Virus record (IMG/VR): IMGVR_UViG_3300010373_000054
Coordinates: 1-56,806 of that record
Origin: a virus
Lineage: Duplodnaviria > Caudoviricetes
DNA: 56,806 bases
Direction: 5' to 3' (one strand)
Of this stretch, positions 1 to 56,806 are shown piece by piece (within the stretch, counting starts at the first letter, position 1; every line of letters begins with the position of its first letter). A program made the position numbers and the translations under genes. The notes beneath the pieces are model-generated. The model worked only from the letters and a program-made list of their open reading frames with translations, was not told where the DNA came from and did no database searches.

Positions 1-1
1 C

Positions 2-1165
2 AACAAGGCGTGGTTGTGGAAAAAGTCTAAAGCTGCTGAAGCCGCTTATGAACATATGATTTCTTATGATGGTCTACAGACTGTTGTAATGAACATTGAC
101 GCTGCGAAGACTCCTTCAGGCAAAGCATTGCTTGAAAAGTTTATCAAGAGGCATAAAGGCCGAATAAATTTTGGTATTGATGAAGCTCATCTGATTGGAA
201 ATCCATCCAGCCAAAGACACAAGGTTTGTGTTAAGTTGGCTTCAATGTGTCGGTGGAAAGCTGTTTTGACAGGTACGCCGATCACAAAGGATTTGATTAG
301 TGTGTTTGGAATTTTCCAATTCCTTAATCCATCAATCATAGGCTATAAGTTCATTACAGGCTTCAAACGTCAATATTGTGAAACGCGTTGGAATGGCTTT
401 GCCGATCAAATCGTAGGTCACAAAAACATTGAAGATTTGTATAAGAAAATTGAAGCATATTCTTCTCGTGTTTCACAGGAAGAAATGGGCCTTGAGAAAG
501 TTCGTGATGAATTTGTTTTCGACATGTCGGCTGAACAAAAGAAGCATTACGATCTTGTCAAAAACGAATGGCTTACAAAGCTTGACAATGGCGAATTTGC
601 TACTGTTTCAATTGCATTGTCTGCGGCTCTTAAAATGCAGCAGATTAGCAATGGCTTCCTTGTCGGTGATGATGGAACTTATCAGTTCCTTGATAACGCA
701 AGAATGCACGCTTTGAATGCTTGGCTTGAGACTATGCCAGAAGATGAAAAGATTGTTATTTGGTGCCGTTTTAAAATGGACGCTGAATTGTTGATGAAGA
801 ACTTTGGCAACAAAGCCGTTGATTTGTCTGGTAATGTTACCAGTGATCAAAAGGTTGCAAACAAAGATGCATTCATTGCTGATCCGTCAATTCGTTTCTG
901 TGTGGCAACACCAGATTCAGCAGGAACAGGAACGGACGGCCTACAACATGTTTGTACTCGTGCAATCTATTATTCTTCTTCTGAACATTACGTAAACCGT
1001 AAGCAGTCTGAAGATAGAACATTGCGTGTTGGTGGTAGCAGTGTCGCTTACTATACTGATTTGATTTGCCGTGGCGCTCCAGACAGAAAGATTCTGAAGA
1101 ATCTTAAAGGTAAGCGCGACTTGTCAACTTATACACTTGATGACATTAGGGAGATGTTTGCATGA
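2..1165 (+). CDS. SNF2/DEAH-family helicase (5' truncated by window)
   Basis: GIDEAH (motif II), LTGTP (motif III), C-terminal GTGTDGLQ and QSEDRTLRVG; frame open to window edge. Confidence 0.9.
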   Translation, partial: NKAWLWKKSKAAEAAYEHMISYDGLQTVVMNIDAAKTPSGKALLEKFIKRHKGRINFGIDEAHLIGNPSSQRHKVCVKLASMCRWKAVLTGTPITKDLISVFGIFQFLNPSIIGYKFITGFKRQYCETRWNGFADQIVGHKNIEDLYKKIEAYSSRVSQEEMGLEKVRDEFVFDMSAEQKKHYDLVKNEWLTKLDNGEFATVSIALSAALKMQQISNGFLVGDDGTYQFLDNARMHALNAWLETMPEDEKIVIWCRFKMDAELLMKNFGNKAVDLSGNVTSDQKVANKDAFIADPSIRFCVATPDSAGTGTDGLQHVCTRAIYYSSSEHYVNRKQSEDRTLRVGGSSVAYYTDLICRGAPDRKILKNLKGKRDLSTYTLDDIREMFA

Positions 1166-1437
1166 TAACAGAAGATTGGAGAATAAAGAATAATGGTGGT
1201 AAGTGGTGGCATACAAGTGACCACCATTCACCAAACCTAACTAAATCTTCATTGGGAGAGTTCTTTCACCACGTAATAAGAGTTGGAGCGCAAATAGGCT
1301 CTGTGTGGTGTATGGATAAAAATTATAATAGAAGCACAGTTCTTGTAACTGTTTTTATGACTGATGAAATGAAAAATGAACTTGAAGATAGTTTTAAATA
1401 TAGATTTAAGCCGCCAACTGAAGTTTGCTTAAATTAA
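1162..1437 (+). CDS. hypothetical protein
   Basis: ATGA overlap with helicase stop, AGGAG SD upstream. Confidence 0.7.
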   Translation: MITEDWRIKNNGGKWWHTSDHHSPNLTKSSLGEFFHHVIRVGAQIGSVWCMDKNYNRSTVLVTVFMTDEMKNELEDSFKYRFKPPTEVCLN

Positions 1438-1443
1438 GAGACT

Positions 1444-1474
1444 AAAAAAGGGGCTTAAAAGCCCCTTTTATTTT
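1444..1474. terminator. bidirectional intrinsic terminator
   Basis: AAAAAAGGGGCTT-AA-AAGCCCCTTTT between convergent genes. Confidence 0.85.
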
Positions 1475-1509
1475 ATTCAGATTTCTATAGGATCAGGCAT
1501 GTAATCACC

Positions 1510-2616
1510 TCAAATCAGATTAACAAAACTGCGTGAATCTTCGCCTTTTTCAAAGTCGTATGTTATTGAAGTCAATCTTCGCTTAGATACATACCCACCA
1601 TTCGCAGAGTAAGCATCTCTAGTTGCGATAGTATTGAATCCTTCAACATCAACCCCTCCAAACTCTTTGTTTTGTTTGCTATGGAAGTGACCATGCAACA
1701 AGTGTCGAAATTTTGTTTGCCCCCACCATTCGCTATATTCAGAAGCCAATGCCATTGCAGCACGTTCCTCTTTCATGGTATGACCATGGAACATACCAAT
1801 AAGGTTTACACCATATTTATACGCTTTAAGCTGTCGCGGACTATCATCGATAACAATTCGATCATCGTCTTTAGAGAACATCTTCAAAGCAATATTCAAT
1901 GCAACTGTAGCATCAGGATCATGATTACCGGCAACGTTGCGGAACACAACACGCTTATGCTTACTCAAAGCAATGTCAATGATATTAACAAAAACTTCAA
2001 CAGCCGTATAAATTATCTTCTGATATCGCGAATCAACATCAAGGATATGTCCCGAAGCTGGAGTCATGTTCTTTGAATCGTTGATATGAATTGCATCACC
2101 AAGATTGACAATCAAACATTCATTTGTTGGTTCTGACTTTTCGACAAGCTTCGCGAACGTTTCAATAGCTGTTTGTTTAGCAATCTTCAAATCATAATCA
2201 TCGCCGCATTCTTCGCCCCAAGCCTGCATACCAAAATGCAAATCAGCAAGAGGATAAACAGTCATCTTGTAATCATTAACTACGTCTGGCGACTTCTGAA
2301 AATCAGAATAATATTCAATATCCTTGAAAGCTTCAGTGAAGTATTCGGCAAGCTGTTCTACATCAGGACCATCAACACGAGTTTTAACCCACTGTGCGCG
2401 AACGTTTCCGTTCTCGTCATATAGAGTGCTTACACCTTTAACATTGTGACCATATGGAACAGACTTCAATGATAGGCCGTCATTTCCTGTTAGCGCTGCT
2501 TTTTCCAGATAGCGACCAACGGTCCTATGAGATACGCCAAGTTCACGAGCAACCTTAGCCTTATTTCCGTATTCTGCGTATAGACGCGCTGCATTTTTAA
2601 TAATATCGAAATCCAA
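1510..2616 (-). CDS. N-terminal HTH + calcineurin-like metallophosphoesterase
   Basis: DLHFG, LGDAIH, GNHD, HGH and HGHFH motifs; HTH 'KVARELGVSHRTVGRYL'; TTG start. Confidence 0.85.
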   Translation of the reverse strand: MDFDIIKNAARLYAEYGNKAKVARELGVSHRTVGRYLEKAALTGNDGLSLKSVPYGHNVKGVSTLYDENGNVRAQWVKTRVDGPDVEQLAEYFTEAFKDIEYYSDFQKSPDVVNDYKMTVYPLADLHFGMQAWGEECGDDYDLKIAKQTAIETFAKLVEKSEPTNECLIVNLGDAIHINDSKNMTPASGHILDVDSRYQKIIYTAVEVFVNIIDIALSKHKRVVFRNVAGNHDPDATVALNIALKMFSKDDDRIVIDDSPRQLKAYKYGVNLIGMFHGHTMKEERAAMALASEYSEWWGQTKFRHLLHGHFHSKQNKEFGGVDVEGFNTIATRDAYSANGGYVSKRRLTSITYDFEKGEDSRSFVNLI

Positions 2617-2654
2617 AACAATAAAACCCTTCCACTGTGTTAAAAGATGTTAAT

Positions 2655-2683
2655 CTCTTAGCATAATGAAAGGGTTATGTCAA
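2655..2683 (-). promoter_or_regulatory. sigma70-like promoter overlapping an RBS-occluding hairpin
   Basis: TTGACA-N17-TAAGAG with TG extension; hairpin 2625-2676. Confidence 0.55.
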
Positions 2684-3009
2684 CGTTCCATAAGGATTTT
2701 TCTAACCTCACGAAATTCGTCTGTGAGGTTTTTAATGTTCTCAGCAAGCTGCCTGTTTTGCTCTGTCATGCGATCAAGAATTCTACTCTCAACATCAGCA
2801 ATCATGGTCTTTGGTGCATATTCTTTTGCGATAGCAAGCTGCATCTCAACCATTGTATTTTCTAAGTGTGTGATTTTTTCTGTGTTAGATTGAATCTTAG
2901 AAGCGTTAGTTTCGGATCGGCTTTTCAAACTAACCCACTGAACGATGAAGCCAACAACAATAGAACCAAGGGCAATGATTGTGCTGATAGAGATATTTAA
3001 ATCAAACAT
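2680..3009 (-). CDS. putative holin / single-TM coiled-coil lysis protein
   Basis: N-terminal TM then coiled coil; last gene of lysis cassette. Confidence 0.5.
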   Translation of the reverse strand: MFDLNISISTIIALGSIVVGFIVQWVSLKSRSETNASKIQSNTEKITHLENTMVEMQLAIAKEYAPKTMIADVESRILDRMTEQNRQLAENIKNLTDEFREVRKILMER

Positions 3010-3218
3010 CAATCCCACCACCCTTTAGCCTTGCCATAAGCATTGTTTTTGGCTATCGTCTTTGCCGCACCAATATCATTTTCAACAAGATATTTGGCAG
3101 TAGGGGAAAGCATTTCAACCTTTTTGAATTCTGTATGCTGATCACTTACGGCAATCGTCTGGCAACCCACCAAGGACGATGCACAAATCAGAGCCAGACA
3201 TAGCATCAATTTCCGCAT
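3009..3218 (-). CDS. o-spanin (Rz1-like lipoprotein)
   Basis: signal peptide with lipobox LVGC; overlaps i-spanin 3' end in another frame. Confidence 0.75.
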   Translation of the reverse strand: MRKLMLCLALICASSLVGCQTIAVSDQHTEFKKVEMLSPTAKYLVENDIGAAKTIAKNNAYGKAKGWWD

Positions 3219-3381
3219 CAGTCTTTCCTTTTAATTTTGAGTTGTCTTCTTTGCTCTTTGCCAGAGCAACAGCGATAGCGGCTTTACCGGCTTCATATCC
3301 ATTAGAATATTGCTTAGGGCCAATATACATCAGCCCCGCAACAATACCCAATGCAACACCGATGATTACAAGGTATTTCAT
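3142..3381 (-). CDS. i-spanin (Rz-like)
   Basis: N-terminal TM + helical periplasmic part, directly after endolysin. Confidence 0.7.
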   Translation of the reverse strand: MKYLVIIGVALGIVAGLMYIGPKQYSNGYEAGKAAIAVALAKSKEDNSKLKGKTDAEIDAMSGSDLCIVLGGLPDDCRK

Positions 3382-3392
3382 TTTCCCAACCT

Positions 3393-4280
3393 TTATTCGA
3401 AAAGTTTTTCAATCCCTTTCTTTACAGCCGGGATCGTGATAAGAGCGTAAATAGCAACACCCATGACGCCAAGAACAAGAGCAAGTTGCGCGCCCCAATG
3501 AAGGCCACCAAAACCAAGCATAGGAGCGGCGGCTAGAACACTGCCCCAAGTCCAAGTTCTTGTTTTCTTAAGGACTGGTTTATCAGCTTCTTTACCAGCA
3601 TCAGAAATTTCATGTTTAACCTCTTCAGGTGTTTCTTCAGGAACCAAAATAGGTGTAGATTCTACCACACTTTCTTGTTTTTGTCCAACGTTTTCTACTC
3701 CATAACCTTCGGCAATAAGTAGCTTTTCGAAAGATCGTGCATATTCTGCAATACGATCACCCATCTTCTTGCCGTTATCAACCTTGTTTTTGTCGCCATT
3801 AATAATAGCACGAGCATTGAAATAATCGCTCTTGGAAAGTGTGATGTAATCTGACAACTTCTTGCCAGTAAACCAACCTTCTTTCATGCCACGTAGCATA
3901 ATCAAAGTTGCATATTCAAGTTCCATTACTTTCGAAGGACTTTTTACAAAGTCAACGCCAAGCTCTTTCTTTGCTTTTGCATAATTATCTTCATGCGTAA
4001 GCTGAACATAACCCCGACCAAAGAATCCAGAAGTCCAGTAATCTTTTTTAACCCAAGAAAGTTGACCTTTCTTGAAAGCATTAGTCAAACGCGATTTAAC
4101 CGTTGCATCTGAAACCGTTGTTTCTGTTGGCTTCTGTGTCTCTTTAATTGGCTTGATAGTATGCCAAGTCTCGTGATATGCTGTGGATAAAACATAAGCT
4201 AACTCGTTTCGAAGAAAGCCCATCTCTTTTGCGATTTTAATGATATATCTTGAATCGCCTAAATCTAAATTTATTGTCAT
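3393..4280 (-). CDS. endolysin, GH19/lysozyme-like, with hydrophobic C-terminus
   Basis: AYVLSTAYHET and FFGRGYVQLT..NY motifs; ARAIING; C-terminal TM segment(s). Confidence 0.85.
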   Translation of the reverse strand: MTINLDLGDSRYIIKIAKEMGFLRNELAYVLSTAYHETWHTIKPIKETQKPTETTVSDATVKSRLTNAFKKGQLSWVKKDYWTSGFFGRGYVQLTHEDNYAKAKKELGVDFVKSPSKVMELEYATLIMLRGMKEGWFTGKKLSDYITLSKSDYFNARAIINGDKNKVDNGKKMGDRIAEYARSFEKLLIAEGYGVENVGQKQESVVESTPILVPEETPEEVKHEISDAGKEADKPVLKKTRTWTWGSVLAAAPMLGFGGLHWGAQLALVLGVMGVAIYALITIPAVKKGIEKLFE

Positions 4281-4308
4281 TGACTTTTCTTTCTTTTAAT
4301 TTTATCAA
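4280..4308 (+). promoter_or_regulatory. promoter for HNH gene, predicted leaderless mRNA
   Basis: TTGACT-N17-TATCAA; predicted +1 falls on ATG at 4315; no SD. Confidence 0.45.
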
Positions 4309-4314
4309 ACGTTT

Positions 4315-4782
4315 ATGAAAACGCTAGAAGATAGATTTTGGAATAAGGTTGATAAACGTTCTGTTGATGAATGTTGGTATTGGAATGGATATCGTGACAA
4401 ATTTGGTCACGGTCAAATAGGATTAGGGAGGAGAAATGAAGGCTTGATATATACTCATAGACTTTCATACGAACTTCACAACGAAGTTAAAATTGACGCA
4501 AATTTGTGCGTATGTCATAAATGCGATATCCCTTATTGTGTAAATCCAAAACATCTTTTCTTAGGTTCTAAGAAAGACAATTCTAATGATATGGTTTCAA
4601 AGGGTAGGCATACTTATGGAGAAAAACAGCCAAATTCTAAATTGAAAGAGGTTGATGTCATTAATATAAGAAAAATGTATTCATATGGTGGATATTCTCA
4701 AGCAGATATATCTAAAATTTATGGAGTGACCAGAACTTTAATTGGTTTAATAATTAACAAAAAGAGGTGGGGCCATGTTTAG
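4315..4782 (+). CDS. HNH homing endonuclease with C-terminal HTH
   Basis: ECWYW, HRLSY, VCHKCD..CVNPKHL, N..DM motifs; opposite strand to flanking operon. Confidence 0.9.
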   Translation: MKTLEDRFWNKVDKRSVDECWYWNGYRDKFGHGQIGLGRRNEGLIYTHRLSYELHNEVKIDANLCVCHKCDIPYCVNPKHLFLGSKKDNSNDMVSKGRHTYGEKQPNSKLKEVDVINIRKMYSYGGYSQADISKIYGVTRTLIGLIINKKRWGHV

Positions 4783-4845
4783 CCCCATTTCTTTTGCGAT
4801 TTTGATAATATGGCGGCTGTCGCCAATATCAAGACTAATGGTCAT
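4747..4845 (-). pseudogene. orphan 5' fragment of the endolysin gene
   Basis: encodes MTISLDIGDSRHIIKIAKEMG, matching endolysin start MTINLDLGDSRYIIKIAKEMG, then runs into HNH antisense and stops at 4747. Confidence 0.85.
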
Positions 4846-4849
4846 TTAT

Positions 4850-5272
4850 TTATTCTCCTGATAATATTTCTGAAGCTCTTGCTTCACCGAATAGCTGATT
4901 TGCTATCTGCTCAAGCAGCGGCCAAAGCTCATGATCAGAGCGGAATGTTGCAGCAGTTTCGAATATCTTACGAGTACGAAAAGGCTGCGTTGCCATAGCT
5001 TCATTCACCTGATCAGCCTCGGCTTCTGTCAATCTTTCCCACAATGTGACAGCTGGCAGGATAGTGACAACCGGCTGAGGTTCGGGAGTTGGCGGCTCGT
5101 ATTCAACCACACGCCCGTTTTCCCATTTCCTAAAGCCAGTATTGTCAATAAATTCCAGCCATTGTTCGTCGGTTATTTCAATAGCACCAACCGGCACTTC
5201 CGGAGTGTGATTGTCCTGCCAATAAAAAGCGGTTGGGAAGCCGCTTTCGTCAAACATTGCAAATTTTGACAT
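4850..5272 (-). CDS. tail fibre assembly/chaperone-like protein
   Basis: 'VPVGAIEITDEQWLEFI' Tfa-like motif; follows fibre gene; higher GC. Confidence 0.65.
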   Translation of the reverse strand: MSKFAMFDESGFPTAFYWQDNHTPEVPVGAIEITDEQWLEFIDNTGFRKWENGRVVEYEPPTPEPQPVVTILPAVTLWERLTEAEADQVNEAMATQPFRTRKIFETAATFRSDHELWPLLEQIANQLFGEARASEILSGE

Positions 5273-6273
5273 TAGGCCTTACCTCTCGCATACCAACGGA
5301 TATTGCCAACTGTTAGCGGTCCTGATCCGCTCGTACCATTAATGAGACGGCACCAAACAACTTGACCCGTTCTTCGGTCTACTCCCCAATCCCATGATTG
5401 GTAGATTACTGGTGTAAAATTGACTGAGTTCCAATCCGTTAGGAGGGTTGGAATAAAAACAGAAATGCTCCCGAAAGCACGCGGATAAGTAATATTGGCT
5501 CCTCCACCGCTATCCAGTGTCGTTACCTCTCCCCATTGCTCCATTTCACCATTCGGCCAAATAACACCACCATTGGTCACTGTTCCGAACACTTCACCGC
5601 CCATAGCTGTCATCATCGCGGCACCTGTTGATGCGGCCATGAATGTGCGGGCGCGCAAGGTTAAAGGCGTAAGGGCAGCTGCTGTATCGCTGTAGAAAAA
5701 CGGCATACTGTTTTCCACGGGCGATCCAGCTAGATTAAGCAGTGCAATTGCAGCTGTTGTAATATCGCTCAACGCAAGGTCGCCGTTGGCATCCGTATTC
5801 AGAAGCTTATTTGCAGCCAACGTAAGCGCCGCCAGCTTCGCCAGACTGCTGTTTGGGTCTTGGATACCAAAGGTTGATGGGTCTGCTAACGTCATAGCAC
5901 CCGGACCTGTAAAAATAGGAACTCTATTAGGAGCACCGACAAGAGCCGCCAAAGCCTCAACATTGCCGCTTGTCATAGTCTGCAAAAGCTGTCTTACTGC
6001 TGGATAATAGCCAGTGTCGTAAGGAGTAAACTGAATCTCATAAGCTGCCGCCGTTTGTGCATCTCCCTGCCAAGGATAAGCAAGTGTAAGGCTAGTGTTG
6101 CTTTCAACAGAAAGAATTCTTACACCATCACCTTTATGTGTTCCAAATATATCGTTAGCTCTAATTGAGCTAGTCCATTGTGTGCCTTGACCTGTTACAA
6201 CGGTTCCACCATTCGCAACTGTTGCTGTTCCAGTATTATAATAACTCTGATCAATATCAATTGCCATTGTCAA
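5272..6273 (-). CDS. tail fibre protein
   Basis: 'YNTGTATVANGGTVVTGQGTQW' anchor; C-terminal 'WPNGEMEQWG...ITYPRAF' gp53-like domain. Confidence 0.8.
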   Translation of the reverse strand: MTMAIDIDQSYYNTGTATVANGGTVVTGQGTQWTSSIRANDIFGTHKGDGVRILSVESNTSLTLAYPWQGDAQTAAAYEIQFTPYDTGYYPAVRQLLQTMTSGNVEALAALVGAPNRVPIFTGPGAMTLADPSTFGIQDPNSSLAKLAALTLAANKLLNTDANGDLALSDITTAAIALLNLAGSPVENSMPFFYSDTAAALTPLTLRARTFMAASTGAAMMTAMGGEVFGTVTNGGVIWPNGEMEQWGEVTTLDSGGGANITYPRAFGSISVFIPTLLTDWNSVNFTPVIYQSWDWGVDRRTGQVVWCRLINGTSGSGPLTVGNIRWYARGKA

Positions 6274-6460
6274 TTACCTCTGATTTCACTACTGGCACTC
6301 CTTCATTCTCATCTTGAGAAATAATGTCTTCCAGTTCTTGAATTTTTGCTTGCTGAACATAAGCCATTTGGGAATGACCAAGGGCGCGATTACGCCAAAA
6401 TTCAGCTAACGCTTCCGCCTCTCTTATGGCAACTTCAGGCGATATATTAATTTGTTTCAT
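6257..6460 (-). CDS. hypothetical tail-region protein
   Basis: in-operon ORF with SD. Confidence 0.65.
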   Translation of the reverse strand: MKQINISPEVAIREAEALAEFWRNRALGHSQMAYVQQAKIQELEDIISQDENEGVPVVKSEVIDNGN

Positions 6461-6469
6461 CGTCTTCCT

Positions 6470-6832
6470 TTAAATAAATAGATTGTCAACCAAAACGGCA
6501 TATGTTATTTGTCTTGTCGGCGCTCCAGATTGAACATCGTTTCTTATATACATATAATTGAATGGTGGCGATGTTTCCGCACAAAACGTTTCTCTATCCG
6601 GGGCTGTTCCATCAGTTGCACCTAAAATAACATATGGTAGTCTTTGACTAGGGTTATTGAAATTAACAGTTATTCTCTGTCCACCCGGAATAGTAACTGT
6701 GTCTTGTGCTGCAAGAGACATAGAAGACATTCCGGGGTATAGTGTAAGCTGCGATTCGTTTGCAACATTAACATCGATCCCCGGTTTTGATATTCTAGCT
6801 CCACTTGCATCAAATCTAATTCTGTCTGTCAT
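6470..6832 (-). CDS. tail-tip accessory protein (SKPG family, copy 3)
   Basis: MTDR...RISKPG N-terminus; downstream of central fibre gene. Confidence 0.65.
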   Translation of the reverse strand: MTDRIRFDASGARISKPGIDVNVANESQLTLYPGMSSMSLAAQDTVTIPGGQRITVNFNNPSQRLPYVILGATDGTAPDRETFCAETSPPFNYMYIRNDVQSGAPTRQITYAVLVDNLFI

Positions 6833-7257
6833 GCGCCTATAAACTCATCTGCTCTATTTTTGAAAATAAGTACCCGCGCTCTATAATTACCTCCGAAAGT
6901 GGAAGCGGCTGTTGTGTAAATCCACACATGACCATCTTGCAGTTGCCAATCCCAAAAATTATTCATTTCTGTTGTAGCAGGGTTTCTATCATTCGGATAA
7001 AAAACGCGATTTAGAGATGTGTGTGTAATACTCAAGAAAGCCATAGGCAAATAACCAAGAGCCGGAAAGCTATAATCACCCCAATGATAGTTATTGGTTC
7101 TGTTCAATTGCTGATCAACTACAGCATGAACCCGTAAATAATCGCCATCTGAAGAAAACGAGCTTCTTGAAGTAAGATTGCTTGCATTAACACCGGGAGG
7201 TGTAATTCTTAGAAGTTGCCTTCCTTGTGTTTGGCCTAGAAAAAGTCTTTCACTCAT
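6829..7257 (-). CDS. tail-tip accessory protein (SKPG family, copy 2)
   Basis: MSER...RITPPGVNAS...FSSD. Confidence 0.65.
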   Translation of the reverse strand: MSERLFLGQTQGRQLLRITPPGVNASNLTSRSSFSSDGDYLRVHAVVDQQLNRTNNYHWGDYSFPALGYLPMAFLSITHTSLNRVFYPNDRNPATTEMNNFWDWQLQDGHVWIYTTAASTFGGNYRARVLIFKNRADEFIGA

Positions 7258-7724
7258 GATTGATACACTATTAAAGTTCCAAATTTATCTACGCCAGCAA
7301 CAAGAGTATCTATGATTTCACATCTATCATTATAAACCCTGAAGCTGTTATTCGGTGTTTGAGAACTACCACCACCGGGAGCAGTCTGCCAAGCTGAATT
7401 AAACATGGGTAGATTCTTATTCGGTTGTTGTGAGAAATTAGAAAAAGGTGCTGTTGCGTCTTTAGCATTTGTATTATATCCACCCCAAAACCAAGAATAT
7501 TTTGGAACATGATCTAAAGCATATGGAAACATTACAGTTCTATTTTGCCTTGTAACACCTCCGTAGCTAAAATAAACTCTAAACATCCAACGAATTCCAG
7601 CACCATTAAACCAATCACTGTCAAACGTCTTGTAAATATAATCCAGTGAAGGTGATGCATTATACCCCGGCTTAGAGGTAATAAGCCGGGGTGGATTATC
7701 TTTCATATATAGTCTATCTGCCAT
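7254..7724 (-). CDS. tail-tip accessory protein (SKPG family, copy 1)
   Basis: MADR...TSKPGYNAS...FDSD. Confidence 0.65.
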   Translation of the reverse strand: MADRLYMKDNPPRLITSKPGYNASPSLDYIYKTFDSDWFNGAGIRWMFRVYFSYGGVTRQNRTVMFPYALDHVPKYSWFWGGYNTNAKDATAPFSNFSQQPNKNLPMFNSAWQTAPGGGSSQTPNNSFRVYNDRCEIIDTLVAGVDKFGTLIVYQS

Positions 7725-7734
7725 AATTTATCCT

Positions 7735-10395
7735 TTAAGTGTTGTCACTGAAAATCAAAGTTCCGGCATCAAGGTCAAATCTTACGGCACCACTTGCACT
7801 ACGAATAAGGCCAGCACGCAATTCTTTTACACGAGCGGCATTTAGTGAAAGAACACCAGATTGATAAATGAATGCATTTTCAATGTTTCCGTTAGCATCA
7901 CCAACGACAAATTGATCAGCCAAGAAAACTACACGGCTTGTTCCGCCAGCTTGAGCATCCATAAAGAAAGATGCTTGCGACCAATTACCGCCGCCACCAC
8001 TTCTAACTTGAATACCATAACGCGCCCAACCGCCACCGGGGCTTGCTTGAGCTTCACCCCGTATTGTAACATTACTTTCTACATTGTCAACCTTAGCATT
8101 AAGATTTGTAATAGCTGTTGCGTTTGCGTTAGCCTTTCCATCAACAGTTTGAATCTGTGCGCTCAAAACAGTAATTGCGTTAGCAATATCATTATCAACC
8201 TTAGCAGTAAGATCAATAAGCGCTTGAGAAATAGCCGATCCTGGGCCGGTTGCAACAGTAATTGCAACGTCAGCATATGCAGCAGCATTCTGGTAAGTGC
8301 TTGCCATTTCTATTCGGACTTGCTGTTTGTCCTTATAGTTTGAAACGTCTTGGTCAATGTCAAGAAGCATAAGCTTTCTTGCTTGTTCAATACTCTCACG
8401 AGTATTCCAACCAATCCATTCATCAGCAACACCAATGAAATCTTCAAGAGCTTCAGTGTCAATATCAAGATAAGGATCAAGACGAATATTTGGCGTCAAA
8501 ACTTCGATATAATCAGACCAATTTTGATTTGGGTTTAGCTCTGATATATAACGGCCTCTTACCATGTATCTTTGATCATGCAATATGTTTGGACTATCAA
8601 GTAGCCAACTAAAAGGAGACGCATAAACAATTTGATCAGAATCGAAAACAATTTGTCCAGTTGACAAGTGAACAGCTTGAACCCAAACATGGGTTACACC
8701 TTCAACATCTGGAGCGCAAGAAACTCTAATAGCTGCTCGCCTGTTTCTATTATTAGAATCCCTAATCTCTGTACCTTCAGCAGACCAACCTTTAACCACC
8801 TGTGAAGGGGGAGTGATAACGCCAATCCAACCAAAATCCATAGGCAATCTATCATCAGAAGACCAATCATAATCAGAAGGGTCTACTTCTTTGATAGTAA
8901 CCAACTGTGCCATAGATTGAGAGCCCTCAACATCAAGCACAACAAATTGTTTGTTTGTGTAGCCATTCCTTGCAGAAGTCCAAGATACAACATCGTTAGG
9001 CTCAAGAACATATGCTACAGGTGGCAACCAAATTCTATGAATTCTGAACCTTCTGTATTCCTTAATCATCGCCAGCATAAGGCGCTGAACCTGATTAGGA
9101 TAAGGTACGGTAGGGAAAGAAACTCCAGAAGCTAGACGTCTACCACCATCTGCAAGTTCAAGATCAGCCATGTATCTAGGAGGAGCATCTTTCGTTTGCC
9201 ATCTTTCTTGAGGCTCAGGATATTGCGCCGTAACACCGTTGAAAGTTTCACCTAGATTTGGGAATGGTTCAAGCTCTTGCGATTTTGTGACAATAACTTC
9301 ATTATCGGTAAAACCAAAAACAGAAGCGCCCGGAACACCAACGGTGACTTTAAAGAATCCACCTACTTCGGCAGGACGAGCGGAACAGCCAGAAAACAAA
9401 TCTTGAAGAACGTCAAGCGGCTCAATATCAAGAGTGATGTTTGCACCGGCTCTATATGCAGGCTCACCATCAACAATTTGATCACAAGCATTCATTGCAG
9501 CAAATGCATTAGAAAGAGGCCATCTATGAACTCCTACATTTTGACCCCCAAACATCCATTGATTGCCGTATCTAATACCACGAATAATATTATATGCAAT
9601 AACCATAGGATTGTTTGAAGGTTCCCATGTAGAAGGATCAGAATACCTATGTGTTCCGTTGCCACCAACTGTGGAATCTTTTCTAGGGTCATATAGCCTA
9701 ATAGACTTAGGCTCAATAAGCCATTGTGGAAGACCAGATGTGTAAACTTCACTATCATAAAGGCAAGTGAAGATTGCATATGAATTACCTATGCCAATAA
9801 AGTTGGCGTCAATTCCACGTTCGTTGTTTCTAAACTTATTGAACAAGTAAGGATCGACGGCAGTTTGATCACCCAAATGCCATTTAATCCACATATAATC
9901 CTTACCATCCTTACGGAATTCAAGGACAGGATAACCACGACCATCAGAGTGAGGCTGATTCATGAGAAGAGTTAGCTTTTGTTCTGAAGCCCAAAAAGTA
10001 GGATCGCCAGAAGTTGGCAAGCTTGAAAATTCGATTACGTCAGTCAAATAAGCATTTGGCGTGTCGCCATCGTTACCCCAAACACCAATATATTTTCGCC
10101 TCCCGCCTAAAGCCGTATCACCTACAGGGAAACTTGCAGGCTGATCATCACCCATCTGAATTTCAAGGTTTGAGCCTCCAGATTCAATAGATGGTTTCTT
10201 TGCAAGTGCTTTCTGCAAAAGGCTTGCACCAATTGACAAAGCTACATATAATACACCTTTAAGAAGCGTACCAGCTAGACCACCAGCCGCAAAAATACTT
10301 CCTACGAAAGTAAATGCAGCAGCTACAAATCCAGCATTAGCAACTACTGTTAGGCAGAAGAAGGCTATGAGAGTGTGAATAAAAAGCCAAAGCAT
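7735..10395 (-). CDS. tail tip / host-specificity (J-like) central fibre-hub protein
   Basis: 'LYDPRKDSTVGGNGTHR.SDPSTWEPSNNP' motif, coiled coil and C-terminal 'VVFLADQFVV' J-like end. Confidence 0.85.
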   Translation of the reverse strand: MLWLFIHTLIAFFCLTVVANAGFVAAAFTFVGSIFAAGGLAGTLLKGVLYVALSIGASLLQKALAKKPSIESGGSNLEIQMGDDQPASFPVGDTALGGRRKYIGVWGNDGDTPNAYLTDVIEFSSLPTSGDPTFWASEQKLTLLMNQPHSDGRGYPVLEFRKDGKDYMWIKWHLGDQTAVDPYLFNKFRNNERGIDANFIGIGNSYAIFTCLYDSEVYTSGLPQWLIEPKSIRLYDPRKDSTVGGNGTHRYSDPSTWEPSNNPMVIAYNIIRGIRYGNQWMFGGQNVGVHRWPLSNAFAAMNACDQIVDGEPAYRAGANITLDIEPLDVLQDLFSGCSARPAEVGGFFKVTVGVPGASVFGFTDNEVIVTKSQELEPFPNLGETFNGVTAQYPEPQERWQTKDAPPRYMADLELADGGRRLASGVSFPTVPYPNQVQRLMLAMIKEYRRFRIHRIWLPPVAYVLEPNDVVSWTSARNGYTNKQFVVLDVEGSQSMAQLVTIKEVDPSDYDWSSDDRLPMDFGWIGVITPPSQVVKGWSAEGTEIRDSNNRNRRAAIRVSCAPDVEGVTHVWVQAVHLSTGQIVFDSDQIVYASPFSWLLDSPNILHDQRYMVRGRYISELNPNQNWSDYIEVLTPNIRLDPYLDIDTEALEDFIGVADEWIGWNTRESIEQARKLMLLDIDQDVSNYKDKQQVRIEMASTYQNAAAYADVAITVATGPGSAISQALIDLTAKVDNDIANAITVLSAQIQTVDGKANANATAITNLNAKVDNVESNVTIRGEAQASPGGGWARYGIQVRSGGGGNWSQASFFMDAQAGGTSRVVFLADQFVVGDANGNIENAFIYQSGVLSLNAARVKELRAGLIRSASGAVRFDLDAGTLIFSDNT

Positions 10396-10396
10396 A

Positions 10397-10831
10397 TCAA
10401 CCTACCTTAAAAAATCTGGAGGCTGAAAACAAATCAACACTTCCAACTCCATTTTCAGAGAGAACGATAATTCTCTCTCCATTAACTACGCCCAAAGCAT
10501 AACCAAATCCGTCATCAGTTTTGATTGCTGCAATGTCGCCAATTTTTGCTTCCGACAAATGAATTTCAGGAAGAATAGAAGAAGCCAGTTCAGCAACATC
10601 GTTAAAACCATTCGACTTCATAACTTTGAATGCTGTCTTAGCATCCCAATACTGACCTTCGTATTCCTTTGCTAAGTCTTTTCCTGTCATAGCAAGAACC
10701 AATTTTCTAACAAGACCTATAGCACAATCATTTTCGCCCCATTTGAAAGGCTTATGATAAAGATCATCTACAGCTTTGCTAAAAGGCTCGCGCCATTTTT
10801 CTATTCGCTTTATTTCTGTTTTCTTCCCCAT
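10397..10831 (-). CDS. NlpC/P60-like tail protein (DUF6950-like)
   Basis: 'PFKWGENDC', 'AMTGKD', 'AKIGDIA' motifs; position before hub gene. Confidence 0.75.
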   Translation of the reverse strand: MGKKTEIKRIEKWREPFSKAVDDLYHKPFKWGENDCAIGLVRKLVLAMTGKDLAKEYEGQYWDAKTAFKVMKSNGFNDVAELASSILPEIHLSEAKIGDIAAIKTDDGFGYALGVVNGERIIVLSENGVGSVDLFSASRFFKVG

Positions 10832-11433
10832 GGAACATCCCACTTTGCTACTGTTGAAGCGAACTTGCCCCAATTGTCATTAATATCTCTAAGCTTCTGT
10901 CCTTCATTAGAAGACAACAAAGGGTTAACAATACTCAACATTGAAATGGCATCACTAACCATAGTAATTGAGATATTGCCTTCTGATACAACTTCAGGAG
11001 TGTTTAGAGGAGCAGCATCAATCTCACCAAGAAAAACACATTCTGGAGGAGATACAGGATCGCGACCATTCATCAAGCATTCATGTATTTCTGCTTTAGA
11101 AAGCCTCAAGTCATAGCCGCGAACGGCTGTTTGAGCTTGAACAGAAATTTGGTTCAGAGTTGCTGTTACTTCCTCAATCTCAAGTTTTGAGTTCCTTGGA
11201 ATTGGTGATATCTTTAAATTTTGAGCGCCGTAATATTGTCTAGCTTCTTCCAAGCCGGTTGTAGGAGAAATTACCGTGATGTTAATATCTTCATCACCAT
11301 TCCAAAAACCAATTCGAACAATAGCGCCAGTTGAGATTTCTTTTGTTTCTATAAAAAGAAACTGCCTAGGCACAATCCCGCTATCGCGAGACTGCGACAA
11401 GGCAGCAAGAAAATTTGGATTAATGTTTCTCAT
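10810..11433 (-). CDS. tail tip/baseplate hub protein
   Basis: 'GFWNG' motif, C-terminal 'VPWG'; synteny. Confidence 0.7.
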   Translation of the reverse strand: MRNINPNFLAALSQSRDSGIVPRQFLFIETKEISTGAIVRIGFWNGDEDINITVISPTTGLEEARQYYGAQNLKISPIPRNSKLEIEEVTATLNQISVQAQTAVRGYDLRLSKAEIHECLMNGRDPVSPPECVFLGEIDAAPLNTPEVVSEGNISITMVSDAISMLSIVNPLLSSNEGQKLRDINDNWGKFASTVAKWDVPWGRKQK

Positions 11434-12065
11434 TTCTTTTGAATTGCCCTAAATGTAAGACCTGTGGTAAACAACCCTGAAGCGCTACCGGGATTAAATG
11501 AGTCTGGAAAAATTATCATTTGACAAGCTGGATTGTAGAATTTAGCTACTTGACCAACAGCAACACCGGCTGGAATGTTAGGGAAAATATTTACATTTCC
11601 AAATTCGCCAGTTGAGAGAGATGTATAATCTTCACTAACTTCATGGAAAGACATTCGTCCAGTTCCATAATTTAGTTCAAATTTATCTCCGGCCTTCAAT
11701 TGAAATGAAGGAGAAAAACCATTCAAACCAATCGTATAACCACCATTTGTGATTGACGATATCGTTATAGTGTTTGTTCCGGCTAGAGCGCCGTTTTTAT
11801 CAAATTGTGGATTCTTTGAAATAGGATCATTTAAAAGCAGAGGCTCTTGCGAACCTCTCAAAGCTCTTATCCTCGCGGCTAGTCTTTTAATTTCATCGTG
11901 ATAATTCACATTGACATTAAATGTTGCCGTCCAAAGAGGCGGGGCAAGCTCTGCCTGCCACACCCTTCCGTCACCAGTTCCAGAAAGTTCATCGTTTCTC
12001 TGAATATCCCAAACGACACTTTCAATACACAAAAGATCATTAAGATATGAAAGTGGCTTCGTCAT
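11430..12065 (-). CDS. distal tail protein
   Basis: 'SGTGDGRVWQAELAPPLWTA'; directly after tape measure. Confidence 0.75.
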   Translation of the reverse strand: MTKPLSYLNDLLCIESVVWDIQRNDELSGTGDGRVWQAELAPPLWTATFNVNVNYHDEIKRLAARIRALRGSQEPLLLNDPISKNPQFDKNGALAGTNTITISSITNGGYTIGLNGFSPSFQLKAGDKFELNYGTGRMSFHEVSEDYTSLSTGEFGNVNIFPNIPAGVAVGQVAKFYNPACQMIIFPDSFNPGSASGLFTTGLTFRAIQKK

Positions 12066-15000
12066 ACTCTACTTCTCCTTCTAGGATTCATTTGGATTTC
12101 TTGCATTCTATCAGGGAGAAGGCTGTTATATTCAGCCATGCCTTGTTGCGTAACATCACGGCTAACACTGTAAGAAATTTCTTGAACAGCGGCACGCCAA
12201 TTACCATCTTCGTCAACGTAATTCCTTACACCAACGTCAACACCTACACGTTGAGAACCACCGCCAATAGAGCCAGCACGACGAGACAAAGAAGAATTGT
12301 TTACAGCAACGCCACTTGGAACATAACCGCCACTTGCATAACCCCTCTTACCCATTCTATGAAGGGCTTCAAGGTTTCCAAGACCAATATTCTTAGTTGC
12401 CTGTTTAGACATGACGTATTCGCCGCCATGAACAACACCTTTTGGCTCATACTTGCCACCATCACCAGTGTAACCACCGTCAGCAAAACCAAAGATTTTA
12501 CCAATAGCGCCAAAGCCACCAGAACCAGAAGCACCAAATAGAATGTCAAGACCAATCTTGAGGAAAGCGTCAGCAAGTTTACCAAGGGCATTTTGCAATG
12601 CTTCTACGGCTGATTTACCCTTGACAAGATCAGAAACAATTCCAGCACCAGCAGACCTAGAAGCTTCACGGATTGTATTCCATTGTTCTTCTAATTCTTT
12701 GTTTCCTTCTTTAAGTTGGTTTTGGTTTGCAACAGCAGCACCATAAGAATCGGCAAGGAAGTAAATGTCTTCGGCCTGCTTTCGAGCTTTTGGAGAAAGT
12801 CTATCGAAGTCACCAGCAAGCAATTCTTGCAATGTTAGTTCTTCTTTTGATACTTCCATATTAGCACGTTTTGCGTCAGAAAGCAACTTTTGCGCCGTTT
12901 CTGCTTTAGCAAGTGCAAGGCCATAATCATTTACTACAGGGTTGAATTGCTGAAGAATTTCTTGTTCTGCTTGCAGCAAGGCAATTCGTTCTTGAGTAGA
13001 GCGAACTTCCTTCTGGTAGTCGTCAAGCTTTTCTTTCTTTTCTTTTGGCTTCTTCTTTGATTCGCGTTCCGCTTTACGTTCGTTCTGACGGTCAATATCA
13101 CCCTGCAAACGAGCAAGTGCAATCTGGTTGATTTGCTCTTCTGTTAGGTCTTTTTCGTCTTTTTTAGCTTCTTTACGAACTTGCTCACGAAGCTTGGAAA
13201 GCTTATAGTCTCTATCGTTAAGAGCAGCGGACTTCTTTTGCTCTTCAACGTATGCCTTAGCGTCACGATCTTTATAGAATGGAGCAGCATCCGGCCCTAA
13301 TTGACCATTATCAACACCATCAACATTTACTGCTTTAAGTTCACGAGAACGGGCGATAGCAAGATTAAGCTTGCCGACCAAAGTATCAAGGCTTTGGAAG
13401 AATCCACCCAAGTTAGGGCTAATACCACTAAGACTTTCAATTGTCTTTCTAGTTTCTTCCGTAACTTCTCCAGTTTCAATAATCTTTTTGATTGCAGTAT
13501 CAAGAGAATCGGCTTGCTCCTGACTCAAGAAACCTTGATCTTGGAAACCCTGAACACTATTTCTCAAGCTTTCAAATTGAGAATTGATTTCAAGAAGGCC
13601 GGGAACTTCACCCAAAGAAATAAGATATGTGTTAAGATTGTTAACCTGTTCTACTAGTTCTTCTGCCCTATCAGCAGCATCAGCCACAGGCTTTGTAATA
13701 TCAGTGTTTCTGATTTCTTCAAGTCTGATCTTTGCAGTAGCAGCAGAGATTTCAAAGTTCTTAAAATCATTAAGGACTTTCTCAATTCCCGCAGCGCCTT
13801 GCTTATCGTTCACACTAGCCCAAAAAGTGATTGCAGAATTTCTAGCCTGATCAATTACAGCAGCAAAGTTATTCTCATTACCAAGAAGCGCCCAACCTTC
13901 ACGAACATTATCAATTTCGTCACGAATCTGTTGAATCTTTCGGCGTCTTGATGCATCAGAGAGATTATCTGTTGCTTTGGAAGCCTTATCAATTTCTTCA
14001 GCGGTTTTAAGCGAGACGATACCAAGCTTAACCATTTCCGCTTGAAGGGTAGCAGTTTGAGCTTCGGCATTAGCAGCGGAAGAAATATAAGAATAAAGAG
14101 CAACGCTTGCAAGACCACCAATGATAGCAGTCAAAGGACCAAGGGCCGCGCCAAGAGCGCCAAATGCAATAGAAGAAGAACCGGCTGTAGCCGAAGCCAC
14201 TCTAAGAGAACGTGTAAACGTCAACAATTGAGAACCCATATGGCCAATGTTGTTAATCGCTGTTCCTATCTGCCTTCCAATAAACACGCCAGCCAAAACA
14301 GCAGCAAATTTAAATGCAACGTCAGCAGCAGTGTCAATATTGTTTGCAAGTTTTGTTAGAGCCGAAGTAATAACAGCACTTGCGCCTTGAGCTTTATCAG
14401 CCTGACCAATGTATTGAGTCAGTGCATTGCTAACTCTTGTTATGCTTTCTCCGATGGTTGCTGTAGTCGTATTAAAGATAGCGTTGATATTCTGTTCAGC
14501 ATTTAGAATGCCACGGAAAACACGATCCGTTGTAAGCTTACCTTCAGCGCCCAAATCTTTAAGCTTGGCAATAGTTACACCAAATTCATTAGCGATTGCT
14601 TGAGCTACGAGAGGAGCGTTTTCACGCAAGGAGCGAAGTTCGTCACCCTGAAGGAAGCCGGAACCCAAAGCCTGACCAAGCTGGAGAATACCCGCCGCTT
14701 GTTCCGATGCAGCAGCGCCACCAGCCTTAAATGCTTTGTTGACAGTATCAGTTGCCCTTGCTACTTCTTCTTCGCTCTTAGCAACATCTTTTGTTGATCG
14801 AAGAATACGAGCATAAAGGTTTACCGTTTCACTGATTCCAGAACGTGACTGATTAGCCAAATCGTTAAGCTGTTCGAGTGATCTTGCTTGCCTGCCAGCT
14901 ACTTGAGAAGCGGCGGCGATTTCGTTTCCTAGTCGCGTCCAAGTATCAGCATAATTGATAAGCTCTTTTGTTCCAAGATAAGCGCCTACGGTTGCGAACA

Positions 15001-15358
15001 CCTTATTGAAGGTAGAATCAAACGCAGAAACCGCACTACGAGCGCGGTTCACTTGATCTGGAAGATTATTAAAAAAGCTTAGGCTAGGAGCATCTACTTG
15101 CGGCCTAATCTTCGTCGCATTGATCTTTTCAATTCTTCGTTGAGCAGCATCAAAGCTTTGATTCATTTTCGTTACAGCAGAATAATCAATCTTGACACGC
15201 TGATTTTGAAGCTTTGAGAAAAGCTTAGTCGCTGTAGAGCTTGTTTGTTTTAGAGAATTATCGAATTGCGCAACTGTTGATTTAGCCTTTGCCAAAGCAT
15301 CGACAAGGGGCTTTAGATCGCCAGTGATTTTTACGCTTGCCTCACCTACAACGGCCAT
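12062..15358 (-). CDS. tape measure protein
   Basis: 'QLGQALGSGFLQGDELRSLRENAP' tape-measure domain; C-terminal 'FADGGYTGDGGKYEPKGVVHGGEYV'; 1098 aa. Confidence 0.95.
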   Translation of the reverse strand: MAVVGEASVKITGDLKPLVDALAKAKSTVAQFDNSLKQTSSTATKLFSKLQNQRVKIDYSAVTKMNQSFDAAQRRIEKINATKIRPQVDAPSLSFFNNLPDQVNRARSAVSAFDSTFNKVFATVGAYLGTKELINYADTWTRLGNEIAAASQVAGRQARSLEQLNDLANQSRSGISETVNLYARILRSTKDVAKSEEEVARATDTVNKAFKAGGAAASEQAAGILQLGQALGSGFLQGDELRSLRENAPLVAQAIANEFGVTIAKLKDLGAEGKLTTDRVFRGILNAEQNINAIFNTTTATIGESITRVSNALTQYIGQADKAQGASAVITSALTKLANNIDTAADVAFKFAAVLAGVFIGRQIGTAINNIGHMGSQLLTFTRSLRVASATAGSSSIAFGALGAALGPLTAIIGGLASVALYSYISSAANAEAQTATLQAEMVKLGIVSLKTAEEIDKASKATDNLSDASRRRKIQQIRDEIDNVREGWALLGNENNFAAVIDQARNSAITFWASVNDKQGAAGIEKVLNDFKNFEISAATAKIRLEEIRNTDITKPVADAADRAEELVEQVNNLNTYLISLGEVPGLLEINSQFESLRNSVQGFQDQGFLSQEQADSLDTAIKKIIETGEVTEETRKTIESLSGISPNLGGFFQSLDTLVGKLNLAIARSRELKAVNVDGVDNGQLGPDAAPFYKDRDAKAYVEEQKKSAALNDRDYKLSKLREQVRKEAKKDEKDLTEEQINQIALARLQGDIDRQNERKAERESKKKPKEKKEKLDDYQKEVRSTQERIALLQAEQEILQQFNPVVNDYGLALAKAETAQKLLSDAKRANMEVSKEELTLQELLAGDFDRLSPKARKQAEDIYFLADSYGAAVANQNQLKEGNKELEEQWNTIREASRSAGAGIVSDLVKGKSAVEALQNALGKLADAFLKIGLDILFGASGSGGFGAIGKIFGFADGGYTGDGGKYEPKGVVHGGEYVMSKQATKNIGLGNLEALHRMGKRGYASGGYVPSGVAVNNSSLSRRAGSIGGGSQRVGVDVGVRNYVDEDGNWRAAVQEISYSVSRDVTQQGMAEYNSLLPDRMQEIQMNPRRRSRV

Positions 15359-15370
15359 GATATAAACCTC

Positions 15371-15625
15371 TTATTCTGTGGTTCCAAAAATGGAATTTAA
15401 ATTTTCCCAACTTACAGCCTTTTTAGGTGTAGGCTCATTAGATGATTTCTTGCTGTTAGATTTCTTCTTTTCGCCGGAACCATGGATTGCTTGAAGCTTT
15501 TCAACGTGACCATCATAAGCCAAGATGATTTCTTGCATATGAGCCGCACGAGTTTCTTTAGCACTCCAGCCAATCCAGCCAGTTCCAACTTTAAAGAGCC
15601 ATTTCAAGAAATCTTCATAAGTCAT
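15371..15625 (-). CDS. tail assembly chaperone (gpT-like frameshift partner)
   Basis: between chaperone and TMP; in -1 frame relative to upstream ORF. Confidence 0.75.
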   Translation of the reverse strand: MTYEDFLKWLFKVGTGWIGWSAKETRAAHMQEIILAYDGHVEKLQAIHGSGEKKKSNSKKSSNEPTPKKAVSWENLNSIFGTTE

Positions 15626-15969
15626 TCGGTCTTTTTTTTAGAGCCGTCATCTTCTTCAGTTGGCTTTTTACCGCCATTAGCGCAAAGCATAATGAATTCG
15701 ATTGCATCAGGCATTACTTCCATGAAGCCTTTTGCATAAATTGATTCTTTGAGTCCTGCCTTTGAATAACCCTTTGCAGAATTCTTAATCTTCTTTTCAA
15801 GTCCAGCATCAACAACGTCAACAATTGCATTGAAGTTCAAAGAACCTACAGCCTCAATTGCGCGGTTGAAATCCCCAAACGTTTCGTTAATCAGTTCCAC
15901 CGCATCAAGCGATGGAACCAATTCAAAAACGCCTTCACCGGGAAATTCAATTTTCACGGTTTCAAACAT
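15622..15969 (-). CDS. tail assembly chaperone (gpG/GTA-gp10-like)
   Basis: follows tail tube gene; ends in slippery A-tract. Confidence 0.75.
   Translation of the reverse strand: MFETVKIEFPGEGVFELVPSLDAVELINETFGDFNRAIEAVGSLNFNAIVDVVDAGLEKKIKNSAKGYSKAGLKESIYAKGFMEVMPDAIEFIMLCANGGKKPTEEDDGSKKKTE
15631..15637 (-). other. programmed -1 frameshift slippery site A AAA AAG
   Basis: TCT AAA AAA AAG ACC GAA TGA; -1 slip reads GAC CGA ATG ACT in frame with 15371-15625. Confidence 0.8.
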
Positions 15970-15979
15970 TTATATTTCC

Positions 15980-16462
15980 TTATGTGCCAGCCGTAGAATC
16001 TACACGAACAGGCTTAGTGTTAATCGTAACAGTCGTGGTAGTCGTAACAACGTCATCAGCACCAGCAACGTTAACAGCGTTAGCAGTCACCTTACCACCA
16101 AAATACCAAATAGCGTTCGTGCCAGTTGCATTCTGCTTATTTGGAAGTTCGATCTTGAAGTAGTAAGTAAGACCGCTATCAACGGCATCAGCGAGAAGTG
16201 GGAAAGCCGTAGTAGTGTCATCATATGCAATGGTCATTTCAAGCTGTCCATTGTCAACTGCACCCGGAAGACGCTGAAGAATTCCATCGCCGAGACAGGT
16301 GAATTCAGTCTGATTTCGCGTAGGTCCAAAAGAACCAAGAGATTCAACACAACCCACTTCAACATATGTCAGAGCGGCATAACCAGCTTCATCATTAGTT
16401 GCTGGTGGAGTCGTGGTAGGGGTCATAGATACAATAGTACCGGCACCAGTAAAGATAGCCAT
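15980..16462 (-). CDS. major tail tube protein
   Basis: 'ALTYVEVGCVESLGSFG', 'G..DNGQLEMTIAYD', 'FKIELP' tail-tube pattern. Confidence 0.85.
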   Translation of the reverse strand: MAIFTGAGTIVSMTPTTTPPATNDEAGYAALTYVEVGCVESLGSFGPTRNQTEFTCLGDGILQRLPGAVDNGQLEMTIAYDDTTTAFPLLADAVDSGLTYYFKIELPNKQNATGTNAIWYFGGKVTANAVNVAGADDVVTTTTTVTINTKPVRVDSTAGT

Positions 16463-16476
16463 TATTTATATTCCTC

Positions 16477-16908
16477 TTAATAATTAACTTCGAAGTTGAG
16501 AGTTATAGCCCTAGCTATAGTTTCATTGTCATCAGTTGGAGCGGGGAACGGATTAGAAGCCGTAACAGAAACAACTCTGACGCCTTGGATATCCAAAGAA
16601 GTTGGATTCATTCGATGAAAAGAACGTGCCACAGAATTAGCAGCACGTTCTATATTTACATATTGATTTGGAGTTAAGTTTTTATCGTAAACTATTACGT
16701 TATATAAAATGTTTCTTTTGAAGCAATTAATGTAATCGCTATCATTGCCGCCTAAAGTTGTTGAAATGATGCACATAGGATATGGCGCATCTTGAGGAAC
16801 CGGCCTATAAGTGAATATAGATTCACTGTTATTATAATTAGCGATTATATCAACGAAGTCCTGAATAGTCAATAGATGCTTACGAATAGCAACGCTTAAA
16901 TCAATCAT
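16477..16908 (-). CDS. tail terminator/completion protein (DUF3168-like)
   Basis: 'PVPQDAPYP' motif, synteny. Confidence 0.7.
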   Translation of the reverse strand: MIDLSVAIRKHLLTIQDFVDIIANYNNSESIFTYRPVPQDAPYPMCIISTTLGGNDSDYINCFKRNILYNVIVYDKNLTPNQYVNIERAANSVARSFHRMNPTSLDIQGVRVVSVTASNPFPAPTDDNETIARAITLNFEVNY

Positions 16909-17312
16909 CTTTCTAACACTTTCTTCAACGGCCTTGATATTATATTAGCCAAGTCTTTTCTTTTATAAAGCAACGCTCTAGTTAAAGTAGGTCTAGGGGC
17001 CATTTTTACGGTTCCCAATTCCAGCGCTAGGGCATATTCGTAATCAGCAGAAATTACACCTTCATATTTTTTAAATTCAGTCTTGGTGTTTTTTAATGCA
17101 TTTCCTGTTTCGTTTGCAAAAGATTCATTAGGTGCAGATGCTTGATGTGTTGCATTTTTATGCAATCTATTTCTATAGATGTTGCCAGTTTTAGGAGTAT
17201 CTAAAACAAGTCTTAAAGTCTCATCATAAACTTCTTGCGTTGCATCAACAACGCCATCATCTACAGCCTCAAACATCCTTGATACTAATTTATCATTCCA
17301 AACCAAAACCAT
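16905..17312 (-). CDS. neck protein, HK97 gp10-like
   Basis: 'HQASAP.E', 'YALALELGTVKMAPRP' signature. Confidence 0.85.
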   Translation of the reverse strand: MVLVWNDKLVSRMFEAVDDGVVDATQEVYDETLRLVLDTPKTGNIYRNRLHKNATHQASAPNESFANETGNALKNTKTEFKKYEGVISADYEYALALELGTVKMAPRPTLTRALLYKRKDLANIISRPLKKVLER

Positions 17313-17313
17313 A

Positions 17314-17688
17314 TCAAATTACCGAATAAGATTGACAATTAAAATGAGCTAAAGCAGGATCAGTTTCCACCGCTCGAATTTGATATTGCGGAAAATTGGC
17401 AAATTTAATCCTGTCATCTTTAATAGGATCAGTATCGCAATTTCCAGCAATAAATACAATTTTAACGTCATTGTCAGGAATGCCAGCATTCCGACGATAA
17501 AATGCAGAGTAGTTATCAACAAACCCTTCCATTCTATATGACGTTTCAATCGTTTGAGGAATTCCCCTTTCATCTACATCACCATTTGTCTTACGTGTTA
17601 AAACACCTACCAACAAACGGCCTTTAAATCCTTTTGCGAGTTGGCTTCTTAGGCCAGTGTTTGAATTAGGGTCTAGGAAGCTTACCAT
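17314..17688 (-). CDS. head closure/head-tail joining protein
   Basis: 'GIPDNDVKI', 'VETDPA' motifs; synteny. Confidence 0.65.
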   Translation of the reverse strand: MVSFLDPNSNTGLRSQLAKGFKGRLLVGVLTRKTNGDVDERGIPQTIETSYRMEGFVDNYSAFYRRNAGIPDNDVKIVFIAGNCDTDPIKDDRIKFANFPQYQIRAVETDPALAHFNCQSYSVI

Positions 17689-17918
17689 TAATGAACCCTA
17701 CAACTAAAACAAATAGATTGATCGATAGAATCCCATTCAGATTGCGTAACGATTAGTTTTTGTGCAAGTAGCTTTTCATAGTTGACAAGCAAAAGATCAT
17801 TGGGGAATTCCTCACCGCGACGAATTACAGTGTCAAGTTCGGCAACGGTAATTCTAGTCATAGCGATATATTTAGGAGTTCTTGTAATCTTCTGCGATCT
17901 TGTTTGCTTCTTCCTCAT
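17688..17918 (-). CDS. hypothetical protein
   Basis: in-operon ORF overlapping neighbours. Confidence 0.55.
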   Translation of the reverse strand: MRKKQTRSQKITRTPKYIAMTRITVAELDTVIRRGEEFPNDLLLVNYEKLLAQKLIVTQSEWDSIDQSICFSCRVH

Positions 17919-18198
17919 TACGAGTTGCCTTTCCTACTAGTTCGCCATTGGCATCCAAAACTTTATACCAAATGCCAGCCTTAACTACGGAAACTTCTTT
18001 ATCTGTAAAAACCTTTTCAGGGGTCTTAGTTTCCGGCTCTTTCTTTTCAACCTTTGGTGATTTGAATTCAACAGCTTCAATTGCTTTGTTGTGAATTGCC
18101 TGATCCCAAGGGTAGCCATCAAAATGCTTTACAATATCACCAAGAGAATAAGTCTTGTCACCAATAAGAGTGTTGTAACGTAATACGCGATATTCCAT
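17872..18198 (-). CDS. hypothetical protein after capsid gene
   Basis: AAGGA SD before ATG at 18198. Confidence 0.65.
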   Translation of the reverse strand: MEYRVLRYNTLIGDKTYSLGDIVKHFDGYPWDQAIHNKAIEAVEFKSPKVEKKEPETKTPEKVFTDKEVSVVKAGIWYKVLDANGELVGKATRNEEEANKIAEDYKNS

Positions 18199-18220
18199 AG
18201 TTTTTCCTTTCCTAGAAAAC

Positions 18221-18246
18221 AAAAAAAAGGGTGGCTTGCGCCACCC
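18221..18246 (-). terminator. terminator after major capsid gene
   Basis: GGGTGGC-GCAA-GCCACCC-T8. Confidence 0.9.
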
Positions 18247-18260
18247 TAAATTAAGCGCTA

Positions 18261-19292
18261 TTAAGCAACAGCGTTGTTGAAGAAAACACCAAGATCAGGA
18301 GATACAGCGGCGAATTCAGTTGCGTCAACGATCTGGAACCAATCCGAACGAGCGCGATCATCACGGCCACGGCGGATGATACCACCCTGAGAGTTAACCA
18401 AGCCCGGCTCATAGCCAGTCCAAGCAAACATTGCAACAGCAGTTGGCGCATCCATTGCGGCGGTACGTTCTACGTAACCAAGCCAAGCACCATTCGCATT
18501 GACGATGTACTGAAGATCAAGAGTATCGCCATTTGGATTGGTAGGAGTACCCGGAAGCGAAGTTTCATCAGCAGCATTGTAAACCGAACGGGCAACAACA
18601 ACACGCTCAACACCAAAGAGAGATGCAAGCAGTTCCACGGTAAGAACGCCGCGCTGCGTGTACTTGATCAGTTCAACCAGTGCTGGAGAAAGCAGAAGGC
18701 GGGTAATAACATTAGCGCCAAGAACGATAGTGTTAGGAACCTTGCCAGTCAGTGCCGAAACTTCATCCTTAGCCAGAAGGATGTCCGAGAGAGGATTTGC
18801 GCCTGCCTGATTCCACTGAATGAACTGGCTTGCCGAAGGAGTACCAGAAGCAATACCTGTCTTGTCGTTAGACCAAACACCCGGACGGAAGAAAGCAGCG
18901 GCCCAACGGCGATCACGGCTAACAAGAGCCTTAGTCGTCAGAAGTCGAACAGCGTTCTGATCAAGAGAGTTTGCAGGAAGTGCGTTCTGTGCACGCTGAC
19001 GGTCATCAATGTAGTGTTCTGCTGCGAGTTCGTCAACGAAGTACGAAGCGCGTTCAACACCATAACGAACCTGAACAGGGGTGCCGCCATGTGGACGAGG
19101 TGCAAGCTCATCACGGAGGTAGTACGAGCGATTAATCTTCTGATAAACGCCGCTCTGCTTGTCAACGGGGATTACCGTTGCAACAGCATTAGAAATGTAA
19201 GTCGATTCATCCTGAATGAAGCTTTCCGAATAGTTCGTTAGGAAAGAGTCAATATGGATATCACCAACGATGTTATCAGTACCAGTAGCCAT
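18261..19292 (-). CDS. major capsid protein
   Basis: 343 aa, 'HIDSFLTNYS', 'PNTIVLG', high-expression codon usage, strong terminator. Confidence 0.9.
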   Translation of the reverse strand: MATGTDNIVGDIHIDSFLTNYSESFIQDESTYISNAVATVIPVDKQSGVYQKINRSYYLRDELAPRPHGGTPVQVRYGVERASYFVDELAAEHYIDDRQRAQNALPANSLDQNAVRLLTTKALVSRDRRWAAAFFRPGVWSNDKTGIASGTPSASQFIQWNQAGANPLSDILLAKDEVSALTGKVPNTIVLGANVITRLLLSPALVELIKYTQRGVLTVELLASLFGVERVVVARSVYNAADETSLPGTPTNPNGDTLDLQYIVNANGAWLGYVERTAAMDAPTAVAMFAWTGYEPGLVNSQGGIIRRGRDDRARSDWFQIVDATEFAAVSPDLGVFFNNAVA

Positions 19293-19313
19293 TTATAAAA
19301 TTCCTTTTAATTA

Positions 19314-19670
19314 TTACTTGAAGTAAACTTCAACAACATCATCTTCAGCAGCAGCGGCACTACGTGCATAACCGAAGCCTTCACCAGCAGTTGCAGCAAC
19401 AACCACCTTACCGCCAGCAGCAACCGAAAGTTCTGCACCAGCAGCAATTACGCCACCGGCCTTAGCGTTGATAATACCACCCGTAGCAATGGAAGCAGGG
19501 CGACCAGCAGGAGCGGTTTCAATGATGAAGCCCGTTGGATTCGAATCAGCAGCAGCAATAACAATCTGCTTGCTTGAGTTTACAGTTGCGGCAAGAAAAA
19601 GAGCATCAGTAAGATCAGCACCGGCAACCAGTGCATCACGATGTTCGCCAAGAATACGCTGAACAGCCAT
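19314..19670 (-). CDS. head decoration/cement protein (DUF2190-like)
   Basis: Ala/Gly-rich 118 aa, upstream of MCP. Confidence 0.75.
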   Translation of the reverse strand: MAVQRILGEHRDALVAGADLTDALFLAATVNSSKQIVIAAADSNPTGFIIETAPAGRPASIATGGIINAKAGGVIAAGAELSVAAGGKVVVAATAGEGFGYARSAAAAEDDVVEVYFK

Positions 19671-19688
19671 TAAATTAATTCCTTATAA

Positions 19689-20513
19689 TTAGATAAGTTC
19701 TGGATTTTCTACAGCGACAATTTCAAAAGCCTTAGTCTTTGTGACATCACGCGCCTTCATAATTTCGCTAACTTTTGAATCAAGAGCGGCCTTCTTAACT
19801 GCAATATCATCAAGATCGATTGCTTTGTCGGAACCCTTCTTTACGAATGCTTCTTTGTGGCCTTCGTTTGCAGCCTTAAGAATTGCTTCAAGATTCTTCT
19901 TGACTTCAGCGTCAAGCGAGTTTACAGCTTTGAGGATGGAAGCCTTTTCAACATCAGTTCCCGGCAGATTAGCAAATTCTTCAGAAGCGCGCTTTTCAAG
20001 CTTTGCAAATTCTTCAGCTTCCTTAGCCTTAGCAACTTCAACGTCCATTGCTTCAAGACGCTTATAAAGTGCAAAAGTTGCATCGCCTACAGCAGACTTA
20101 GCAATTTCCTTACCTTCGAACTTAACAACTTCGTCAGTTGCCTTTTCGTCCTTGAGCTTCTTCTTGCGCTCTTCTGGAGTAAGCTTCATAAGCTCATCCT
20201 GATCTTCTTTCGACTTAGCCTTGAAAAGTTCAAGTTCATCGCCATCAAAAGCAAACATTGTTTCGAATGCTTCATTTACAGCTTTAGCAAGGTCTTCGCC
20301 AAAAGACTTTGTTAGCTCCGCTTCTTTAGCCGTTACAGCTTCAGAAATTTTCTTTTCAATTTCTTCCGGGGTCATGCTTTCCTCTTCCGGGTTGGTGTTT
20401 TCGCCGGAAGTACCGGCACGTTTAAAAATGGTTGCCTTTGCAGTTGGTTGAGCGGGATCATCAACAGCAGAGATTTCATTCAAATTGATATCATCAAGAA
20501 TATATCGTTCCAT
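19689..20513 (-). CDS. scaffolding protein
   Basis: 'EISAVDDPAQPTA...FKR' N-terminus, charged coiled coil. Confidence 0.75.
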   Translation of the reverse strand: MERYILDDINLNEISAVDDPAQPTAKATIFKRAGTSGENTNPEEESMTPEEIEKKISEAVTAKEAELTKSFGEDLAKAVNEAFETMFAFDGDELELFKAKSKEDQDELMKLTPEERKKKLKDEKATDEVVKFEGKEIAKSAVGDATFALYKRLEAMDVEVAKAKEAEEFAKLEKRASEEFANLPGTDVEKASILKAVNSLDAEVKKNLEAILKAANEGHKEAFVKKGSDKAIDLDDIAVKKAALDSKVSEIMKARDVTKTKAFEIVAVENPELI

Positions 20514-20908
20514 TAATCTACTTTCCGCATTGTGGCAGTTCCACCAATAGAGAAACCAGTGTATTCGCCAGAAACGAATTTCTGAACTACTTCTTTACTA
20601 TCTGGTTTCATTGCCACCAAAGCGCCATATTGCTTTGCAGTAATATCAAGCGATTTTGCAATTTCTTCAGTAAGGGGGAACATGAAAACAAATTCGCCAA
20701 TTTGTTCTCCAGTATGCATTTCTTTTGCTACTGGCTTTTGAGCGAATTTGAAAAGGCTTTTGAGGATAGTTGAATCTGGAATGTGGTGGCCGTGAAGGTC
20801 ATAATGATCTTCGCCATCAATCTTTGATACCATTGCGTAACCAAAGACTAGACCAAGAGATTCATCCACTTTAGCAATATTTGATGTAGTAATGACATTT
20901 TCTGTCAT
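20513..20908 (-). CDS. XkdF-like prohead serine protease
   Basis: 'GLVFGYA', 'EMHTG', 'GEYTGFSIGG'. Confidence 0.85.
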   Translation of the reverse strand: MTENVITTSNIAKVDESLGLVFGYAMVSKIDGEDHYDLHGHHIPDSTILKSLFKFAQKPVAKEMHTGEQIGEFVFMFPLTEEIAKSLDITAKQYGALVAMKPDSKEVVQKFVSGEYTGFSIGGTATMRKVD

Positions 20909-20917
20909 TTTGTATCC

Positions 20918-20946
20918 TTTATATACTATGTTGAAACAAATGTCAA
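20918..20946 (-). promoter_or_regulatory. promoter for head genes
   Basis: TTGACA-N17-TATAAA; -35 contains the stop codon of the upstream gene. Confidence 0.5.
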
Positions 20947-21926
20947 TAGCTTCTTTCTAAAGCAGATACATATCTCAACAAAAAACAACGACAATTAATA
21001 GTTTCACGTCTTGGCGCTCTGCTATCACCGGGATAAGCAAGCCTTGCTCCAGAAGGAGAAACAAAGAAATCTTTTTCAGGTATTACCTGACCATCAAGGT
21101 TTCCATGCTTGTGAGTATATCTAACCTTACCATCTCGTCTTGAACGCCATTCTTTTACAAGACCAAGGCCAAATCTATTCAAAGAAAGTTCAGCCTGCAA
21201 AGCGGCTTGCGATCTTCCAGATTCTAATGCAGTCTTTGTTGTAGTTCTGGCTATTGTAAGCATTCTTGATTCGATAGTCTTTCGCCTGTAAGCGGCAACC
21301 ATCTTATCAATCTCGCTTCTAGAAAAAGGTTTGTTGTTCTCTATTGCAGCTTTGACATATTTGTCATATTTTACATCACGCAATTCTCGCTGAAGTGCAT
21401 TTGATGAAAGATTAGTAAGAGCCAATCTATAGGATTGAACAGCATCGTATTGTTTAGGAGTCAATCCATAGTTTTCAACTATCAGCCTAACAGCCTCATC
21501 AACTGAATATCCAACGCCAATCATATCACGAGATATTTTAGCAAACAATTCCGAAGAGGAAGCATTAAAATCACGAATAAACTGTGATTGAATTCTTGCA
21601 AGTTCTGAAATAGATTGATAATAAGTTATGTCGAAAGAAACACTGATAGTCTTGTCGAGGATTTTAGAGGCTATAGCTCTTGTTTCCCAATTAGCTCCAG
21701 CAAGGAAAGCGGCTAGAATCGCCTCATTGAAATTATCAGAATTGTTATTTATATATTCAATGACAAGATCAGTTCTTCCTTGATCAAGATAACCACGAAT
21801 GATTTCTTGTGATTCTGGAGATTTAATATCTTGGATGAACTTCTTAACAAACTTCCTAAATTCATCAGTCTGGTTAGTAAGAAGAGCCTCCAAAGACTTC
21901 CTATCTTCTAAAGACTCTTCTGCCAT
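20943..21926 (-). CDS. head morphogenesis protein (MuF/SPP1 gp7)
   Basis: 'IARTT', 'KEWRSRRDGKVRYTH', 'YPGD...ETINCRC'. Confidence 0.9.
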   Translation of the reverse strand: MAEESLEDRKSLEALLTNQTDEFRKFVKKFIQDIKSPESQEIIRGYLDQGRTDLVIEYINNNSDNFNEAILAAFLAGANWETRAIASKILDKTISVSFDITYYQSISELARIQSQFIRDFNASSSELFAKISRDMIGVGYSVDEAVRLIVENYGLTPKQYDAVQSYRLALTNLSSNALQRELRDVKYDKYVKAAIENNKPFSRSEIDKMVAAYRRKTIESRMLTIARTTTKTALESGRSQAALQAELSLNRFGLGLVKEWRSRRDGKVRYTHKHGNLDGQVIPEKDFFVSPSGARLAYPGDSRAPRRETINCRCFLLRYVSALERSY

Positions 21927-22453
21927 TATGATAAATCCCAAGATTTGTTTAGTGTTGATTTATAACAGGTTCCAAATGATTTTGCCCTTCCTACACCAGT
22001 AGGATTAGGCGCATCTATACATTCAATAATAAGAGAAGCTACAGCGGAAGGAAGTCCAGTAATCAAAGCTCCTACAGCACCAATTCCAAACTTCCAGCTT
22101 CTACGCTGGAAATAAGAAATTTGAGCCGATCCAGCTTTAAGAGTTTGAACGCCACCTTCAGCACTTCCACCATTGATAATATCGGTTTCACCGTTTGCAA
22201 GACGTGCTGCAATTTCCATGCAAGCTTGAACAATATTTGGATTAAGAAGTCTTAGTTCTTGAGTAGAACCGCATTCTTCTTTCCAAGGTAGAGAATCCAA
22301 GAACCTTGTAGCCTGAATAAGATAACCGGCCTTTTGGTCGCTTGTTAGAATGTTCCAAACGGCCCCATATTCAGTAGGGCCGATATAAGTGTCAGCTTCT
22401 TCAATTGAAGCGTATGAGAAATATTCATTTCCGTTAAAAGTGATCATAGCCAT
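21926..22453 (-). CDS. head-tail connector (DnaT_2-like)
   Basis: 'SYASIEEADTY', 'LIQATRFLD' motifs. Confidence 0.7.
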   Translation of the reverse strand: MAMITFNGNEYFSYASIEEADTYIGPTEYGAVWNILTSDQKAGYLIQATRFLDSLPWKEECGSTQELRLLNPNIVQACMEIAARLANGETDIINGGSAEGGVQTLKAGSAQISYFQRRSWKFGIGAVGALITGLPSAVASLIIECIDAPNPTGVGRAKSFGTCYKSTLNKSWDLS

Positions 22454-23799
22454 TAAAACAAATCCTCCTCTTTAATGCTTTCATCCAAAGGAGTCAAATC
22501 CAAAGCTCTGAAAACTTCCTTGACAGATTCATCACGCCTATCCAAAGTGATACCAGCACTTGCAAGATCACGAAGCGAAGAAACTATTTCTTCAATGGAA
22601 CGTTGAGAAACTTCAGAAGGTGTAAGAATAGGCATAGAGTCCAAATCCCAACCGTTAAGCTTTGCTAGGAATGGAAGAAGATCTTTGTTAAACTGATCAG
22701 CAATTTCCTTAAGCAATGAATTGATTGCAATTAGAAGGTTGCTAGATTTGTCTTTCGAAAGAGCGAGAGAGCCAGAACCACCATCGCCAAGAAGAAGAAC
22801 TTCACTGCCAAGAGAGCGAGCAATTTCCATATTCAAACGACGAATGATCGTATCGACATCAGAAAGGCCGGTTGTTCCAGAGCTTAGAAGTTCAAGATCA
22901 TATTGTTTATTGCCTGTTACAGATTGAGATTCGCCTGTTTGCGTACTAGAACCAGAAACGTAATTTGCAGAGTCAAGAACAAGGCCAGTTGTTTCACCAA
23001 CCTGAACCATTCTAACAAATTCTTCTACAGCAGAAGCGGCTTCTTCAATTTGCTCTTTACTCATACCAGATTCAGAAAGAGCCGCATAGGGAACGCGACC
23101 GACAGGAATTCCACGCATATCGCGGTTAATACCCATCTTTTCAGATTTTTGAATTTCTTGCAAACGGCTTGCTGTTTCAGCAACGGCGCGAAGCATCCCA
23201 AAACCTTCAGGAGAATCAGTCAGAAGGTTTTCAACCAAGTAAATTGATTTCCAGCGAGGAATATATGCAGTCGCATTTGTCAACGGTAAAGTTTGACCAA
23301 CAGCAATAATATTGCCATTGTCATCAACATCCCATTTTTGAACCGTTCTACATGGACGCTGTTCAATTGACTTTAGGCCAATAGTTCCATCATCGCGCTT
23401 CTTAGCCGTCATTTCAAGCCAAGAGAATCCGTTGAACTTATAAAGAGAAGCAGCTTTAACCGCATCAACAAAAGGCTGTTCCATATCGTTAAGGATATCC
23501 ATAACGGTTTCAGCCATTTGTTTAGATTCTGAACTGTCGTCTTTTGGTTGTGCAGACCAAGCAGAAGAAGCAACAAGTGTTGTGTATAACCTAACGCTTG
23601 CGAAGATGATTGTCACGTTGGAAATCATATCTTCGTAGGTTCTGAATTTGTTTTCACCAATAAGGCGGCGGTTGCGTTCTTTCGTTACAACGGTACCGCC
23701 TTGAATAGCAGTTGAAGACTTACCAGCTTCCTTATAGGCGGAAGTAGTTCGCTTGGAAGCGCCGCCTAGCCACTTTCCAAAATAATCTTTAATTGCCAT
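22453..23799 (-). CDS. portal protein (DUF935-like)
   Basis: 'GFSWLE', 'SPEGFGMLR', 'GSLALS'; follows terminase. Confidence 0.85.
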   Translation of the reverse strand: MAIKDYFGKWLGGASKRTTSAYKEAGKSSTAIQGGTVVTKERNRRLIGENKFRTYEDMISNVTIIFASVRLYTTLVASSAWSAQPKDDSSESKQMAETVMDILNDMEQPFVDAVKAASLYKFNGFSWLEMTAKKRDDGTIGLKSIEQRPCRTVQKWDVDDNGNIIAVGQTLPLTNATAYIPRWKSIYLVENLLTDSPEGFGMLRAVAETASRLQEIQKSEKMGINRDMRGIPVGRVPYAALSESGMSKEQIEEAASAVEEFVRMVQVGETTGLVLDSANYVSGSSTQTGESQSVTGNKQYDLELLSSGTTGLSDVDTIIRRLNMEIARSLGSEVLLLGDGGSGSLALSKDKSSNLLIAINSLLKEIADQFNKDLLPFLAKLNGWDLDSMPILTPSEVSQRSIEEIVSSLRDLASAGITLDRRDESVKEVFRALDLTPLDESIKEEDLF

Positions 23800-23834
23800 T
23801 AATACACCCTTTTAAAATTGTTAGTACCTCATCT

Positions 23835-23924
23835 AGCCGCACGAAAGGAAGAAAAACACGACCGCGCTGAAGGAAGGAGACAGGAGAAAGCGCATTTAAT
23901 TAATCGCGGACAAGGTGACGCGAT
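23835..23924 (-). ncRNA. candidate three-hairpin sRNA with anti-SD loops
   Basis: three adjacent stems with pyrimidine-rich loops, 3 nt downstream of tRNA-Gln CCA. Confidence 0.5.
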
Positions 23925-23927
23925 ATC

Positions 23928-24001
23928 TGGTTTCCAGTCATGGATTCGAACCATAGTTAGCGCATTCAAAGTGCGCTGTCCTACCGCTAGACGAACTGGA
24001 A
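23928..24001 (-). tRNA. tRNA-Gln(UUG)
   Basis: TTCCAGT/ACTGGAA acceptor, GCGCA-CTTTGAA-TGCGC anticodon arm, GGTTCGAATCC, encoded CCA. Confidence 0.95.
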
Positions 24002-24007
24002 TGAATT

Positions 24008-24085
24008 TGGTCAAGGTGGCTGGATTTGAACCAACGATACCGGCTCCCAAGGCCGGGGCTTTAGACCAGACTAAGCTACACCGAG
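24008..24085 (-). tRNA. tRNA-Pro(UGG)
   Basis: CCGGC-CTTGGGA-GCCGG anticodon arm, GGTTCAAATCC, encoded CCA; two acceptor-stem mismatches. Confidence 0.9.
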
Positions 24086-24098
24086 ATTTTGTTTATCA

Positions 24099-24127
24099 TT
24101 TATACACTAAACACTTTTAAAAGTCAA
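24099..24127 (-). promoter_or_regulatory. tRNA operon promoter
   Basis: TTGACT-N17-TATAAA just upstream of tRNA-Pro. Confidence 0.7.
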
Positions 24128-24144
24128 TAGCGGTGCGAAAAATT

Positions 24145-24392
24145 AAAATCCATCAAAAATGTCCAAAATCCATCAATTTATCAGGCCAAAAGGTTTTAAG
24201 TCTTAGAGGGCCGTTTTTCTATATTATAATTTTTATTATATTTTATATATAAAAAGGTAGAAGAAAGTGATAAATTGATTAGCGTACCGTGTAGTACCAT
24301 TTAAAATCAATGTGTTATATTCAAACGCTTAGTCATCACTTTAAACAAAACTGATGGATTTCTGCTATTTTTGATGGAAAACTGATGGATTA
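24145..24392. repeat. origin-like element A (inverted TCCATCA iterons around AT-rich core)
   Basis: AAAATCCATCAA x2 on left, TGATGGA x3 on right, very AT-rich centre. Confidence 0.6.
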
Positions 24393-25868
24393 TCGAACGA
24401 TCCTACCACCAAACGTACTAATTTTAGGCTTTGGTTTGCGAACCATCTGCAAAACTTCAGAGAAAGCTCGGCTTGCGGCGTCAACCATGTCATCATGTTT
24501 GGCATTTGGAAAGTTACAAATCTGATCAAGAAATTCTGCATTCCAATCACCTTTGACCAAATAAACGCCACCTGCTTCAGCTTGAGCCGCTAATGGTGTA
24601 GCTCTCATAGCCTTATCGCCAGTTTCAGGAGAAAACCTTACATCATATCCAATCAAGTCTTGCCTGTATTGTTCAACCTGTGTAAACGATGCTTGCCCCG
24701 GATCACGAGGAATGGAGATTCGAACATGAGTTCCATCTGATTCAGCATTTTGTTTCACAAGCGCACGAACAGCATTTGGGGAAAGTCGTTCGTTGTTTAC
24801 ATGAGCGATAATAACGCGATTATCAGTTGTCAGACCAATTTTAACACTTGCTGTAGGATCGTTTGTTTTCTTTGTGCCAGCCGCCAAATCGTAACCACGC
24901 GCCCAAACAACATCGTTTGGCATAGCGCCAATAAATTTATCTTCAAACCATTCACGTTTGAACATACCACCATCACGAGGAATAGGGCGCTGTTGAAGCT
25001 GTCCAGCAGTACCAAATTCACGAAGAGATTTTTCAAGTGTGTTCACGCGCTCTTCACTAAAGAATTCAGGGAACAACAATTCACCATCATTCTTTCTAGG
25101 GTCTACAAATCCAATATCAGTGTAACATCTACGTTCAGCCTCAAAACGCATAGGAAGCATAAGGTGCGTATATTCTAGTTCTTCCTCAAGAATGATCCCT
25201 GTAACATCCCGCTCGTGCAAGCGCTGCATAATTACAATTATTGCAGAGTCTTCATCGTTAACACGAGTTGGAAGAGTTTCCATGAACGCACGTTCAGCGC
25301 TCAAAAGCTCGGCTGGAGAGTTTGCATCATGTGCGCCAATAGGATCGTCAAGTATAACTCTATCGCCACGCTTACCAGTCATCTTAGTGAATGCAGCAGC
25401 TTCACGAAAACCCTCATGCTTGTTTGCAAAGTTAGACTTAGCGTTTTGATCGTCCTTAAGATTGAGAGGCCATCTCTCTTGATACCAATCTGATTCAATC
25501 AGTGTTCTTGTTTTTGTGGCGTCACGAATTGCAAGGTCTTTAACATGCGAAGTTCCAATATATCGCATATGAGGTTTATTTGCCGGTCCCCATTCCCAAG
25601 CAGGCCAGAAAACAGACGTGAGCAAAGACTTCATGAAACCGGGAGGAACGTTGATGCAAAGCCGTTTAATACGTCCATCAGTTACGGCTTCAAGGTGTTC
25701 GCAAATAGCGTCCATCGCCCATCCCCAACGCAATTGCGTTGATGGTTCCAAAATGTGCCATGAGCGTTTAACGAATTCTGCCAAAGATTCACGACATTCG
25801 GCGCGATCAAGCGCAATCTGAAGCTCCTTAAAACTTGGCAAATTAATTTGCGAAAGATCGATTGACAT
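24390..25868 (-). CDS. terL: terminase large subunit
   Basis: 'INVPPGFMKS' Walker A variant, 'VILDDP', 'IMQRLH', 'YDLA', 'HDDMVDA' nuclease. Confidence 0.95.
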   Translation of the reverse strand: MSIDLSQINLPSFKELQIALDRAECRESLAEFVKRSWHILEPSTQLRWGWAMDAICEHLEAVTDGRIKRLCINVPPGFMKSLLTSVFWPAWEWGPANKPHMRYIGTSHVKDLAIRDATKTRTLIESDWYQERWPLNLKDDQNAKSNFANKHEGFREAAAFTKMTGKRGDRVILDDPIGAHDANSPAELLSAERAFMETLPTRVNDEDSAIIVIMQRLHERDVTGIILEEELEYTHLMLPMRFEAERRCYTDIGFVDPRKNDGELLFPEFFSEERVNTLEKSLREFGTAGQLQQRPIPRDGGMFKREWFEDKFIGAMPNDVVWARGYDLAAGTKKTNDPTASVKIGLTTDNRVIIAHVNNERLSPNAVRALVKQNAESDGTHVRISIPRDPGQASFTQVEQYRQDLIGYDVRFSPETGDKAMRATPLAAQAEAGGVYLVKGDWNAEFLDQICNFPNAKHDDMVDAASRAFSEVLQMVRKPKPKISTFGGRIVR

Positions 25869-25924
25869 TGTTTTCCTTTTTGTGTATGCGTAGATGGTTA
25901 TTAACTTTTAACAGGAGAAATAGA

Positions 25925-26212
25925 ATGCAGAAAATTTTCCGATATTATGAAGACTTTGGTCGTATGGGTGATTTGGAAGGAATCTTTGTAGCGACAGAAG
26001 AAGAAATTTCTAACGCTCCAGAAACCGTTTACTTCGGTGAAGTTCTTGGTAAACACTCAGATGTTTATTCCGATGAATGGAAGAAACACATTACCGTTCT
26101 AACAGATGATCAGGAATTCATTGCAAGGGCTTTGTTCTATGGTCTTTGCGGCACTGGTTATAATCCGCTTGAATATTTCGATGATCTTGATGAAGGTAGT
26201 TTTTATGACTAA
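25925..26212 (+). CDS. hypothetical protein
   Basis: AGGAG SD; 'YFGEVLGKHSDV' motif typical of phage hypotheticals. Confidence 0.7.
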   Translation: MQKIFRYYEDFGRMGDLEGIFVATEEEISNAPETVYFGEVLGKHSDVYSDEWKKHITVLTDDQEFIARALFYGLCGTGYNPLEYFDDLDEGSFYD

Positions 26213-26363
26213 AGAAGAAATGGTTACAATAACAAAGAAAGAATACGATTCGCTAGTCGATTCATCATTCAAGCTTAATTGTCTTGAAAATGGAGGAGTA
26301 GATAATTGGGAATGGTATTATGAATCTTTGAAAGACGGCGGTTATTTTAACGACGAAGACTAA
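26205..26363 (+). CDS. hypothetical protein
   Basis: 'LENGGVDNWEWY' motif typical of small phage proteins. Confidence 0.7.
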   Translation: MTKEEMVTITKKEYDSLVDSSFKLNCLENGGVDNWEWYYESLKDGGYFNDED

Positions 26364-26530
26364 CAAATTCCATAGTCATCATAATCGTCTTCAACTACAG
26401 CATAAGCGGATTTCTCGCGGTCAATTACTTCTCCCAAAGGAGTCCGCTTTTGTGTTTTCTTGTGTCCGCAATAGGTTGCAGGAGTAGCGGGAACACCGCC
26501 ATGTGGTCTATTATCATCGCAACTTGACAT
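26360..26530 (-). CDS. small hypothetical protein (56 aa, not in ORF track)
   Basis: MSSCDDNRPHGGVP...DDYGIC; AAGGA SD upstream. Confidence 0.5.
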   Translation of the reverse strand: MSSCDDNRPHGGVPATPATYCGHKKTQKRTPLGEVIDREKSAYAVVEDDYDDYGIC

Positions 26531-26765
26531 GAAAGGATTCCTTATTAATAGAGTAAAATTTCACATTAACGAAAAAGTAAGGATCAAGGACTTTCCAGAT
26601 TACTCGTATGACGAAAAATTCCCGTCACTTGCGCCGGGATCAGTTGGGCGCGTAATTGATACATGGTCTAAGAATAACTTTAACCGTCAGGAAACACATA
26701 TTCATGTTAAATTTGATTGTGGAAATGTATTTCCGTTTTATTTGGAAGAATTGGAGAAAATATGA
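26529..26765 (+). CDS. small SH3-like hypothetical protein (start uncertain)
   Basis: 'EKVRI...GSVGRVID...FYLEELEKI' pattern. Confidence 0.55.
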   Translation: MKGFLINRVKFHINEKVRIKDFPDYSYDEKFPSLAPGSVGRVIDTWSKNNFNRQETHIHVKFDCGNVFPFYLEELEKI

Positions 26766-26941
26766 AAATCAGCGAGCTTGTCGATAAGCTAAACAAGGTA
26801 AAAGAAACATTTGGAGATCTTCGGGTTGAGACAGAAACAGGTTTTAACTATACGGTAACTTCAATATCAGTTATAGACGAAGATGGACATCTTTGTTCTG
26901 AAAGGCGCAAAGAAGAAGCTTATTCGGTTTGGATTGAGTAG
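26762..26941 (+). CDS. hypothetical protein (MKxxELI family)
   Basis: MKISELVDKL..FGDLRV; GGAG SD. Confidence 0.65.
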   Translation: MKISELVDKLNKVKETFGDLRVETETGFNYTVTSISVIDEDGHLCSERRKEEAYSVWIE

Positions 26942-26945
26942 GGGA

Positions 26946-27413
26946 TTATTCCCCTACTTCCTCATATTCAGCTTCAATAGCCAAAGTCTCTTGTTTTTGA
27001 ACAATATTCATCAGAGCCTTGATTTCTTCAGGCGACATTGTTTCAAGATTGATCTTGTGGTTAGTTTCAACGCTAACATCAATCTGCTTTTTATCCTGCC
27101 ATTGACCAAGACCAGAACCACGAAGCGCAAGACTTGCGGCCTGAACCGATGGACCGCTTTCCGCTTTAATCATCTTTGTTTCCCAAGCAAACAAACGCTT
27201 GTCAGATGCAATCTCACAAAGTTCAGCAAATTCAGGATATTTCTTTACCCAATTATAAATTGTTCGCCTGCTGACGCCTAGTTGACCAGCAATAGCTTCA
27301 AGGGAATATCCTTGTTCTGATAGTTCAGTTACCGTCTTACCAACAGATATGTCGAATTTGCTTTCAAAGACGCCAGTCTGTTCATTCTGAATTCTTTTTG
27401 TAGCTCGCGCCAT
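26946..27413 (-). CDS. terS: terminase small subunit
   Basis: HTH 'IAGQLGVSRRTIYNWVKKYPEF'; same strand, upstream of terL. Confidence 0.8.
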   Translation of the reverse strand: MARATKRIQNEQTGVFESKFDISVGKTVTELSEQGYSLEAIAGQLGVSRRTIYNWVKKYPEFAELCEIASDKRLFAWETKMIKAESGPSVQAASLALRGSGLGQWQDKKQIDVSVETNHKINLETMSPEEIKALMNIVQKQETLAIEAEYEEVGE

Positions 27414-27431
27414 TTATTTTCCTTTTACCGC

Positions 27432-27484
27432 TTGCATTGTAAATAAAACTATGTTTATATACCATTATAAACGTAAAAAGTCAA
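27432..27484. promoter_or_regulatory. overlapping opposite-strand promoters (terS on -, HD gene on +)
   Basis: minus: TTGACT-N17-TATATA; plus: TTGCAT-N17/18-T(T)ATAT(A); the -10 elements overlap. Confidence 0.5.
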
Positions 27485-27499
27485 GATTGGAGATAGATT

Positions 27500-28063
27500 A
27501 TGAATTCGAAAGAAGGGCATCATAGTTGGATGATATGGACTGCAAGAGAGAAAGCTAAACTTTTACACGTACATCAAAAAAGAAAATACACGGAAGAGCC
27601 TTATATTAATCATGTTGAAGCTGTAGCTACCAAGTTGGTTTCTTGGGGTTTTGATGATACACATATGATCTGTGCCGCATTATTGCATGATATTGTAGAG
27701 GATTGTAATTATTCGTTTGATCTAATAAAAGATGGTTGGGGATTTACAACAGCTCAATACGTATGGCATTTGACAAATGTTCCTCATATGGCTGGCAATC
27801 GTGCAAAGCGTCATACAATGGACGTTCAACGACTTTCGCAAGCTCCTTGGCAGGCGAAAGTTATCAAGTGTGCAGATTTGATCGATAACACATCTACAAT
27901 CGTCAAATATGATCCAAACTTTGCAAAGATTTATCTTGACGAGAAGAAAGATATCGTATCTAAGTTTGTTGAGGATTTTGATATCCCAAACCACGTTATC
28001 AAAGAATTAGTAGAGGTTTTAGAGAATGCCATTAAAGAGCTTGAAGAAGTACAAAATCGTTAA
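27500..28063 (+). CDS. HD-domain small alarmone ((p)ppGpp) hydrolase, Mesh1/SAH-like
   Basis: 'HQKRK..EPYINH', 'AALLHDIVED', 'IKCADLIDN'. Confidence 0.85.
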   Translation: MNSKEGHHSWMIWTAREKAKLLHVHQKRKYTEEPYINHVEAVATKLVSWGFDDTHMICAALLHDIVEDCNYSFDLIKDGWGFTTAQYVWHLTNVPHMAGNRAKRHTMDVQRLSQAPWQAKVIKCADLIDNTSTIVKYDPNFAKIYLDEKKDIVSKFVEDFDIPNHVIKELVEVLENAIKELEEVQNR

Positions 28064-28410
28064 CTCATATACGGGTGAATTTTTTAAATCATACCGTTCG
28101 TTCAAAACAGCATATGATACCGTTCTTGCGCTAAATTATATGGAACGCTCGAATGGTCAATTTAATAACCCATGGGAGATTAAATATCTTGATTCGTAGT
28201 AGAGAAGAAGCTGTAGCTTTCATAAAATATAAACTAGAAAATGATTATTATTTTCTACCATTTGAAGCTGAAGAAAAATGGATAAAGCAACTTATGGAGG
28301 AAAACAAATGATTGATCCTTTCACGCTTATGATCGTGGTTGCTGTAGGATCGTTCCTAGGTCATGTAATTTATGATCTAGTCCTTTACTTCTTTTATGGA
28401 GATGATGACG

Positions 28411-28908
28411 ATGAAGGTTCTTTTTCTTGATTGCGATGGAGTATTGAACGATACTAATGATCTTTCTGTTCGTTCTGGAAGGTTCGAGCATGATGATTCA
28501 GGGTTTATCATCAATACGCAAAAAGTTCGTTTGTTGCAGGATATTGTAGAGCAGACTGATTGTAGGATTGTTTTGTCTTCTGCTTGGCGACTTTGGGATG
28601 AAGCCATTAAGACGCTTGAATATTATGGAATTGAGATTTATGATGTAACGCCTTCATTCAGCGGACCTCGTGGAGGTGAAATTCAATTTTGGCTCAACAA
28701 TAGTAAAGTTGAAATTGAACGATACGCAATTGTTGATGATGATAGTGATATGTTGGATCACCAATGGAAGTTTTTCTTTCAAACTGATCATGATTATGGA
28801 TTGACAAAAACAATTGCGTATAGGATAACTCATTATCTCAACAAAGGAAGGAAGGAAATAGTTGATTATGGAGAATTATGGGCCAAGCTTGATGGAAGCT
28901 CTATTTGA
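28411..28908 (+). CDS. HAD-family phosphatase (HAD_SAK_2, RNA-repair associated)
   Basis: 'FLDCDGVLN', 'IVLSSAWR', 'RGGEIQFWL', 'YAIVDD'. Confidence 0.85.
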   Translation: MKVLFLDCDGVLNDTNDLSVRSGRFEHDDSGFIINTQKVRLLQDIVEQTDCRIVLSSAWRLWDEAIKTLEYYGIEIYDVTPSFSGPRGGEIQFWLNNSKVEIERYAIVDDDSDMLDHQWKFFFQTDHDYGLTKTIAYRITHYLNKGRKEIVDYGELWAKLDGSSI

Positions 28909-28998
28909 AAATCGCCGCCCTTGGCAAGAGACAGCAGAGCTTGTAATTGCTTTTGCATCCGGGGCAATCCTTAGTTACTGTTTTGTGGTGTATGGACT

Positions 28999-29217
28999 AT
29001 GAGTGAATTAATTAGAGAAGAATTTGAAATCGAAGTTGCAAAAGCTTTTGCCGGTTACTGTCAAGAGCCATTCGAAGAATGGATTGAATATGCACAAAAG
29101 CTTGTTGCTAACGACCTTGAATGGCAGAAGATCGAATATGGCGATCCTGAGTATGCTTGGGATGCTGAAGCAGCTAAGGAGCTTTCTGATATTGATATCA
29201 GCTATTGGGAAGTTTAA
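28999..29217 (+). CDS. hypothetical protein
   Basis: acidic small ORF in early block. Confidence 0.6.
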   Translation: MSELIREEFEIEVAKAFAGYCQEPFEEWIEYAQKLVANDLEWQKIEYGDPEYAWDAEAAKELSDIDISYWEV

Positions 29218-29533
29218 GAGAGGATTGACAAATGCTTTCTATCTTCACTAACACAATTGAAGGTTTGGTTGAAGCAACAGTTAACACGATCAAGGCACCT
29301 ATTGGAGCGGCACTATTGCCTCTCGACAATGGCAAAACATTGAATGATGCTGTAGAAGGTGTTACCGAGGGTCTTGAAAAGGTTGGAAAGAGTGATGAAA
29401 TCTAATTTCGTGCTTCTAGTCATTAGTCTATTGGTTGTGGCTGTATGCATTTATCTCAGCTGGTTGACTCCTGCCTTCTTTTGGGGCATAGTCTCTATCA
29501 TGACAACGATTAACATTTTGATGAAAAGGAAAG

Positions 29534-29932
29534 ATGATGACGCAGAATAAATATGTAGTCGGTAAGAAGTATAAGATTGGTTTTGATTGGTGGGGGTATT
29601 CGGATGCGATTGTAAAGGTAATTTCTATCAGAGGAAATGACTATAGCACGCACAATACAATTAAAGTTGAATATGAAGATGGAAGTACAAAAGAATTTCA
29701 TACATCAAGCATTGTAGATCAGTACACAACTCCATACGAAGAAGAAAAGACTATTGTCACTGAAAAAGTGACTAGGGTTATTGAGGCTGGTGAATATGGT
29801 CATGTTTGGGTAGATAATTTTGAAGTTGGTGTTGATAAGCACATCACTATTGAAGTGAATAGCAATGTCTTCACAAAACAAACATTGGGTGACCTTATCA
29901 AAACCCTAAACGAAATTCATGAGGTTATGTGA
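29534..29932 (+). CDS. modular early protein (GxYG family)
   Basis: C-terminal 'VTRVIEAGEYGHV...LIKTLNEI'. Confidence 0.7.
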   Translation: MMTQNKYVVGKKYKIGFDWWGYSDAIVKVISIRGNDYSTHNTIKVEYEDGSTKEFHTSSIVDQYTTPYEEEKTIVTEKVTRVIEAGEYGHVWVDNFEVGVDKHITIEVNSNVFTKQTLGDLIKTLNEIHEVM

Positions 29933-30132
29933 TGAAAGTAATTGAACTTATTGAAAAGATGACATCGCATCTAAAGGAAAATCCTGATATTGCAGATCAC
30001 GAAGTTTTCCTTTGCTTTGAAGAAACGGATGATGGAGGTGAAGAAAGAATGTATCGAGATATTGAAATTCTTGACGCTTTGCCAAACATTATTGACTCAA
30101 CGCCTAAGTATTGGCTTTATAATTGGGAATAG
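29929..30132 (+). CDS. hypothetical protein (MKxxELI family)
   Basis: MKVIELIEKM; overlaps upstream stop. Confidence 0.65.
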   Translation: MMKVIELIEKMTSHLKENPDIADHEVFLCFEETDDGGEERMYRDIEILDALPNIIDSTPKYWLYNWE

Positions 30133-30136
30133 TGTG

Positions 30137-30316
30137 ATGAAAGTTAAAGAACTACTACAAATACTGAATAACTTTATTGATAACGATCCATCAGCTATGG
30201 AATATGAAATCAATATGAATAATGAACGCGAATATTACGATGAAGATGTAGAAACCCCTATCGTGGATGTTGTCATATTCCCCGAATATAAGCATGTAAC
30301 CCTATACAAATATTAA
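30137..30316 (+). CDS. hypothetical protein (MKxxELI family)
   Basis: MKVKELLQIL; ends before terminator. Confidence 0.65.
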   Translation: MKVKELLQILNNFIDNDPSAMEYEINMNNEREYYDEDVETPIVDVVIFPEYKHVTLYKY

Positions 30317-30320
30317 TAAC

Positions 30321-30379
30321 AAAGAGCGCTTCGGCGCTCTTTTTTTTTGTTTGACATGAGATTGTGAATAGCCTATGGT
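30321..30379 (+). promoter_or_regulatory. terminator + early promoter unit
   Basis: AGAGCGC-TTCG-GCGCTCT plus T-run, then TTGACA-N17-TATGGT. Confidence 0.75.
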
Positions 30380-30413
30380 TTATTATCTTAAAACACAAAA
30401 AGGAGAAATTAGG

Positions 30414-30800
30414 ATGAAATTTGAACTTCAGAAAGGAAAATACTATCGCACTCGTGACGGACGTAAAGTAGGTCCGATGGAAAAACGAGTTGATCAGTTT
30501 TATGATCCTTCGGATACATTGACAGGTTATGGTTGGTATAAGAATGGAAAATATTTGAATGGTGAATCTGAATGTCAACTTGATCTTGTAAGAGAGTGGT
30601 GCGAAGAGAAGGGTATTTTTACAACTGTCAAAAAGCTAAATATCGGTGATTTTGGAAATTTCAAGATCAATGAAAACACTTATGGAGTTAGTGTCGATTT
30701 GTTTCCTTCCAGCTTCTGGAAGTGTAATTCAGAAGAGTTGAAACAGCTTGCAAACCAACTTCTAGAAATCGTTGATCATTGGGAGAATGATGGAGAATGA
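30414..30800 (+). CDS. modular early protein (GxYG family)
   Basis: 'GKYYRTRDGRKVGPM' N-domain; C-terminal 'GDFGNF...EELKQLANQL'. Confidence 0.7.
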   Translation: MKFELQKGKYYRTRDGRKVGPMEKRVDQFYDPSDTLTGYGWYKNGKYLNGESECQLDLVREWCEEKGIFTTVKKLNIGDFGNFKINENTYGVSVDLFPSSFWKCNSEELKQLANQLLEIVDHWENDGE

Positions 30801-32149
30801 AAACGTACAAAGTAATTGAACCAAATACAGGTGAAATTTTTCACGATGCTGTTGAATATGAGATTCATATTCTCCCTTGTCCTGATGCAGCTTTAGAGAA
30901 TTATCTACTTGATGGTGATCGAAATGGCTGGTTCTACGATGGATATCCACAAGGCCGAGAATACCACGTTCTTTGTGTGGAAACTGGAGTCGTGACAAAA
31001 CATATCGTAAATACTGAATTTGAACCAAGCTTTGTTATTTCAGATAAGAGGGATTGAGTATGGAAGAAACAATCAAAACTCTTAGAAAAATGCTTGAAAT
31101 TTATGAGCAGCGATTAGAAAATTGCGAAAGGGTTGTTGAACGTCTTGCGACTGAAATGGGACTATTTGAAAGTAGAGAAGGGTATAACACTTACGTTGTT
31201 CGTTTGGCAGTAGATCACGAGTCAGAAGCAAGGACACTTAGGAAAGAAATATTGGCTTTGCGTCTTGCAATTGAATATATTGAAGGGGATGTTTTGAAAT
31301 GAAATACCTAAAATTGTGCAAATGTTATGAAGCGCCTATCATCATTCCTTTTTCTGAAGAAGATGAGAGCAGATTAGAAGAAATTTGCGATCACCTAATT
31401 CGTATTGGAAAGCTAGATTGGTTTGAGATAACAGAATTCTTTGCAGAAGAAGATATTCTAGATATTATCGAAAGAACATGGTAGAGGTTATAATGCTGAT
31501 TAAAATTAATGAAAACACATGGATTAACCCTGATCATGTGCAACAGGTAGTAATTATAGGTGTTGACAAAACACGAATCATTACAACAAATGATTATTTT
31601 GATTTAAACAAAAGCGCACAAGAAGTTGTCAACATTTTAAACGGAAAAGGAAAGAGTCTATGAATATTGTTCTACACGTTGTTAGCACTATTGCAGCGGC
31701 ATTGCTTACATGGAGTTTCTTTTTGCCTGCCGTAAATTTTATTTTGGTTGTGGCTGGTGTTTCTTTGTTGGCAATTATCTCAACATTCATTGCTCAATTT
31801 TATTATTCGTGGTGATTTAGATGAAAGTAAATTTAACTAATGGTGAAACAGAAACACAGTCGATATATAGTTTAAAAAGCCTGAAAGCGAATAGCGTTGA
31901 ATTATTCTATGAAGATTTTGAAGCTATTCTTAGACATCCAGAACTATTGCATATGATATTTATGAGATTGGTGCCGGGAGTGAAGAAATGAAAGTCAATG
32001 AACTAATTAAACTGCTACAGGAAAGCGTTGAAGAGAATTTTGAGGTTGGGGAGTATGATGTTTATATGAATGTTGATTATGATGAAGCTTATGCAGGAGT
32101 CACATCAATGTACATCCATAAAGGTTTTGTAGACCTTGAATCAGAATAA
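30797..32149 (+). other. run of small hypothetical early genes (30797-31057, 31054-31302, 31299-31484, ~31493-31663, TM peptide ~31660-31815, ~31821-31984, 31988-32149)
   Basis: tightly overlapping starts and stops with SD sequences. Confidence 0.6.
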
Positions 32150-32204
32150 GAGCGCTTAGGCGCTCTTTTTTTTGTTTGACATGGTGCATAGATTATGAGA
32201 TTGT
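32148..32204 (+). promoter_or_regulatory. terminator + early promoter unit
   Basis: AGAGCGC-TTAG-GCGCTCT plus T-run, then TTGACA-N17-GATTGT. Confidence 0.75.
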
Positions 32205-32240
32205 GATTTTAGAGAATCAAACACAAAAGGAGAGAAATAA

Positions 32241-35200
32241 ATGACAAAGTTTAAAATTGGTGATAGGGTTAAGGATGTTAGTTATTCAGCACCAGTTAAT
32301 CCCTATGGTGTTGTTCATGCAATTGATAATATCAATGATGATTTTATACAAATTTGTTGGGATCATAATTCCAATAATGGATCAGCAAATTATGTCGGCG
32401 GATTTCACCACTCTTCAGACTTCATCCTAGTAGAAAGTGCGCAAAAAGCAATTGAACCATGGAACCTGATGCAAGTCTCTATTCACAACAAAGAGAAGTT
32501 CAAGGAAACGCTACTAAACATCTTGAATGAAGGGCGAAAGCTAACGCCTATAGAAGTTGTTAAGGTTGAAGATTTCTTGGGGGTTGTGTGATGGTTGATG
32601 TTAAACACACGCCTACGCCTTGGGACACGATGGGAAGCCTTGTGATACGTGTAGAGGGTCCGACCTCTTACATGGTTGCTAGAGCTTCATCTTCAGAAGA
32701 TGCCGACCATATCGTCAAGTGCGTTAAAATGCATGATGAGTTGGTGGAGGTGCTATCTAAATTCATGGATTTCAAAGATAGTGACTACGTGCCTAATAAT
32801 ATGTTTAAACGCGCAGAAAAAACCCTCGCCAAAGCACGAGGAGAACAAACAAAGGAGATTCTAAATGAAGGTTAAAATTATTCGTGAAAAGGTAGGCGGT
32901 TTTGATTTTGACGCTGGATGGGTGACTGAAGGTAAGGCTTATACAGTTATCAAAAGGCATACTATTTGGGATGACGGATATTACATTAGCGATAACGATG
33001 GTGATGCACTATTGTTTTGGGAACATGAGCTGGAGTTTGTGGAGGATTGATTATGAAAGTTCGAATTAAAGAGATTGACGACAGGCACGATTATTCGTAT
33101 GTAACAAACAAAGGCTTTGTTATTGGACATGTGTATGAAATCCATGAAGATGGTTTTGATGAAGAAGATAAAGGTGTAGTGATCATTGACGGTGATAAGC
33201 GCTGTTTCCTTTATGAATGGGAATATGAGGTTGTTGAAGTATGATTGAAGTTGGCAAAAAATATTATGTAGTGTCCGATATTTATGATTGGATTGATCCT
33301 ATGGAAAAAGTAGAGGTGCATACCCATGAAGATGGGGAAATGCCCTTTGTAGTCCACAGGCATGAAGATGGTTCTTGGCTTACTTCAGGTTATATAGATG
33401 AATATGACTTGCTTAGTGCTGATGAAATCATTAAGGTATGGCAGTATCACAGGATGATGGTTGATTCGTTTGAAAGGCATGGATGATGGAGTACACGACT
33501 ATTGTCAGTGAATTGAATGATTTGCTTGAGCGAATGGGACTAACGCTAAGTAATGAAGAAGGTGATGATTGGTGGGTGTACGAATCAGAGCGAAAAGCGC
33601 TGGTTCATGCAATTGGGATTATTAACGATTTGATTGATGAAAGGAAATAAAATGAAAGTTAGAGCTATTGAAGGCTGTCACCGAAACCTTACCGCTGGAA
33701 AGATTTATGATGTAGTGAGCATTTCAGAGGGTGGAGAATATTGGCGTGTTGTTGATGATAATGGTAACACAGACGGTTACATTCCTGACTTTCACTTCGA
33801 AGTCGTAGAAAAAGAACCAAAGATTGAAGTCGGTAGTCTGTGGATTCATGACAATGGTCTTGAGTATGAAGTTACTGCTGTCGGTGAGAAGGTTGCTTTG
33901 GCAAAACACGACGATGTCGAATACCAAGTGCGAATTAGTAATTTTGGTAAATCGTATAAACCAAAGCCTAAAACAGTGACGATGTATTTTTACAAAATGA
34001 ACAATGGCGAATATGAGTCATATTCATGGAAGATTCACGATGTTCCATTTTCATTTAAGCGTGAGATTGAACTACCATGATTGATATTGAAAAACGTTGG
34101 CAGATTGGTAAAACAATCGTTGATCCGCCTAGTGGTTGGAGGTATGGTTTTCCTGCACCATTGCAGGAAGACTATACAAAACAGCTTAAGGATGCTGGAT
34201 ATCCTGAAAAGGATATTGATATGGCGTTGAAACACTCTAGATATTGGGAAAGAGATTATGAAGATTAGAGCATTAGTTGATGATTCACCTTGGAGTGGTT
34301 TCAAAAAGGGTGACGTTTTTGAAGCTACATTGAATTATAATGAAGAAGCATATATCTTTATTGATAAAGACGGAAATAAAAGGCTTAGGTTTAGGTTTAT
34401 TGGTGATTTCGAAGTCGTCAATGAAGTAGTAAACAAAGAGCGAGAAAGCATTATCAAAGAGTTAGAGGGTTTGAATTTTCGTGCATGGAGTTATGGAACT
34501 TATGAGGATATCCATGTCCATGTAAGCGAGATGAATGCACTTGACAAGGCTATTGAGATTTTGAAAGGGATGAGGCGATGAAAGAAACAAACATGGATAG
34601 GTTGATTTCAATCTATGAAAGATTGACTTACGAACATGTAAAGTCAGTAAATAAGCATGAATTCAGATCGGCAGAAGAGTATAGAAAGTGTTTTGAACTT
34701 TTGTCTACTGTTATCATTTATTGCTCGCAGAAGGAAGGGTTTTGATTATGACAGACAACATTAACGGAATGAGTAAGACAAGACTTTCAATGTTTGCTGA
34801 TAGTCTCAAGGATTTGACTTATAAGGAGATGAGCTACATATCACAGTGTATAGTTGATGAAATTGCTACTTATAATCAAACTCCTTGGACTCCGGCTGAC
34901 GTTCTAGTGACTGTGGCTGATAATCTATTGGAGGAATTGAATGAAACGTGACTTGGATGATATCATTCTATGGCCTGACGAAACATGGTGCTTTTATTCT
35001 GAACTTTGGGAATTTCATTGGATGAGTGATGATTACGAAGTCATAAGTTATGGAACTGACAGATGGACAGAATTCCTTAATTCAAACGAAAGTAGTAAAG
35101 GGTTGCCACAATATGAAAGCAAGTGAACTAATCAAGTTGCTAGAATCGGAGATTGAGAAGTATGGTGATTTGGTGGTAAAATACTATCATAAGGCAGGAG

Positions 35201-35289
35201 ATACAACACCATATGATGTTTGCTCTTACGACTTCTTTGGTAACTATACTAAAGAACGAAACAAAGCTGTAGAAATCTTTATCCATTAA
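32241..35289 (+). other. operon of small hypothetical early genes (32241-32591, 32588-32875, 32865-33050, 33047-33244, 33241-33486, 33652-34080, 34077-34268, 34258-34581, 34748-34951, 34941-35126, 35113-35289)
   Basis: chain of overlapping ORFs, several with SH3-like 'KIGDRV/KVKI' starts. Confidence 0.65.
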
Positions 35290-35293
35290 ACAT

Positions 35294-35349
35294 AAAGGTC
35301 GCATTTAGCGGCCTTTTTTATTGACATATGGTTGCAGATGTGAGAGTTT
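35294..35349 (+). promoter_or_regulatory. terminator + early promoter unit
   Basis: AGGTCGC-ATTTA-GCGGCCT plus T-run, then TTGACA-N17-GAGTTT. Confidence 0.7.
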
Positions 35350-35384
35350 AAGGAAACGAAACACGAGATAAGGAGTTATTGATT

Positions 35385-35792
35385 ATGGTTGATATTAAAG
35401 TTGGTGATTGGGTGAAGGCTAATGGTTGGAGTAAGTTTTACGAGGTTGTTGAGTCTGAAGGTAACAACATTACAGTTTTGAATTCTTGGGGGAAAAGATA
35501 CTCGTACTCATTAGAAGACTATGACTTCATCATCCGCGAAAATCCTACACCTTCGCCAGTGCGTGAAGTAGTGACTAAGGAATTGGTTGATGGCGTTTAT
35601 GGGCGGGTGTTGGTTGACGGCGTTTATGGGCGGGTGATGATTAAAGAAATTCAAGGAGAACCAACGTTTAATATTGTCAATCGCTTTGGTGAGTGCGATC
35701 CACTTGCTAATATGCAAGTTCTAAACGCCAAAGAACTTAGAGAGCTGGCACAAACATTGAATGAAGTTGCAGAGTTTTTGGAGAGTGAGTGA
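35385..35792 (+). CDS. modular early protein (GxYG family)
   Basis: 'IKVGDWV' N-domain; 'SPVREVVTKELVDGVYGRV...ELRELAQTLNEVAEFLE'. Confidence 0.75.
   Translation: MVDIKVGDWVKANGWSKFYEVVESEGNNITVLNSWGKRYSYSLEDYDFIIRENPTPSPVREVVTKELVDGVYGRVLVDGVYGRVMIKEIQGEPTFNIVNRFGECDPLANMQVLNAKELRELAQTLNEVAEFLESE
35583..35636 (+). repeat. in-frame 27-bp tandem duplication
   Basis: TTGGTTGAYGGCGTTTATGGGCGGGTG x2 (LVDGVYGRV twice). Confidence 0.95.
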
Positions 35793-35918
35793 CATATATG
35801 ACCTATTACCACTAAAACAAGCATTAAGGGGTAATGTAAGGCTCTTTAATCAGAAATAGCCATTGACTATGACCTATGGTTGTGAGATTATGGGTTATTG
35901 AAACAAGGAGATAATGAA

Positions 35919-36086
35919 ATGAAGACGTATCGGATTGATGGTGTTTACCAACACGGATATGAAGAATGGTTGACTATTGGATGTCCTGAAGATGAGGTCG
36001 GCAGACATATTGAAGATTATCTTGAAGAGAGAACCCCTAACGGGGAAAAGCGATTCAAAAGTATTATCGTTACAATTGAAGACTAA
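35919..36086 (+). CDS. cassette gene, paralogue of 36768-36941
   Basis: own promoter (35863) and AAGGAG SD; TYRIDGVY...CPEDEV. Confidence 0.75.
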   Translation: MKTYRIDGVYQHGYEEWLTIGCPEDEVGRHIEDYLEERTPNGEKRFKSIIVTIED

Positions 36087-36279
36087 GGCGCTCTAAGCGC
36101 CTTTTCTTTTGTCCTTTAGGATCGCGTAACATGCATTATGGAACTGTTTCGGATGCGGAATGATCACTAAAAACAGGCATTTTTATGATCCAAAAAATAT
36201 TTGTCATGGTTCATTTTTCCTATTGTAAACTGTGAAGAATCGTGAGATAAAGAATGCAACGAAGCAAGGAGATACGGAA

Positions 36280-36510
36280 ATGAACGTTACGGTAGTTTCA
36301 AAGGAAGAAGGCAGAATTCAAGTTGAAATCGAAATGAAGAATACGATGCTGGAAGATGAGAAATATTGCGTAGTATTTGTAGAATTCAATGGCCGTATGA
36401 TTGAAACTGTTTACGTTCAACGCAAAAATGGAAAGTATGCAGAACTAAACCCACAAAAACATCGTTATCAGTTTAACAGGGTTGCTGAAATTGCAAGAAA
36501 GGCGCTCTAA
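36280..36510 (+). CDS. cassette gene, hypothetical
   Basis: own promoter (36223); stop codon inside repeat hairpin. Confidence 0.75.
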   Translation: MNVTVVSKEEGRIQVEIEMKNTMLEDEKYCVVFVEFNGRMIETVYVQRKNGKYAELNPQKHRYQFNRVAEIARKAL

Positions 36511-36600
36511 GCGCCTTTTTCTTTGTCTAAATGTAATTTAGTTGTTGACTTATGGTTCATGGTATGGGAATGTAAGTCATCGAAACAAGGAGATAAGCAG

Positions 36601-36771
36601 ATGCCTAAATACATGATTCAGGTTCTTGGAACATATCTTGAATGCGTTGGTGAAACTGTAGAAGAGCTTCGCATTAATGGTATGAAGCTTAAGAACAAAC
36701 ATAACCTATCTGGCATGACTTATCGCATATTCAAAGATTATAAGTTTGTGAAAGATTGTGTGTTCTCATGA
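36601..36771 (+). CDS. cassette gene, hypothetical
   Basis: own promoter (36545), AAGGAG SD. Confidence 0.7.
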   Translation: MPKYMIQVLGTYLECVGETVEELRINGMKLKNKHNLSGMTYRIFKDYKFVKDCVFS

Positions 36772-36941
36772 GTTCAACATACGGAATAGATGGCGTCTAT
36801 TCATGTGGAATGAAAAGATGGCTTATGCTTAATTGTCCTGCTGATGAAGTAGTAGAATGTGTTCAAATGTATTTAAACGAAAAAATTGACGGTAAGCCGA
36901 AATTCAAAGAAATTAGGATTTATATTGAAAGGCGTTATTAA
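36768..36941 (+). CDS. cassette gene, paralogue of 35919-36086
   Basis: TYGIDGVY...CPADEV; stop inside repeat hairpin. Confidence 0.7.
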   Translation: MSSTYGIDGVYSCGMKRWLMLNCPADEVVECVQMYLNEKIDGKPKFKEIRIYIERRY

Positions 36942-37033
36942 CGCCTTTTTCTTTGCCTAAATGTAATTTCCTGTTGCAATGGTCTATGGATTGTGCGATA
37001 AAGAATTCAGAGAAAAACAAAGGAAACATACGA

Positions 37034-37267
37034 ATGGCTAAAGCTTACTTCCTTCCACTGGTTTCACTCCCTGTAATTATTGATGAGCCGGGTGAATACG
37101 TAACACGTTGTGGTGATGTTGTTACAGTAACCATCGTTAGCACAAGACATGATTTGAATTGCCATGGCTTCTATAATGATGGTCATGTCAACGAAAGCTG
37201 GCACAAGTCAGGTCGTCTATATGCAACAACTGAAAGCTTCAATGATATTGTTTCTAAGGCGCTCTAA
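37034..37267 (+). CDS. cassette gene, hypothetical
   Basis: own promoter (36974); 'GEYVTRCGDVV'; stop inside repeat hairpin. Confidence 0.75.
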   Translation: MAKAYFLPLVSLPVIIDEPGEYVTRCGDVVTVTIVSTRHDLNCHGFYNDGHVNESWHKSGRLYATTESFNDIVSKAL

Positions 37268-37357
37268 GCGCCTTTTTCTTTGCCTAAATGCATTTTTCCT
37301 GTTGCAATGCATTTTAATCTATGCGATAAATGATTATCGAACCAAGGAGAGATAACA

Positions 37358-37558
37358 ATGTCAGACAAGGTTTTTGGTTATGATCTTCAAGATATCCTTG
37401 ATGGTCAACAGCGAAAAGGAAAGCTAGTCTCTAACCCAATTGATTTATCCAAGACTGGAGATTATGGGGCTGATCCTATTGGCGATGGTACTTTTCGTAT
37501 GATCCCTAGTGGTGACATTGTTGACTTTGAAGAAAGAAATAAAAGGCTTAAAAGATAA
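37358..37558 (+). CDS. cassette gene, hypothetical
   Basis: own promoter (37302), AAGGAG SD. Confidence 0.7.
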   Translation: MSDKVFGYDLQDILDGQQRKGKLVSNPIDLSKTGDYGADPIGDGTFRMIPSGDIVDFEERNKRLKR

Positions 37559-38141
37559 TGTTGATAGCACATGGCATAGTGATCGTATTTCTGGTAGCAA
37601 TATTCATGGTTTATGTGTGGATAGTAAAGGAGAACTTGAGATGATATCTTACTGGCTAGGAATAAATGCCTATCGTCAAGGGAATTTTAAGAATCCTTTC
37701 ACATATGCAAGCCAAGATTGGCGGGATTGGAATGAAGGATGGTATGCAGCTCTTTATCAGGAGAAAGGCTATAAGCCTAAGTATATTGGTGAGAGAAGAT
37801 GACTATTTTTGATTTTCTTATAATACTTGCCGCCTTTGCTTTGTTCTTTTTTATTGAATGGTTATGTAGTTAGCATCCTAATCATTCCATTTGAAATGAT
37901 TGACCTTGTATATCATTAGCATGGATAATGGTTCATGTGCGCGAGATTGAGGGCAATGGATGATGGAGAGGGGTTTGTTTGCTTGATATAATTCCTATAA
38001 CTAAAGCTAAGTCTGTCATAGGTTTAGTAACTTATTAGGCTGGATAAAGTGGAATTATTTTCACTTTTCCGGTCTTTTTGTGTTGACGTGGCTTCAGAGA
38101 TATGCGATAACAAAATCACAGAGAAACAAGGAGTTACGGAA

Positions 38142-38354
38142 ATGAATGCAACTTACTTTGTAAAGAACGAAAACACTCTTGGTTATGTTTATCCTGCACA
38201 GCCTGAATTCTTCAACATCATTGCAGGGAAGCCACAGATTGGCGGCGATAATTGGGTGGATGGATTCGTTGCAATTGGAGAGTCAGATAAGTTAAGGGTT
38301 GCAACTAAAGAAGATTTTGATCATTTCAGAGTTTGTAGCAAAAACCACATCTAG
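38142..38354 (+). CDS. hypothetical early protein
   Basis: promoter TTGACG-N17-GATAAC at 38083, AAGGAG SD. Confidence 0.7.
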   Translation: MNATYFVKNENTLGYVYPAQPEFFNIIAGKPQIGGDNWVDGFVAIGESDKLRVATKEDFDHFRVCSKNHI

Positions 38355-38360
38355 CTAATT

Positions 38361-38385
38361 AAGGAGCCGAAAGGCTCCTTTTTTT
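38361..38385. terminator. terminator at convergence of early blocks
   Basis: AAGGAGCC-GAAA-GGCTCCTT plus T-run. Confidence 0.85.
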
Positions 38386-38656
38386 ATTTCTCAAAACCTT
38401 CGAACTCAACAAACTGTTTGCGTCTAGGTCCATATCTGTCATCTTCGATATAGTCATATTCAGCCCAATATGAAGCAGGCAGGATGTTGAATACCTCCTT
38501 ACCGTCACGAGTGACAAGGATAGGGTCTTCAGGCTTGATTGTGCCGTCAGCAATCAAATCTCTCACCAAAGGGCAGATAGGTGACTTTTTCATTTTAGCC
38601 ATGCTTCGCTCTTTGTATCGAGCAGTAAAAGAGCCTTCAAGTTGAATTTCGATCAT
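38384..38656 (-). CDS. hypothetical protein
   Basis: AAGGAG SD; structured leader upstream. Confidence 0.7.
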   Translation of the reverse strand: MIEIQLEGSFTARYKERSMAKMKKSPICPLVRDLIADGTIKPEDPILVTRDGKEVFNILPASYWAEYDYIEDDRYGPRRKQFVEFEGFEK

Positions 38657-38772
38657 GATACTCCTTTCATTAGTTGTTATTTACATCAGCGGTAAGCCGC
38701 TCACGCGATTTTAACCCCTGTCAGGTAAAATCCTACCCGACAAGAGTTATCGTTGTTCTTTGGTGTTAATGC

Positions 38773-39195
38773 TCACAAATGTCTTTTTGTGGCCCTTTCT
38801 ACTCTATATGTGAAGTCATTATCAAAAGACTTAACCAAAAAACATTTCGATGTCGGAATTCCGACATCGTAACCACATATATCTTCAGGCTTCAAAAAGA
38901 AAGCCTTCCAGCTATCTCCATCCTCAACACCAACACAAATAAAGGATTTGCCTCCAGCTTCATTAAACGACCTATGCCAACCAATTTGCGCCGGTCGAAC
39001 CTTCCTTGGATAAAGTAGGCCGTTTCTGAACTCCCCAACTTTCAATTCAATGAAAAAAGGGTAGTCGCAAAGCAAAGCAGTCAAATCGGGAATCCCCGGC
39101 TTCATTCCTCTCGCTGGCTCAATTCTTGACCACCATACGCCATCACGATCAAAAATGTTTGTCATGTCTTTTCGAAAATCGTCTTCAGTTCTCAT
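38773..39195 (-). CDS. PD-(D/E)xK nuclease, VRR-NUC/Holliday junction resolvase-like
   Basis: 'PGIPDL', 'FIELK', 'RPAQIGWH', 'GGKSFI'. Confidence 0.85.
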   Translation of the reverse strand: MRTEDDFRKDMTNIFDRDGVWWSRIEPARGMKPGIPDLTALLCDYPFFIELKVGEFRNGLLYPRKVRPAQIGWHRSFNEAGGKSFICVGVEDGDSWKAFFLKPEDICGYDVGIPTSKCFLVKSFDNDFTYRVERATKRHL

Positions 39196-39204
39196 GTTTT
39201 CTCC

Positions 39205-39443
39205 ATTCATCAGTTTTTGCCAAAATCCATCAATTTTACAAGTGATTTGGTTAGTTTCTTAAAAGAGCGTGAAAAGTATATTGTGAAATTTGTATATAAT
39301 TTTATTTTTATTATTTATTTTTGATAAATTGATTAAAATAAAGAAAGAAAGAAAGAAATATCTCTCTAAACCTTTATTTTTATTGAGCTTTTAAAATCCA
39401 TCAATTTTGGCTTTTCAACACATTTTTGATGGAAATTTTGATG
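39205..39443. repeat. origin-like element B, homologous to element A
   Basis: CCAAAATCCATCAATTT, TGATAAATTGATTA, ATTTTTGATGGAAA in same order and similar spacing as 24163-24380. Confidence 0.6.
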
Positions 39444-39670
39444 TTCTGTAGTGACAATATGTCGCATTGACGCATTTTTCAACAATACACTTTCCATAAA
39501 CCATAATACACTTTCTATAAATCATATAACATGAAATCGGCCTTTTTAGCAAGAAAAACTATATGAAATAGCCTTTTTAGCCCTTTTTCTCACTTAATGA
39601 TTTCTAAATTCCAGTATATGATCCATAGTAAATGTCCATAGGATTCGCCATTTTCGATCTATATGATCTA

Positions 39671-39700
39671 TTGACATTCATATGCACAATGTGCTATAAG
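39671..39700 (+). promoter_or_regulatory. promoter for 39802 gene
   Basis: TTGACA-N18-TATAAG with TGTG extension. Confidence 0.55.
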
Positions 39701-39801
39701 ACTATATGAAATTGATTTTGACTTCCATCAAATTTATCAGTTTTCATAACCTCACTAGACCATAATCCATGGTCAATGTCAACTAATTTTAAGGAAAATA
39801 C

Positions 39802-40140
39802 ATGGCAAAGCGTACTACAAAATACCTCGTCACTCCTATTCAGCGCTATAATGAACGCGCCCCATATGCTGATTATAACCAGCGAAATAACAATGAAAAG
39901 CGTGATCGCCGATCATTCCTTCCCCTTGATAAGATGAATGCAGGCGACAGCGTTAATGTAATTTTCGCCAACAATGAGGAAGACTTTAATAAGCAGTTCA
40001 ACACAATGATGACTTACCTGTCAATGACTGCGTTTATCACCGGCATCCGCCTGAAGAAGAAGAAATACTTTTTCCCCGGTCATGTTCATGAATATGGCAT
40101 TACAGTCACGCATGACGGCTATTATGAGTTGGAAGATTGA
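39802..40140 (+). CDS. hypothetical protein, possible DNA-binding regulator
   Basis: stand-alone + gene with SD; 'PLDKMNAGDS' motif. Confidence 0.65.
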   Translation: MAKRTTKYLVTPIQRYNERAPYADYNQRNNNEKRDRRSFLPLDKMNAGDSVNVIFANNEEDFNKQFNTMMTYLSMTAFITGIRLKKKKYFFPGHVHEYGITVTHDGYYELED

Positions 40141-40142
40141 TA

Positions 40143-40169
40143 AAAGAAAAGGGCGCTTAGAGCGCCCTT
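40143..40169. terminator. terminator between convergent genes
   Basis: AAGGGCGCT-TAG-AGCGCCCTT, A-tract on left. Confidence 0.8.
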
Positions 40170-40683
40170 ATTTCAAATAATCTTTCAAAACTTCTTCAAC
40201 CTCTTTGTTAGTCATATCTCCTAAGTCTTTGTTTATATTAGGCTTTATATAATAATTTGTGTATTTCTTTATTCTGTCTCCGCTTGCGCCCGGATCACAA
40301 ACAGCAACTGTTTTTCTTCCTAAAGTGTTAAGCCAGCTACTTATATGTTTTGGATCATTGGAAAGTGTTGCTATTGCAGCAAACCCTAAATTATGAATTC
40401 TTACGCAGTCAAATATTCCTTCAGTTACAAACAAAGGTCCATTTCTATTGAATACTTCAAGACCGAAAACAGCAACCTTTCCGCTTGTTCGATAGGTGAA
40501 ATACCTACCCTCTCTTGGATGGTTTTTCTTCTCTTTCCCTGCTGAAGGTCTATATTGTTGATAGCCGCATATCTGACCAGAAAGATTATAAAGAAGGAAT
40601 GTTGCCACTCCTTCCTCTTCATCTATAATTGGATTATATAGGAATAAATTCACAAACCTTTCATTTAGATGTTGTGATATCAC
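40168..40683 (-). CDS. TOPRIM-domain primase-like protein
   Basis: 'GYQQYRP', 'FVTEGIFD', 'VCDPG', 'KDLGD'. Confidence 0.8.
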   Translation of the reverse strand: MISQHLNERFVNLFLYNPIIDEEEGVATFLLYNLSGQICGYQQYRPSAGKEKKNHPREGRYFTYRTSGKVAVFGLEVFNRNGPLFVTEGIFDCVRIHNLGFAAIATLSNDPKHISSWLNTLGRKTVAVCDPGASGDRIKKYTNYYIKPNINKDLGDMTNKEVEEVLKDYLK

Positions 40684-40804
40684 TCCACACCCCTTTCAAT
40701 CCGATCCTGTTTATATAACTCACAAGCTTGTTCAAGAGCGTTCGGAAACGCTTGTGGATAGCTCTTGCCATATTTATAAAGAGCTTTGGCGCGTTCTTGT
40801 TTGG

Positions 40805-41074
40805 TCATTTCTTAACCTCAAAACCAACTTGTTTGATAGCTTCTTGAAAAACATCTTCAGGGATATCGGGGCATTCTTTAATAGTAGAATTTCTTCTATC
40901 ACTGCCATCGTACTTCACTTCATAAACGAACTTATGTCGCTTTGTTTCCCTGATACCTTCACCGTAAAAATTAACTCTCATAGTCACGCGATCAGTGCTT
41001 GTGTTCATATATGTTGTGAACTTCCAAACAATTGTTGAAAGCTTATCTTCGCTCATGCGTTCTACAGTTATCAT
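40805..41074 (-). CDS. hypothetical protein
   Basis: ATGA overlap, AGGAG SD. Confidence 0.65.
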   Translation of the reverse strand: MITVERMSEDKLSTIVWKFTTYMNTSTDRVTMRVNFYGEGIRETKRHKFVYEVKYDGSDRRNSTIKECPDIPEDVFQEAIKQVGFEVKK

Positions 41075-41340
41075 TTGTTTTCTCCTTCTCTAAACCTATT
41101 ATATACTTTTTTAGAAATCTCTCTTGCTATCACATCTCCTTTCCCTTCATTCGTAGAATGTGATCTTCCTCTTTCGTCATAAGTGGGGATAAAATAGCTA
41201 GTCTTTCTATCAAATAAAGCTTCAAAAATTCTTTCATCGTCTTCAATAACTGCTTTCGCGCAATCCTCTACGCTCTTACCTTCTATGAAATGATGAAGCA
41301 TTCTTTTTAAGAATACTATCTCCTCTTTAGAAAAATCCAT
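41071..41340 (-). CDS. hypothetical early protein
   Basis: first gene after promoter 41364-41392. Confidence 0.65.
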   Translation of the reverse strand: MDFSKEEIVFLKRMLHHFIEGKSVEDCAKAVIEDDERIFEALFDRKTSYFIPTYDERGRSHSTNEGKGDVIAREISKKVYNRFREGENK

Positions 41341-41363
41341 CACTCATCTCCTTTTGATAACCC

Positions 41364-41418
41364 TTTATCCCACAAACCATAATCCATGTCAAACAGAAAA
41401 AGCGCCCGTAGGCGCTTT
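41364..41418 (-). promoter_or_regulatory. terminator + early promoter unit
   Basis: AGCGCC-TACG-GGCGCT plus T-run, then TTGACA-N17-GATAAA. Confidence 0.75.
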
Positions 41419-41426
41419 ATTTTACT

Positions 41427-41738
41427 TCATTCGCTCTGCTCCCCTAGTGGGCTGGCGTTGAGCATGGCGCGCACCCATGCACTCTCCGCAGTTCCGAAAT
41501 CGTGCATACAGCCTATACAGCGCTCACGCTCAATTGTCGCGCCGCAACCGCCGCATGGCTTTGATGTGTTGTGCCGCAATGGCGCGTTAATGATCGGCGT
41601 AGTATTCGCGCCAAGACGTTCATCGCTGCCGCCAAGTTCGGCCATAAGGTTGAACGTGTTTTCCATGTCCTTATTCATCGGCTTCACCTGTATTTTTATA
41701 GGCCTGTCGTCTGCATAGATCATGGAAGGAATATCCAA
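41427..41738 (-). CDS. hypothetical protein with CxxC..CxxC
   Basis: PCGGCG...CIGC; GC-rich block. Confidence 0.55.
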   Translation of the reverse strand: MDIPSMIYADDRPIKIQVKPMNKDMENTFNLMAELGGSDERLGANTTPIINAPLRHNTSKPCGGCGATIERERCIGCMHDFGTAESAWVRAMLNASPLGEQSE

Positions 41739-41779
41739 TGGCGACGCCCGACAGCCAGATCAGAAATGTAAATATTAAT

Positions 41780-42178
41780 TCATTGACCATGACTTGCCTC
41801 CTTTACGCGTAAGATGGTGGCGTGTCCTTTGAGCACAGCAATACAGAGAGCTATGGCGGGAGTTGCAGCTACGGCGCGCTGATCATTGTTCCGGTCCGGC
41901 GACAAAACAGCCGCGTGAACATTCCAGTTTCCAGCGTACCATTTCCACCCCGGCAACACCCTCTCTGCCAGCGCGATAGCCGCGTCTACAGAGGCGGTGT
42001 AGGAAGGAACCTTGTCGATCATGACATGATCAGGTGATGGCGACCATGAATATGATCCGAAATGGTTCCATTCCACGGTGTCTTTCTTGTCGTCTGCAAC
42101 AAAAAACAGAATATGAATTTCGTGGTCCAGTCTTCTGTTCGGCCCGTCCAGCTTGGATAGTCTGTCAATGAGGGTCAT
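41780..42178 (-). CDS. phage ABA-sandwich-like protein
   Basis: 'PSYTASVDAAIALAERVLPGW...TPAIALCIA' pattern. Confidence 0.65.
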   Translation of the reverse strand: MTLIDRLSKLDGPNRRLDHEIHILFFVADDKKDTVEWNHFGSYSWSPSPDHVMIDKVPSYTASVDAAIALAERVLPGWKWYAGNWNVHAAVLSPDRNNDQRAVAATPAIALCIAVLKGHATILRVKEASHGQ

Positions 42179-42378
42179 GTAATTAAGCTCCAAACCAGCC
42201 ATGATATGAGAGAAGCGACCAAAGCAAAAAGGTAGAGGAAGGCGTTCGACATTGCTTGCCCCAGAGCACTCAATCCATGGGCGTAACTCTTATCGCTACG
42301 CCAAAAGGCAATGATAAAAGATATGGCTGTAATGATAGCGGGGATTAGCCACCAACCGAATTCAATGTTAATTGTCAT
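42175..42378 (-). CDS. small two-TM membrane protein
   Basis: 'FGWWLIPAIIT' hydrophobic; GGAGG SD. Confidence 0.65.
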   Translation of the reverse strand: MTINIEFGWWLIPAIITAISFIIAFWRSDKSYAHGLSALGQAMSNAFLYLFALVASLISWLVWSLIT

Positions 42379-42416
42379 GGCTTGGCCTCCAATGCGGCGC
42401 GTTCTTTTTCGGGTTT

Positions 42417-43079
42417 TCAAAAGCCATCAGCATCCCACTTTACTGTTTGTTTTTTCTCGTTTTCGGCCTTTAAAGCTTCATACTGACCGCGCCAGTATAT
42501 AGAGTTTGATGATGCGTTCTTCGCATTACCTTTCGCGCCGTTAAGATCGTGCTCCAATTCCTTAAACCGCGCAGTCAGCGCCGCGTTGTCGGCTTTCAAT
42601 GATGTCTGTTCCTTGAAGCTGGAACGGAAACTGCTCAACTCGTTTTCGAGATCAGCAATCTTCGCATCCTTCGCCGCAATGATGGCCTCGGCCTGCGAGC
42701 AAAACCGAACAGCTTCGCGCATTTTTCGCGACAATTCGCAGAGATAATCATAGTCGGAATAAACATCGGGTTCGTCGCCAACATCACCGAATACCGCTTT
42801 GCGAATTTCCTCAAGGTCAAAGCCAACCGTCTTCAACCCCTCGACCGGAGCGGCGGGGCGGGTGTCCCAGCGCTTAGATGCGTCCTCGTATGCTTCTTCC
42901 TTGTTCTCGTATTTAAACTCGCTCATAGGCCCGATCATGTCGTCGCAATCATCGCATTTGATGTGAGCAATCCAGCCTTCAATATCGCAATAGTAGGTGT
43001 CGAGATTACTGCCGCCACAAAACGGACAAGGCTTCAATTCATTCGCCATGGTTGCTGCCTCCTGTCTTTGATTCTTCAC
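42417..43079 (-). CDS. Lar-like restriction-alleviation Zn-finger protein with coiled coil
   Basis: 'ELKPCPFCGG...CDDC...AxxxW.TR' Lar N-terminus (start may be 43049). Confidence 0.7.
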   Translation of the reverse strand: MKNQRQEAATMANELKPCPFCGGSNLDTYYCDIEGWIAHIKCDDCDDMIGPMSEFKYENKEEAYEDASKRWDTRPAAPVEGLKTVGFDLEEIRKAVFGDVGDEPDVYSDYDYLCELSRKMREAVRFCSQAEAIIAAKDAKIADLENELSSFRSSFKEQTSLKADNAALTARFKELEHDLNGAKGNAKNASSNSIYWRGQYEALKAENEKKQTVKWDADGF

Positions 43080-43085
43080 TCATAA

Positions 43086-43739
43086 TCAATTTTCCTTATG
43101 AATAGCAATCGCGCCAATAGCCGCAACAGCATGTTTCTTAAAAACTTCAACAGCACCCGGAAGCTTTTCATTTAGCTTATCCCAAGACCTATCAGAAGCG
43201 TGAGGATAATTTTCCCAACTATAATAAATAGCTTTTGCTACTTCTTCAATTGTTTTGTCGTTTAACACGTTCAACTCCTTTCACAATCGCTTGTGATCCA
43301 TCCCCATGAATTAGCTATTTCTCTAAAAGTATTAGAAGCTCTTTCATATGAATAAAAATTGATACTCGCGATTAATCCATTTTCTTTAACATGATAAATT
43401 ACTTCACCATATCGAAAAATGAATTCAGCAAACAATTCAATTTCTACTTCGTCACTCTTAAGGTGATGGATTTTTACTTGCTTTTTCATTTCTTTTTCTC
43501 CTTTTACCAAACATTCGGGAAACCGCCCCGTAAGGCGGAAACCGGAAGGTTTAGAATACCAACTCTCTAACAACAACGTGTTCCGGGAAGATTGCCTTGT
43601 TTTCATGCCAGTAATTGACCGCGTGTTCCAAAGATTCAAACTTGGTGGCGCGATCAACACTTACGAGGCGCTTCTTTTCTTTATTCCAAGCGCAAGTGCT
43701 GTCTGTTGCGGGTGTGATGTAGATTGCTTCGGTTTTCAT
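43086..43739 (-). other. three small early genes (43086-43274, 43271-43489, 43551-43739)
   Basis: SD-preceded ORFs after promoter at 43779-43807. Confidence 0.6.
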
Positions 43740-43778
43740 TCCCGTTTCTCCAACTCGTTTGTTTTATTCTCTGAACCC

Positions 43779-43861
43779 TTTATCTCACATCCATAAACCA
43801 TGTGCAACAACTATTTTACCCAAAACGCAAAAAAAAAGGGATGTGCCGATTAAGCACACCC
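43779..43861 (-). promoter_or_regulatory. terminator + early promoter unit
   Basis: GGGTGTGC...GCACATCCC plus T-run, then TTGCAC-N17-GATAAA. Confidence 0.75.
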
Positions 43862-43868
43862 TTCATTG

Positions 43869-43955
43869 TTAAATGAAATTGACTATTACAATTATTGCAA
43901 TAGCGGCTCCTACAAACATTCCCAAAATGCTTGAAAGCATGAACGAGTCACTCAC
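43869..43955 (-). CDS. 28-aa single-TM microprotein
   Basis: MSDSFMLSSILGMFVGAAIAIIVIVNFI; GTG start; paralogue of 44166-44246. Confidence 0.55.
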   Translation of the reverse strand: MSDSFMLSSILGMFVGAAIAIIVIVNFI

Positions 43956-44148
43956 CAACCTTCCTCCATATAACTGTACGCCCTTCCCTACGAAACGAAA
44001 TCTTCCCTTCCTTGCGAAGCTTCTGCAATGTCCTGTCTGCAATCCTGTAAGCTGCATCAGGAAGACCAGAATGAAGGAAAGCGAAAGTAAATTCATCATT
44101 GTTTTTGATGCGAGCTAGAATCTCGTATTTAATTATTTCTTTTTCCAT
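43948..44148 (-). CDS. small winged-helix-like protein
   Basis: 'RIADRTLQKLRKEGKISF....W'. Confidence 0.6.
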   Translation of the reverse strand: MEKEIIKYEILARIKNNDEFTFAFLHSGLPDAAYRIADRTLQKLRKEGKISFRREGRTVIWRKVGE

Positions 44149-44165
44149 ATTAAACCCCTTCATTG

Positions 44166-44246
44166 TTAAATGAATATTCCAATTGTGCAAACTATTGCAG
44201 CACCTACAAGAATGCCACAAAACAAACCTTGAAAGTAATCACTCAT
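44166..44246 (-). CDS. 26-aa single-TM microprotein
   Basis: MSDYFQGLFCGILVGAAIVCTIGIFI; TGATG overlap with upstream stop. Confidence 0.55.
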   Translation of the reverse strand: MSDYFQGLFCGILVGAAIVCTIGIFI

Positions 44247-44932
44247 CACCTAGCATCCTTAATCTTTGTCAAAGTTTCAATTGCCTGTTCAATATCATCC
44301 TTAGACCATGTGCGACCGCCATCAACAACTCTGATATTGATTGCATGATAACCGTCTGTTGACAGTTTCAACCGTCCATACGTTCCAGCCTTGAGCCGCT
44401 TAACGGTTACTTCTTCAACTGGATTGTGTTTACTTTCTTCCAAAGTTTCATAGAAAACCCTTACATATTCTTCAACACTTTTACCATCAATTTTTATTTC
44501 CAGAGCGCGAAATCCTTCTTCAATAGTATGGAATTCTTCAACATACTCACTCACAATATTTTCACAATCTTCTTCATCGCCATAGATGAATTTTCCGCTT
44601 CCTGAATAAACACAATCACGGTCATCTTCAAATTCGTCTTTGTTGCCAGATTGATCAACCCAACCTCTATCACTCTTGACCATCGGCCCTACAACAACGC
44701 CGCCCTTGGTTACGTACTTCTTGCCTACTTCCAGTTTAAGAACTTCTCGAACTTCTACATCGATATCTTGATAAATATTTAGAAACACTGGAAAGCCATG
44801 TTCACTATCCTCTCCTGAAATTGTGTAAGTTTCTCCATTCCAAAGTTCTTCAATTGGATACCACTTATTAGCCTTTAGATATCCATTAGTGACAGACCAA
44901 TGCTTATCATTCTTAATCTTAACTTCAACCAT
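44246..44932 (-). CDS. modular early protein (GxYG family)
   Basis: 'LEVGKKYVTKGGVVVGPM' domain and C-terminal 'NPVEEVTVKRLKAGTYGRL...IETLTKI'. Confidence 0.7.
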   Translation of the reverse strand: MVEVKIKNDKHWSVTNGYLKANKWYPIEELWNGETYTISGEDSEHGFPVFLNIYQDIDVEVREVLKLEVGKKYVTKGGVVVGPMVKSDRGWVDQSGNKDEFEDDRDCVYSGSGKFIYGDEEDCENIVSEYVEEFHTIEEGFRALEIKIDGKSVEEYVRVFYETLEESKHNPVEEVTVKRLKAGTYGRLKLSTDGYHAINIRVVDGGRTWSKDDIEQAIETLTKIKDAR

Positions 44933-44933
44933 C

Positions 44934-45560
44934 TTATTTCCTTTCACATTTAACTTTTGCTGTCATCCACACTAAAGCTTGCTGCGGTGTTGTCTCATAT
45001 GGCCGCTGCAACGTTTTCTCTTTAAAGTGGTTCTCAATTCCTTTACCGACAAACTCACAATGTTGCAAGCTCCAAAATTCACCCAAACTCTCGACAGGAT
45101 TATCAACCATATACAATGTACCAATGTGTGTGTCTTTTGGTCCGAATACTGATTCACCAGCTTTTGATTCGTTCAGAGTGCAACATGCAACTGAAAACGC
45201 AATCAGAGAAGCCCAAATAAGGTGAATACTAACGTCCTTCCATGTCATGTTAAACCAACCCTCCAATCAACTTGTTATAGTGTTCAAACAATTTCTCATC
45301 GTTAGTGACGTACCAGCCCGAATCAACCTTAATATGATAAAGCCAGTTTGACAACTGTTTTGTTTCTGCATCGAATAAGAATTTCATGTTTCAGCCTTTT
45401 CAAAAGTTACCAACTTAACAATAGCTTCATCAAGCTGTTTCAACCTGTCTTTGTAATTGTTGGCGAAAGCCCATGCTCCATTTCCGGGGCTTGAATAAAA
45501 ATCAAGCTTATCCTGACAATGTTTATGCTGTTCGATAAGATATTCTAATGCTTTTTCCAT
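44934..45560 (-). other. small early genes (44934-45248 with signal/TM N-terminus, 45384-45560)
   Basis: SD-preceded ORFs. Confidence 0.55.
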
Positions 45561-45582
45561 CTTTCGATCTCCTTCATAAACC

Positions 45583-45636
45583 ACTTTAAACGATATCACA
45601 ACCATAAGCAACAAAAAAGAGCGCCGAAGCGCTCTT
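45583..45636 (-). promoter_or_regulatory. terminator + early promoter unit
   Basis: AGAGCGC-TTCG-GCGCTCT plus T-run, then TTGCTT-N17-TAAAGT. Confidence 0.7.
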
Positions 45637-45640
45637 AATT

Positions 45641-45850
45641 TTAGTCTTCAATCTTTTCTACGTATGTTCCGATATTTTCTTCAGTGAATCCTTGAGAATA
45701 AATGCTACCGTGATTATCAACCTTAAAATAATATTTTTCAAATCCGTAATCTTCAACTTCAGAAATCACATAATATTCTTCTCGAATATCAGGATGGATA
45801 GAGAACAAACCATAATCAATAATCTTGATCTTATCGCCAACTTTAAGCAT
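45641..45850 (-). CDS. small SH3-like protein (MLKVGDK)
   Basis: shares RBS/start sequence with next gene. Confidence 0.65.
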   Translation of the reverse strand: MLKVGDKIKIIDYGLFSIHPDIREEYYVISEVEDYGFEKYYFKVDNHGSIYSQGFTEENIGTYVEKIED

Positions 45851-46241
45851 TATTCTTCTCCTCAAGATAATCAGCCAAGTTGTTGAAAAGTTTTGCTGCA
45901 TTTCGAAGTTCTTCAGCATTTAGAATGTGAATAGTTTTGTCATCATTTCCACCCCTATCAACAAGAGATATATTAATTCCTTCCTGATGGCTGTTTTCTT
46001 CTCTTACAAAAAACCTCCCATAAATGCCATGCTCAAGATACTTTTTTACTTCCTTTACGGGATTCATTTCGTCATAAAACAACTCAAGTTCTTCGTCATT
46101 ATACCACCACTCTTTTTCAAGCATGTAGGTGAGTCTTGGATCGTCACGATCTACTTTAACAATTCTAGAAATTGTACCAATGGAATCTTCTCCGCCATTG
46201 ATAATCTTCACAACACGAACTTTATCACCAACTTTAAGCAT
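45843..46241 (-). CDS. modular early protein (GxYG family)
   Basis: 'MLKVGDKVRV' N-domain; 'NPVKEV...HGIYGRF...EELRNAAKLFNNLADYLE'. Confidence 0.75.
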   Translation of the reverse strand: MLKVGDKVRVVKIINGGEDSIGTISRIVKVDRDDPRLTYMLEKEWWYNDEELELFYDEMNPVKEVKKYLEHGIYGRFFVREENSHQEGINISLVDRGGNDDKTIHILNAEELRNAAKLFNNLADYLEEKNNA

Positions 46242-46438
46242 TATTCTTCTCCAACTGTTGCATACATTTCAACTTCATCCCAATCAATGAAGCTCGCCAT
46301 ATCATATTCAGTGTAGCCATCAAGCATTACCACCCGAACAAAGTCATTAGGGTCTACTCCTTCAGGCATTACACCATGAGCGATTTTGTAATTCAGCTTA
46401 TCCATAATCAACAATCCCTTTCCTTCTTTCGATGATCA

Positions 46439-46467
46439 TTTATCGCACATGATAAAAAGTCCGTCAA
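46439..46467 (-). promoter_or_regulatory. early promoter
   Basis: TTGACG-N17-GATAAA with TGTG extension. Confidence 0.7.
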
Positions 46468-46470
46468 CAA

Positions 46471-47475
46471 TTAAAATGCAGTTTCCTGAATTATTTTACG
46501 TGGATCGTCTAAGAACGATTTCAAAAGCTTCATCCCTGAACAATCTTTAACTGCAATGAAAACATGTGTTGGCATCTTTGGCGTATAAGCCTTAGCACCT
46601 GTCACATAAACAAAGTTCTCACTTTCTTCGAATGCAGTGTTACGAACGATGCAAATCTCATTAAGCTTAGGAACCTTGCTAACTTGAACCTTGTTTGTGG
46701 CTTTTGAGAAATCAACGATGCACTTGACAAATTGGGTAGGATAAAACACGTTCAATTCAACTCTCCCTTAACCTTAAAATTCCTCACGATTTTACCTTTA
46801 ACCCAACGATATTTTTCTGGCTCAAGCAAATCAGCCTTGATTGCAACGATCCTGCTAAAGTCTACAGTTTTCTTAGACTCGCCAACGTAGGCAAAACCAT
46901 CAATAACCCTAGACCATGATTGCTCAATCTTGTCGATATGATCTAGGAAATCGTCAGTATCTTTTGCGAAATGAATGAAGTCTGTCATTTCAATCCATCC
47001 ATAAAGATATCAAAAACCTCCATACAAAGAACTGTCTCACGATGAGGATTTTTTATATATTCGGGGTTTTGTGAGTATGTAGGATCGTACAAAAATAAAC
47101 GGTTATCCCATTTGAAAATGAATTGCTGTTTTTCAGGGTGGCGAAATACAGTATAAATATCTTTTCCTAGATACTGCCGTTCATCACTCTTACGAACATA
47201 TTCAAGATAATGGATTGTATCTTTGTTAAACATTACAGTGCAAGTCATTATTCATCCCACTTCTTGATAATAGTTGTAAATTCAGACCATTCTGAAGGCG
47301 TTCCGATTGCTCCAAAACAAGCTTCTTCAGCATCATATTCCACAACGCCACGATTACTTACACTACATCCCCAAACAGTTGCATCATACATGATAGTATC
47401 TCCAACTTGGATTTCCCTTCCAAGGCTATCACGAATACCGATCCAGTTTCCTTTATCCCATACATTGCTAGGCAT
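46471..47475 (-). other. small early genes (46471-46755, 46752-46988, 46985-47248, 47248-47475 YopX-like)
   Basis: overlapping ORFs; 'GIRDSLGREIQVGD' YopX-like motif in the last. Confidence 0.6.
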
Positions 47476-47504
47476 TTCTAATTCTCCTTCGTTTGATTTA
47501 CCAC

Positions 47505-47571
47505 ACCTAACCATAATCAATAAGCCATGTCAAACGAAAAAAAGCGCCATCCGGTTAAGGACAGCGCTTTT
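47505..47571 (-). promoter_or_regulatory. terminator + early promoter unit
   Basis: AGCGCTGTCC...GGATGGCGCT plus T-run, then TTGACA at 47528-47533. Confidence 0.65.
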
Positions 47572-47574
47572 AAT

Positions 47575-48921
47575 TTATTCTGGCAACTCTTCAAAAAATT
47601 CAACACTCAGAAAAGAAGGAAAGCTTGAATAAGCCGTTGTGTTAATTGCACTTCCATTATTATGATAAGCATCAATTGTAAAAGTTTGACCGCCAACAAC
47701 ACCATGGCAACCAGTAGAAAGGTTTAGCACTGGTCTGCTAAAAGTACCATATCCATTGTTAGAAACACTAGCAATATATGAGCCATTGTATTTAACACCC
47801 AACCAAGCGAGCTTATCTAAACCAATAGCATCAAATGTTAATTGAGCCGTGACTCGCATTCTCTTAGCCCATGAAGGAACTGTAAAGGTTGCGCCGTTCC
47901 TAATACTGAAATCATCAAAACCATTACCGCTAAAAATATTAAGCGTTGTATAGCTTCCATTAGCAAGGCTTTGCACCGATCCAGCAATACGATAAAAAGC
48001 TTGAACTGGTTGACTAATACGATTTCTTGAACTGTAAAGCCTTGGAGGCTTGTTATTCACTTCATCCCAATCTGGAGTATAGTTTTCAGGTTTTGCACCT
48101 ACGTCAGAAGCGTTAATTGAAACTGCGCCAACTTGACCATTAACAGATTGAACGGGAGAACTTGGCAATACAACAGCGCCCGTCATTCCATTTACAGAAG
48201 TAACAGATTCATGAACGCCGATTCTTTGCCATGTGCCACCGGCATACATAACCCAATCACCAACCTGAAAAACGTATTCACCGTTGCCGAAATTATAAGA
48301 GCCTGCAACGCTTACTTTGTAGAAATTTCCAACAACTCCAGAGCCATCAAGAAGCGCTGGAGTGTTAGTGTCAGCATTCCAAGCGCCTTTAAATTCTAGC
48401 CCTGAAACGTTAAGTTCGTTCATAGGAACAACGCCAGAAGCGTCAAGACTTGCGAGTCCATTAGGCTTTCCGCGAAGATCAGTAATTCTATTCCCAATAG
48501 TTGTGTTCAGCACGAGAGAACTAATAAGCTCTCCAGTAGTGCTAACTTTACCATCAGCAACAGATTGTAGCATATTGCTATAAGATTCACCTTCTTCAAC
48601 TTGAACCCATTCTACGCCTGTAGAAGTCTTCTTAAGAATTTGTCCTGCAGAACCCCCTGAAGGGATAAGTCTGTCTTCAGTTGGCAATTCAGGAATGTCA
48701 TCAGCCCCAATTGCCCCAATTGCTTCTCTAGCTTCAGCTTGAGTTTCGCCAAAAGAAATAACTGAAGGCTTGTTTTGAATATCATCCCAATCCATAGTAA
48801 TTGGGGAACCATCTCCATCAAACGGCATTCGTTCGTAAGTTCCATCGCTCTTTTTTAGCCAAAGTTCGTCAACAACTTGCGGATGGATTAATTTAGTATA
48901 AGTATGCGGCAACTCTGCCAT
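47575..48921 (-). CDS. fibre-like structural protein (head or accessory tail fibre)
   Basis: WDDIQNKP repeats, 'GLASLDASG', 'FKGAWNA', VTSVNG/VQSVNG repeats, beta-rich C-terminal domain. Confidence 0.7.
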   Translation of the reverse strand: MAELPHTYTKLIHPQVVDELWLKKSDGTYERMPFDGDGSPITMDWDDIQNKPSVISFGETQAEAREAIGAIGADDIPELPTEDRLIPSGGSAGQILKKTSTGVEWVQVEEGESYSNMLQSVADGKVSTTGELISSLVLNTTIGNRITDLRGKPNGLASLDASGVVPMNELNVSGLEFKGAWNADTNTPALLDGSGVVGNFYKVSVAGSYNFGNGEYVFQVGDWVMYAGGTWQRIGVHESVTSVNGMTGAVVLPSSPVQSVNGQVGAVSINASDVGAKPENYTPDWDEVNNKPPRLYSSRNRISQPVQAFYRIAGSVQSLANGSYTTLNIFSGNGFDDFSIRNGATFTVPSWAKRMRVTAQLTFDAIGLDKLAWLGVKYNGSYIASVSNNGYGTFSRPVLNLSTGCHGVVGGQTFTIDAYHNNGSAINTTAYSSFPSFLSVEFFEELPE

Positions 48922-48952
48922 TAAAAACTCCCATTATTATTTGCGCAAATAA

Positions 48953-49071
48953 AAGAAAACCCCGCACCAAAGATGCAGGGTCTTTTTACTTATAACATAA
49001 TGAGTCTTAAAAGTCAATTAAATTTATACGCATTAGCGTATTGATTTTAATTATACGTTGTTGCGTATAAA
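48953..49071 (-). promoter_or_regulatory. tandem palindromic operators, promoter and leader terminator of fibre gene
   Basis: ATACG-N6-CGTAT x2; TTGACT-N17-TATAAG; GACCCTGCATC-TTT-GGTGCGGGGTT-TTCTTTT. Confidence 0.55.
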
Positions 49072-49077
49072 CAATGC

Positions 49078-49338
49078 TTAGTCGTTTTCAAAATCGAATT
49101 GTTCCTTGTAAGAAAGGTACGTAAGATATGCATTAATAACTGATTTATCGTAGCTATTCCATCGCGCTACATCTTCTTCGCCACCCTGTTCGGAAAGGCA
49201 ATAAATAGCGCCTTCTTCAAAGTCAACATTATCCAGAACAAGAACAACTTCTTCAAGGCTAAGGCTTTTCCACTCATCACGAGCTTCATAATCTTCATCA
49301 GCAGACCGGAAGATATCGATAAAATACTTCTTAGACAT
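49078..49338 (-). CDS. hypothetical protein
   Basis: acidic ORF overlapping upstream stop. Confidence 0.6.
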   Translation of the reverse strand: MSKKYFIDIFRSADEDYEARDEWKSLSLEEVVLVLDNVDFEEGAIYCLSEQGGEEDVARWNSYDKSVINAYLTYLSYKEQFDFEND

Positions 49339-49900
49339 TCTTTAGTTCCTTTTCCTTTTCAACAATTGCATTCCAAGTGACAATGAAACCCTGCTTCAAG
49401 ATTCTGAAATCAGACGGATCACCTTCAACCTTACGCCCAAATGGTTCAAAGTCAACATAACTTTCGCCCCAAAATGAAATCATTTCATCAGCTAGGATTC
49501 GGTTATCATATTCTTTGACAATATCAAGCTTCTCTCCCAAGCCAAAGAAATTGAAAATGTGAGCATCAACACACTTTTCAACTTCCATATATTCAGGCAT
49601 AAGGCGCTTGATAGGTCGCATAAGGTCAGTAAGATAAGCCTCACCAGCATCATGCATAAGAATTTGCTTCATTACTCGAATGTGATCAAGTGTAACAAGC
49701 TTTACATCGTATAGGCCATGATCAAGAACATATTGATCAAGCATACCTAAAGTATGATTTGCAACCGAATACATGACAGGAACATGACCACCATAACGAC
49801 ACTGAAGGCTTAGAGAATGAGCAATAGACTCAACATCTAAAACGTTTGATTCAATGTCGTCATAATTGAAGATTCCGTTTAGTGTTTTAATATAGTTCAA
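49331..49900 (-). CDS. HD-domain 5'-deoxynucleotidase (YfbR/YfdR-like)
   Basis: 'IAHSLSLQCRYGGH..YSVANH', 'LMHDAGEAYLTD', 'DNRILADE'; probable TTG start. Confidence 0.85.
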   Translation of the reverse strand: MNYIKTLNGIFNYDDIESNVLDVESIAHSLSLQCRYGGHVPVMYSVANHTLGMLDQYVLDHGLYDVKLVTLDHIRVMKQILMHDAGEAYLTDLMRPIKRLMPEYMEVEKCVDAHIFNFFGLGEKLDIVKEYDNRILADEMISFWGESYVDFEPFGRKVEGDPSDFRILKQGFIVTWNAIVEKEKELKNV

Positions 49901-50628
49901 TTGTAATCCTTTCCACTTGTTCATTAATTTCGTCACGCTTGATGCATTGCAACATCCAAAAATCATCAACCTTGATATAGAAGTGATAAAAATCAGGATC
50001 GCCAAGATATTCAAGCGTATAAATAGTGTCGCTGTTTACATTTTCGTGAAACAAATCAAGCGCTTCAGGACGAATCCTAAACTTATCTCCGAATTCCCAT
50101 TCCATATTAAACCCTTACCATCCAGTATGATTTTCCAATTGCTTTTGTCGCCTCCTGTAGCGTCTCATAAAAATCGCTAAGATAATCAAGAACATCTTCA
50201 GGCTTCTTTATCCAACATTGCCATGTTTTAATCATTGTTCCTTTTCTGTCTCTTTGTTCATAGACGGCTGAATATGCACCATCATGCTCAATCAATCCGA
50301 AATGCTCGCTGTTGACTTTATTGAATTCATAATTTTCAGACTTGTAAGTTATACGCATTAGCCAATCACCTTATAATTCCATTCAATCCAATCGATCATA
50401 TCAAACTCCCCTTCCATTAATGACAAAAAATGTATCTCGAATGTCGTTAACCTGAATCCGAAACTTCTCTTCGTTCTTCTGAACGTTTAGCGCAAGATCG
50501 TAAGGCGAGTATCCGGCAGCTTTTTCTTTAAGTTTCTTAGCATTGTCTTCCTTAGCATTACGGTATTCATCTAGCAAGTCTAAATGCTCATCGAATTCAC
50601 TTTTGCTAACTATTTTATTTAAACCCAT
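49887..50628 (-). other. small hypothetical genes (49887-50105, 50107-50358, 50401-50628)
   Basis: in-operon ORFs. Confidence 0.55.
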
Positions 50629-51103
50629 ATTTTATTTCTCCTTCCTCTCTAGCTTTAATAGCTTCTTCTTTGGCATTGAATCTGCCTAAATGTATCATTT
50701 TTCTATTTACTGTTATAGTGGCGACCCACTTCTTTCTTTTTGTATCAAAATGAACGCCCGTAAATCCACTTTTGTTATTAGTGCTAATGTTACAATTTCT
50801 ACCATTTACGATAGCAGAAACGTCCCTTAGATTTTCGATTCTGTTATCATCCCTCTTTCTATTAATATGGTCTACATATTTAGGAATGTAACCAAATTCA
50901 TATAAGAAGGCCCATCTGTGCGCAAAATCAACAATATTATTTATTTTTATAGAAATATAGCCACTTGTTTTAGACAAGTGTCCAGCTTCCTTCCCTACGA
51001 ACTTTGATATAAATTCTTTGCGCCTTGATTTATTATATATCCAGAAGAATTTTCCCGTATCTTTATCGTAAAGAATCCAAGTTTTCAATTCTTCTCTTGT
51101 CAT
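50615..51103 (-). CDS. HNH endonuclease with AP2 domain
   Basis: 'AHRWAF', 'VDHINRKRDDNRIENLR', AP2 'SGFTGV...KWVATI...HLGRF'. Confidence 0.9.
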   Translation of the reverse strand: MTREELKTWILYDKDTGKFFWIYNKSRRKEFISKFVGKEAGHLSKTSGYISIKINNIVDFAHRWAFLYEFGYIPKYVDHINRKRDDNRIENLRDVSAIVNGRNCNISTNNKSGFTGVHFDTKRKKWVATITVNRKMIHLGRFNAKEEAIKAREEGEIKYGFK

Positions 51104-51306
51104 TTTCCTACCAACTCCTTAAAAGTCTTCTTAATTTCTGTGGTAATTTCTCCAAACACTTTAGAAACTTCTTCCCAAATATCGCTACGAAGTACATCAA
51201 TTACGATTTGAATAATTGCAACTCCAACCATAACAATGTAAATGAAAGGAAGCCATAAAAGCTTAATCAATGGCTTTCGCATAAATTTCTTAAAGTTCGT
51301 CATCAA
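51100..51306 (-). CDS. small TM protein
   Basis: hydrophobic stretch LLWLPFIYIVMVGVAII. Confidence 0.55.
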   Translation of the reverse strand: MMTNFKKFMRKPLIKLLWLPFIYIVMVGVAIIQIVIDVLRSDIWEEVSKVFGEITTEIKKTFKELVGK

Positions 51307-51556
51307 GATAATCCTTCAAATCACTAAAGCCACCAATCAAAAGCGCTTGTTTGTTTGGCAATACACCAATTTCAAAAATCAATGGAAAAGATTTCCATCC
51401 ATGATCAAAAAATAATTCTATAATTCTTTGATCGTTGGGATCATCAGGGTTGTAGTTGAGCTCTTCTATATAGAACCCATAAGACTTAAGCAAAGCCTTG
51501 GCGTTGACGCAATGCGGACAACCGTCCTTTGTGTAGATTCTAAAATGTCTCATCAT
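51290..51556 (-). CDS. glutaredoxin
   Basis: 'IYTKDGCPHCVNAK', 'SFPLIF', 'IGGFSDL'. Confidence 0.9.
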   Translation of the reverse strand: MMRHFRIYTKDGCPHCVNAKALLKSYGFYIEELNYNPDDPNDQRIIELFFDHGWKSFPLIFEIGVLPNKQALLIGGFSDLKDYLDDEL

Positions 51557-51628
51557 ACAACCTTCAAAACAAGGATCAAAGTTAGGAGTGTCAGCCATGA
51601 GGCAAGCAATCCATCGAATTTATAAGAA

Positions 51629-51841
51629 TTACTCTTTATTACATGTGTAAACTTTTTTATCAATTAGAACCACTCCTACCTTATCGCACATATTTTTAAA
51701 TGAATCGTTCGCCTCCACCTTGCCAGTGACATAACCACCACCAGAAAGAATTATTGTAACCAAAGCAGTTGTAACGATCAACCAAATTTTATTAGACGTT
51801 GTCTTATTCAATTTACTTCTTCTTATTGCAGAATTTTTCAA
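51629..51841 (-). CDS. small membrane protein (start uncertain)
   Basis: TM segment, C-terminal Cys pair. Confidence 0.55.
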   Translation of the reverse strand: MKNSAIRRSKLNKTTSNKIWLIVTTALVTIILSGGGYVTGKVEANDSFKNMCDKVGVVLIDKKVYTCNKE

Positions 51842-52121
51842 GCCCCGAATTCTTCAATTTGATCAACTGAAGATCGTTGTTAAAGTCAACCCAAAAGTGC
51901 AGTTCATTCATATCGAAACCATCTTTGGATTTTAGGTAAGCAACACGCGCCTTAGCTACATCGCCAGCGCCAGCATCATAACCACTAACACCGCGACACA
52001 TTACATTATGCGTCATGTTCTTAGAAATAATCTCTCCTTCAGCCTTGTAGTCGATCTTGCCGGACAAATTACATCCGGCAAGAATTGGAAGGGAAATAAG
52101 AGCGATTAGAAGATTTTTCAT
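51813..52121 (-). CDS. lipoprotein
   Basis: MKNLLIALISLPILAG-C lipobox. Confidence 0.75.
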   Translation of the reverse strand: MKNLLIALISLPILAGCNLSGKIDYKAEGEIISKNMTHNVMCRGVSGYDAGAGDVAKARVAYLKSKDGFDMNELHFWVDFNNDLQLIKLKNSGLEKFCNKKK

Positions 52122-52273
52122 TTAGATTGCTCCTGCAAACGCTGCAACGATTAGAACCATTGAAACCAAGATAACACCAAGAGAAACCATTTTCAAGAAG
52201 TCTTTTGCGATATCCCCAATCATTGAAGTCTTTTCACCTTCTTCAATGTACTGTTCCCAATATTTCCTATCCA

Positions 52274-54523
52274 TCACACTACGCTTTCATCTTCGTTCAA
52301 AATTTGATTTGGCTGTTTAACAAACTCTTTTAGCTTGTTCGTTAATTCCTTATCGCACAATCCGCTTGTCATTTCAACAGCTTTTTTGTTCAAAAGGAAA
52401 TAAGTTAGATGTGATTTGTAACTGATACGAGACTTCAATCCCAAATCCTTAGCATCAACCAAACCAGACTCACCAAACAGCTTCCTAATCTGCAATGGCG
52501 TTTCATAAACCTTGCTCTTAGTAGACTGTTCAATCCACTCAATCACATGTGTCAAACTCAACACAATAGGATTCTTATCATCGCGAACCATTCCCGAAAG
52601 TTCTTCAATCCTCTGATGAGCCTTAGACTGAGAAGCTTCAATAATTTCATACTTGCGTTCTGTTTCAGGCGCTCGCTCACCGCGCTTAACATAATCCCCA
52701 TAGTCAAGGCACCATTGAGCAATGATAGAATAACCTCCCGAAGAAAGCCAGTTATGAAACTCGTGCCATTTATCATCAGGCCAACGTTCTTCAGTGACAG
52801 TAGGTGCAAAGATACGTCTGTCTTGTGCGTCAATTCTCAAGGCCGCTAACGAATTAGAAAACATGAGGAAGTGCGCCCAATTAGAAATGTCAATAGGGTC
52901 ACGGTGCATCTTACGAAGCGTAATCAAAGGCTCTGAAATCAAATCCTTTAGCTTCGTAAACATTTTCCATGACTGCCCCTGATAAATTTCATTGACTACA
53001 ACCAAACGTTTTTGCGCAATCCAGCTATTGAATTCACCAGCAATAACTTGCTCACTAGGGAAAGAAGCATTGTGGCGTCCTGCCAGTTCTGCGACAATTT
53101 GACCTAGTGTAGATTTGCCCGTTCCTGTTTGTGTAGAAATCAACAAAGGCGACCAAATCATACGAATTTCAGGGTGAGCATAGAGAGTTGCAACCCAACG
53201 CAACAAATGTTCACGTTCTTCCTGTTTTGGAATCAACTGTTCAACGAATTCAAGCCACGGCTTGGGATCACCATATTGTGGTTTGATAGATGATGGATTG
53301 TAAAGATTGATCACCGCCTTACCATTAACAATAATCCTTCGCTTCTTTGTTGCTGGAGAATAATCAAAGGACGTAATACGACCGTTGAAGTTCTGTAAAA
53401 TAAGTTCGCTAACCTTTCTTGTGTCAGAAAATGGACGCAAAACATTATCAATAGTCTCTGCACTATAAGACAAGTGCGGCATATCCAAGTAACAGAATGA
53501 TCCTGTTTCTTCAACCCACTGATAAAGGTTCTTGGCATGTGAACGAAGAACGGGAACAGTCTTTTCCTTCTTTCCGTCTGGCACCACGATCAAATCAGTC
53601 ATGTAAGTTGCTGGATATGTGCAATCATCAAAGCTAGGGCCAATATAATATTTACGGCTGTCAATCTCCTTAAAGAATACAGGAGGGAAAGGGTCAAACA
53701 AATCAGCGCTTGCAGGCCATTCCTGACTAAATTCAATAGCATGTGTCACACAACGCAAAGCTTTTGCGATCTGTGGCAATGCAGCACGCCCCGGTTCATC
53801 ATTATCTAGAGCAACATAAGCCTTAACAATACCGTTATTCTTAATAGCGCTCCAGTCAGTTCTTGCAGGAGACAATGCACCAGAAGCCCAACCTACAACA
53901 GTAAAAGCTTTTAGTTTGTCGCCCCAAGGATGATTTTCCAAGGCTTGACGAGCTTCAGCAGTTTCACCATCAATCATCCATTGAACGAAACGTGCCGTCT
54001 TTGCACCTTCAACGATCAAGACATATGGGCTTTTCTTGATATGCTCTAGTCCGAAAAGAGGTAGCTTTTCCCCCGGCTCTGCAAATCGGTACTTGCCATC
54101 AGACCATTTGGAAATAGGTACGTATTTCTTTCCCTTTCTGTCATCAATGCGCAACTGAAGCATAACGACATTCTTGTTTTCGTCACGATAAACGAATTTG
54201 TTTTCATCTGTGGCGTTCAACCACATACTAGGCAAAGACTTATCGTTAACATCTTCAATGAAGACGGCTTCAGGCCATTGAATGCCACCGAATTCATTCT
54301 TGATTAGTGTTGCTTCTTCTCCAGTTGGATTGATAAGCGGGTTATTTTCAGGAGTGACGGTAATGTCACCCTCTTTCGTGAACTTAATAACATGAGTATC
54401 GCGCCAATATCCGGCTGATCCTTCTTCCTTGATAACCGCGACAAGCAGAGAACGACTTTCGGCTCCAATGCGGTCAAGATACTTCTTTACTGATGGAATT
54501 GATTCCAAATTTTCAAACTGCAT
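52274..54523 (-). CDS. primase-helicase (TOPRIM + SF3/DUF5906 helicase)
   Basis: 'IVEGAKT' and 'LDNDEPG' TOPRIM; 'QTGTGKST' Walker A, 'VVVNE', 'FSN...DRR'. Confidence 0.9.
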   Translation of the reverse strand: MQFENLESIPSVKKYLDRIGAESRSLLVAVIKEEGSAGYWRDTHVIKFTKEGDITVTPENNPLINPTGEEATLIKNEFGGIQWPEAVFIEDVNDKSLPSMWLNATDENKFVYRDENKNVVMLQLRIDDRKGKKYVPISKWSDGKYRFAEPGEKLPLFGLEHIKKSPYVLIVEGAKTARFVQWMIDGETAEARQALENHPWGDKLKAFTVVGWASGALSPARTDWSAIKNNGIVKAYVALDNDEPGRAALPQIAKALRCVTHAIEFSQEWPASADLFDPFPPVFFKEIDSRKYYIGPSFDDCTYPATYMTDLIVVPDGKKEKTVPVLRSHAKNLYQWVEETGSFCYLDMPHLSYSAETIDNVLRPFSDTRKVSELILQNFNGRITSFDYSPATKKRRIIVNGKAVINLYNPSSIKPQYGDPKPWLEFVEQLIPKQEEREHLLRWVATLYAHPEIRMIWSPLLISTQTGTGKSTLGQIVAELAGRHNASFPSEQVIAGEFNSWIAQKRLVVVNEIYQGQSWKMFTKLKDLISEPLITLRKMHRDPIDISNWAHFLMFSNSLAALRIDAQDRRIFAPTVTEERWPDDKWHEFHNWLSSGGYSIIAQWCLDYGDYVKRGERAPETERKYEIIEASQSKAHQRIEELSGMVRDDKNPIVLSLTHVIEWIEQSTKSKVYETPLQIRKLFGESGLVDAKDLGLKSRISYKSHLTYFLLNKKAVEMTSGLCDKELTNKLKEFVKQPNQILNEDESVV

Positions 54524-54544
54524 TTAATTCCCTTTACATGCAAA

Positions 54545-54597
54545 TAAGCAGGCCATTTTTCAACGACCTGCTTACACGGTTAATTGTTACAAGTCAA
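54545..54597 (-). promoter_or_regulatory. GAAA-capped hairpin overlapping primase promoter
   Basis: TAAGCAGGTCGTT-GAAA-AATGGCCTGCTTA; TTGACT-N17-TAAGCA. Confidence 0.55.
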
Positions 54598-54893
54598 GAG
54601 TTGAATTCTACCAAGGCTCTTTTAAGAGATTGGACAAGATTAAGACCATGACAGTCAATTATCGTTTCTCCTTCACCAGAAACGCTGTTGAATTCAGACC
54701 AAAATTCAAGCGCAGTCGCATCAGGAGAAGCATAAAATTTCTTTGACATTACTATTTCATTTATTTCACAACATAACTCAATTGTGTAAACTTCTTCAAA
54801 CTGATTCTTATCATACTCGCAGTCTACCTTGAATAGAACCTTGATTCCTTCATATTCTCGAACTTCGAAAATTCCACTATCTTTAAAATCCAT
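54594..54893 (-). CDS. hypothetical protein
   Basis: in-operon ORF with SD. Confidence 0.6.
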   Translation of the reverse strand: MDFKDSGIFEVREYEGIKVLFKVDCEYDKNQFEEVYTIELCCEINEIVMSKKFYASPDATALEFWSEFNSVSGEGETIIDCHGLNLVQSLKRALVEFNS

Positions 54894-54894
54894 C

Positions 54895-55500
54895 TCAATT
54901 ACCCCTTTCTTCAACCATAGCCTTAAACAAGATGAGATATACAATCATATCATCGGCACGACCTGAAATGCTTTCAAGTCGCTCACGCTTCTTACCTGAA
55001 CGAACGTCTTTGACGTATTGCTGAATTGCATCCCAATGCTTGCCAGCATATACAGACCAAATATCTTCCATCGTAAGTTCAAGATTTTTTGCATTGCGGC
55101 GGAAGTTGGCAAGACGATCTACATCACCGGCATATTCTCCTCCCTTCTTTTCAGAAAGTTCATTAATCTGTTCGACCGTTTGGTTGACGATTTCCTGATA
55201 GCGTTCATGAGAGAATTTCTTTTGTTCTACCAATTCACCGCCAATTTTAATATGATCACTAACAGAAGGGAGAGAGTTTAGATCGATCTTTACTTTTGAC
55301 CAAGTATCTTCTCGTGGATCGTAAACGGGAACTGAATCTACCTTTTCAACATCAGTAAAGAAAAGAAGTCCAGAACTTTCATCAATAACGTAAACACCAT
55401 CATAATCATCGGAAAGCGATTTTACTTCCTGAATTGACCCTTTTGGAAAGCGGTCATCATCGTCATTCAGCACACGAACTTTATCACCAACATTAAACAT
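54895..55500 (-). CDS. SH3-like N-domain + DUF1599-like (nucleotide-modification-associated) domain
   Basis: 'FNVGDKVRV' N-terminus; 'KKGGEYA...LANFRR', 'DDMIVYLIL'. Confidence 0.6.
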   Translation of the reverse strand: MFNVGDKVRVLNDDDDRFPKGSIQEVKSLSDDYDGVYVIDESSGLLFFTDVEKVDSVPVYDPREDTWSKVKIDLNSLPSVSDHIKIGGELVEQKKFSHERYQEIVNQTVEQINELSEKKGGEYAGDVDRLANFRRNAKNLELTMEDIWSVYAGKHWDAIQQYVKDVRSGKKRERLESISGRADDMIVYLILFKAMVEERGN

Positions 55501-56294
55501 TAAAACTTCCTTTCAACTAGAGAATCATAACTTACAGGGAACAAAGGCTTAATGATATCACCACAAAGCTTTGCAACGTATTGTGTTTCTTTTTGAGCAT
55601 CGCTTGCCAATCTATGACGCAATACCTTAGCCCATGCTCCAAACGTACCAGACCACCGCCATTCAGTCAATAGATTGAGAGGCAATAGCCCACGCGCTTG
55701 TTCTTCACAAAGACCAGCAGACAAGGCATTCTGATAATCATAAAAAGCTTGTTTTGAATTCGTATCAAAGATTGTTTCAAGAACAAGCTTCATGTCACCT
55801 TCAATTGGATCACCGCTGCCTTGCTTCTTATCACGAACTTTAGAGCGGAATTCTTCAGGCTTAAAGAATGAATCTTCCTTGAATTCGATATAGCGTCCGC
55901 TCATTTCATTCCATGGCATGTATTCATGCTTCACAAGCTGACGTGCAACAAAGATAGGGGCTTTGACATGCAAAGAGATAAAGCTATGATTGAATGGCGA
56001 ACGATGTTCTGCAATATCGCGCCACTGCCATAGAACATTGCTAATGCTTTCTGCGTCACAATGTTCCAATTCGTGAAGAAATGTTTCCCAATCATCGGAC
56101 GTAATTCCTCGTGCAAGGAATTGGAGCAATCGCTTATCGGAATCCTTTAGAGACTTTACCATATCTCGTGTAATCTTATTTGGATTTGGAATCCACTGCC
56201 AATCACTTTCACGACCAAATGAGACACGCGCTGCATTTACGTGTTCCAAATCAGAACCGAAATGACCTTTGTATGTTACTTCAATTCCCTGCAT
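55500..56294 (-). CDS. thyX: FAD-dependent thymidylate synthase
   Basis: 'VNAARVSF', 'HRSPF', 'APIFVARQLVKH', 'NEMSGRY', 'EQARGLLP', 'AQKET'. Confidence 0.95.
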   Translation of the reverse strand: MQGIEVTYKGHFGSDLEHVNAARVSFGRESDWQWIPNPNKITRDMVKSLKDSDKRLLQFLARGITSDDWETFLHELEHCDAESISNVLWQWRDIAEHRSPFNHSFISLHVKAPIFVARQLVKHEYMPWNEMSGRYIEFKEDSFFKPEEFRSKVRDKKQGSGDPIEGDMKLVLETIFDTNSKQAFYDYQNALSAGLCEEQARGLLPLNLLTEWRWSGTFGAWAKVLRHRLASDAQKETQYVAKLCGDIIKPLFPVSYDSLVERKF

Positions 56295-56806
56295 CAGAAC
56301 TTCTTTCCACCTTCCTTCAAACGGTTCTCGATCTTATGATCAGCGCGCTTTTGATTATATTCAAGCTTCTCTTCTAGAGCGCCCCAAACATCATAGCCGA
56401 ATTTTTCAGCGTATGCTATGATAAATGAAATAGCAAATTCGATGTCGTAAGATGCGGGGTCTTCTTGTGTGTGTGCATTATAAATGTCAAACACATAATG
56501 AGTTGCGTAAAGGAGGATTTCTGATTCGTTTTCTTCTTCAAGAATTACAGGTGTTTTACCGAAAAGCTCATAACCAAAACCAGCAGCAAAATCAAAAAGC
56601 CGGATCATAGCATCAGCAAGTTCAACTTCAATCATCTTGCGATGTGGCAAATGATCATCCATAAGATTCTTTCGAAGACCTTCAACACCTTCTGCAAGTT
56701 CAGTAACCACGAGCATTAGAAGCTCACCCGGATTACGATCCAGACGATTGCCGAATTGATCATGCCACCACTGATGATTAAGCTTGTGAATTCGTTGTGC
56801 GTATTC
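56294..56806 (-). CDS. MazG-like NTP pyrophosphohydrolase (5' truncated)
   Basis: 'TELAEGVEGLRK', 'EVELADAMIRLFD', 'EKLEYN..RADH'; frame open to window end. Confidence 0.85.
   Translation of the reverse strand, partial: EYAQRIHKLNHQWWHDQFGNRLDRNPGELLMLVVTELAEGVEGLRKNLMDDHLPHRKMIEVELADAMIRLFDFAAGFGYELFGKTPVILEEENESEILLYATHYVFDIYNAHTQEDPASYDIEFAISFIIAYAEKFGYDVWGALEEKLEYNQKRADHKIENRLKEGGKKF

Follow-up and report, generated by a model that had tools for sequence, protein, structure and literature searches.

Gene ends carried by mobile endonuclease genes

The closest precedent for the locus described here comes from fungal mitochondria, where mobile endonuclease open reading frames (mORFs) carry an inserted gene end and the native end is left as a duplicate (PMC3630166). 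There the duplicates are 64–81% identical in nucleotide sequence, and the examples comprise atp6 of Allomyces macrogynus, atp6, atp9, cox2 and nad3 of Glomus sp., atp9 of Rhizopus oryzae, and cox2 of Mortierella verticillata (PMC3630166).

Fungal mitochondria are known to show this layout; the open-access literature yielded no phage description of it and no phage precedent for a gene end duplicated around a homing endonuclease. In T4-type phages, the seg and mob genes lie in intergenic space, where homing uses homology on both sides, and to our knowledge they leave no duplicated gene fragment. HNH-containing group I introns interrupt some phage lysin genes, and prophages such as phage 21 and e14, in icd, bring a replacement gene end with synonymous differences. 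The free-standing homing endonucleases of T4-type phages (seg, mob) and their “intronless homing” are treated in several papers (PMC2988022, PMC2790892, PMC2330249), and homing endonuclease genes (HEGs) are placed at genetic-exchange boundaries in ICP1 and other phages (PMC10448857). The relevant passages of the latter deal with fragmented genes that are spliced and with duplications within HEG DNA-binding domains, different from the present case, and make no mention of a duplicated end of a neighbouring gene; the passages on duplications and remnants in PMC12724721 describe something else.

An HNH_3 gene inside the start of an endolysin gene

The locus lies in a virus of the Caudoviricetes (IMG/VR record IMGVR_UViG_3300010373_000054), and the whole stretch of 56,806 nt that was analysed is referred to as the window. 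Its minus strand encodes at 3393–4280 a 295-aa endolysin, assigned to the GH19 type by profile and homology, whose C-terminal tail is hydrophobic. The match to PF00182 (Glyco_hydro_19) scores 22.9 bits, slightly under the cut-off of 25.5, and PF00182 is present in most of the 2010 endolysin homologues; annotated endolysins of Acinetobacter and Rhizobium phages share 40–47% identity with it (Acinetobacter phages 44–47%). Within the 5' end of this gene, and antisense to the lysis genes, stands an HNH_3 (His-Me finger) endonuclease gene (4315–4782, plus strand) of 155 aa with a helix-turn-helix-like C-terminal tail. Its product matches PF13392 with 27.5 bits (cut-off 24.8, residues 46–90), in line with the HNH gene that an earlier note on this DNA, made from the letters alone, had placed inside the endolysin 5' end. 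H48, C67, H68, C70, D71, C75, H80 and N89 are invariant among 14 sequences including the window's, so that the catalytic and zinc-binding Cys/His/Asn columns are intact. The closest relative (P0121, 85% identity, likewise 155 aa) forms the sole cluster above 55%; the remaining relatives reach at most 55% identity, or at most 50% where at least 95% of the protein is covered. Given the profile match, the invariant columns and the equal length of P0121, the HNH gene looks intact and under selection.

The HNH gene is flanked by two diverged copies of the endolysin gene end, only one of which continues into the endolysin. The functional, synonymously diverged copy of codons 1–21 (4218–4280, minus strand; MTINLDLGDSRYIIKIAKEMG) is in frame with the 295-aa protein. 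Since an in-frame TAA stands 15 nt ahead of its ATG, the open reading frame at 3393–4280 has no possible start further upstream, and the N-terminus that this copy encodes is conserved in homologues down to about 45% identity. The remnant copy of the same codons (4783–4845, minus strand; MTISLDIGDSRHIIKIAKEMG), recognised by sequence comparison, begins a dead-end open reading frame of 32 codons (4747–4845, minus strand), in which the remnant is followed by 11 codons from the antisense of the HNH 3' end and then a stop; the TAG stop of the HNH gene (4780–4782) abuts remnant codon 21. Pairwise comparison of the two copies gives 45/63 identical nucleotides (71%) and 18/21 identical amino acids, with 10 synonymous and three non-synonymous codon differences (S4N, I7L and H12Y, from remnant to functional copy), and similarity ends abruptly at both borders of the 63-nt pair. 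In an all-against-all comparison of the 2140 stop-to-stop segments of the window, the pair has E = 2.6e-8, second best of the 33 pairs listed, and chance is excluded by a wide margin as the source of the match. The analysis thus reproduces, in coordinates and sequences, the antisense HNH gene between two 21-codon copies that the earlier note had described, together with the upstream copy that ends after 32 aa and the endolysin rescued by a second start that is spelled differently yet keeps nearly the same protein.

Searches for further traces of the event gave little. The exact 32-aa dead-end peptide has no match in the protein collection, and no candidate appeared among short N-terminal endolysin fragments or remnant peptides (30–161 aa, residues 1–60, E up to 10). 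A repeat search at the block edges found no short repeats resembling a target-site duplication; a 12-nt inverted match (4219–4230/4760–4771) is of chance quality, being 1 of 12 such pairs in 1 kb.

Comparison with described systems

As far as the published accounts of mORFs go, the likeness is close: in both cases an endonuclease gene occupies one end of a protein-coding gene, the functional side has a diverged copy of that end that conserves the protein, and the duplicate remains beyond the nuclease gene, here with 71% DNA identity, within the fungal range. The phage locus differs in involving a 5' end and an HNH_3 enzyme, whereas the mitochondrial cases involve a 3' end and a LAGLIDADG or GIY-YIG enzyme. 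Moreover, its nuclease gene is antisense with its own expression signals, while the mORF is fused in frame, and its junction builds a terminator-like hairpin that sets it apart from the fungal descriptions. With the T4 seg and mob genes it shares a free-standing nuclease gene between or beside essential genes, of a kind that spreads by break repair together with flanking DNA. Like phage 21 and e14, it appears as a mobile element that preserves its target gene via a differently spelled copy of the displaced end, but those prophages use an integrase for site-specific recombination with the 3' end of a host gene, with no nuclease gene inside a phage gene. Finally, the HEGs of ICP1 likewise include an HNH-3 type gene beside essential late genes, at a border between conserved and variable sequence (PMC10448857).

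One may argue that the two halves of the gene are joined at the RNA level, with 4218–4782 being a group I or II intron that holds an antisense ORF and splices codon 21 to codon 22. A join of 4783 with 4217 would indeed yield a perfect full-length endolysin, and HNH-containing group I introns occur in certain phage lysin genes. Nevertheless, we regard splicing as extremely improbable, because Rfam covariance models over 3300–5400, on both strands and at E up to 10, gave no group I or II intron among 8 weak hits, the HNH gene runs antisense, the remnant is followed by a terminator-like hairpin, and the downstream copy combines its own ATG with an in-frame stop shortly before it and a conserved protein sequence, three features needless in an intron. 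The best Rfam hit, to a flavivirus xrRNA (25 bits against a gathering score of 50), is a mere reflection of the junction hairpin. The locus differs from lysin group I introns in that no ribozyme was found, the ORF is antisense and the gene is rescued by a second start rather than by splicing, and the element is very probably intron-less, as the earlier note had proposed.

Relatives, assembly and the left flank

Close full-length relatives of the endolysin, at 70–96% identity, were found among Logan proteins only (P0001–P0004, P0243–P0245), and those of P0243, P0244, P0002, P0004 and P0245 lie on contigs of 4.3 to 67 kb (P0243 4.3 kb, P0002 5.6 kb, P0244 14 kb, P0004 and P0245 62–67 kb); the contig of the HNH relative P0121 measures 1.5 kb. 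Elsewhere the gene is far more distant: megablast of 2600–6300 against phage records gave no match, the 307 phage records that tblastn recovered with the endolysin all stay below 60% identity, and the best identity is 47% in IMG/VR, at most 49% over long matches in JGI/ENA metagenome contigs (52–62% over stretches of up to 71 residues) and at most 46% in GTDB genomes, or 54% over 57 residues. Because seven endolysins fall at 70–96% but only one HNH cluster lies above 55%, most endolysin relatives seem to be without an HNH gene of the present type.

The record is a metagenome-assembled virus contig and related samples contain strain mixtures (X2), which could mean that the assembly wrongly placed two strain variants of the endolysin start one after the other. 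This, too, we hold to be hardly credible. A contig from an independent assembler (Logan, X1), which may come from the source sample, spans 2600–4924 in one piece with 0 differences, and a 314-nt contig from another metagenome (X2) is collinear with 4517–4830 with 48 mismatches and no gaps (about 85%). Thus the HNH/remnant junction, and with it the block of remnant, hairpin and HNH gene, is shared with an 85%-identical relative in a different metagenome; in addition, a complete, conserved gene separates the two copies. Short matches in X1 (4272–4310 and 4513–4547) and one in X7 from 4279, with T-rich letters before it, are apparently unrelated AT-rich or HNH-motif matches.

On the far side of the remnant, the Shine-Dalgarno sequence AGGAG of the original endolysin start (4855–4859, minus strand) overlaps the last codons of an upstream 140-aa gene (4850–5272, minus strand), which is tfa-like by position only, with no family match. 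It is the last gene of a GC-rich module (0.45–0.54; 4854–5940, minus strand, delimited by composition) that comprises a tail-fibre C-terminus and the tfa-like gene. A contig from X7 joins 4853 to 5941, and the module is accordingly skipped or replaced in at least one relative, where, judged from this join, it is a non-homologous left flank of the HNH block. An X7 contig is 60/67 identical over 4784–4850; in X7, mismatches number 7/67 in the remnant against 27/142 on the functional side (115/142 identical), so that the remnant is the closer copy only as a trend (p = 0.08), and the source phage of the X7 contigs could be HNH-free or HNH-carrying. Coverage in X2, X3 and X7 has gaps at 4336–4459 and 4956–5699, where absence is not inferable.

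Such mosaicism suits a reading in which the HNH gene is a bystander: the layout would be the scar of a single illegitimate crossover between co-infecting related phages, for example during tail-fibre module exchange, in which one parent already carried its HNH gene in the intergenic space before the endolysin, the nuclease had no role in the event, and the divergent copy is the other parent's allele. The skipped or replaced module marks the site as mosaic, identity to relatives jumps from about 84% to 96–100% inside the endolysin, and at the protein level both copies resemble normal alleles, the remnant with 2–3 differences and the functional copy also with 2–3 to P0001, P0002, P0243 and P0244 (I16 is common to both copies, V16 to all four relatives). 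However, relatives without the GC-rich module still match 4784–4853, so the remnant did not come with that module, and together with the survey described below this makes an uninvolved nuclease unlikely in our judgement.

Divergence and composition of the two starts

Contigs from X2, X3 and X7 are 96–100% identical to the window over about 2918–3640 and 81–85% over 4027–4260. Since the relatives stay at 81–85% over 4027–4260 and reach 96–99% further 3', divergence of a donor type probably extends well beyond codon 21. Of the 12 amino acid differences between the endolysins of P0244 and the window, 6 lie within residues 1–55 (p = 0.012, for a split chosen post hoc). The same relatives also diverge by about 16% elsewhere (5941–6292), and 81–85% over 4027–4260 may therefore be the baseline and the 96–100% stretch a recent exchange, in which case no donor tract is needed. 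The earlier note had spoken of a recoded start. The synonymous divergence behind that phrase is real, but it looks like ordinary divergence of a donor allele, probably running well past codon 21, rather than recoding.

A stricter form of the recoding idea holds that exactly 21 respelled codons, together with the spacer and the HNH gene, form a discrete mobile unit that inserts at codon 21/22 and replaces the start, the respelling having been selected to destroy the nuclease's own site. The 63-nt functional copy has a GC content of 0.30, lower than every 63-nt window of the endolysin body (0.40 overall) and near that of the HNH gene (0.33, with 0.40 for the window as a whole); one body-matching contig from X2 stops at 4220, the codon 21/22 border; and in a sister locus (L043, see below) the tract of difference from the empty allele spans only about 30 nt. 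Against it, the copies differ at just 2 of the last 21 nt, next to the junction, where 14 nt in a row are identical, and the heavy respelling lies 20–60 nt from the insertion point; divergence from relatives runs on to about 4030; and third-position GC fails to set the functional copy (0.33) apart from the body (0.31), an equality that would also suit the bystander reading. Exact replacement of 21 codons is thus, to us, a still more doubtful explanation than the bystander crossover. Composition gives contradictory answers as a test of origin, because the functional copy goes with the HNH gene by total GC and with the body by third-position GC, and 21 codons are too few for it to settle the matter; the claim that the functional copy is AT-rich like the HNH gene holds for total GC but not at third positions.

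Expression signals at the junction

The AGGAG before the remnant forms an anti-SD duplex of −7.4 kcal/mol, one of the stronger values for the 26 starts scored, compared with −0.9 kcal/mol at the functional endolysin start and +1.9 at the HNH start. These two divergent start codons are separated by an AT-rich spacer of 34 nt (4281–4314), and neither has a recognisable SD. Exactly at the junction lies a bidirectional terminator-like hairpin (4760–4795) flanked by an A-run and a T-run, in whose arms the last HNH codons (KKRWG) pair with remnant codons 18–21. It folds with −18.9 and −21.2 kcal/mol (z = −4.3 and −4.7), none of 200 shuffles being as good on either strand, and a terminator search placed a terminator-like site at 4787–4768 on the minus strand; terminator and promoter predictions are here consensus matches only. 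Ribosomes loading at the old strong SD would make the 32-aa dead-end peptide, the junction hairpin could end transcription both ways, and the endolysin would be translated from an SD-poor start, possibly with a promoter that lies within the insert, so that lysis is probably altered in timing or level. The suggestion that lysis expression changes fits these signals, with a strong SD at the dead-end copy, almost none at the working start and a terminator-like hairpin in between.

A survey of HNH_3 loci

To see the locus in a wider frame, 85 HNH_3 loci from IMG/VR were searched for a same-strand protein-level duplicate across the HNH gene. Such duplicates occur at 6/85 loci, against 0/85, 1/85 and 0/85 in three flank permutations (1/255 pairs), an enrichment that argues against the bystander reading. 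Four candidates were set aside: L167 and L181 as Arg/Gly-rich low complexity, L178 as an identical start of 8 aa at 900 nt distance, and L041, with matches on both strands, as probably a DNA repeat. Two sister cases were kept, one at a terminase start (L043) and one at the 3' end of a small gene (L147). In the latter, the 3' end of a DUF7427 gene is present twice, with an antisense HNH_3 gene between the copies; this locus has no relatives in IMG/VR that would give an empty site.

L043 has such a comparison. It carries an 821-nt insert, absent from the near-identical L212, that holds a remnant of the terminase start together with the HNH_3 gene, so that the pair shows presence and absence of HNH at one site with a clear tract of differing flank. 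The HNH-linked terminase differs from that of the empty L212 at 6/30 nt at its start and at 7/570 nt in the sequence that follows (p = 1.3e-5), a pattern as would be expected for a protected target site. This crowding of differences into the 30 nt adjoining the HNH gene points to nuclease-linked selection and speaks further against a bystander HNH. The remnant in L043 covers 14 codons of the terminase start and matches the real starts of L214 and L215 at 38/39 positions, but the nearest empty allele, L212, at only 28/51; because of this unlikeness it is a fossil of another lineage and not the recipient's own start.

A model for the origin of the layout

We favour, at a probability of about 0.55, intron-less homing with homologous repair on one side only as the process that produced the endolysin/HNH layout. 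A break would first have been made in the 5' part of an HNH-free endolysin allele. The gene-body end would then have invaded an HNH-carrying donor and copied more than 21 codons of the donor's 5' gene part along with the spacer and the HNH gene. The other end would have been sealed by illegitimate joining directly behind the HNH stop codon, with no homologous repair on the left, because the bordering tail-fibre/tfa module differs between relatives and offers no homology. The recipient's RBS and first 21 codons would remain as a fossil. Under this model, the synonymous divergence of the copies would be natural allele divergence, both copies having been under protein-level selection, and the copy differences probably include some that protect the HNH-linked allele from its own nuclease. 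The earlier note's homing element with its own N-terminus thus survives in part: the HNH gene in the 5' end, the second start and the lack of a detected intron agree with it, but one-sided repair and donor-allele divergence are preferred to a purpose-made, resistant start. As in L043, the remnant may also, instead of being this genome's own former start, be a fossil now carried along with the block.

A tentative extension of one-sided homing, which we consider possible though well short of probable, is that the remnant and the hairpin together serve as a portable left homology arm and a terminator for the HNH gene, so that the block of old start, terminator, HNH gene and respelled start is a self-sufficient gene-start replacement cassette. 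If so, it could home into any phage with the present endolysin, whatever its upstream tail-fibre module, and rewire lysis expression as it does, and L043 and L147 would extend it to a general, so far undescribed class of phage homing element parallel to the fungal mORFs.

Implications

The duplicated start is a rare footprint that marks where a free-standing phage homing endonuclease entered a gene. It suggests a route into coding sequence that needs neither intron nor intein, with a second copy of the gene end brought along or left behind. Looking for a protein-level duplicate across an HEG is, moreover, a simple way to search for such sites, which found candidates in six of the 85 loci before four were set aside. 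If the homing reading is true, it would link the biology of phage HEGs to the mitochondrial mobile ORFs that carry gene ends, and it would account for some of the short orphan ORFs and apparent false starts beside HNH genes in phage annotations. It would also mean that selfish nucleases can rewire the expression of lysis or packaging genes.

Organization of the endolysin locus

The HNH locus lies among late genes on the minus strand of the window, a linear IMG/VR virus record of 56.8 kb with an estimated completeness of 77%. Along this strand run a tail-fibre gene (5272-6273, -), a 140-aa gene (4850-5272, -) called tfa-like from its position only, an ORF of 32 codons (4747-4845, -), and a GH19-type endolysin of 295 aa (3393-4280, -), identified by profile match and homologues. 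The last two are separated by a 155-aa ORF on the opposite strand (4315-4782, +), which exceeds the Pfam HNH_3 cut-off and, in the alignment, retains every invariant Cys/His/Asn column of the family. The first 21 codons of the 32-codon ORF (4783-4845, -; hereafter the remnant) duplicate those of the endolysin (4218-4280, -; the functional copy). The observation of an earlier note, that an antisense HNH gene sits between two copies of the first 21 endolysin codons, is confirmed, and its interpretation is supported in part. The copies have 45/63 nt and 18/21 aa in common (E = 2.6e-8), ranking second among the 33 listed pairs when internal duplicates were scored all-against-all over the window's 2140 stop-to-stop segments. 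The sole listed match outscoring them comes from paralogous small ORFs and short protein repeats of the plus strand (46% over 52 aa, E = 2e-12; 35886-36083 and 36744-36938, also 36449-36617 and 37158-37377).

The remnant differs from the functional copy by synonymous change in 10 codons (including Ser AGC/TCA and Arg CGC/AGA) and by non-synonymous change in three, and similarity is lost sharply at both edges. Within the copies, 19/21 nt are the same over the last seven codons, including an exact run of 14 nt, and 26/39 over codons 2-14. Codon 21 of the remnant directly adjoins the HNH stop codon, and because an in-frame TAA stands 15 nt ahead of its ATG, the endolysin ORF starts no further upstream than 4280. 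The suggestion that the functional copy is AT-rich like the HNH gene holds for total GC (0.30 vs 0.33), which is below that of all 63-nt windows of the endolysin body (0.40 overall), but not for GC3, which matches the body (0.33 vs 0.31); the GC3 of the remnant, 0.48, is nearer to that of the GC-richer upstream genes. Composition is therefore ambiguous, and 21 codons are too few to decide the origin of the functional copy.

As an explanation of the layout, a group I or II intron is rejected, as an Rfam search of 3300-5400 gives no intron family even at E up to 10, in agreement with the intron-less element proposed earlier. An assembly artefact is opposed by the independent Logan assembly of sequencing run X1 (which may be the source sample), where a single contig covers 2600-4924 with 0 differences, and by a 314-nt contig from another metagenome, X2, which runs collinear and ungapped along 4517-4830 (48 mismatches), from the 3' half of the HNH gene across the junction through most of the remnant.

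Around the endolysin, several features of the lysis genes were also observed. The C-terminal end of the protein (3393-3560, residues about 240-295) has two hydrophobic stretches, WGSVLAAAPMLGFGGL and AQLALVLGVMGVAIYALITIPAV, and homologues down to about 45% identity likewise have a hydrophobic C-terminal tail, which suggests a family of membrane-anchored endolysins; no separate holin was identified. Two overlapping small genes within 3009-3381 (-) look like an i-spanin/o-spanin pair: the product of 3142-3381 (79 aa) carries a membrane helix at its N-terminus, and that of 3009-3218 (69 aa) a signal of lipoprotein type (…SSLVGC). A Pfam search of both matched no family.

Junction and expression signals

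The operon's AGGAG is retained at the remnant (-7.4 kcal/mol with the anti-SD). At the working endolysin start the Shine-Dalgarno is nearly absent (-0.9 kcal/mol, the third weakest among 26 starts scored), and by the same energy scoring the HNH start is without one. A strong hairpin, with an A-run and a T-run on its sides, is located exactly at the junction of the HNH stop and the remnant, its arms formed by the HNH codons KKRWG and remnant codons 18-21. It folds at -18.9 kcal/mol on one strand and at -21.2 kcal/mol on the other, values equalled by 0 of 200 shuffles, and it is called as a terminator on the minus strand by a consensus scan, as a consensus match only. In the family alignment, Gly153, which is part of the GGGGC arm, is confined to the window HNH and its single close relative, while 10 of the 12 other aligned homologues have Lys or Ser at this position. 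The AT-rich insert also holds 11 promoter-like sites (5.2 +/- 2.3 expected), and two such sites lie on the endolysin strand within the HNH antisense, all of them consensus matches only. As likely consequences, the 32-codon ORF would give a dead-end peptide of 32 aa, transcription would end after the tail-fibre operon and before the lysis genes, and the endolysin would be translated from an SD-poor start; given these signals, the earlier idea that lysis expression may be altered is reasonable.

Relatives and flanking sequences

DNA of close relatives was not found in phage records, IMG/VR, JGI/ENA metagenome contigs, or GTDB genomes, and close endolysins were found as Logan proteins only, either 88-96% identical (P0243, P0244, P0001, P0002) or 70-71% identical (P0003, P0004, P0245). 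Their N-termini read MTISLDLGDSR(H/Y)IIKVAKEMG, from which the remnant and the functional copy each differ at 2-3 positions; at position 16, both window copies have I16 vs V16 in the four closest relatives. The window HNH has one close relative, P0121 (85% identical, likewise 155 aa, on a 1.5-kb contig), and other homologues reach at most 55% identity, or at most 50% where at least 95% of the protein aligned. Since the contigs bearing the endolysin relatives are 4 to 67 kb long and the close HNH is single, the majority of them probably lack an HNH gene of the window type.

Logan contigs from runs X2, X3, and X7 match the window at 96-100% over about 2918-3640 and at 81-85% over 4027-4260, with X3 at 91% over 3659-4109; hence, the HNH-adjacent stretch is more diverged than the endolysin 3' half. 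This is no proof of a donor tract, because the baseline upstream of the GC-rich module described below is equally diverged (about 84% identity). The remnant is closer to the relatives than the functional side as a trend only (p = 0.08). Identity to relatives in these three other metagenomes falls from 96-100% to 81-91% across 3780-4030, with a small indel cluster at 3830-3838, and this interval is a recombination boundary within the endolysin gene.

On the other side, X7 has a contig matching 4784-4850 with 60/67 identity, and an X7 contig fuses 4853 to 5941. The interval 4854-5940 is a GC-rich island (0.45-0.54 vs 0.40 for the window) covering the C-terminal part of the tail fibre and the 140-aa gene, and it looks like an exchangeable host-range module. 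The fusion means that this module is skipped or replaced in X7 and that the remnant with its leader is part of the conserved backbone rather than of the variable module.

Sister loci in IMG/VR

To 80 further IMG/VR HNH_3 loci the earlier ones were added, giving 85, and the 1.2-kb stretches on the two sides of each HNH gene were compared for same-strand protein-level duplicates. Six of the 85 loci were positive, with the window recovered as positive control, compared with 0, 1, and 0 in three left/right flank permutations (p = 0.001). Of the six, L043 and L147 are convincing; the other four are weak or of low complexity.

In L043, an HNH_3 gene precedes a gpA-type large terminase on the same strand. 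Upstream of it stands a terminase-start remnant of 14 codons (1843-1884) followed by 6 junk codons; the remnant ATG and the stop codon of the ORF before it overlap, like a native gene junction, and the HNH_3 stop overlaps the terminase ATG. The 821-nt insert (1728-2548) is wholly absent from an empty allele, L212 (at 1006-1010), whose terminase has an overall identity of 93%, rising to about 99% within the first 600 nt. Within the terminase, 6 of the first 30 nt differ from L212 vs 7 of the next 570 (p = 1.3e-5). This comparison shows that remnant and HNH blocks are insertions and that the gene start beside the nuclease gene is specifically altered. The remnant has 38/39 identity to the true terminase starts of L214 and L215 and only 28/51 to L212, and L043 shows that a remnant can be a fossil of another lineage carried with the block. 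The same pre-terminase site in L220 and L221 (785-1504) holds a different 239-aa ORF, whose first ~45 residues are like those of the L043 HNH ORF (84%) and whose remaining body is unrelated, suggesting a hotspot for different nuclease-like genes with a common 5' leader.

In L147 (2177-3207), a 79-aa DUF7427 gene has its final 32 codons repeated (2180-2275) on the far side of an antisense HNH_3 gene (2288-2971). The copies have 18/32 aa the same (15/20 at the end), and the far copy retains the native junction with the next gene; L147 is a 3'-end version of the endolysin-start layout. No relatives of L147 were found in IMG/VR. A further locus, L026 (4001-5411), has a distant GH19 endolysin (37% identical) with a same-strand HNH_3 gene about 600 nt downstream, 37% identical to the window HNH.

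Proposed mechanism and known systems

The analysis shows the anatomy of the locus, the intact nuclease gene, a junction found again in a diverged relative, a left flank that is non-homologous in X7, and changed translation signals. We propose that an endolysin allele without the HNH gene would have been broken and then repaired from an HNH-carrying donor. At the gene-body end, repair by homology would have carried over the 5' part of the donor gene together with the spacer and the HNH gene, while at the other end, with homology only to about 70 nt, illegitimate joining behind the HNH stop would have stranded the old leader and 21 codons. The synonymous divergence of the copies would then represent two alleles kept under protein selection, and some of these differences probably shield the linked allele from the nuclease. 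The remnant may be the genome's own former start or a carried-along fossil, as in L043.

T4-type free-standing homing endonuclease genes (HEGs) are not known to leave a duplicated gene piece behind. They spread along with flanking DNA (PMC2988022, PMC2790892, PMC2330249), and the HEGs of the ICP1 study are located at exchange boundaries, the accessible part of that study containing no description of duplicated ends of neighbouring genes (PMC10448857). In the open-access literature, no phage description of an HNH-flanking duplicated gene start was found. The closest precedent is the mobile endonuclease ORFs in the 3' ends of atp6, atp9, cox2, and nad3 in fungal mitochondria, where a foreign C-terminus is inserted and the native one remains downstream, the duplicates having 64-81% DNA identity and nearly identical protein (PMC3630166, which cites Allomyces atp6 as the first case). 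Compared with these, the endolysin locus differs in its phage host, the 5' gene end, and the HNH_3 nuclease, as well as in the antisense orientation and separate expression of the nuclease and the junction hairpin. It is a phage equivalent of an arrangement already known from mitochondria, and the duplicated-gene-end layout probably recurs in phages.

Follow-up and report, generated by a model that had tools for sequence, protein, structure and literature searches.

What do three close-packed hairpins directly behind a pair of phage tRNA genes represent, and what could an RNA of this kind do? The question is raised by an IMG/VR virus record (IMGVR_UViG_3300010373_000054), referred to here as the window, which spans 56.8 kb (56,806 nucleotides) with ~40% GC and has an estimated completeness of 77%. 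A sequence-only reading of this DNA had described the hairpins as a phage small RNA that is co-transcribed with the tRNAs and exposes three anti-Shine-Dalgarno (anti-SD) loops. Our analysis indicates, with a probability of roughly 0.85, that the three hairpins following the phage tRNAs are a conserved structured RNA. By comparison of its copies, the element is a ~95-nt strand-specific RNA module of three hairpins, H1 to H3, with an A/U-rich linker between H1 and H2. That this RNA pairs with Shine-Dalgarno (SD) regions is a tentative proposal, for which we would give slightly less than even odds.

On the minus strand, the locus runs from the terminase large subunit through an AT-rich spacer of 304 nt, a promoter-like site, tRNA-Pro, tRNA-Gln, and the three-hairpin element to the portal gene (Table 1). 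The positions and sequences first proposed for the three stems and loops are correct, with the hairpins filling 23924..23835 of the minus strand, and the 3-nt spacing (23927..23925) between the CCA of tRNA-Gln and H1 agrees with both ARAGORN and Rfam. The automated promoter scan missed the sigma-70-like promoter before tRNA-Pro because its -10 hexamer ends without a T. No terminator was found by a scan of the window between the element (from 23924) and the portal ATG, and the intrinsic terminator or attenuator signature, a GC-rich hairpin with an immediate U-run, is not seen in the window. A separate observation concerns the 11-mer TGATGGATTTT, which occurs 11 times in the window with at most one mismatch (3.3 expected; 0 of 100 shuffles reach 11). 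Its copies gather in two places (24145-24393 and 39222-39403): ahead of the tRNA promoter, where the spacer has two in direct and two in inverted orientation, and in the intergenic region at 39.2-39.8 kb, which also shares an AT-rich stretch containing AATCAATTTATCA; the 11-mer looks like a putative regulator binding site.

Table 1. Features of the window at and around the three-hairpin element.
Feature	Coordinates	Strand	Description and basis
Terminase large subunit gene	24390..25868	-	Terminase_6C match
Putative sigma-70-like promoter before tRNA-Pro	24099..24127	-	TTGACT 24127..24122, 17-nt spacer, TATAAA 24104..24099; read by eye
tRNA-Pro (UGG)	24008..24085	-	ARAGORN; Rfam tRNA 50.8 bits
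tRNA-Gln (UUG)	23928..24001	-	encoded CCA 23930..23928; ARAGORN; Rfam 59.6 bits
Whole conserved element	23828..23927	-	covariance model match, R1 and R2
Hairpin 1 (H1)	23903..23924	-	GC-rich 6-bp stem, 10-nt loop
H1-H2 linker	23894..23902	-	A/U-rich, single-stranded, ending in conserved AA(A/G)UGC; alignment of four members
Hairpin 2 (H2)	23864..23893	-	5-bp stem, CU-rich 20-nt loop
Hairpin 3 (H3)	23835..23863	-	8 bp including 5 G-U, CU-rich 13-nt loop
20-codon ORF (ATG..TAG) inside H2-H3	23833..23895	-	open reading frame; without SD; peptide not conserved
Portal RBS (AAGGG) and ATG	23797..23811	-	33 nt past element; ATG at 23799
Mu-type portal gene (PF06074)	22453..23799	-	domain match

Folding energy alone gives no support for the structure in the window. 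With -22.7 kcal/mol for 131 nt, the minus-strand fold is weaker than the average shuffle (-25.9; z +0.98), and 166 of 200 shuffled sequences are at least as stable. H1 alone survives in the minimum free energy (MFE) structure of the 131-nt RNA, and the isolated hairpins are weak (H1 -5.9, H2 -4.2, and H3 -3.7 kcal/mol). The composition of the element is extreme, its best 60-nt stretch being 77% pyrimidine, which places it in the top 16 of 113,494 sequence windows on both strands. In the RNAfold MFE and centroid structures of 23800-23895 on the minus strand, the 5' arm of H2 and the preceding AU are paired with the SD region of the portal gene, and hairpin 3 is moved to another register that uses the 3' arm of H2. 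The alternative fold is a possible two-state leader that would be specific to this phage. The support for the three-hairpin structure itself comes from comparison with other phage contigs.

The same architecture of three hairpins is present in three further phage contigs, which came from a scan of JGI metagenomes whose only useful locus was L082, a regular expression search across all loci (L076), and a pattern scan of IMG/VR (L191). All four copies lie upstream of a Mu-type portal gene and are sense to it. The L082 portal is 49% identical to that of the window, and this contig has the same H1, the same linker, and an H3 with a related loop. A covariance model, R1, was built from L082 and L191 only, with the window and L076 left out; it recovers L076 with 39.7 bits (E 1.5e-5) and the window at 23927..23828 of the minus strand with 25.3 bits (E 0.015 in 724 kb). 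R1 never saw the window and nevertheless recovers it, which ties the window to the other three members on independent statistical grounds. When R1 was applied to the window together with 176 portal-related loci (1.12 Mb), no further match was obtained at E <1, and raising the limit to E 10 added L109 alone (14.1 bits, E 1.7). The covariance model R2 scores the window element at 77.8 bits.

Covariation in related phages, which the sequence-only reading had named as a check, is found in these contigs. Ten of the 23 pairs are doubly changed across the four members, and standard pairs occupy 93.8% of the cells in the four-sequence model alignment, an alignment of four rows only that was fitted to the model. 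None of 500 shuffles matches either the pairing fraction or the double-change count, and sliding the partners by 1-3 columns lowers pairing to 30-41% and double changes to 0-2. The double changes affect each hairpin (3 of 6 pairs in H1, 2 of the 4 outer pairs in H2, and 3 of 9 pairs in H3), and RNAalifold applied to the four members gives the same three hairpins.

The strand of the element can be read from H3. The two G-U pairs at its base (GGUC/GGCU) are invariant in all four members, and the plus-strand fold is without H3, in line with the earlier claim that this stem pairs on the minus strand only. The invariant G-U pairs thus fix the strand and exclude both a double-strand DNA site and a reading of the plus strand. 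A CsrA sponge on the plus strand was rejected on the same ground, these pairs existing on the minus strand alone. Three antisense ORFs over the element (100, 83, and 141 aa) were dismissed because they run antisense through tRNA genes or a tailspike start and because a purine-rich antisense strand is poor in stop codons.

Conservation is concentrated in the stems, the linker end AA(A/G)UGC, the junction GCGGUC, the trailing GGCUAG, and the core of the H3 loop. The last of these reads TCCTTTC in all four members and is preceded by C/T-rich letters, giving the consensus C-U-Y-C-C-U-U-U-C; it matches the CCUCC-type anti-SD tail of 16S rRNA, with the window loop reading CUUCC, not CUCC. A pattern blind to loop sequence, applied to IMG/VR, retrieved only members with a CU loop besides two chance matches. 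These observations support the notion that the anti-SD-like H3 loop is under selection, as judged from the alignment. The loops of H1 and H2 are unrelated among members, that of H2 being A-rich in L082 and L191 and C-rich in L076. The proposal of three anti-SD loops therefore stands in part: the H3 loop is kept in all four copies, but the H1 and H2 loops are not conserved, so the description holds for the window phage only. The family, as reconstructed from these copies, has one anti-SD-like loop, and the window lineage has enlarged its H2 loop into a second CU tract of 20 nt. The window itself carries every part of the motif, namely H1, the linker AA(A/G)UGC, H2, and an H3 with the GGUC/GGCU base and a CU-rich loop.

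The family is rare, with four loci in the collections searched and a single copy per virus record. R2 found no more members in the window and 176 portal-related loci, nor in 141 loci from the pattern scans, and the element is absent by the same model from the cultured phages Rhizobium RHph_TM3_3_9, Pseudomonas KPP23, and Ruegeria Tedan. R2 also gave no match in 151 sampled genomes from the class of a Rhodobacteraceae genome, an empty sample that carries no weight. A search of GenBank phage DNA returned no relatives of the element, just three weak matches of 25-29 nt, and a scan of genome contigs returned 15 distant prophage-like loci, none with the element. Among the matches listed in the IMG/VR pattern scans, the real members are only L184, which is the L076 contig, and L191. 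The others were judged to be chance: L162 and L163 sit in coding-looking sequence, L284 falls within a 132-aa ORF, L179 and L188 are antisense of an RBS and start codon, and L250 is without the H3 loop. As sole query against IMG/VR the portal protein gave no match; a portal alignment gave 298 relatives, the best 80 of the 298 being at most 44% identical. Portal homologues that are >50% identical occur almost only in assemblies outside the searched set, and the search for members left out the closest portal relatives (P0001-P0019, 98-46% identity), mostly Logan assemblies.

The surroundings of the element differ among the members. In L191, the terminase is followed by a promoter-like site (TTGACT-17-TACTAT), the element 20 nt further on, a T6 run that begins 6 nt past H3, a tailspike-like gene of 772 aa, and the portal. 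L082 has the element, an extra hairpin, a terminator-like hairpin 30 nt downstream of the element, a fibre-like ORF of 140 aa, and the portal. L076 begins with a ribonucleotide reductase fragment, followed by a promoter-like site (identified by eye), an abiF-motif RNA, the element, a long hairpin domain, tRNA-Trp, and the portal. The promoter and U-run of L191, the terminator of L082, and the flanking RNA genes of L076 suggest a self-contained RNA over an obligatory leader, and thereby favor action in trans. The abiF-motif RNA of L076 (1644-1680, plus strand) matches RF03085 with 50.5 bits (gathering score 37; E 3.7e-8) just past the promoter-like site and ~180 nt upstream of the element; the RNA possibly represents cargo that the phage carries in connection with an abortive-infection system. 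Between terminase and portal, this phage group has a hot spot for cargo (L322, L324, L191, and L082), with 16 small CDS in Rhizobium phage RHph_TM3_3_9 and 9 in Ruegeria phage Tedan. Cultured relatives have from 1 to 16 small genes in this interval, where the element is absent; the nearest by portal (≤38% identity) include Rhizobium, Ruegeria, and Roseobacter phages. Taken together, the copies define a small family, not described before, that a clade of phages with Mu-type portals carries in the variable cargo region ahead of the portal gene.

The association with tRNAs, part of the original proposal, holds for the window lineage, in which the element lies 3 nt past a tRNA CCA, but not as a general design, L082 and L191 being without a tRNA. 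A tRNA scan of 91 portal-linked loci from IMG/VR and JGI identified a tRNA in 2 of the 91, directly before the portal in L076 alone. Closer relatives of the window were found in four public runs (X2, X3, X12, and X16). None of the runs listed for this sequence is on record as RNA, and X12, which is labelled RNA-Seq, is probably DNA. The X2 contig covers 23651..24087 with three substitutions and one deletion, and within the element it changes only the linker. All seven differences listed for X3 fall within the portal gene, with none in 23800..23897. One X16 contig is ~86% identical across 23800..23924 (14 substitutions, three indels). Linker length varies in these near relatives, the X2 and X16 contigs having 23899 A>G and lacking 23898. 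The tRNA-Gln gene constitutes an 80-nt cassette that is missing from that X16 contig, which joins 23924 to 24005 and thereby places the element 3 nt past the CCA of tRNA-Pro. The set of tRNAs thus varies but the element remains at the 3' end of one, which fits a 5' end that, by analogy with known tRNA 3' maturation, would be produced by tRNA processing in the window lineage. Directly upstream of tRNA-Pro, the X3 and X12 contigs have 117 extra letters between 24087 and 24096, and X2, X3, and X16 diverge completely from the window upstream of 24087.

The H3 loop, as a copy of the anti-SD, is complementary to purine-rich ribosome-binding sites, and the use of such sites is uneven in the window. 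The previously noted split between early and late genes is borne out by counting: GGAG precedes 2 of 32 late (structural) genes, compared with 38 of the 86 remaining genes, early and replication (Fisher 5.6e-5), counts that rest on heuristic gene calls. Split further, the 38 consist of 18 among 45 early genes on the plus strand and 20 among 41 in the replication block. GGAG is also missing at the portal genes of L082 and L191. Start regions with a perfect complement of at least 8 nt to the element number 18 of 118, compared to a shuffle mean of 5.6 (P about 0.017). As had been pointed out, the 10-mer ACAGGAGAAA is found again at 25911..25920, 5 nt ahead of the ATG at 25925, but this gene cannot be singled out as a specific target, as shuffling the element with its composition preserved yields a 10-nt complement to at least one start region in 28% of cases. 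Five small ORFs of 55-76 aa on the plus strand (35919-38354; starts 35919, 36280, 36601, 37358, and 38142) share a near-identical RBS context of CAAGGAG, 7-8 nt, and ATG, which suggests a tandem family of early paralogues.

For the transcription, processing, targets, and effect of the element, we infer the following course. The window element would be transcribed from the tRNA promoter, and the 5' end of the RNA would be set by 3' processing of tRNA-Gln. The H3 loop could then pair with SD regions and block ribosome binding, with action mainly in trans on GGAG-type sites, a mark of the early and replication genes that late genes almost entirely lack; the CU-rich 20-nt H2 loop of the window phage may add pairing capacity. 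On its 3' side, the RNA would continue into the portal mRNA and may double as the portal leader. Among the points against the pairing model, a generic mimic of the 16S tail would be unspecific and would compete with ribosomes in bulk, and the presence of a gene start shortly downstream of the element in three of the four members (33 nt in the window, 21 nt in L191, and 71 nt in L082) also fits a leader.

A purely cis-acting leader of the portal or late operon is, in our estimation, unlikely. It could operate through an alternative pairing that hides or frees a weak SD, through stabilization of the 5' end after tRNA excision, or through put- or attenuator-like control of read-through. In every copy the portal module lies downstream on the same strand, and the preference of RNAfold, in both MFE and centroid, for pairing the 5' arm of H2 with the portal SD favors a cis role in the window phage. 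The U-run (L191) and terminator-like signal (L082) past the element would suit control of read-through, and the 3-nt gap after the tRNA CCA, which leaves H1 3 nt from the cut, is preserved in the variant without tRNA-Gln. The L076 element, however, is separated from the portal by ~270 nt and one tRNA, without an adjacent ORF start, and the SD-sequestering alternative fold was not found in L191. The downstream SDs are short, unlike among members, and do not covary with the loop, no terminator was detected by the scan between the window element and the portal, and a leader leaves the loop's copy of the 16S tail unexplained. Considerably less plausible is a related reading in which conservation serves a mini-ORF (17-22 codons, conserved ATG or GTG to conserved TAG) that would be translated into a leader peptide, melting H2 and H3 in the process. 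The frame is open in all four members (63, 69, 66, and 54 nt), whose shuffles are open at 0.93, 0.32, 0.42, and 0.73, giving for the three non-discovery copies a rough joint chance of about 0.01 when an in-frame chance of 1 in 3 per copy is assumed; moreover, indels of 1 nt and 2 nt between L191 and L082 jointly preserve the frame. Against translation, no member has an SD-like sequence within 20 nt upstream of the start, a stretch filled by H1, and the last letter of the start codon lies within the H2 stem. The codon phase in which TCCTTTC is read differs (1 for the window and L082, 0 for L191 and L076), and the peptides share little except M-L and the last G. The altered interior codons between L082 and L191 all change the residue, coinciding with compensatory stem changes, and a near relative has two single-base insertions inside the ORF.

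Other readings address the loop rather than the operon. That the phage makes a mimic of the 16S rRNA 3' tail that acts globally, either by masking strong SD sites or by baiting a defense factor, seems improbable, if somewhat less so than the mini-ORF. Confined to a protein-binding decoy, in which the H3 loop would imitate the 16S 3' tail and titrate a host or defense factor without pairing to mRNA, the idea becomes decidedly improbable. Toxins and assembly factors target the 16S 3' tail, the H3 loop is exposed and of the anti-SD type, and the element travels with plausible counter-defense RNA cargo (tRNAs in the window and the abiF-motif RNA in L076); a decoy would nevertheless leave the conservation of H1, the linker, and H2 unexplained. 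There is little chance that this stretch is a spacer without function, an ordinary tRNA trailer, or an intrinsic terminator that ends the tRNA unit. The window copy folds no better than shuffles and is located in a highly variable cargo region, but contigs with portals no more than 39-49% identical have homologous copies that show compensatory changes, two of the four members are without a tRNA, and none of the three window hairpins is followed by a U-run. Least plausible of all, to the point of being nearly discounted, is membership in the alphaproteobacterial cuckoo/ar14 family (CcsR, NfeR1), with which kinship had originally been suggested. These RNAs reside on alphaproteobacterial replicons in several copies, often beside a DUF1127 ORF. 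They are hairpin sRNAs that expose the anti-SD in their loops, with CCUCCUCCC in each loop, and are cut from longer transcripts (UTRs) by RNase processing (PMC8034643). The concept of an anti-SD sequence in hairpin loops is shared, and the nearest cultured portal relatives include phages of Rhizobium, Ruegeria, and Roseobacter. The kinship is not supported, and as a claim of membership it is refuted: the element has no Rfam match at E up to 10, and CCUCCUCCC, which has four matches in the whole window when up to one mismatch is allowed, has none in 23800..23930. The CU-rich motif of the element differs from CCUCCUCCC and is conserved in one of three loops; the element is phage-borne and single-copy, with three unlike hairpins and a conserved linker. 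The 151 sampled genomes without a match carry no weight here either.

The comparison with known RNAs extends to several phage and bacterial systems. Infernal cmscan against Rfam at E up to 10, applied to the window region and to L082, L076, and L191, returned only tRNA, the abiF motif elsewhere in L076, and noise. The 4227 families of Rfam 15 include no match to any of the four members. The element constitutes a new RNA family of a known kind, the hairpin-loop anti-SD RNA. The 3' external transcribed spacer (3'ETS) of the glyW-cysT-leuZ tRNA operon in E. coli reaches as far as the terminator of the operon and acts as a sponge that pairs with sRNAs once RNase E and tRNA 3' processing have released it. 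The element likewise lies directly 3' of the last tRNA, both in the window and in the X16 variant, and the biogenesis we propose is the same; it differs in that it does not end at an intrinsic terminator in the window, in that two of four members are without an adjoining tRNA, and in its anti-SD-like motif. The c4 antisense RNA of phages P1 and P7 is processed from a longer transcript, and its loops pair with an RBS region in the same operon, whereas our element has no Rfam match (E up to 10) and is complementary to SD sequences in general, not through one specific pair of sites. RegB of phage T4 is an endoribonuclease, a protein, that singles out the GGAG-type SDs of early messages while late messages escape; the logic is the same, except that the element would mask the site by pairing rather than cleave it. 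The T4 tRNA cluster also yields two stable small RNAs, species 1 and 2, that are co-transcribed and co-processed with the tRNAs and whose function is unknown; our element occurs also without tRNAs. A literature search found no phage anti-SD sRNA of this kind, which is not proof of its absence from print.

To our knowledge, few regulatory RNAs encoded by phages have been described, and almost none from uncultured phages. The element adds a compact motif supported by covariation, with a testable business end, a loop that copies the anti-SD in a genome whose late genes avoid GGAG. If the reading as a mimic acting globally is true, its masking version would move ribosomes from host and early messages to SD-poor late messages, and its decoy version would provide bait, beside the tRNA and abiF-motif cargo, for a host factor that recognizes or cuts the anti-SD tail. 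The morphogenesis operon would still have a conserved leader marked by this motif should the pairing model be wrong. If that model is true, the phage would have an RNA-based switch that moves translation off early genes onto late ones, or off the host, and the element would be a third kind of cargo, beside tRNAs and abiF-like RNA, in an RNA island upstream of the portal.
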